Assembly (NCBI GenBank): GCA_022843095.1
Contig: JALHOH010000001.1
Coordinates: 510,001-542,000, forward strand
Direction of reading: 5' to 3'
From: Candidatus Saccharimonadota bacterium
Lineage (GTDB): Bacteria > Patescibacteriota > Patescibacteriia > 2-12-FULL-60-25
DNA length: 32,000 nucleotides
The translations under genes were made by a program, and so were the position numbers. The notes under the pieces are model-generated. The model was not told where the DNA came from. It worked only from the letters and a program-made list of their open reading frames with translations, and did not search any database. Position 1 is the first letter of the stretch, and every line of letters starts with the position of its first letter. Positions 1 through 32,000 of the stretch are shown one piece after another.

Positions 1-1257
1 GGATTCAAGTGCTTGCGCTGTTCACAAGGGGGTGTCGAGGGCGTTGCGCAGGATTTTGGTCGATGTGATACGGCGTCCTGTGCCCGTGGGGGGTGTCGCT
101 ACTATCCAGGAAGTGGCGTGGGAGGTCGCGGGGATGTGGTCGCGACGCTTGATTCTCGATTCAAGGCCGCCTGTCTGGCTGCAAGTCCGCCGCAAGAAAT
201 CCTGAGCTGTGGAAATACCTGTGGCTTAGGTGGATGTGGTCGGTGCTCGGATACACTTCCGGCCGGTCAGGGTGCGACGGTTCAAGGGCAGGTATTCGAC
301 GCGGTGTACTCCTTCGTTCCGGTGCCAAACGCGCGTGTCACCTTGTATGCGCAAGGGGTACGCGTGACAGAAACCTTTACGGATGAAGACGGGAGATTCC
401 GAGTGACGGGGCTTCATCCGCGCACAGAATGCGGAGGCTATCGCATCGTCGTTGACTCCTATCGGGATAACCCGTGCACGGCCCTTTCTCCGACGGCGGC
501 ACGTCCGGCGTGTGGTGGAAGTCCGCGGGTGGGGAACGGGGTGAATGAGGCTACGAATGGCGGATATTGGCCGTTCGAATCACGCCTGTTCAGTGCCACG
601 AACTTTGCAACGGCTGTCCGAAATAGTGAAGGGAAGATCTTCTTGATCCCACGCGTTGGGCAGAATGAAACCTTGGCAGTGGCTAACTGGAATGGATCGT
701 TACCGGGGAGCCGATACTTGGACGCGCACCTGAAATTGCCTCAAGGGTATTTGAACGGACTCGGACCGAACATTTACTGGGGCGCGCCGGGAAATGTGAA
801 TGTGACGGGGACGAATCCGCACGCGTATCTGTACTGTTTCCACTCGGAGAATCCGGCGGATACGAGTTGTGGGAGCTTCCAGAATGGTCCGCAGTCCATC
901 AAGTATCGTCGTGGAACCTGGGCGCGCAGCGGGCATTACGCCTACGGCTTGAACGACTGGGGGAAGCAAGGTATGAGCGCTGCGGTACAGTACATGTCCC
1001 GAACCATTCCGGACGTGATCGCCCGCATCGTGACCCAAGATCAATACTTTGAGGTCATTCCGCCGTCGACGCCACCTTCTTGTGGATCAGCTGGATCGCT
1101 CTGGCTCGTCATGGCACAAAATGCGGCCAGTGGTCAGGTGACGATCTTCAATCAAACTGGGGCAACAGGAGAATCGGTCGGGGGTCGGTTCGTGTGTAAT
1201 GGGGAGACCATCCCGGAACTTGGTGGAACCGTTTCCGCTTCGTTCCATGGTCTGTAG
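1..1257 (+). CDS. Secreted Cys-rich protein, 5' end outside the window, with a carboxypeptidase-regulatory-like beta-sandwich segment
   Basis: Frame 1 is open from base 1 (GFKC precedes the TTG at 13); stop at 1255-1257. The segment VQGQVFDAV..ARVTLYAQGVRVTETFTDEDGRFRVTGL fits the CarboxypepD_reg-type pattern. Many Cys; the rest is unassigned. Confidence 0.6.
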   Translation, partial: GFKCLRCSQGGVEGVAQDFGRCDTASCARGGCRYYPGSGVGGRGDVVATLDSRFKAACLAASPPQEILSCGNTCGLGGCGRCSDTLPAGQGATVQGQVFDAVYSFVPVPNARVTLYAQGVRVTETFTDEDGRFRVTGLHPRTECGGYRIVVDSYRDNPCTALSPTAARPACGGSPRVGNGVNEATNGGYWPFESRLFSATNFATAVRNSEGKIFLIPRVGQNETLAVANWNGSLPGSRYLDAHLKLPQGYLNGLGPNIYWGAPGNVNVTGTNPHAYLYCFHSENPADTSCGSFQNGPQSIKYRRGTWARSGHYAYGLNDWGKQGMSAAVQYMSRTIPDVIARIVTQDQYFEVIPPSTPPSCGSAGSLWLVMAQNAASGQVTIFNQTGATGESVGGRFVCNGETIPELGGTVSASFHGL

Positions 1258-1260
1258 TCT

Positions 1261-2016
1261 ATGTCACGTCGTGTCTTGCTCATCGTGGTTACAAGTGCCG
1301 TCGCCCTCGTTCTCGTGGGCGGCGGCATTTGGCTGCTTCGGAATCGATCGATAAATGGGGTTCAGGAGACGCCAATTGCCACAGAGTCTTCGCCGGAACC
1401 AACGCCTGAGGTAAATGGGTCCACGGTGCCGCCACCGGTGTACGCCACCAATACGTCGATTGCGCCAAAAACGCTTCCGGATGGAACGCGTATTGCAGGG
1501 CGAGAGGTGGTTGCGCGTGATCAGGATGGAGACGGGTTGTCCGATGCAGATGAGGCGGCGATCGGTACGGACGCACAAAAAGAAGACACGGATGGTGATC
1601 GTTTATCCGACCATGCGGAGGTGTTTGTGTATCGGACCGATCCGTTTGCTGTGGATGCGTTGGATGGTGAGGGAAAGCCGGTACGCATCGAGTATTGGTC
1701 TACGACGACCCGGAGCGGGGTGACCGCACCATCAGCGTCGATGTCTACCTCGACGAATGCGCCAATCGCCCCGGTTGAGGAAGATCGAGATCGCGACGGA
1801 TTGTCTGCGACTCAGGAGGTGCAACTCGGAACGGATGATCAAAAAGCGGATACGGATGGGGATGGATTATCGGATCGGGAAGAGGCGCAGGTGTATCGGA
1901 CCGATCCAACAAAGGCGGATTCTGATGAGGATTCCTTCCTGGATGCACAAGAAATCCAATCAGGGTATAATCCTCTAGGATCAGGTCGTTGCATCCGTCC
2001 CGATTGTATTCCGTAA
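1261..2016 (+). CDS. N-terminally membrane-anchored protein with thrombospondin type-3-like Ca-binding repeats
   Basis: ATG lies 4 nt after the upstream stop. TM helix LLIVVTSAVALVLVGGGIWLL. Repeats DQDGDGLSDADE, DTDGDRLSDHAE, DRDRDGLSATQE, DTDGDGLSDREE (DxDxDGxxDxxE). C-terminus GYNPLGSGRCIRPDCIP. Confidence 0.75.
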   Translation: MSRRVLLIVVTSAVALVLVGGGIWLLRNRSINGVQETPIATESSPEPTPEVNGSTVPPPVYATNTSIAPKTLPDGTRIAGREVVARDQDGDGLSDADEAAIGTDAQKEDTDGDRLSDHAEVFVYRTDPFAVDALDGEGKPVRIEYWSTTTRSGVTAPSASMSTSTNAPIAPVEEDRDRDGLSATQEVQLGTDDQKADTDGDGLSDREEAQVYRTDPTKADSDEDSFLDAQEIQSGYNPLGSGRCIRPDCIP

Positions 2017-2036
2017 CCTGTCGTTCATTCCGTTCT

Positions 2037-2819
2037 ATGGCTACGCCTCCACCAAATCTTCCGCTTGAGCCCGCACCGGCACAAGAGATCAACACCATGC
2101 CGCAACCTTCGGCTGCTTCTCCGTCCTCACGCGAACCAGAAGATATTTTTTCTGATTTAGATCGATCAGCACGTGGAATGGCGAAGCGCGCTTCTGTTCC
2201 AACAGCGGGAATCGAGCATGCCTCCGAGAGTTCATTTGCAAAGTATTTGGGTATTACTTTGATCGTCTTTTTGTTGCTGGGAGGAGCTGGCGCAGGGTTT
2301 TGGTACGTTTTTATCCGTTCTGCGGCACCGACACCTGCCCCAGTGACGACCCCGGCTCCGACTCCGACGCCATCGCCGCCCGCACCGGAGCCCATTCCAA
2401 CGTCACCGCTTGGGACAGAAGTTCCAGTTACGCCGACGCCGATCGACACGACGCCGACGAGCGTTTCAGATACTGCGCCGGTTCCTGAGACGCCACTTCC
2501 ATCTCCAGTTACAGCACCCCCGTCAGGGGTGAATATCCCGCCACCGACCGCACCGGTTCCAGAACCAGAAGTAAAGCCGGATACGGATCGGGATGGATTA
2601 GTGGATCAACGCGAATCCGAACTAGGCTTGGATCCTCGTAAAGCGGATACGGATGGCGATACGTTGAGCGACGGCGACGAGGTGCTTGTGTATGGAACGA
2701 ATCCGTTGAATACGGATACGGATGGCGATACCTACCCAGATGGAGTGGAGATCCAAAAAGGGTATAATCCGCGTGGAGAAGGTAAATGTCAGACGGCGGA
2801 TTGTCGCCTGACCCCGTAA
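2037..2819 (+). CDS. Membrane-anchored Pro-rich protein with TSP3-like Ca-binding repeats (paralog of neighbours)
   Basis: ORF 1989-2819. ATG at 2037 (MATPPP) is preferred because the next gene starts with the same MATPPP and a near-identical 22-nt start region. TM ITLIVFLLLGGAGAGFWYVFI, Pro/Thr-rich linker, DTDRDGLVDQRE / DTDGDTLSDGDE / DTDGDTYPDGVE repeats. C-terminus GYNPRGEGKCQTADC. Confidence 0.75.
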   Translation: MATPPPNLPLEPAPAQEINTMPQPSAASPSSREPEDIFSDLDRSARGMAKRASVPTAGIEHASESSFAKYLGITLIVFLLLGGAGAGFWYVFIRSAAPTPAPVTTPAPTPTPSPPAPEPIPTSPLGTEVPVTPTPIDTTPTSVSDTAPVPETPLPSPVTAPPSGVNIPPPTAPVPEPEVKPDTDRDGLVDQRESELGLDPRKADTDGDTLSDGDEVLVYGTNPLNTDTDGDTYPDGVEIQKGYNPRGEGKCQTADCRLTP

Positions 2820-2826
2820 GTTTTCT

Positions 2827-4203
2827 ATGGCAACGCCTCCACCACTCGCGGGAACCTATCCCGTTTCACCCGCTGCGGCTCCGATCAAACGTCGTGAGCC
2901 GGAGATCGTTGTCATTCCGGAAAAATTTTACGGTGTGGCATTAAAAATGAAGCCGGGAGAATGGCCGGAAGAAAAACCCCCCGCACCAACCCCTCCGGTA
3001 CCCCCTCCGCCCGCTCCCGCGCAGCCCGTGATGGTTGCCCCGGTTCCTTCTGCCTGGAGAACGGCGCTCCCGATGGTTGCGATTGTACTCGTCCTGATTT
3101 TGCTGGTTGCAGGAGGGTTTGTGTACCTCAATCGAGAGACGTTATTCCGTGCGCCGTCTACAGAGACACCGCCAACGCCACCACCTATCGTGGTGAATCC
3201 ACCAAGTGCGCCGGGAGGGGTGACGGCACAGGTTTCCGGGCAGGGTGTTTCGTTGACGTGGTTGGATAGCTCTGGTGATGAACAGGGGTTCCGGATTGAA
3301 CGGAAACAGGCGGATGGCACGTTTCTTGCGCTGACGAATGTGCCCGCTAACAGCACTGCCTTTTTGGACGTGTCTGTGCAGCCAGGGACGGCCTACGCGT
3401 ATCGGGTGATTGCCCAGAATGCAGGAGGGGAGAGCGGTCCATCGAATGAAGCCTCTGCAACGCTTCCTGCGGCAACGCCCCCTCCACCCGCAGCGCCTTC
3501 GCTTCCGCCACATGGATTGGATTCAGATTCTGATGGGCTGACGGATGTGGAAGAGCGTTTGTATGGGACGGATGAGCAGCGTGTAGACAGCGACGCGGAT
3601 AGTTATTTGGACGGCAACGAAGTCTTCCATCTGTACAACCCAAAGGCAAAAGCACCGGGAACCTTGGTGGAATCTGGGTTAATTAAGGTGTTCACCGGGG
3701 CCATTGGTTGGAAATTGTATGTACCAAATGGTTGGAATGTGGTGTTGGATCGGCCAGATGGTTCCGCGGCGACGATTGCCTCTGGGACGGGCGAAACATT
3801 TGTGATTTCTGTGGAAGACAATCCGCAGCGACTCCCGTTATTGGATTGGTATGCATCAAAAGAATCGTCCGCGAACGGTTTGCGATCATTTACGACAAAA
3901 GGGGGGTTGGAAGGGATGTTAAGCGCGGATCGTCTTACGGCCATTTTTGCCTGGGAAGGAAAAGTGTTCCGTTTGCGCTATGATTTAGATGGGCAAACGT
4001 TCATCAATTTCCGTACGACCTATGAGGTCATGCTGAACTCGCTTTCTTTGACCGGCGCTCCATTGGTGCAGGCGACGCTGGATTTGTCGCAGGGACCTGG
4101 GGATCTGACGGGGCTCGAGGCAACCAGCACGGTGCAAATGGTTGTGCCGACAGAAACCGGGGCGACCTCGACGGGACTAGTGGTGACTTCCACGACGCCA
4201 TGA
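2827..4203 (+). CDS. Membrane-anchored surface protein: Pro-rich linker, fibronectin type III domain, TSP3-like repeat, C-terminal globular domain
   Basis: Starts MATPPP. TM MVAIVLVLILLVAGGFVYL. FN3-like segment PSAPGGVTAQVSGQGVSLTWLDSSGDEQGFRIERK...YAYRVIAQNAGGESGPS (about 3202-3465). DSDSDGLTDVEE / DSDADSYLDGNE. The C-terminal ~180 aa are unassigned; a PsbP/DcrB-like sandwich is only a guess. Confidence 0.8.
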   Translation: MATPPPLAGTYPVSPAAAPIKRREPEIVVIPEKFYGVALKMKPGEWPEEKPPAPTPPVPPPPAPAQPVMVAPVPSAWRTALPMVAIVLVLILLVAGGFVYLNRETLFRAPSTETPPTPPPIVVNPPSAPGGVTAQVSGQGVSLTWLDSSGDEQGFRIERKQADGTFLALTNVPANSTAFLDVSVQPGTAYAYRVIAQNAGGESGPSNEASATLPAATPPPPAAPSLPPHGLDSDSDGLTDVEERLYGTDEQRVDSDADSYLDGNEVFHLYNPKAKAPGTLVESGLIKVFTGAIGWKLYVPNGWNVVLDRPDGSAATIASGTGETFVISVEDNPQRLPLLDWYASKESSANGLRSFTTKGGLEGMLSADRLTAIFAWEGKVFRLRYDLDGQTFINFRTTYEVMLNSLSLTGAPLVQATLDLSQGPGDLTGLEATSTVQMVVPTETGATSTGLVVTSTTP

Positions 4204-4634
4204 TCACGTTTCTTGTGACCACGCCGCTTCCGGGCGCGCTTGGCTCCGCGGATCTACACGCCACGGGGCGCGCGCTTGCGTCGACATTACGGCTCCGCAC
4301 AAAACGCGAGGTCGGGGTTCAGTTTGTATCGTTACGAGAGATGCAGGTGCTGAATCGTGTCTATCGAAAAAAAGATCGCCCAACGGACGTCCTTTCATTT
4401 GATGCCGCAATTGAACCGGGTGAAGAGGCAGGGGTGTATCTGGGAGACCTGGTGCTCTGCGCGCCTTACGCTGCAGAAGAGGCGAAGCGTCGATCGATCG
4501 ATCCTCGCGAAGAGCTAGTTCGCCTGCTTGCGCATGGAGTTCTGCATTTGCAGGGATATGATCATGCGACAGAAGAGGATGAATCTCAGATGTTTGGGCT
4601 TCAAGAACGGGTAGTGCAACGTGTATGCGGATAA
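4200..4634 (+). CDS. ybeY: Endoribonuclease YbeY (rRNA maturation factor)
   Basis: ATGA overlap with the upstream stop. Metal-binding motif HGVLHLQGYDH (HxxxHxxxxxH), and DVLSFD. Confidence 0.9.
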   Translation: MITFLVTTPLPGALGSADLHATGRALASTLRLRTKREVGVQFVSLREMQVLNRVYRKKDRPTDVLSFDAAIEPGEEAGVYLGDLVLCAPYAAEEAKRRSIDPREELVRLLAHGVLHLQGYDHATEEDESQMFGLQERVVQRVCG

Positions 4635-4996
4635 GCGGCCTTGTACGAAGCTTTCAACACGCCTGGCGAGGGGTGCGTCTCTGTTTGCGTACGGAACGAA
4701 GTTTTCGCATCCAGGTGGTTTTGGGATCCCTTGCGACGACCGCGGCATTGGTTCTTCCCTTGACCGCAGGAGAGCGGCTCGCTGTGTTGGTTGTCGTGCT
4801 TATCGTCCTTGTGCTAGAATTGGTAAACAGTTCCGTCGAACGACTTGTTGACGCGCTCCGTCCGCGTCTTCAGGACGATGCACGCGACATCAAGGATTTG
4901 ATGGCCGGAGCTGTCTTCGTTGCTAGTTGCATCTCCCTGTTCATCGGCGTTCTTGTATTTTTTCCCTACCTCCTCGCCTCGCTCGCACGCGTATGA
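4625..4996 (+). CDS. dgkA: Diacylglycerol/undecaprenol kinase family (DgkA) membrane protein
   Basis: 123 aa. SFQHAWRGVRLCLRTERSFRIQ, ELVNSSVERLVD and KDLMAGAVF motifs typical of DgkA. Three hydrophobic helices. Overlaps the ybeY end by 10 nt. Confidence 0.8.
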   Translation: MRISGLVRSFQHAWRGVRLCLRTERSFRIQVVLGSLATTAALVLPLTAGERLAVLVVVLIVLVLELVNSSVERLVDALRPRLQDDARDIKDLMAGAVFVASCISLFIGVLVFFPYLLASLARV

Positions 4997-6258
4997 AGGA
5001 ACGTCTCATCGCCGGGATCGACCTCGGAAGCTCCGCCATTCGCATGGCGGTCGGCCAGGTCCTACCGACTGCGGATAAACGCGAGACCTTAAGTTTGATT
5101 GGAGCGGTGGAAGTCCCGTCTGCGGGTGTTTCGAAAGGGATGGTGAGTTCCATGGAAGATGCGGTGAGCGCGATCTCCGCCTGTTTAGAGCAAGCGGAGC
5201 GACAAATTGGGTTACCGGTGTCTGAAGCGTATGTGGGGCTCGGAGGGTCCTATATTTCCGTGCAGTTGGCGAAGGGCGTGATCGGCGTCTCGCGTCCCGA
5301 CGGAGAAATCCGTGGGGAAGACGTCCATCGTGCGCTTGAATCTGCGCGGAGCGTGGTTAACCCCGCAAACTACGAGATCATGCATGTGCTGCCGCGCGGG
5401 TATTCCGTGGACGGCCAGGCAGGCATCAAAGATCCGGTGGGGATGCAAGGGATTCGATTGGAGGTGGATGCGCATATCGTGCAAGGACTCTCCACCCACG
5501 TTCGAAACGTGACCAAATCCGTGTTCCGGACGGGTTTGGACATCTCTGAATTGGTATTTGTCCCTCTTGCGGCCGCAGAGGCGGTGTTGACGGGACGGCA
5601 ACGCGAAGTGGGTGTTGTACTCGTGAACGTAGGAGCGGTGACAACGTCGCTTGCCATTTACGAAGAAGGAGAGCTGATGCATGCCGCCGTTGTTCCTATC
5701 GGATCGGATCACATCACGTCAGATATTGCGATTGGATTGCGCACGTCTTTGGACGTGGCAGAGCGGTTAAAGCGCGAGTATGCGAATGCAAACGCAGAAC
5801 AGGTTTCTCGTCACGAAGAGGTGGATTTACGCGAATTTGGTGCTCCGCAAAGCGAGCTGGTGAGCCCGCGATTTATTTCCGACATTGCCCAGGCTCGCGT
5901 GGAAGAGATTTTTGAACGCGTTGAAAAAGAACTGAAGCGTGTGGATCGAAGCGGCATGTTGCCTGCCGGAGCCATTTTGACCGGTGGAGGGGTAAAATTG
6001 CAGGGAATGGTGGATGTGGCAAAAGGAACGCTGCGATTGCCCGTTGCGATTTCTCAGACCACGGGGGTTCAGAGTCCATTGGTGGAGGTGTTACAGGATC
6101 CCGCCTACGCGACCTCGGTCGGCCTTGTGGCGTGGGGATTTGGTGGGGAACGTGATGGGAATGTTGGAGGCGGAATGCGTGCACCCTCCAAATCCGGGGA
6201 GTTGCTTAAGAAGGTTGGGAATCCACTGAAACGGATCTTCAAATCCTTCATTCCCTAG
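4993..6258 (+). CDS. ftsA: Cell division protein FtsA
   Basis: The ATG at 4993 forms an ATGA overlap with the dgkA stop. MKERLIAGIDLGSSAIRMAVG is an actin-like ATPase N-terminus, with FtsA-like sequence throughout. Confidence 0.9.
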   Translation: MKERLIAGIDLGSSAIRMAVGQVLPTADKRETLSLIGAVEVPSAGVSKGMVSSMEDAVSAISACLEQAERQIGLPVSEAYVGLGGSYISVQLAKGVIGVSRPDGEIRGEDVHRALESARSVVNPANYEIMHVLPRGYSVDGQAGIKDPVGMQGIRLEVDAHIVQGLSTHVRNVTKSVFRTGLDISELVFVPLAAAEAVLTGRQREVGVVLVNVGAVTTSLAIYEEGELMHAAVVPIGSDHITSDIAIGLRTSLDVAERLKREYANANAEQVSRHEEVDLREFGAPQSELVSPRFISDIAQARVEEIFERVEKELKRVDRSGMLPAGAILTGGGVKLQGMVDVAKGTLRLPVAISQTTGVQSPLVEVLQDPAYATSVGLVAWGFGGERDGNVGGGMRAPSKSGELLKKVGNPLKRIFKSFIP

Positions 6259-6270
6259 AATGGACGCATT

Positions 6271-6294
6271 GCCCCCTTGGGGGCTTGCTTTTTT
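6271..6294 (+). terminator. Hairpin plus T-tract between ftsA and ftsZ (possible terminator/attenuator)
   Basis: GCCCC-cttg-GGGGC followed by ttgctttttt, 13 nt after the ftsA stop. Confidence 0.45.
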
Positions 6295-6399
6295 CTTGAT
6301 CGTTTGTTGGCGACTTTGTACTGTGATAACAGTATCGGAAGGACCTGATTCCGTACCGTTTTTCCCCATCCCTTTTTGTATTCCCCATGCGTCCCCTGT

Positions 6400-7869
6400 A
6401 TGGCTGAAATTAAGCCGGAAATCGAGACCTTTGCGAAGATTAAGGTCGTTGGTGTCGGAGGGTCGGGTGGCTCTTCCGTCAACCGCATGATCGCCTCGAA
6501 AATCCGCGGGGTCGAGTTTATTGCGATGAATACGGATGTACAGGCGCTGCATTATTCGCAGGCGCAGCATAAGCTCCACATCGGGAAAGCGGTAACGCGT
6601 GGTCTTGGCGCAGGAATGGATCCCGAAATGGGGCAAAAGGCAGCCGAAGAAGCACAAAATGAAATCCGTGAACTTTTGAAAGGGGCGGACATGGTGTTTG
6701 TGACATGCGGATTGGGCGGAGGAACGGGCTCAGGCGCTTCACCGTACATTGCAAGCATCGCCAAAGAATTGGGCGCTTTGACCGTCGCCGTGGTCACAAA
6801 GCCATTTTTATTTGAAGGGATCCAGCGCAAGGGGATTGCGGATGCGGCGCATGAACGGCTTTCTGAGCAGGTAGATACCATCATCACCATCCCGAACGAT
6901 CGGATTTTGCAGATTATCGATCGCAAGACGTCGCTCGTGGACGCATTTGAAATGGTGGACGACGTGTTGCGTCAGGGTGTTCAAGGGATTTCTGAACTGA
7001 TCACCGTTCCGGGGTTGATCAACGTCGACTTTGCGGACGTGCGCGCGATCATGGCGAATCGCGGTTCGGCGCTCATGGGGATTGGTCACGGTCACGGCGA
7101 AAATCGTGCGGCAGATGCGGCAAAAGCGGCGGTTGCATCGCCGTTACTTGAAGTGTCGATCGATGGAGCGAAAGGCATTTTGTTTACGATCACGGGTGGA
7201 TCAAATTTGGGGATGTACGAAGTATCAGAGGCGGCAAAGGTGATTACCCAGTCTGCGGATCCACAGGCGAAGGTGATTTTCGGTGCCATCATCGACGAAA
7301 CATTGAAAGATGATGTGAAGGTCACGGTGATCGCAACGGGGTTTGATTCCAGACCCACCGCGGGCAAGATGAAAACAGCGTTTGCTTCGGGTGCTTTTTC
7401 GCCTCGACCCGTTTCTGCGGCACCGGTTGCGTCACCTTCCTCACCACCGTCACCACCCCCGGTTCAAGTACCTGTTTACGCGCCTCCTGCGCCACCGCCA
7501 CCACCGCCTGAACCATTGGAAAAGGTGTCTTTTAGCGCTCCGCGTCCGGCAGCGGTACATGTGACGCCAACGCGTGAAGTGCAGCCGCCTCCGGTTCAGC
7601 CGATGCAGTCGGTGCCACAACCGCCGCCACCGCCTCCCGCTCCGCCTGCGCCAGTGGAGGTTCCGGCTCCGGCTCCCGTCCAGACTCCGCCGCCGCAGCC
7701 GGCGAGTTATCAGCCACACGTGTCTCCGCCGCAATACGCGACCTTTAACCCAGGAGCGCAGCGTGCCGCGCCACAAATGCCGACGCGGAGGGATGCGGGA
7801 TCGGTACCGGCCTCTTCGGAAGAAGAAGATTTGGAAATTCCCGCTTTCATCCGTAAAAAGATGATGTAG
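6400..7869 (+). CDS. ftsZ: Cell division GTPase FtsZ with a long Pro-rich C-terminal linker
   Basis: ATG at 6400 gives [30 protein letters not shown]. Tubulin signature GGGTGSG. C-terminal peptide [13 protein letters not shown]. Confidence 0.95.
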
Positions 7870-7889
7870 GGTTTAGAAATCGACGTTCT

Positions 7890-8387
7890 ATGCGTTGCCC
7901 TGTTTGCAACCACACGGAGACGCGGGTGGTCGATTCGCGCGCGACACCGGACGGTACCGCGATTCGACGCAGACGCGCCTGCGAACACTGCGAGCGTCGG
8001 TTTAGTACGCTTGAAGAATTGGAATTGCTTGATTTGACGGTGGTGAAGCGGGACGGTCGGCGCGAACAGTACAACCGTGAAAAAATGATGCGGGGATTGC
8101 GCCGTGCGTTAGAAAAACGTTCATTTACGGAATCGGATTTTCGCGCACTCGTTCAGCAAATTGAGCGTGATATCCAAAAAGAAGCGCCGAATGAAATTAC
8201 CAGCGCGGAATTAGGAGAGCTGGTCATGGCACGGCTAAAGGCATTTGATAAAGTGGCATACATTCGGTTTGCGTCCGTGTATCGATCTTTTGAGGATGTA
8301 GAGACATTCGAGCGCGAATTGCGCGGATTATTGCGTCGTCCATCGGGGGTGAAAAAAAATCGCTCGTCTACGCGTACAAAGAAGTGA
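7890..8387 (+). CDS. nrdR: Transcriptional repressor NrdR (zinc ribbon + ATP-cone)
   Basis: MRCPVCNHTETRVVDSR...CEHCERRFSTLE zinc ribbon, followed by the ATP-cone segment VVKRDGRREQYNREKM. Confidence 0.9.
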   Translation: MRCPVCNHTETRVVDSRATPDGTAIRRRRACEHCERRFSTLEELELLDLTVVKRDGRREQYNREKMMRGLRRALEKRSFTESDFRALVQQIERDIQKEAPNEITSAELGELVMARLKAFDKVAYIRFASVYRSFEDVETFERELRGLLRRPSGVKKNRSSTRTKK

Positions 8388-8388
8388 T

Positions 8389-9588
8389 ATGAAAACCGTT
8401 TCTCTTGCATGGCTTCCTGGAATGTTTTTTGTGGGTGGCGCGTGTGGGGTGTTGGCGGCGTCATTTTTTTTGGTACGAACCAATGGCGCATTGTACCCGC
8501 AGTACGGGATGGGTGTAACCACTACGCGTACGATCGTGACGGAAGATCGTACGACCTCGGTCGTGAAGCGTGCGAGTCCCGCCGTGGTGTCGATTACCAT
8601 CACCAAAGAAGTGGCGAGGCGAAGGGGATTTACCGATCTTGATCTCTTTGAAGAGCCGTTTTTTCAATTTGAAGGCCCTCGATTTCGAACGCGTACCCCC
8701 GAACCAACGCGCGAGCGATTGGAGGTTGGGAATGGGACGGGATTCTTTGTGTCATCCGATGGATTGCTCGTGACCAACCGTCATGTGGCTTCCGAGAAAG
8801 ACGCGGAATATACGGTTGAGTTGCAGAGTGGGAAGACCTATCCAGCAAAAGTGCTAGCCATAGATCCGGTGCTGGATTTAGCGGTTTTAAAGGTGGAAGG
8901 TTCGGATTTTCCGTCGCTTTCACTGGGAGATAGTGATGCAATCCAGGTGGGTGAACCGGCGATCGCGATTGGATATGCGTTGGGAGAATTTCGCAACACC
9001 GTGACAAAAGGGGTTATTTCTGGGGTGAATCGTCGCGTCGTTGCCGGGGGTGCTTCGGGGGTTGAGGTGCTGGAAGAGGCGATTCAAACGGACGCTGCCA
9101 TTAATCCCGGGAATTCCGGTGGTCCGCTTTTGAACGCGGCAGGAGAGGTGATCGGGATGAACACAGCGGTCTCGCAAAATGGGCAGTCCCTTGGATTTGC
9201 GCTTCCGTCGAATGTGCTAAAGCGAAGTATTGAGAGCGTGAAACAGCACGGCCGCGTCGTTCGCCCTTGGCTTGGGGTGCGTTATGTTCCGGTCGATGAG
9301 GAGACGGCAAAAGAGGCGGGGCTCGAGATGGTTGCGGGTGCGCGGGTGATTGCGGATGAACGTGGGACGGCAGGTTCTGCCGTGGTGAAGGATTCGCCGG
9401 CAGACAAAGCCGGGATCAAAGAAGGGGACATTATTCTTTCCGTGGAAGGGGTGTCGGTGGATCGAGATCGATCGCTAGCGTCCCTGTTAAGCCGTCATCT
9501 TCCTGGGGCAGAGGTGCGTCTTCGCATTTGGCGCGATAAAAAAGAGATGGAGGTCAAGGTGACCTTGGATGAGCGAAAAGAAACGTAA
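8389..9588 (+). CDS. htrA: HtrA/DegP-family serine protease with N-terminal TM anchor and PDZ domain
   Basis: TM FFVGGACGVLAASFFLV. Catalytic motifs TNRHV, DLAVLKV, GNSGGPL. C-terminal PDZ-like DSPADKAGIKEGDIILSVEG. Confidence 0.9.
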   Translation: MKTVSLAWLPGMFFVGGACGVLAASFFLVRTNGALYPQYGMGVTTTRTIVTEDRTTSVVKRASPAVVSITITKEVARRRGFTDLDLFEEPFFQFEGPRFRTRTPEPTRERLEVGNGTGFFVSSDGLLVTNRHVASEKDAEYTVELQSGKTYPAKVLAIDPVLDLAVLKVEGSDFPSLSLGDSDAIQVGEPAIAIGYALGEFRNTVTKGVISGVNRRVVAGGASGVEVLEEAIQTDAAINPGNSGGPLLNAAGEVIGMNTAVSQNGQSLGFALPSNVLKRSIESVKQHGRVVRPWLGVRYVPVDEETAKEAGLEMVAGARVIADERGTAGSAVVKDSPADKAGIKEGDIILSVEGVSVDRDRSLASLLSRHLPGAEVRLRIWRDKKEMEVKVTLDERKET

Positions 9589-9593
9589 TCCTG

Positions 9594-9602
9594 TGCTATG
9601 AT
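9594..9602 (+). promoter_or_regulatory. Extended -10 box TGCTATGAT, 8 nt upstream of the pyk ATG
   Basis: TGn+TATGAT at 9594-9602, then 8 nt (gtgcgcgt), then ATG at 9611. No Shine-Dalgarno sequence. The same geometry occurs at 11712, 15094(-) and 28003. Confidence 0.45.
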
Positions 9603-9610
9603 GTGCGCGT

Positions 9611-11002
9611 ATGAAGCGCACAAAAATCGTCTGCACGATTGGGCCGGCATCAAAAGATCCGGAGATGTTGATGAAACTCGTGCAGGCTGGCATGAACGTC
9701 TGTCGGCTGAATTTTAGCCATGGGACACATGAGGACCATGCGATGCTGATGAAGACGATCCGTGAAATCCGTAAAAAAACGGGCGAACCGTTAACGTTTT
9801 TGCAGGATTTGCAGGGTCCAAAGATTCGTGTCGGCGATCTGCCGAAAGAGGGGGTTCAATTAAAGGCAGGTTCCTTGATCACGTTTACTACGGGCACACC
9901 GTCGATCCCAAAAAAACTCCCGGTGACCTATCCAGCACTACATGAAGATGTGCGTCCTGGGCAGCACATTCTTATGGATGATGGTCTCCTTTCAGTGCAG
10001 GTGGAACGTGTGGAAGGGAAGGATGTTATTTGCAAGGTGATTGATGGCGGGACGCTGACGTCTCATAAAGGGATGAATTTGCCGGAAACAAAGACGTCGA
10101 TCTCTGCAATCTCCGAAAAAGACGCGGAGGACGTTCGTTTTGGGGTCGCGGAAGGGGTGGATTGGATCGCGCTGTCGTTTGTGCGTTCTGCATCCGACAT
10201 CCACGAGCTCCGCGCGCTTATCGCAGAGGCGGAACGCGAGCAGGGGGTTGCCTCCACGCCCTCCATACGTGTCATGGCAAAAATCGAGAAACCCGAGGCC
10301 GTTGCGCATCTGCAGGAAATTGTGGATGCCGCTGATGGCATCATGGTCGCGCGTGGGGATTTGGGGATTGAGATTCCGGCTGAGCAAGTTCCGTTGGTCC
10401 AGAAACGTTTGATTCAGATGTGTGTCCGTGCCGGGAAGCCGGTGATCGTTGCGACACAGATGTTGGATTCGATGATTCGAAATCCGCGAGCTACGCGCGC
10501 CGAGGTGTCTGATATTGCGAACGCGGCCATCGACCATACGGATGCCACCATGCTTTCTGGGGAGACGGCGAGCGGAAACTATCCCTTGGAAGCCGTGACG
10601 ACCATGGCAAAGGTTCTTCTAGCCGTTGAAGGTAGTCCATTGGATGATCTTCCACGTCGCAAGGACGGGGTGTTGATCGAGGGCAATACTCGTGCAAAGG
10701 CGGTGATTGTTGCGACACAATCGGGAGACGCGGCCAGACTCGTATCCCGGGAACGACCGGAGATGCCGATTATTGCCGTGACGTCATCCACGCGTGTCCA
10801 GGCGCAATTGAATGTGTCTTGGGGGGTTCGACCCGTGGTCAAAGAAGGAGAATCGAACATCGCTGCGTTGATCGATACGGGTATCGCTCTGGCAAAAAAA
10901 GAGGGGGCCGTTCAAGCGGGGGATGAGGTTGTGGTGGTCGCGGGAGAGCCTCGCGGTTCTATGGGGCATGTCGAGCTCGTTGAAACGCGCCGCGTTGTTT
11001 AA
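9611..11002 (+). CDS. pyk: Pyruvate kinase
   Basis: MKRTKIVCTIGPAS, NFSHG, MVARGDLG and MLSGETA motifs. Confidence 0.95.
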   Translation: MKRTKIVCTIGPASKDPEMLMKLVQAGMNVCRLNFSHGTHEDHAMLMKTIREIRKKTGEPLTFLQDLQGPKIRVGDLPKEGVQLKAGSLITFTTGTPSIPKKLPVTYPALHEDVRPGQHILMDDGLLSVQVERVEGKDVICKVIDGGTLTSHKGMNLPETKTSISAISEKDAEDVRFGVAEGVDWIALSFVRSASDIHELRALIAEAEREQGVASTPSIRVMAKIEKPEAVAHLQEIVDAADGIMVARGDLGIEIPAEQVPLVQKRLIQMCVRAGKPVIVATQMLDSMIRNPRATRAEVSDIANAAIDHTDATMLSGETASGNYPLEAVTTMAKVLLAVEGSPLDDLPRRKDGVLIEGNTRAKAVIVATQSGDAARLVSRERPEMPIIAVTSSTRVQAQLNVSWGVRPVVKEGESNIAALIDTGIALAKKEGAVQAGDEVVVVAGEPRGSMGHVELVETRRVV

Positions 11003-11412
11003 GACGGGATTTTTTGGATCAGTTCGCGCGTCGGATCAATCAGATAGCCGGTTGCCTCTTCGGTTAACCCCGGCTCTTCCTGGTGAAAGGCGCGACTCCA
11101 GGCGCGTAGCATGGAAGTGAGGATGGGGAGATGAGAAACGATGATCAGGTGTTGCGGCTCCGTAGGGGGCAACAGGTCCCCGTAATTTCCATCCATGGAA
11201 AGACGTCCGTCCGGTGTCACCGGGATTCCAAGAGACGATCCTAAAATCGTGGACGTTTCCATGGTGCGGGGATTTGGAGAGGTGTGGATTTTTTCCCAAG
11301 GAATGCCCGTTTTTTTGAGTGTTTGGGCAAGGGTTGTTGCGCGCTTGATCCCGTCGGGGGTGAGGGATCCGGTGCCGATGTCGTAGGGGGCGTGTCGGAG
11401 GAGGCAGAACAT
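10999..11412 (-). CDS. Histidine phosphatase superfamily protein (SixA/PGAM-like)
   Basis: ORF 10999-11514. The ATG at 11412 gives MFCLLRHAPYD (RHx catalytic motif at the N-terminus). TSPNPRTMETS and IIVSHLP are also present. Stop codons overlap the convergent pyk by 4 nt. Confidence 0.65.
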   Translation of the reverse strand: MFCLLRHAPYDIGTGSLTPDGIKRATTLAQTLKKTGIPWEKIHTSPNPRTMETSTILGSSLGIPVTPDGRLSMDGNYGDLLPPTEPQHLIIVSHLPILTSMLRAWSRAFHQEEPGLTEEATGYLIDPTRELIQKIPS

Positions 11413-11562
11413 AAGAGGGTATCCACACCCTTGCGCGGGTTTCGGGGTTTTGGTAACGTGATGCCCGCAAGCGAGTGCACCATTTATCGTGGTCGCACCG
11501 CATGCCCTCGTCAAGCGGATGACTCAATGGATGAGGTTGTGGCGCCAAGCCCAAATCAAATT

Positions 11563-11640
11563 GGGTGCGTGGTGTAGCCCGGTTAACACGTCTCCCTGTC
11601 ACGGAGAAGACCGAGGGTTCGAATCCCTTCGCACCCGCCA
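11563..11640 (+). tRNA. tRNA-Asp (GTC), CCA encoded
   Basis: The cloverleaf folds by hand: acceptor GGGTGCG/CGCACCC, anticodon arm TCTCC-CTGTCAC-GGAGA, T arm GAGGG-TTCGAAT-CCCTT, 3' GCCA. Confidence 0.9.
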
Positions 11641-11642
11641 TA

Positions 11643-11675
11643 AAAAACACCTCTTCAGCCGAAGAGGTGTTTTTG
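11643..11675 (+). terminator. Intrinsic terminator after tRNA-Asp
   Basis: AAAAACACCTCTTC-agcc-GAAGAGGTGTTTTT. Confidence 0.8.
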
Positions 11676-11711
11676 TTGATCACGGCGGAATTCAGTCGTT
11701 CCCTTTCCATC

Positions 11712-11720
11712 TGCTATACT
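11712..11720 (+). promoter_or_regulatory. Extended -10 box TGCTATACT, 8 nt upstream of the ATG at 11729
   Basis: TGn+TATACT, then tccgccat (8 nt), then ATG. No SD. Confidence 0.45.
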
Positions 11721-11728
11721 TCCGCCAT

Positions 11729-13171
11729 ATGCGTTCTCGTTTTTTTGTTGGATCTGCGTTTTTTGCCGCCTGTGTGCTTGCACCAACGCTCGCGTTTGCG
11801 GCACCGGACGCCTCGCCACCGCAGTTAGGTGCTATTTCGCCGACCACGGCCACGGTGGCGCGAGAGTTGGAGCTCGCGGCGCCGGTGTCAGATGCCGGAG
11901 GGAATTTGTCGCACTGTATCGTGTTTGTGAATAACGTCTACAAGGGGACGATGTCGATTGGGACGAACCGTGTGTATGGTCCCTATATTTTTTACAAACC
12001 TGACACGTTTACGGTCCGAATCAAGTGTTTTGATACGACGGGAAACGAAGCAGAAGTGTCTGGGGCGATCAATGTCGCGCCGGCGGTTGCGGCTGATACC
12101 TCCCTTCCGACGGTTGGAAAGATCGAACCTGTGAGTACAAAGCCGGGGATTGCGACGACTTTTCGCGTGGCGTATGCGGATAACGTGGGTGTGACCGCCT
12201 GTGAGCTGTACATCAACGGTACTTCGAAAGGGCTGTTTGTGTTAAAAGGATCCTACGCGGATTACACCTACACGTTTCCGAATCCGGGAACCTATGCCAT
12301 GTATGCCGCCTGTCGGGATGCAGCAGGAAACCGGGTGGATGGAGAAGAAGTGCGGGTACTCGTGACGCCTGAAGGGGCGAATCCGGTCTCTGCTACGCGC
12401 TCGTCGTTGTATGTGACTCCGGGGCAAATTTTGTCGGACAGCAAAGATGGGGCAGAGGTGGTGGTATTCGTCCGCGATGAGAACGGTCAGCCTGTGCGGG
12501 GCGTGTTTGTGGCGGTTGAAACCTCACGGCCTGGGGTGGATCAAATCAGTCCCATTCAATCGGTGACAGGGGAGGATGGTGTCGCAAAGTATCGCATTCG
12601 TTCGGCGGTGCCAGGAACGAGCACCGTCCGCGCCTATGCGAACGGGGTGATTTTGCAGGCAACGGCGGTGCTGGACATGAACTTCAAAGGCGAGCGCTCG
12701 GTGCCGCAGGCGGGGAGTTTGATTAAGCTCACCTGTCCGGGCGGCGAAGGGGTGAACCACCCCTGTCGAACCGTGTACTATCTTTCGACGGATAACAAAC
12801 GGCGCGCCTTTCCACACGAAAAGGTGTTCTTTACTTGGTACGGGAACTTTAGCGGGGTGGTCGAGGTGAGCGAAGGGTTTATGGCCGCCATTCCATTGGA
12901 AAAGAACATCGTCTATCGGCCAGGGATCAAGCTCGTCAAATTCTCCACCGTGCCAAAGGTCTACGCCGTGGGGCGCGCGGGTCAGCTCCGGTGGGTCAAA
13001 ACCGAAGAGGCGGCGCGTCAGTTATACGGGGACAAGTGGGCGCAAAATGTGCATGACATCGCCGATGCGTTTTATGGAGACTATTCCTTTGGATCCGATA
13101 TCGCCTCCGGAACGGACTTTAATCCTGCCTACGAAGCGAATATCGCGGTGACGGTGGAAGGAAATTTGTAA
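11729..13171 (+). CDS. Secreted protein: signal peptide, Ig-like repeats, Big_1-like domain, C-terminal unassigned shared module
   Basis: ORF 11489-13171 runs through tRNA-Asp. The ATG at 11729 gives signal peptide MRSRFFVGSAFFAACVLAPTLAFA. Ig-like repeats carry ADNVGVTACELYINGT. The invasin-like segment is SSLYVTPGQILSDSKDGAEVVVFVRDENGQPV. The C-terminal module (12710-13123) is shared with the 15161 and 16031 genes. Confidence 0.8.
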   Translation: MRSRFFVGSAFFAACVLAPTLAFAAPDASPPQLGAISPTTATVARELELAAPVSDAGGNLSHCIVFVNNVYKGTMSIGTNRVYGPYIFYKPDTFTVRIKCFDTTGNEAEVSGAINVAPAVAADTSLPTVGKIEPVSTKPGIATTFRVAYADNVGVTACELYINGTSKGLFVLKGSYADYTYTFPNPGTYAMYAACRDAAGNRVDGEEVRVLVTPEGANPVSATRSSLYVTPGQILSDSKDGAEVVVFVRDENGQPVRGVFVAVETSRPGVDQISPIQSVTGEDGVAKYRIRSAVPGTSTVRAYANGVILQATAVLDMNFKGERSVPQAGSLIKLTCPGGEGVNHPCRTVYYLSTDNKRRAFPHEKVFFTWYGNFSGVVEVSEGFMAAIPLEKNIVYRPGIKLVKFSTVPKVYAVGRAGQLRWVKTEEAARQLYGDKWAQNVHDIADAFYGDYSFGSDIASGTDFNPAYEANIAVTVEGNL

Positions 13172-13176
13172 GTCAC

Positions 13177-13212
13177 CAAAAACCCGCTCAGATTTCCTTG
13201 AGCGGGTTTTTT
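13177..13212. terminator. Bidirectional intrinsic terminator between convergent genes
   Basis: AAAAA-CCCGCTCA-gatttcct-TGAGCGGG-TTTTTT. Confidence 0.8.
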
Positions 13213-13213
13213 G

Positions 13214-14212
13214 TTATCGACGTTTCAACACCTTTTTCACGGCAGCTTTGATGTGGGCGACTCCCATCCCAAAGTGTTCGAGCAATGCCTCCGGCGGGCC
13301 GGATTCTCCAAAACGGTCTTGGACACCGACGTGTTCCATGGGAACAGGAGCGGTCCGAGCAAGCGCCTCGGAGATCGCGCCACCGAGTCCGCCCGCCACT
13401 TGGTGTTCTTCCACGGTGACGATGCGTTTACAGTGCAGTGCTACATCGCGAATAAGGGATACGTCCAGTGGTTTAATGGTGTGGCAATTCACGACCATCG
13501 CGGAGATTTTGTTTCGTGCCAGTTCGTCTGCGGCGACGAGCGCTTTATAGACGAGCGGACCGCAGGCGATAATCGCCACATCCTTGCCCTGGCGGTAGAT
13601 TTCAGCTTTTCCAATCCGGAATGGCGTCTCTTCGGTGGTGAAGATGGGGGATTTTTCACGCGCAAATCGGACGTACGCCGGACCGGTGAATTCAGCGATC
13701 GCTTCGGTTGCCTTGCGTGCTTCAATCATGTCGCACGGGGCGATCACCGTCATATTGGGGATCACGCGCATGATCGCCATATCTTCGATGGCTTGATGGG
13801 TCGCGCCATCCGGTCCAACAGACACGCCCGCGTGACTTCCAATGATTTTGACGTTCGTTTCCTGAAGACAAATGTTTGTGCGCACCTGTTCCCAGGCTCG
13901 ACCAGGGCAAAACATCGCGTACGAGGTGATGAACGGCATTTTTCCGGCAAGTGCCATCCCCGCAGCAAGAGCGGCGAGCAGCTGTTCGTGCACACCCATT
14001 TGGATAAATCGATCCGGAAATAGCTGCTTGAACTCAAGATTCCGTGTCGATTCGGTAAGGTCTGCGCAAAGAACGACCAGTTCCGGGTGTTTCATGGCGG
14101 CACGGACAACGCCTTGTCCGTACCCGTCTCGGGTCGGTTTTTGTTCCAAATGTGTGCGGACAAGATCCGGCACTAACTGGGGATCGTTTGTGCGAAGCGT
14201 GGGTTTAGCCAT
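13214..14212 (-). CDS. tkt: Transketolase, C-terminal subunit (pyrimidine-binding + C-terminal domains)
   Basis: TRDGYGQGVV..CADLTESTR...FPDRFIQMGVHEQ..., typical of the split transketolase subunit B. The ATG at 14212 overlaps the upstream stop by 8 nt; a GTG at 14230 is an alternative. Confidence 0.9.
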   Translation of the reverse strand: MAKPTLRTNDPQLVPDLVRTHLEQKPTRDGYGQGVVRAAMKHPELVVLCADLTESTRNLEFKQLFPDRFIQMGVHEQLLAALAAGMALAGKMPFITSYAMFCPGRAWEQVRTNICLQETNVKIIGSHAGVSVGPDGATHQAIEDMAIMRVIPNMTVIAPCDMIEARKATEAIAEFTGPAYVRFAREKSPIFTTEETPFRIGKAEIYRQGKDVAIIACGPLVYKALVAADELARNKISAMVVNCHTIKPLDVSLIRDVALHCKRIVTVEEHQVAGGLGGAISEALARTAPVPMEHVGVQDRFGESGPPEALLEHFGMGVAHIKAAVKKVLKRR

Positions 14213-15077
14213 AGTGGGCGCGATGTTCACGAAGCAACGTTTGTTCTAACGCATGCAGCTCTTCGAGGGCGTGTTCTGCCTGACCTGGTTTGAACGGCTG
14301 GCTATGCCACAGGTAGTTGTTTTCCATGAACGAAACCCCGCGCCCGGGAATGGTATGCGCAATAATACAGATGGGCTTTTGGTGGATCGTTTTTGCTTCT
14401 TCGAGTGCGCGCCAAACATCCTGAATGTCGTTGCCGTTGCATTCAATGACGTGCCAGTTAAATGCCGTGTATTTTGCCGCAAGCGGTTCGAGCGGCATGA
14501 TGTCTTCGGTGTCGCCATCAATTTGGATGTTATTCCGATCGATGATGCACACCAAATTATCCAGGCGATTTTTCCCGGCAAAGAGCATGGCTTCCCAGTG
14601 GAGACCGGCCTCATGTTCACCATCCGAGGTGAGGCAGTAGGTCATCCAGGTTTTTTTATCCATCTTTGCCGCATACGCCATGCCCGCGGCCTGCGCGAGT
14701 CCAGAGCCGAGCGGGCCAGAAGTGGTTTCGGCGCCGGGGAGACGCAGTCGTTCTGGATGACCTTGCAACCGTGATCCAAGCTCGCGCAGCGTCAATAATT
14801 CCTCTACCGGAAAATATCCCGCTTCAGCCATGGCGGCATAGCGGATGGGGCAGATATGGCCATTCGAGAGAATGCAGCGATCGCGATCCGGCCATTCTGG
14901 GTCGTCCGGCCGGTGGTGGAGCGTGTGAAAGTAGAGGACGGTAAACACATCGGCCATCCCAAGCGGACCGCCTTGATGACCGGATCCGGCGTGCGCAACC
15001 ATGCGGATGACGTGCTGGCGCAATCGACAGGCGATGATCTCGAGTTGTTTTACCTTGGCATCATGGAGATGCGGCAT
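14205..15077 (-). CDS. tkt: Transketolase, N-terminal subunit (TPP-binding)
   Basis: GSGHQGGPLGMADV, SNGHICPIRYA, SGPLGSGLAQAAGMA, TSDGEHEAG, IIDRNNIQIDG. The ATG at 15077 is chosen because it is preceded by TGGTACACT + 8 nt; ATG 15095 is an alternative. The longer ORF to 15209 would run through a terminator and into the upstream gene. Confidence 0.88.
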   Translation of the reverse strand: MPHLHDAKVKQLEIIACRLRQHVIRMVAHAGSGHQGGPLGMADVFTVLYFHTLHHRPDDPEWPDRDRCILSNGHICPIRYAAMAEAGYFPVEELLTLRELGSRLQGHPERLRLPGAETTSGPLGSGLAQAAGMAYAAKMDKKTWMTYCLTSDGEHEAGLHWEAMLFAGKNRLDNLVCIIDRNNIQIDGDTEDIMPLEPLAAKYTAFNWHVIECNGNDIQDVWRALEEAKTIHQKPICIIAHTIPGRGVSFMENNYLWHSQPFKPGQAEHALEELHALEQTLLREHRAHYG

Positions 15078-15085
15078 ACGAGGAG

Positions 15086-15094
15086 AGTGTACCA
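15086..15094 (-). promoter_or_regulatory. Extended -10 box TGGTACACT, 8 nt upstream of the transketolase ATG
   Basis: The minus strand reads TGG TACACT ctcctcgt ATG. Confidence 0.4.
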
Positions 15095-15116
15095 TGTGAT
15101 GGCTGTTTCTGCATGA

Positions 15117-15149
15117 TAAAAAACACCCGCCCGTAGGCGAGTGTTTTTT
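15117..15149 (-). terminator. Intrinsic terminator after the cupredoxin-fusion gene
   Basis: The minus strand reads AAAAAACACTCGCC-tacg-GGCGGGTGTTTTTT, starting 12 nt after the stop. Confidence 0.75.
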
Positions 15150-15160
15150 GGTCTGCGTTT

Positions 15161-15952
15161 TTAGTTCACGACGTTGATCGTACCCTGCATGACCGGGTGG
15201 TTCGAGCACTTGTAGTCGAACGAGCCAACCGTGTCGAATTTGCGGACGTACGTCTTGCCTGGGGCGATGAGCCCGGAGTCAAACGCGTTGCCCGTGACCG
15301 TGTGCGGAACGATATCGGCATTCGTGAAGGTCACCGTCGCGCCCTTCTTCACCGTCATCGTTGCCGGGACGAACCCGTTGTTCATGTTTCCGATCGTCAC
15401 CGTCACGGCCGTTTCATCGAATTGCTTGTCCTGCGTGATGGTGGTCGTGAGCGTCATCACGTTCTGTGGCTGGAAGTCGCTGGCCGTCTGGATTCCCGTC
15501 CCCGTGCGATAGTTCACGAAGAAAGCATCCGGGATGTCATCAATCTGGTTCTTCCAGTTGATGCCGTAGAGCGTCTGCGCCAACTGTTCGGAACCGACGT
15601 GGCGAAGGACGCCTCCCTGATCAACGACGTACACCTTTGGATCCGTCGTGATCTTCACCATCTTGTATCCCGGGCGATACGTGACGTTTCCACCCAGCGG
15701 AATCGTGGCGAGTTGGCCATCCGTGACCTTTTTGACCCCGTCAAAGTTCTTGTACCAGGTAAAATAGGTCTTGTCGTTCGGGAACACATAGCGTTTCCCG
15801 TTTGGAGCGAAGTAGTACACCGTGCTGCCAGAACCCTTAATCAGATCACCTGCGTTAAACGCGACACCTGCGGCATGCGTCGTGGCAAGTGGGGCGGCCA
15901 ACATGCTGACCGTACCAAGCGTCGCCAGTGAGCGAACGAGAAGTTGCTTCAT
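15161..15952 (-). CDS. Secreted fusion protein: shared unassigned module + amicyanin/plastocyanin-like type-1 copper (cupredoxin) domain
   Basis: The ATG at 15952 gives signal peptide MKQLLVRSLATLGTVSMLAAPLATTHA. The shared module is aa 34-162. The C-terminal 83 aa carry MTVKKGATVTFTNADIVPHTVTG...GSFDYKCSNHPVMQGTINVVN, which has the full His / Cys-x2-His-x2-Met ligand set. Confidence 0.85.
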   Translation of the reverse strand: MKQLLVRSLATLGTVSMLAAPLATTHAAGVAFNAGDLIKGSGSTVYYFAPNGKRYVFPNDKTYFTWYKNFDGVKKVTDGQLATIPLGGNVTYRPGYKMVKITTDPKVYVVDQGGVLRHVGSEQLAQTLYGINWKNQIDDIPDAFFVNYRTGTGIQTASDFQPQNVMTLTTTITQDKQFDETAVTVTIGNMNNGFVPATMTVKKGATVTFTNADIVPHTVTGNAFDSGLIAPGKTYVRKFDTVGSFDYKCSNHPVMQGTINVVN

Positions 15953-16030
15953 AAAGAAGTTATTGAATGAGTATCTACAGGGTGCCGATGCGGGATCGGA
16001 CCTGTCAATCATACCTGAAATACGGGCAAA

Positions 16031-23960: not shown

Positions 23961-24001
23961 TACGCCTGCAATCAAACCGGATACCCTTTGCCACATCATG
24001 T

Positions 24002-25273
24002 ATGCGCTATTCCCAGTTGTTTGGTAAAACGCTTAAATCCGCGCCCGCAGAAGCGGAATCCGCGAATGCGAAGTATTTGATCCAAGGCGGATTTGTCGAT
24101 CAGGAAATGGCAGGGGTGTACACCTGGCTCCCGCTTGGATTGCGGGTCCTTCGCAAGGTCGAGCAGATTGTCCGGGAAGAGATGGATGCATTGGGAGCGC
24201 AAGAGATTTTTATGCCCTCACTCCAGCCGAAGGAATACTGGGTGACGACAAATCGGTGGGAGGGTGTGGATATTTTGTTTAAGCTCAACTCGCAGACCGG
24301 CAAGGAATACGCGCTTGGCTGTACGCATGAAGAGGTGGTGACGCCACTCGCGCAAAAATTTACCAAGTCGTACAAGGAATTGCCGTTTGCCGTGTACCAG
24401 ATCAACACTAAATTCCGTGATGAATTGCGTGCCAAATCCGGTGTTTTGCGTGGACGCGAGTTCCGGATGAAGGACATGTACAGTTTTCACACGAATCAGG
24501 AGGACCTGACAGCGTTCTACAACCGTGCGTTGGAGGCGTATGTCAAGGCGTATACGCGCTGTGGGTTGCAGGTAAAAGTGGTGCAAGCATCCGGTGGTAT
24601 TTTCACGCAAAACGTGTCACACGAGTTTCAGGCGTTGACCGATGCGGGCGAGGATATTTTGATCGCCTGTCCGAATTGTGAGTTTGGACAAAACAGCGAA
24701 GTCGCAACGTTGAAGGTGGGGGAGGCCTGTCCAAAGTGCCAAGGGACGCTGGCACAGATGAAGGGTGTCGAAGTGGGAAATATCTTTGATCTTGGGACAA
24801 AGTACACGGATGCGTTCGATTTTACGTTCACGGCAGAGGATGGGACGCAAAAGCGTGTGTTGATGGGGTGCTACGGGATCGGGACAACGCGGTTGGTTGG
24901 TTCGATTGTGGAGACGCATCATGACGAACGTGGGATTGTGTGGCCAAAGTCCGTCGCGCCGTTCCAAGTGCATCTGGTGTCGCTTCGATCCAAAGACGCG
25001 GCCGTGCAAGCAACGATCGATCAGACGGCGTCGGACGTATATGACGGGTTGATGCGCGCAGGTATCGAGGTGGTCTGGGATGATCGCGCGGATCTTTCGC
25101 CGGGACAAAAGTTTGCAGACGCCGATTTGTTGGGGATGCCGCTTCGGTTGGTGGTATCAGAAAAGACGTTGGCAGAAAACGCCGTGGAATGGAAAGCGCG
25201 TACAAGTGCCGAGGCACGTCGTGTCCCGATTGCGGAGATCATTGAGGAGGTGGGGACGTTTGTGCGCGAATAA
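24002..25273 (+). CDS. proS: Prolyl-tRNA synthetase, short form lacking the INS editing domain
   Basis: MRYSQLFGKTLKSAP...YLIQGGF is a bacterial ProRS N-terminus. Class II motifs FRDELRAKSGVLRGREFRMKD and GCYGIGTTRL. Only ~40 aa lie between motifs 2 and 3, including CPNC-x17-CPKC. Confidence 0.9.
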   Translation: MRYSQLFGKTLKSAPAEAESANAKYLIQGGFVDQEMAGVYTWLPLGLRVLRKVEQIVREEMDALGAQEIFMPSLQPKEYWVTTNRWEGVDILFKLNSQTGKEYALGCTHEEVVTPLAQKFTKSYKELPFAVYQINTKFRDELRAKSGVLRGREFRMKDMYSFHTNQEDLTAFYNRALEAYVKAYTRCGLQVKVVQASGGIFTQNVSHEFQALTDAGEDILIACPNCEFGQNSEVATLKVGEACPKCQGTLAQMKGVEVGNIFDLGTKYTDAFDFTFTAEDGTQKRVLMGCYGIGTTRLVGSIVETHHDERGIVWPKSVAPFQVHLVSLRSKDAAVQATIDQTASDVYDGLMRAGIEVVWDDRADLSPGQKFADADLLGMPLRLVVSEKTLAENAVEWKARTSAEARRVPIAEIIEEVGTFVRE

Positions 25274-25318
25274 CAAAACACGGGCATGTGGCGTAAAGGC
25301 CATGGCCCGTGTTTTTTT
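25274..25318. terminator. Bidirectional intrinsic terminator between proS and the HU gene
   Basis: ACACGGGC...GCCCGTGT stem with an inner CATG/CATG extension, followed by T7. Confidence 0.8.
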
Positions 25319-25326
25319 GTTGTCCG

Positions 25327-25662
25327 TTACGCGGCAGCGGGCTCAGGAGTAGCTGAGGCCTGCGTGCCAGATGCGACGACGTGCGAATGTTTTAAGGCTT
25401 TTTTCAGATTTGATCCCGGTTTGAATTTTGCCACCGTCACGGCATCGATTTGAATAGCCTCGTCAGGCTTTTGTGGATTGACGCCCACGCGTGGTTTGCG
25501 CGTTTTTGCCAGGAAGGCGCCGAATCCAGCGATGTTCACCTCACCACCGCGCTGGAGTTCTGCGGTGACGAGTTCGGTGAAGGTTTCGATCATGTGCTCT
25601 GCCTGTCGGCGGTTGACGCCCGTGGTTTCAGCGATGCGATTGGCGAGTTCAGCTTTGTTCAT
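25327..25662 (-). CDS. hup: HU/IHF-family DNA-binding protein with a short C-terminal tail
   Basis: MNKAELANRIAETTGVNRRQAEHMIETF...GFGAF..K.R..R.GVNPQ is the classic HU pattern. TATCTT lies 6 nt upstream of the ATG. Confidence 0.9.
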   Translation of the reverse strand: MNKAELANRIAETTGVNRRQAEHMIETFTELVTAELQRGGEVNIAGFGAFLAKTRKPRVGVNPQKPDEAIQIDAVTVAKFKPGSNLKKALKHSHVVASGTQASATPEPAAA

Positions 25663-25723
25663 AGCGGTAAGATAAGGACGTGCCAGAGCCTATCATTTTT
25701 TTCGGCTCGTCACAAAACAGGGA

Positions 25724-27256
25724 TTAGCGAGCGTACTCGACGACGCGCGTTTCTCGGATCAACGTGACGCGAATTTCTCCCGGGTGCTTGAGCTCCGCTT
25801 CGATCTTCGCGGCGATTTCTCGCGCGAGCTGCATGGACCCATAATCATCCAACACCTTTGGATTCACGAAGACGCGGATTTCGCGACCAGCTTGGATGGC
25901 ATACACCTTTTCGACGCCGGCAAACGAGGTCGCTACACGTTCCAGTTCTTCCAGACGTTTGACGTAGTATTCGAGACTGTCTTTGCGCGCGCCAGGACGT
26001 GCACCGGAGATCGCATCCGCCGCCTTCACGATCACGGCTTCAAGGGTTTTTGGCTTGTCTTCATGGTGCCCGATCGATTGGTAGCAGATTTCCTCCGGGA
26101 ACCCGAATTTCTTCATGATTTGATACCCAAGCTCCGGATGGCTGCCTTGCATGTCATGGTCAACCGCCTTCCCAATATCGTGGAACAAACCGCCTTTTTT
26201 GCACACCATCAGATCGGCACCCAATTCTTCGCCCATGACGGTCGAGAGTTTTGCGACTTCCATCGAATGGAGCAGCGCGTTTTGACCGTAACTTGTGCGG
26301 TACTTCAGACGGCCAAGAATTTGGATCAGCTTTGGATCGATGCCGGCCGTCGAGATCCCGAGTTCATACAACGCGTCTTCACCTGCTTTTTTCATATCGA
26401 GCGCCAGTTCCTTTTTGGCTTCCTCAACGCATTCTTCGATACGACCCGGATGGATGCGTCCATCGGCGAGGAGTTTGGAGAGGGCGCGTTTTGCCACTTG
26501 GCGACGAATCGGGGAGAACCCGGACACGGTCACGATCCCCGGCGTTTCATCCACGATCAATTCGCATCCTGTGAGGAGTTCGATCGCTTTGATGTTGCGA
26601 CCTTCTTTTCCGATAATGCGACCCTTCATCTCTTCGCTTGGAAGCTCGATCCACGTCGTCGTTGTTTCTGCGACATGCGAGGATGCCTGACGCTGAATGG
26701 CGACGGCGAGTACGTTTTTGGCACGACGATCGATTTCTTCCGCGGATTGCTCATCCAGCTTGCGGATGCGCGAAGCAAGCGCGTCGGCGTGCTGCTCTTC
26801 GGTCAACGTCATCAATTTTTGCAACGCCTGATCACGGGTCAGCGAGGCGATTTGTTCCAAGTTCTTTGCCTGTTCCGCCTTCAGTGCCTCAATCGAGGCT
26901 TTTAACGCCTCCGCCTCTTCAAGGGTCTTTGTTGTTTTTTCTTTTGCCGCGTCAATCTCGAGGAGTTTTTTGCCGAACTCGCGTTCACGTTCTGCGAGCG
27001 CCATTTGTTCGCGTTTCAGCTCTTCCAAGGATTTCTTTTCTTCTAAGCGTGCATCTTCCAGAATTTTAATCGCTTTTTCTTTTGCTTTTTGGAGGACGTC
27101 CGTTTGCTTTTCTTCAGCCTGTTTCAAAATCTCCTGCGCTTTCGCTTCGGCGCTTCCGACCATCGCTTTGCCTTTTTTATCGCGAAGATAATAGCCTGCG
27201 GCGGCGCCACCCCCTGCGCCAACCAGCGCAAGCAGGGCTCCGGTAAGAGGTTCCAT
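25724..27256 (-). CDS. rny: Ribonuclease Y
   Basis: N-terminal TM, long coiled coil, KH domain (GRIIGKEGRNIKAIE), HD domain (LLHSMEVA...LFHDIGK). Confidence 0.92.
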   Translation of the reverse strand: MEPLTGALLALVGAGGGAAAGYYLRDKKGKAMVGSAEAKAQEILKQAEEKQTDVLQKAKEKAIKILEDARLEEKKSLEELKREQMALAEREREFGKKLLEIDAAKEKTTKTLEEAEALKASIEALKAEQAKNLEQIASLTRDQALQKLMTLTEEQHADALASRIRKLDEQSAEEIDRRAKNVLAVAIQRQASSHVAETTTTWIELPSEEMKGRIIGKEGRNIKAIELLTGCELIVDETPGIVTVSGFSPIRRQVAKRALSKLLADGRIHPGRIEECVEEAKKELALDMKKAGEDALYELGISTAGIDPKLIQILGRLKYRTSYGQNALLHSMEVAKLSTVMGEELGADLMVCKKGGLFHDIGKAVDHDMQGSHPELGYQIMKKFGFPEEICYQSIGHHEDKPKTLEAVIVKAADAISGARPGARKDSLEYYVKRLEELERVATSFAGVEKVYAIQAGREIRVFVNPKVLDDYGSMQLAREIAAKIEAELKHPGEIRVTLIRETRVVEYAR

Positions 27257-27313
27257 ACGAAAAATGAAGTAAGGGGAAAAATAATCCAGTTCCAGCCAAA
27301 TTGTGTGATCGTC

Positions 27314-28003
27314 TCACGAAGGAAGCGTATCAGACGGCCGGCGATCCGTGAACGGGGGAAGCGGAAGAGCTTCTTCGATGCGGTAGGGACCGATGCGCGT
27401 CCGACGGAGCGCGGTCAAATACCCGCCGACGCCAAGGACGCGTCCCAGGTCATCTGCAAGCGAACGAATGTAGGTTCCGGACGAGCACGCGACGCGTAGT
27501 TCGAGTTCTGGGTACTGATAGCGAAGAACCTCAAGTATTGGGATGTCCACCTGTTTCTTGGGTCGCAGATCCTCTGTCGCGATCCCGGCACGGGCAAGAT
27601 CATACAGTTTTTTCCCACCCACCTTTTTTGCGGAAAAGAGGGGCGCATATTGCTCGTACCCGCCACGGAATTGGGCAAGCGCGTGTTCAAGCGCTTCGGC
27701 GGAAGGCGGAAGTGGCGGAGGGGTGGTTTCTTGCACGATCCCTTCCACATCGTAGGTATTGGTCGTGGCACCAAGGCGCACGGTAGCAAGATATTCTTTG
27801 TCCAATCCGACGAGACCGGTGAGTTTCTTCGTTCCGGGGCCGATTCCAATCAAAAGAAGGCCCGTTGCAAACGGATCCAGCGTCCCTCCGTGTCCGACGC
27901 GGCGGGTTTTATACTGCCGACGAAGGACGTCCACCACGTCATGAGAGGTCATGCCAGCGGGTTTATCGATCAGGAGAAGTTCAGGCGTTGTTGCGTCGTT
28001 CAT
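27314..28003 (-). CDS. truB: tRNA pseudouridine(55) synthase TruB (short; no obvious PUA domain)
   Basis: LLIDKPAGMTSHDVV, RVGHGGTLDPFATGLL (catalytic Asp). The ATG at 28003 is preferred over the TTG at 28015. Confidence 0.88.
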   Translation of the reverse strand: MNDATTPELLLIDKPAGMTSHDVVDVLRRQYKTRRVGHGGTLDPFATGLLLIGIGPGTKKLTGLVGLDKEYLATVRLGATTNTYDVEGIVQETTPPPLPPSAEALEHALAQFRGGYEQYAPLFSAKKVGGKKLYDLARAGIATEDLRPKKQVDIPILEVLRYQYPELELRVACSSGTYIRSLADDLGRVLGVGGYLTALRRTRIGPYRIEEALPLPPFTDRRPSDTLPS

Positions 28004-28011
28004 GCTAGGAT
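28003..28011 (+). promoter_or_regulatory. Extended -10 box TGCTAGGAT, 8 nt upstream of the ATG at 28020
   Basis: TGn+TAGGAT, then tcaaccat (8 nt), then ATG. It overlaps the divergent truB start codon. Confidence 0.45.
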
Positions 28012-28019
28012 TCAACCAT

Positions 28020-28193
28020 ATGACGCAATTTTCGCCTAACGCGGATCGTCTGCTTCAGATCATGGATGACGCGCATGATGACCTTCGTGCTGCGATCGAC
28101 GCGTACAAACTTGCAGAAGAAGCGGATCAAGAAGCGCACGCCGCTGATCGTGTCCGCTCAAAAATCGGCCTCAAAAATCCCTTTTCTAACTAA
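28020..28193 (+). CDS. Small acidic helical protein (57 aa), function unknown
   Basis: MTQFSPNADRLLQIMDDAHDDLRAAIDAYKLAEEADQEAH... The start is supported by the promoter geometry. The stop lies 2 nt before the next gene. Confidence 0.5.
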   Translation: MTQFSPNADRLLQIMDDAHDDLRAAIDAYKLAEEADQEAHAADRVRSKIGLKNPFSN

Positions 28194-28195
28194 AT

Positions 28196-28927
28196 ATGCC
28201 GCGATCGTTTGAACGTGCGCCTGCACCAAAGTCCGTACAAAAAAAGGAAGAAATTCCGTACTTGGATGATGCCGACGTCGAGCTGATCGAAGAATCAAAG
28301 ACACCGGTACACGACAAAGAAATGAGCGTCCGTGTGCGTGCGGAGGACTGGGACGAAGAGGCGCGTGCGCCAAAACGAGAAGATTCGGAACAGGTCGAAA
28401 CAAAAGAAGCGATGATGGAGTTGGTACAAAAGGTGCGTGAAGAAATGAAGTCTTGGAGTCCAGAAAAGGTGGCGGCGTATTTGAAGGAGGTGGGGGGACG
28501 TATGAGTGCCCTTTGGGAAGTCATGTCGGAATTTCGAGTATACGAATTCAGAAAAAGTGAGCTTGAGGCGAATATTGGTCGTGATCCTATAGAGTTACGA
28601 CAATTTGATCATCTTTCTGTTATTCCTATTGGTGGTGGAGAAGGTGCGTATCGTGGAGGGGATCACATCGTGCGTGTAACGAAGCCACCACTCTATGCAG
28701 AATTAATTCTAGACAGTATTCAATATCTTCATGATGTTACAGCACTTCTTCCACTTAAGGCCTGGAGAGCGTTAGAGGAAAAGGTAGAGGGCACAGGTGA
28801 GGGTCAAATCGGTAAGGTGGTGGATAGAGTGCAGACAAAGACTGACGCGTTAGCAGAAAAGATGACGAAGGAGGTAAAAAACGCGTTGTATCAAGCCAGA
28901 AAACGTCGTGATCAACCAAGTAAGTAA
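28196..28927 (+). CDS. Hypothetical protein (243 aa): acidic N-terminal half, lower-GC C-terminal half
   Basis: It is the only long ORF here and is tightly coupled to the upstream small ORF. No recognisable motifs. Composition shifts near 28530. Confidence 0.6.
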   Translation: MPRSFERAPAPKSVQKKEEIPYLDDADVELIEESKTPVHDKEMSVRVRAEDWDEEARAPKREDSEQVETKEAMMELVQKVREEMKSWSPEKVAAYLKEVGGRMSALWEVMSEFRVYEFRKSELEANIGRDPIELRQFDHLSVIPIGGGEGAYRGGDHIVRVTKPPLYAELILDSIQYLHDVTALLPLKAWRALEEKVEGTGEGQIGKVVDRVQTKTDALAEKMTKEVKNALYQARKRRDQPSK

Positions 28928-28963
28928 GGGTGATTGATTATTGAATTCTGTTCATATTTTCGC

Positions 28964-28992
28964 TTGACTCCGCCCGTTTTTCGGCCTAGGAT
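28964..28992 (+). promoter_or_regulatory. infB promoter TTGACT-17 nt-TAGGAT ending 6 nt before the ATG
   Basis: -35 at 28964-28969, -10 at 28987-28992, ATG at 28999. No room for an SD. Confidence 0.6.
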
Positions 28993-28998
28993 GCGGCC

Positions 28999-31008
28999 AT
29001 GAACGTTTCCGAACTCGCCCGTCGTCTGCGCGTCACCCCGAACGAGCTCCTCGCAAAATTGCCGGAGCTCGGTTTCGATATCGGGTTGCGCGCCATCAAG
29101 GTGGATGATCGCGTCGCTGATCAGATCTACCGCAAGTGGTTGGAGAATATGCGCACCGAACGGTTGCGCCAGCAGTATGTCCGCAAGCCAACGGATGGCG
29201 TTGCGGCAGGCCCGGTGAAAGAAGTGACCTTGCCCGCGGTGTTGTCCGTCCGAGATTTTGCCGGGAAATTAGGGGCGCCGGTTACGCGTGTGATTCAGGA
29301 GCTGATGCGTGCTGGGATTTTGGCATCGCAGAACGAGCGCATCGACTTCATGACGGCGGCGATCATCGCGGAAGAATTTGGATTCAAGGCGACGCAGGAA
29401 GTCACGGACACGAAAAAGGAATCGGAAGAGACGCTTCTTGCGACCGACCGTATCAAGACGATTCAGGAATCGGAAAAAACGGAAAACCTGAAAGATCGTC
29501 CACCGGTTGTGGTTGTGATGGGACACGTGGACCACGGAAAAACGAGTTTGTTGGACGCGATCCGCAAAACCAACGTGGCAGCCCGCGAATCTGGAGGGAT
29601 CACGCAGCACATCGGGGCGTATCAGGTGGAAAAGAAAGATCGTCGATTGACATTCATCGACACGCCGGGTCACGAGGCGTTTACGGTGATGCGTTCGCGT
29701 GGGGCAAAGGTCGCCGACATCGCGATTTTGGTCGTCGCGGCCGATGACGGTGTACAGCCGCAGACAAAAGAGGCGTATCACATCATCCAGGCGGCAAAAT
29801 TGCCGTTCGTGGTGGCGATGAACAAGATCGATAAGCCGGATGCCGACCCGAACCGCGTGATGGGGCAATTGGCGGAAATGGGGGTCACGGTTGAAGAATG
29901 GGGCGGCAAAGTGCCGATGGCGCGCGTCTCCGCGAAAAAGGGCGATGGGATCGATGATCTTCTGGATGTGATTTTGCTGGTCGCGGACATCGAAAAAGAC
30001 CGCATCATGGCCAACCCCGATCGGTTTGCGGCGGGGACGGTGATCGAATCCAAGGTCGACAAGGGCGAAGGGCATGTGGCGACGGTGCTGGTACAGACCG
30101 GAACGCTTCGCCGGAATGATTGGTTGGCGGTTGGAAATGCCGCGTACGGTCGTGTGCGTTTGATGCGCGATTGGACCGGAAAGGCGTTGGAAGTGGCGCC
30201 GCCAGGCACGCCAGTGAAGATTCTTGGATTCAAGGTCGCGCCAGCCGTTGGAGATATCGTGGAAGTGCCGGAAGATGTGAAGGCGCTTGAACAAAAGAAA
30301 TCTTGGAATACGCGTCAGTCGACCGAGAAACTTACGGCGACGCAGGCGCAACCGGTAGAAGGGGATGCATCGCAAGAAAAGAAAACGTTGCATGTCGTGC
30401 TCAAGACTGACGTGTTGGGTTCGTTGGAAGCGATTTTGGGGATGTTAGAAAAGATCCAGCACGAACTGGTCGCAGTGAAGGTGATCCAAAAAGGGTTGGG
30501 GAACGTGACCGATGCGGACATCGAACGCGCGGCAACTAACCAGCCGTCCGTCGTGTACGGGTTTAACGTGTTGCTTCCGGCGACGATCGAAGCGCTTGCG
30601 CGTGACAAGGGGGTCGAAACCAAGCTCGCAAAGGTGATTTACGATCTCTTTGATGACGTCGTGGCCAAATTGAACGCCCTGCTTCCGCAAGAGGTGATCG
30701 TGACGGAAATTGGTCAGGCCGAAGTCGCCGCCATTTTCCGCACGGAAACGGGATCGATCATTCTTGGGGCAAAGGTGAAGGAAGGAAAGATCACTCCTGG
30801 GGCAAAAGCACGTGTCTGGCGCGGGGAAACACCGCTTGGCACCGGGATCATCGAAACGGTGCAAATCGGGAAATCCGTCGTCAAAGAGGTGGCCGGCGGA
30901 CAGGAATGTGGGATGCACTTCAAGGGAAAGGTGAAGCTGCAGCCTGGCGATCGTCTGGAAGCGTACACCGAAGAATCAAAGGCACGAAAAATCGAAAACT
31001 TCCGGTAA
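28999..31008 (+). CDS. infB: Translation initiation factor IF-2
   Basis: IF2_N-like start MNVSELARRLRVTPNELLAKLPELG. G domain VVVMGHVDHGKTSLLD, DTPGHEAF, NKID. C-terminal domains are intact. Confidence 0.95.
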   Translation: MNVSELARRLRVTPNELLAKLPELGFDIGLRAIKVDDRVADQIYRKWLENMRTERLRQQYVRKPTDGVAAGPVKEVTLPAVLSVRDFAGKLGAPVTRVIQELMRAGILASQNERIDFMTAAIIAEEFGFKATQEVTDTKKESEETLLATDRIKTIQESEKTENLKDRPPVVVVMGHVDHGKTSLLDAIRKTNVAARESGGITQHIGAYQVEKKDRRLTFIDTPGHEAFTVMRSRGAKVADIAILVVAADDGVQPQTKEAYHIIQAAKLPFVVAMNKIDKPDADPNRVMGQLAEMGVTVEEWGGKVPMARVSAKKGDGIDDLLDVILLVADIEKDRIMANPDRFAAGTVIESKVDKGEGHVATVLVQTGTLRRNDWLAVGNAAYGRVRLMRDWTGKALEVAPPGTPVKILGFKVAPAVGDIVEVPEDVKALEQKKSWNTRQSTEKLTATQAQPVEGDASQEKKTLHVVLKTDVLGSLEAILGMLEKIQHELVAVKVIQKGLGNVTDADIERAATNQPSVVYGFNVLLPATIEALARDKGVETKLAKVIYDLFDDVVAKLNALLPQEVIVTEIGQAEVAAIFRTETGSIILGAKVKEGKITPGAKARVWRGETPLGTGIIETVQIGKSVVKEVAGGQECGMHFKGKVKLQPGDRLEAYTEESKARKIENFR

Positions 31009-31013
31009 CAAAG

Positions 31014-31045
31014 AAACCCCTCTGCCGTGTGCAGAGGGGTTTGTT
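31014..31045. terminator. Bidirectional intrinsic terminator after infB
   Basis: AAACCCCTCTGC-cgtgt-GCAGAGGGGTTTGTT. Confidence 0.8.
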
Positions 31046-31262
31046 AGTAGCGGTTTGGATCTTTCGCAAGCCGTTCTGCCATGCGTTCCCAGTCGCGTTC
31101 GCACTGGCGTTCGTATTCTTGCCAGGCGATGGACCACCGGATCCTCTCCCGCCAGTACCACGCCCGCACCTCCGGGATGCGGTGGAGCTGGAACAGGGGG
31201 GTGAACAGGCCGCACACGAGGAGTGCGTGCAAAAACATCCAGCCGATAAAAAGAGCCACCAC
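31044..31262 (-). CDS. Small Trp/Arg-rich membrane protein (72 aa), function unknown
   Basis: GTG start preceded by AAAGGAGAG with 8-nt spacing. TM LFIGWMFLHALLVCGLFTPLF. The tail is RAWYWRERIRWSIAWQEYERQCERDWERM. It ends at the terminator. Confidence 0.5.
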   Translation of the reverse strand: MVALFIGWMFLHALLVCGLFTPLFQLHRIPEVRAWYWRERIRWSIAWQEYERQCERDWERMAERLAKDPNRY

Positions 31263-31350
31263 CTTCGTCTCTCCTTTTCCGCAGGGAATTGCGGGCTCCT
31301 AGCGTGGCAGATTTTCTTTTCCTTGTCGATGGTGGCTTTTTTTGCCCTGG

Positions 31351-31378
31351 TTGCGATGATTGTTCCGAGTGCTAAGAT
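31351..31378 (+). promoter_or_regulatory. trxA promoter TTGCGA-16 nt-(TGc)TAAGAT
   Basis: -35 at 31351-31356, extended -10 TGCTAAGAT at 31370-31378. The trxA ATG is 33 nt downstream of the -10 box. Confidence 0.5.
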
Positions 31379-31411
31379 GGGTTGGGGGTACCATTCTTTA
31401 CTGTTTGTGAT

Positions 31412-31735
31412 ATGGCACATGTTTTTACGGAAGCAAATTTTGACCAAGAAGTGTTGCAATCGAACGCACCGGTGTTGGTGGATTTTTGGGCGGAATGGTG
31501 CGGTCCATGCCGGATGATGGCGCCTGTAATCGATGAGCTTTCCCAGGAGATCCCAGAACAGAAGCTCAAGATTGGAAAATTGAACGTCGACCAAGCGGGG
31601 AGTTTGGCGATGAAATACAATGTCATGTCTATTCCCACCTTTTTGGTGTTTCAGGGAGGGCAGGTGGTGGATACGATCGTTGGAGGGATGCCGAAAGAGG
31701 CGTTTGTCCAAAAACTGCAACGGTATTTGGCGTAA
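31412..31735 (+). CDS. trxA: Thioredoxin
   Basis: MAHVFTEANFDQEVLQSNAPVLVDFWAEWCGPCRMMAP, with the WCGPC active site. Confidence 0.93.
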   Translation: MAHVFTEANFDQEVLQSNAPVLVDFWAEWCGPCRMMAPVIDELSQEIPEQKLKIGKLNVDQAGSLAMKYNVMSIPTFLVFQGGQVVDTIVGGMPKEAFVQKLQRYLA

Positions 31736-31741
31736 TCGTGT

Positions 31742-32000
31742 ATGCGAAACGTCATCATTATTGGATCCGGCCCAGCGGGGTGGACGGCTGCGGTGTATGC
31801 CGCGCGTGCCAACTTGCAGCCGATCCTGTTTGAAGGCCACGAGCCTGGTGGTCAGCTCATGACCACAACGGATGTAGAGAACTTTCCTGGGTTTCCGGAA
31901 GGGATTCAGGGGCCGGAGCTCATGCGTCTCATGCGAGAGCAGGCAAAACGATTTGGAACGGAAATCGTCTCCGAATTGGTGGAATCTCTGAAGCCCATCG
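31742..32000 (+). CDS. trxB: Thioredoxin reductase, 3' end outside the window
   Basis: My own translation from ATG 31742 gives [55 protein letters not shown]. This includes the FAD GxGxxG motif. The frame stays open to the window end. Confidence 0.88.

Follow-up and report, generated by a model that had tools for sequence, protein, structure and literature searches.

Several type-1 copper carriers that are held at the cell surface have been described. Auracyanin, halocyanin, sulfocyanin and the neisserial proteins Laz and AccA each carry the copper domain on an N-terminal tether and a flexible linker. In these proteins a lipid anchor or a transmembrane helix acts as the tether, and the electrons go into respiratory chains that are known; such lipid- or helix-tethered cupredoxins serve organisms without a closed periplasm. 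Amicyanin of Paracoccus, by contrast, is a free periplasmic protein without an anchor module. Small blue-copper domains are also known from the thaumarchaeon Nitrosopumilus maritimus, either as the C-terminal domain of a two-domain multicopper oxidase (PDB 9cck) or as a stand-alone protein (Nmar_1307, PDB 5fc9). Neither of these has a wall-binding module, and their sources are aerobic ammonia oxidisers with copper-based respiration.

To our knowledge, Uhrbacteria and other bacteria of the Candidate Phyla Radiation (CPR), a group of ultra-small bacteria, have been described as living by obligate fermentation and as lacking electron-transport chains. Cupredoxins were noted in CPR bacteria that bear the copper nitrite reductase NirK and were proposed as electron donors to it, with models of this pairing for Kaiserbacteria, Harrisonbacteria, OLB19 and C7867-001 (PMC5581439, PMC12931201). 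The nirK gene has been reported in more than 140 of 4,645 CPR metagenome-assembled genomes, about 3% (PMC12931201), and was reported in 19 CPR genomes elsewhere (PMC7906910).

The locus analysed here lies in a stretch of 32,000 nucleotides (the window) and encodes a secreted protein in which a cupredoxin is joined to a module that recurs in other surface proteins of the same lineage. The features of the locus are collected in Table 1.

Results

Gene model and protein layout

A minus-strand open reading frame was confirmed at 15161-16012. The start Met of 42 aligned homologues corresponds to the Met of MKQLL, the second in this frame; the longer start at 16012 was therefore dropped and the gene was taken as 15161-15952, the same 263-residue model as in the preliminary description.

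In the predicted signal peptide, the core is hydrophobic and the end A-x-A-like (T-H-A/A); in the homologues the consensus APLASxAA stands ahead of the module. In the AlphaFold model the signal region forms one helix of low confidence. Reading of the sequence revealed no lipobox Cys in the signal peptide, which ends in T-H-A-A. The signal peptide is the sole hydrophobic stretch of the protein, with neither a transmembrane helix nor a sorting motif elsewhere, and the lipobox Cys or N-terminal transmembrane anchor that marks cupredoxins of the auracyanin, halocyanin and Laz type is thus absent. The tether logic is the same as in those proteins, with the difference that here the tether would be a folded module of 135 residues.

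Between the two domains, the pLDDT falls below 50 over residues 168-180 of the linker, in which D175 and K176 are invariant among the 42 aligned homologues. The mutual orientation of module and copper domain is not fixed in the model (full-length pTM 0.41).

Table 1. Features of the locus, with positions in the window.
Feature	Position	Strand	Details and basis
Module-cupredoxin coding sequence	15161..15952	(-)	263 aa + stop
Signal peptide, Sec-type, ~residues 1-27	15872..15952	(-)	read from sequence
Shared N-terminal module, residues 29-163	15464..15868	(-)	two tandem beta-beta-beta-alpha-beta-alpha units; putative envelope/wall anchor
Linker, residues 164-180	15413..15463	(-)	conserved QDKQFDE motif; pLDDT and alignment
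Cupredoxin (type-1 copper) domain, residues 181-263 (last 83)	15164..15412	(-)	Pfam, NCBIfam, PDB, AlphaFold, Foldseek
His217 codon CAC, N-terminal copper ligand	15302..15304	(-)	codon read directly
Ligand loop Cys249-Ser-Asn-His252-Pro-Val-Met255 (CSNHPVM)	15188..15208	(-)	codons read directly; aligned with amicyanin
Module copy 2, N-terminus of upstream module-Ig protein	16976-17380	(-)	
Module copy 3, C-terminus of Ig-domain protein (ORF listed 11489-13171)	12749..13141	(+)	
Module-Ig protein, module then Ig-like (Big_7) repeats, upstream neighbour	16031..17440	(-)	Pfam; 58/80 loci
Split transketolase, downstream neighbours (N half ~14205-15098, C half 13214-14230)	13214..15098	(-)	translations; 64-69/80 loci
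Ribulose-phosphate 3-epimerase (rpe), upstream neighbour	17447..18091	(-)	Pfam; 64/80 loci
Terminator-like hairpin and T-run, 20 nt past cupredoxin stop, ahead of transketolase gene	15116..15143	(-)	consensus scan, RNAfold

The copper domain

The last 83 residues contain the ligands of a type-1 copper site in the order His...Cys-xn-His-xn-Met (H217, C249, H252 and M255), as had been described earlier. By direct reading on the minus strand, the codons of the loop ligands lie at 15206-15208 (Cys249), 15197-15199 (His252) and 15188-15190 (Met255). Two Pfam families were matched above their curated gathering thresholds, Copper-bind (PF00127) over residues 183-261 with 38.5 bits (threshold 21.2, E 1.6e-9) and Cupredoxin_1 (PF13473) with 30.9 bits (threshold 27), the matches together covering the protein from residue 168 or 183 to 261. 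In a phmmer search of the PDB, the top match was the C-terminal cupredoxin of the N. maritimus multicopper oxidase (9cck, E 1.9e-17), followed by amicyanin (1id2, E 2.6e-8), on whose ligands the His, Cys, His and Met each fall column for column; the counterpart of the ligand loop in amicyanin is C-T-P-H-P-F-M.

An AlphaFold model made from 42 homologues gave a pLDDT of 86-92 for the copper domain. With Foldseek, the modelled domain, a Greek-key beta-sandwich, was superposed on N. maritimus 5fc9 at 1.2 Å over 93 columns and on amicyanin 1id2 at 1.4 Å over 88 columns, with a probability of 1.00. The profile and fold checks that the preliminary description had suggested both bear out its assignment of a cupredoxin. 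The thaumarchaeal domains (the C-terminal domain of 9cck, and Nmar_1307) are the best relatives by sequence and by structure, and they carry the motifs TN-D---HTV, FDSG and C-x2-H-x2-M together with the window domain.

The label 'amicyanin-type' that had been given to the domain is correct for the length of the loop and the local sequence only. Fold, ligand order and the shortest loop, C-x2-H-x2-M, are common to both proteins, and the flanks are similar (GSFDYKCSNHPVMQG in the window protein, GSYDYFCTPHPFMRG in amicyanin). On the other hand, the amicyanin equivalog model of NCBIfam (TIGR02657) scored 38.2 bits against a cut-off of 110.2, and the Pfam scan of window ORFs turned up no methylamine dehydrogenase (mau) genes. 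With a score so far under the threshold and without that gene context, an amicyanin orthologue was rejected. A plastocyanin orthologue was rejected too, as the plastocyanin equivalog (TIGR02656) reached 31.9 bits against 87.85; both scores are about a third of their cut-offs. The loop of plastocyanin, C-x2-H-x4-M, is not matched either by the C-x2-H-x2-M found here. Within the plastocyanin/azurin superfamily, there is nothing out of the ordinary about the copper domain.

The N-terminal module

For residues 29-163, no match was found in Pfam, and when the PDB was searched with a sequence profile of the module, the only matches were chance ones to the 'AVYYC' of antibodies. An exhaustive HMMER search nevertheless found the module in 4,464 clusters at 50% identity. 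In proteins of 147 to 1,551 aa, it either follows the signal peptide immediately or stands at the C-terminal end. Three copies are present in the window, in agreement with the earlier observation that the copper domain is fused to a module common to neighbouring secreted proteins.

The cargo was tallied from 79 representatives. Big_7 domains were the most frequent (13), followed by Big_1 (4), the N domain of purple acid phosphatase (3) and a chagasin-type inhibitor (2), while GH114, GH10, YHYH, DUF3048, Peptidase_C25, Trypsin and Peptidase_S11 were single cases. A cupredoxin was the cargo in one of the 79. Fusions with Peptidase_M23 were also seen, as were many stand-alone module proteins of about 178 aa. 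The module, which the lineage joins to peptidoglycan hydrolases, proteases, glycosidases and Ig adhesins, is a very common, unannotated building block of its surface proteome.

The module was modelled separately from the full-length protein, using a more diverse alignment. It folded with a pLDDT of 95.6 and a pTM of 0.84 into the two beta-beta-beta-alpha-beta-alpha units. The top folds in the PDB were the repeat domains of EccB, a type VII secretion protein, and these matches are weak (E 6e-3 to 4e-2, probability 0.6-0.96, TM about 0.3). The EccB repeat consists of a four-stranded sheet and two helices and was likened by its authors to the wall-binding subunit PlyCB (PMC4769845). The same elements make up each half of the module, but there is no sequence similarity between the two and the global TM-score of about 0.3 is low; peptidoglycan binding by EccB is itself a hypothesis only. 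Among predicted viral structures, the best match was an uncharacterised actinophage protein (E 1.8e-6, TM 0.65/0.78), and phage CHAP, amidase, M23 and lysozyme proteins gave weak matches to one repeat. Judged from these models, the module may be a lineage-specific tandem pair of EccB-repeat-like units, with a fold weakly common to the accessory domains of phage lysins.

The spectrum of cargo, the site beside signal peptides and the lack of a lipobox, transmembrane helix or sorting motif make us lean towards a device that retains proteins at the envelope or wall, a function that we consider slightly more likely than not.

Family distribution and gene neighbourhood

A total of 1,117 homologous protein clusters (90% identity) was found for the window protein. 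The best 120 of these are proteins of about 263 aa, 64-78% identical to it, and all have the same two-domain build. With more than 1,100 homologous clusters and one architecture in the best 120, the observation is far beyond chance. In a collection of species-representative genomes, a relative is encoded in at least 510 species, and those that carry a name are in their great majority Uhrbacteria or Patescibacteria. Where the databases give a name, it is 'cupredoxin domain-containing protein' or 'plastocyanin', in Candidatus Uhrbacteria, Magasanikbacteria and Patescibacteria.

In the best 80 loci the gene order is IleRS(-), then rpe, the module-Ig protein, the module-cupredoxin gene and the N and C halves of transketolase. 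This order is retained in about 60 of the 80, the exceptions being mostly contig ends. The wider region around the gene is also syntenic in the lineage. The hairpin that follows the cupredoxin gene has a predicted energy of -12.9 kcal/mol (RNAfold), and a similar hairpin with T-run is present in 35 of 77 related loci. Because the synteny extends over the whole region and a terminator-like hairpin precedes the transketolase gene, the pentose-phosphate neighbours were not read as functional partners, and an operon link with them was rejected as unsupported.

Housekeeping genes of the window include those for FtsA, FtsZ, NrdR, HtrA, pyruvate kinase, the split transketolase, Rpe and IleRS. A class II aminoacyl-tRNA synthetase, RNase Y, TruB, IF-2 and several secreted repeat proteins are encoded as well. 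The bacterium is a tiny, Uhrbacteria-like member of the CPR and is probably fermentative.

Search for redox and copper partners

No family of respiration or denitrification was matched among the window genes scanned, as the preliminary description had stated. The search was extended to flanks of 1.28 Mb in total from 80 related genomes. There, tblastn with the sequence of the copper domain found no second cupredoxin, and scans for motifs revealed no HCHxxxH multicopper signature and no CopA. Matches to CxxCH in the same flanks were scattered and chance-like. CopA, CopZ and CsoR were found neither in the window nor in the flanks. A redox or copper partner was found in neither the window nor the 1.28 Mb of flanks from the 80 related genomes.

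Replacement of the copper-binding cysteine

The ligands were compared across 188 distinct orthologues. Position 249 is occupied by Cys in 134, by Asp in 52 (28%) and by Ser in one, with one sequence not alignable here; Asp makes up 52 of the 53 alignable replacements. The position of His217 is far more constant, with His in 186 of the 188. His252 is kept in 99% of the Cys-type orthologues versus 23% of the Asp-type, and its substitutes are Asn, Tyr or Phe. The full His-Cys-His-Met set is found in 129 of the 134 Cys-type proteins (96%), which together with the retention of His252 in 99% of them points to a functional type-1 site that is under strong purifying selection. The pattern His-Asp-His-Met occurs in 8 Asp-type orthologues.

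At the codon level, Cys is encoded by TGC or TGT and Asp by GAC or GAT, so that each switch between the two needs two nucleotide changes. Single-step neighbours of the Cys codon are almost absent, with one TCA observed. On a tree of the flanking transketolase, Rpe and IleRS (65 taxa), parsimony required 9 state changes versus 20 (minimum 14) for shuffled states, and on trees of the protein's own domains 24 versus 46. Judging by these trees, Cys249 was replaced by Asp independently at least about eight times.

Asp-type genes, like the others, are present singly at each locus and keep the same synteny; they are therefore orthologues, and their interpretation as paralogues was rejected. The divergence of the copper domain relative to the N-terminal module is 1.60 in the Asp-type and 1.64 in the Cys-type. 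With the relative evolutionary rate unchanged, the Asp-type genes were not considered decaying copies, and the equal rate indicates that some members of the family function with no blue-copper site.

An engineered counterpart with 'type 2' and 'type zero' copper is known in azurin C112D. Copper is still bound by this variant, but the reorganisation energy clearly exceeds the wild-type value, and functional electron flow in azurin is considered to require the native Cys and Met ligands (PMC8915257). For these reasons, and by analogy, the Asp-type proteins are unlikely to be efficient electron carriers. They, and chiefly the 8 with His-Asp-His-Met, would be natural equivalents of the Cys-to-Asp change; the window protein itself is of the Cys-type and, unlike C112D, most natural Asp-type proteins lack the second His too. 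The 28% of Asp-type orthologues limit blue-copper electron transfer as a universal function of the family, in which it cannot be the one role that is conserved.

Discussion

The interpretation put forward here, tentatively and with slightly less than even confidence, is that the window protein is an envelope-tethered type-1 copper electron carrier. A Uhrbacteria-like CPR bacterium would secrete it by the Sec route as a two-domain envelope protein, and the N-terminal module would keep it on the wall or envelope of the cell itself. The cupredoxin, of the plastocyanin/amicyanin class and with a complete His-Cys-His-Met site, would be carried on a flexible linker of about 17 residues. This site most likely binds one copper and would pass single electrons at the cell surface, from a donor and to an acceptor whose genes are not close by. 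The protein would be a wall-tethered counterpart of the lipid- and helix-tethered cupredoxins of organisms without a closed periplasm. As partners, a NirK or multicopper oxidase from another part of the genome, a system that oxidises thiols or a protein of the host are candidates. Domain identity, ligand set, fold, secretion signal, the reuse of the module in other proteins, broad conservation and synteny are shown by the analyses; on this reading we infer beyond them that copper is bound, that the module attaches to the wall, that electrons are transferred and which partners take part.

Against the carrier reading stand the lack of a partner in the window and in the flanks that were searched, the rarity of nirK in the CPR, the 52 Asp-type proteins among 188, mostly without His252, and the weak fold matches of the module.

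Since Asp-type orthologues exist, two explanations without electron transfer gain weight. One is copper handling, in which the wall-held domain would bind or buffer copper like the cupredoxin-fold proteins CopI, CopC and CupA, either as a shield for a cell with few other defences or for the capture of scarce copper. The near invariance of His217, together with the specific exchange of Cys for a different metal ligand (Asp in 52 of 53 alignable cases), suggests that metal binding is kept and not the thiolate. The copper that azurin C112D still binds (PMC8915257) and the lack of a nearby redox partner are consistent with this. However, the protein has no Met- or His-rich tract as CopI has, CopA, CopZ and CsoR are missing from window and flanks, and a single site per protein would offer a small buffering capacity. 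Most Asp-type proteins have also lost His252, which leaves few ligands. In the Cys-type proteins, the site is buried and of the classic electron-transfer kind. We regard copper handling as unlikely, and give no more credit to a mainly non-redox surface role, in which the cupredoxin fold would be used for recognition or as a scaffold, with copper as no more than a structural cofactor in some lineages. Its target might be a component of the wall, the module-Ig protein encoded next to it or a surface molecule of the host. A parallel is offered by early-nodulin-like relatives of the plant phytocyanins, which have lost ligands. A role of this kind would fit the equal constraint on the rest of the domain in both types (1.60 vs 1.64), the adjoining gene for the module-Ig surface protein (58 of the 80 loci), the unusually conserved N-terminal module of the family (75% mean identity) and the nature of the other cargo of the module, which are hydrolases, inhibitors or adhesins. 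Yet a purely structural role does not predict that all four ligands are retained in 96% of the Cys-type proteins, and the full-length model has no fixed interdomain interface (pTM 0.41).

Alternatively, the protein might be a dedicated donor whose acceptor is a NirK or multicopper oxidase from another part of the same genome; a pairing of this kind was proposed for other CPR lineages. Published CPR models do pair a cupredoxin with NirK, and the closest solved relative is the cupredoxin that is fused to the NirK-like multicopper oxidase of N. maritimus. This pairing is hard to reconcile with the distribution of the genes, because nirK is reported in few CPR genomes (about 3%) and the family is found in at least 510 species. 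The 1.28 Mb of flanks moreover contained no NirK and no multicopper signature, and we consider a dedicated donor very improbable.

That a copper domain occurs in such a genome had been called unexpected in the preliminary description. This is too strong, given that automated annotation already labels the domain as cupredoxin or plastocyanin and that cupredoxins have been noted in NirK-bearing CPR bacteria (PMC5581439, PMC12931201). What is new is the fusion of the cupredoxin to a widespread, unannotated module of the lineage, which is probably a wall anchor. Equally new are the near-universal presence and fixed position of the gene in a lineage regarded as being without electron transport, and the convergent Cys-to-Asp remodelling of the copper site. 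In the literature, generic mentions of CPR cupredoxins were found, and no description of the fusion, of its lineage-wide presence or of the Cys-to-Asp remodelling.

A more speculative extension of the carrier interpretation, in which we place little confidence, is that electrons leave or enter a bacterium without a respiratory chain through this protein, as part of an extracellular redox link tuned by the availability of copper. Electrons would pass between the surface of the episymbiont, for example its secreted thiol oxidase of the DsbA type or another donor, and oxygen, nitrite or a redox protein of the host, and the repeated, directed Cys-to-Asp switch would be an adaptation to habitats that lack available copper or oxidants. 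If this is true, the Asp-type proteins would be natural 'type-2/type-zero' or metal-swapped cupredoxins.

A conserved surface protein with a type-1 copper site in at least 510 species would mean either that extracytoplasmic redox or copper chemistry is missing from the metabolic reconstructions of these bacteria, or that a classic electron-transfer fold was recruited for another task at the surface. For bioinorganic chemists, the natural Cys-to-Asp series would be an evolutionary counterpart of the much-studied engineered cupredoxin C112D. Knowledge of the binding target of the module would help to explain how episymbionts build and use their envelope.

Recurrent replacement of the copper-ligand cysteine

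The Cys ligand at position 249 of the cupredoxin domain was replaced by Asp in 52 of the 188 orthologues. This replacement is recurrent, with about eight or more independent events among the orthologues and a two-nucleotide change behind every one of them. The loci given for it are L007, L009, L011, L014, L019, L022, L024, L029, L034, L036, L038, L041, L048, L055, L056, L066, L068, L069, L072, L073, L076, L078 and L081. Loss of the second His is usual in the Asp-carrying proteins, and the evolutionary rate of their cupredoxin domain is not raised.

A few orthologues that retain Cys249 carry Asn or Gln in place of the axial Met, with ligand loops CTFHSGNQG (locus L046), CTVHEVQTG (L062) and CSIHPANQG (L065). 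In known cupredoxins, an axial Gln of the stellacyanin type shifts the reduction potential.

Features of the window discussed in this section
Feature	Position	Strand	Remarks
Four consecutive genes	13-4203	+	CarboxypepD_reg, bacterial TSP3 repeats (two genes), fn3 domains
tRNA-Asp gene	11563-11640	+	
Module copy 3	12749-13141	+	
Transketolase	13214-15098	-	two separate genes (N-terminal half, C-terminal half)
Cys249 codon	15206-15208		
Module copy 1	15464-15868	-	
Module copy 2	16976-17380	-	
IleRS ORF	18083-21535	+	
565-aa ORF	21571-23268	-	DsbA/thioredoxin domain

Shared module

The module of about 135 residues, present in three copies within the window, has no Pfam family. Over 4,000 clusters of proteins contain it, either stand-alone or joined to hydrolases, peptidases, inhibitors or Ig repeats. 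Its confident model resembles EccB-type repeats arranged in tandem.

Gene organization

As listed, the ORF for the N-terminal half of transketolase (14205-15209) extends into the 3' end of the cupredoxin gene, and its true start is therefore probably the ATG near 15098, past a terminator-like hairpin. The mechanical ORF 11489-13171 reads across the tRNA-Asp gene (region 11489-11710). The true start of the module-Ig protein must lie further downstream, probably at MRSRFFVG. About 190 residues precede the catalytic domain in the IleRS ORF, which overlaps the start of the divergent ribulose-phosphate 3-epimerase gene (rpe); these residues are either an N-terminal extension or the product of a mis-set start.

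Upstream of ftsA and ftsZ, the four consecutive genes appear to form a cluster that encodes repeat proteins destined for secretion or the cell surface. The GC skew was positive in almost every 2-kb bin of the whole window, despite genes on both strands, and its cumulative value went from 0.15 to 1.83.

In the 565-aa ORF, the DsbA/thioredoxin domain with its CPFC motif is confined to the C-terminus (residues 397-558), about 370 residues showed no family match, and an internal start resembles a signal peptide (MKYLL...AFA). For this putative secreted thiol oxidase, encoded in a genome expected to be without quinones, the source of re-oxidation is in question.
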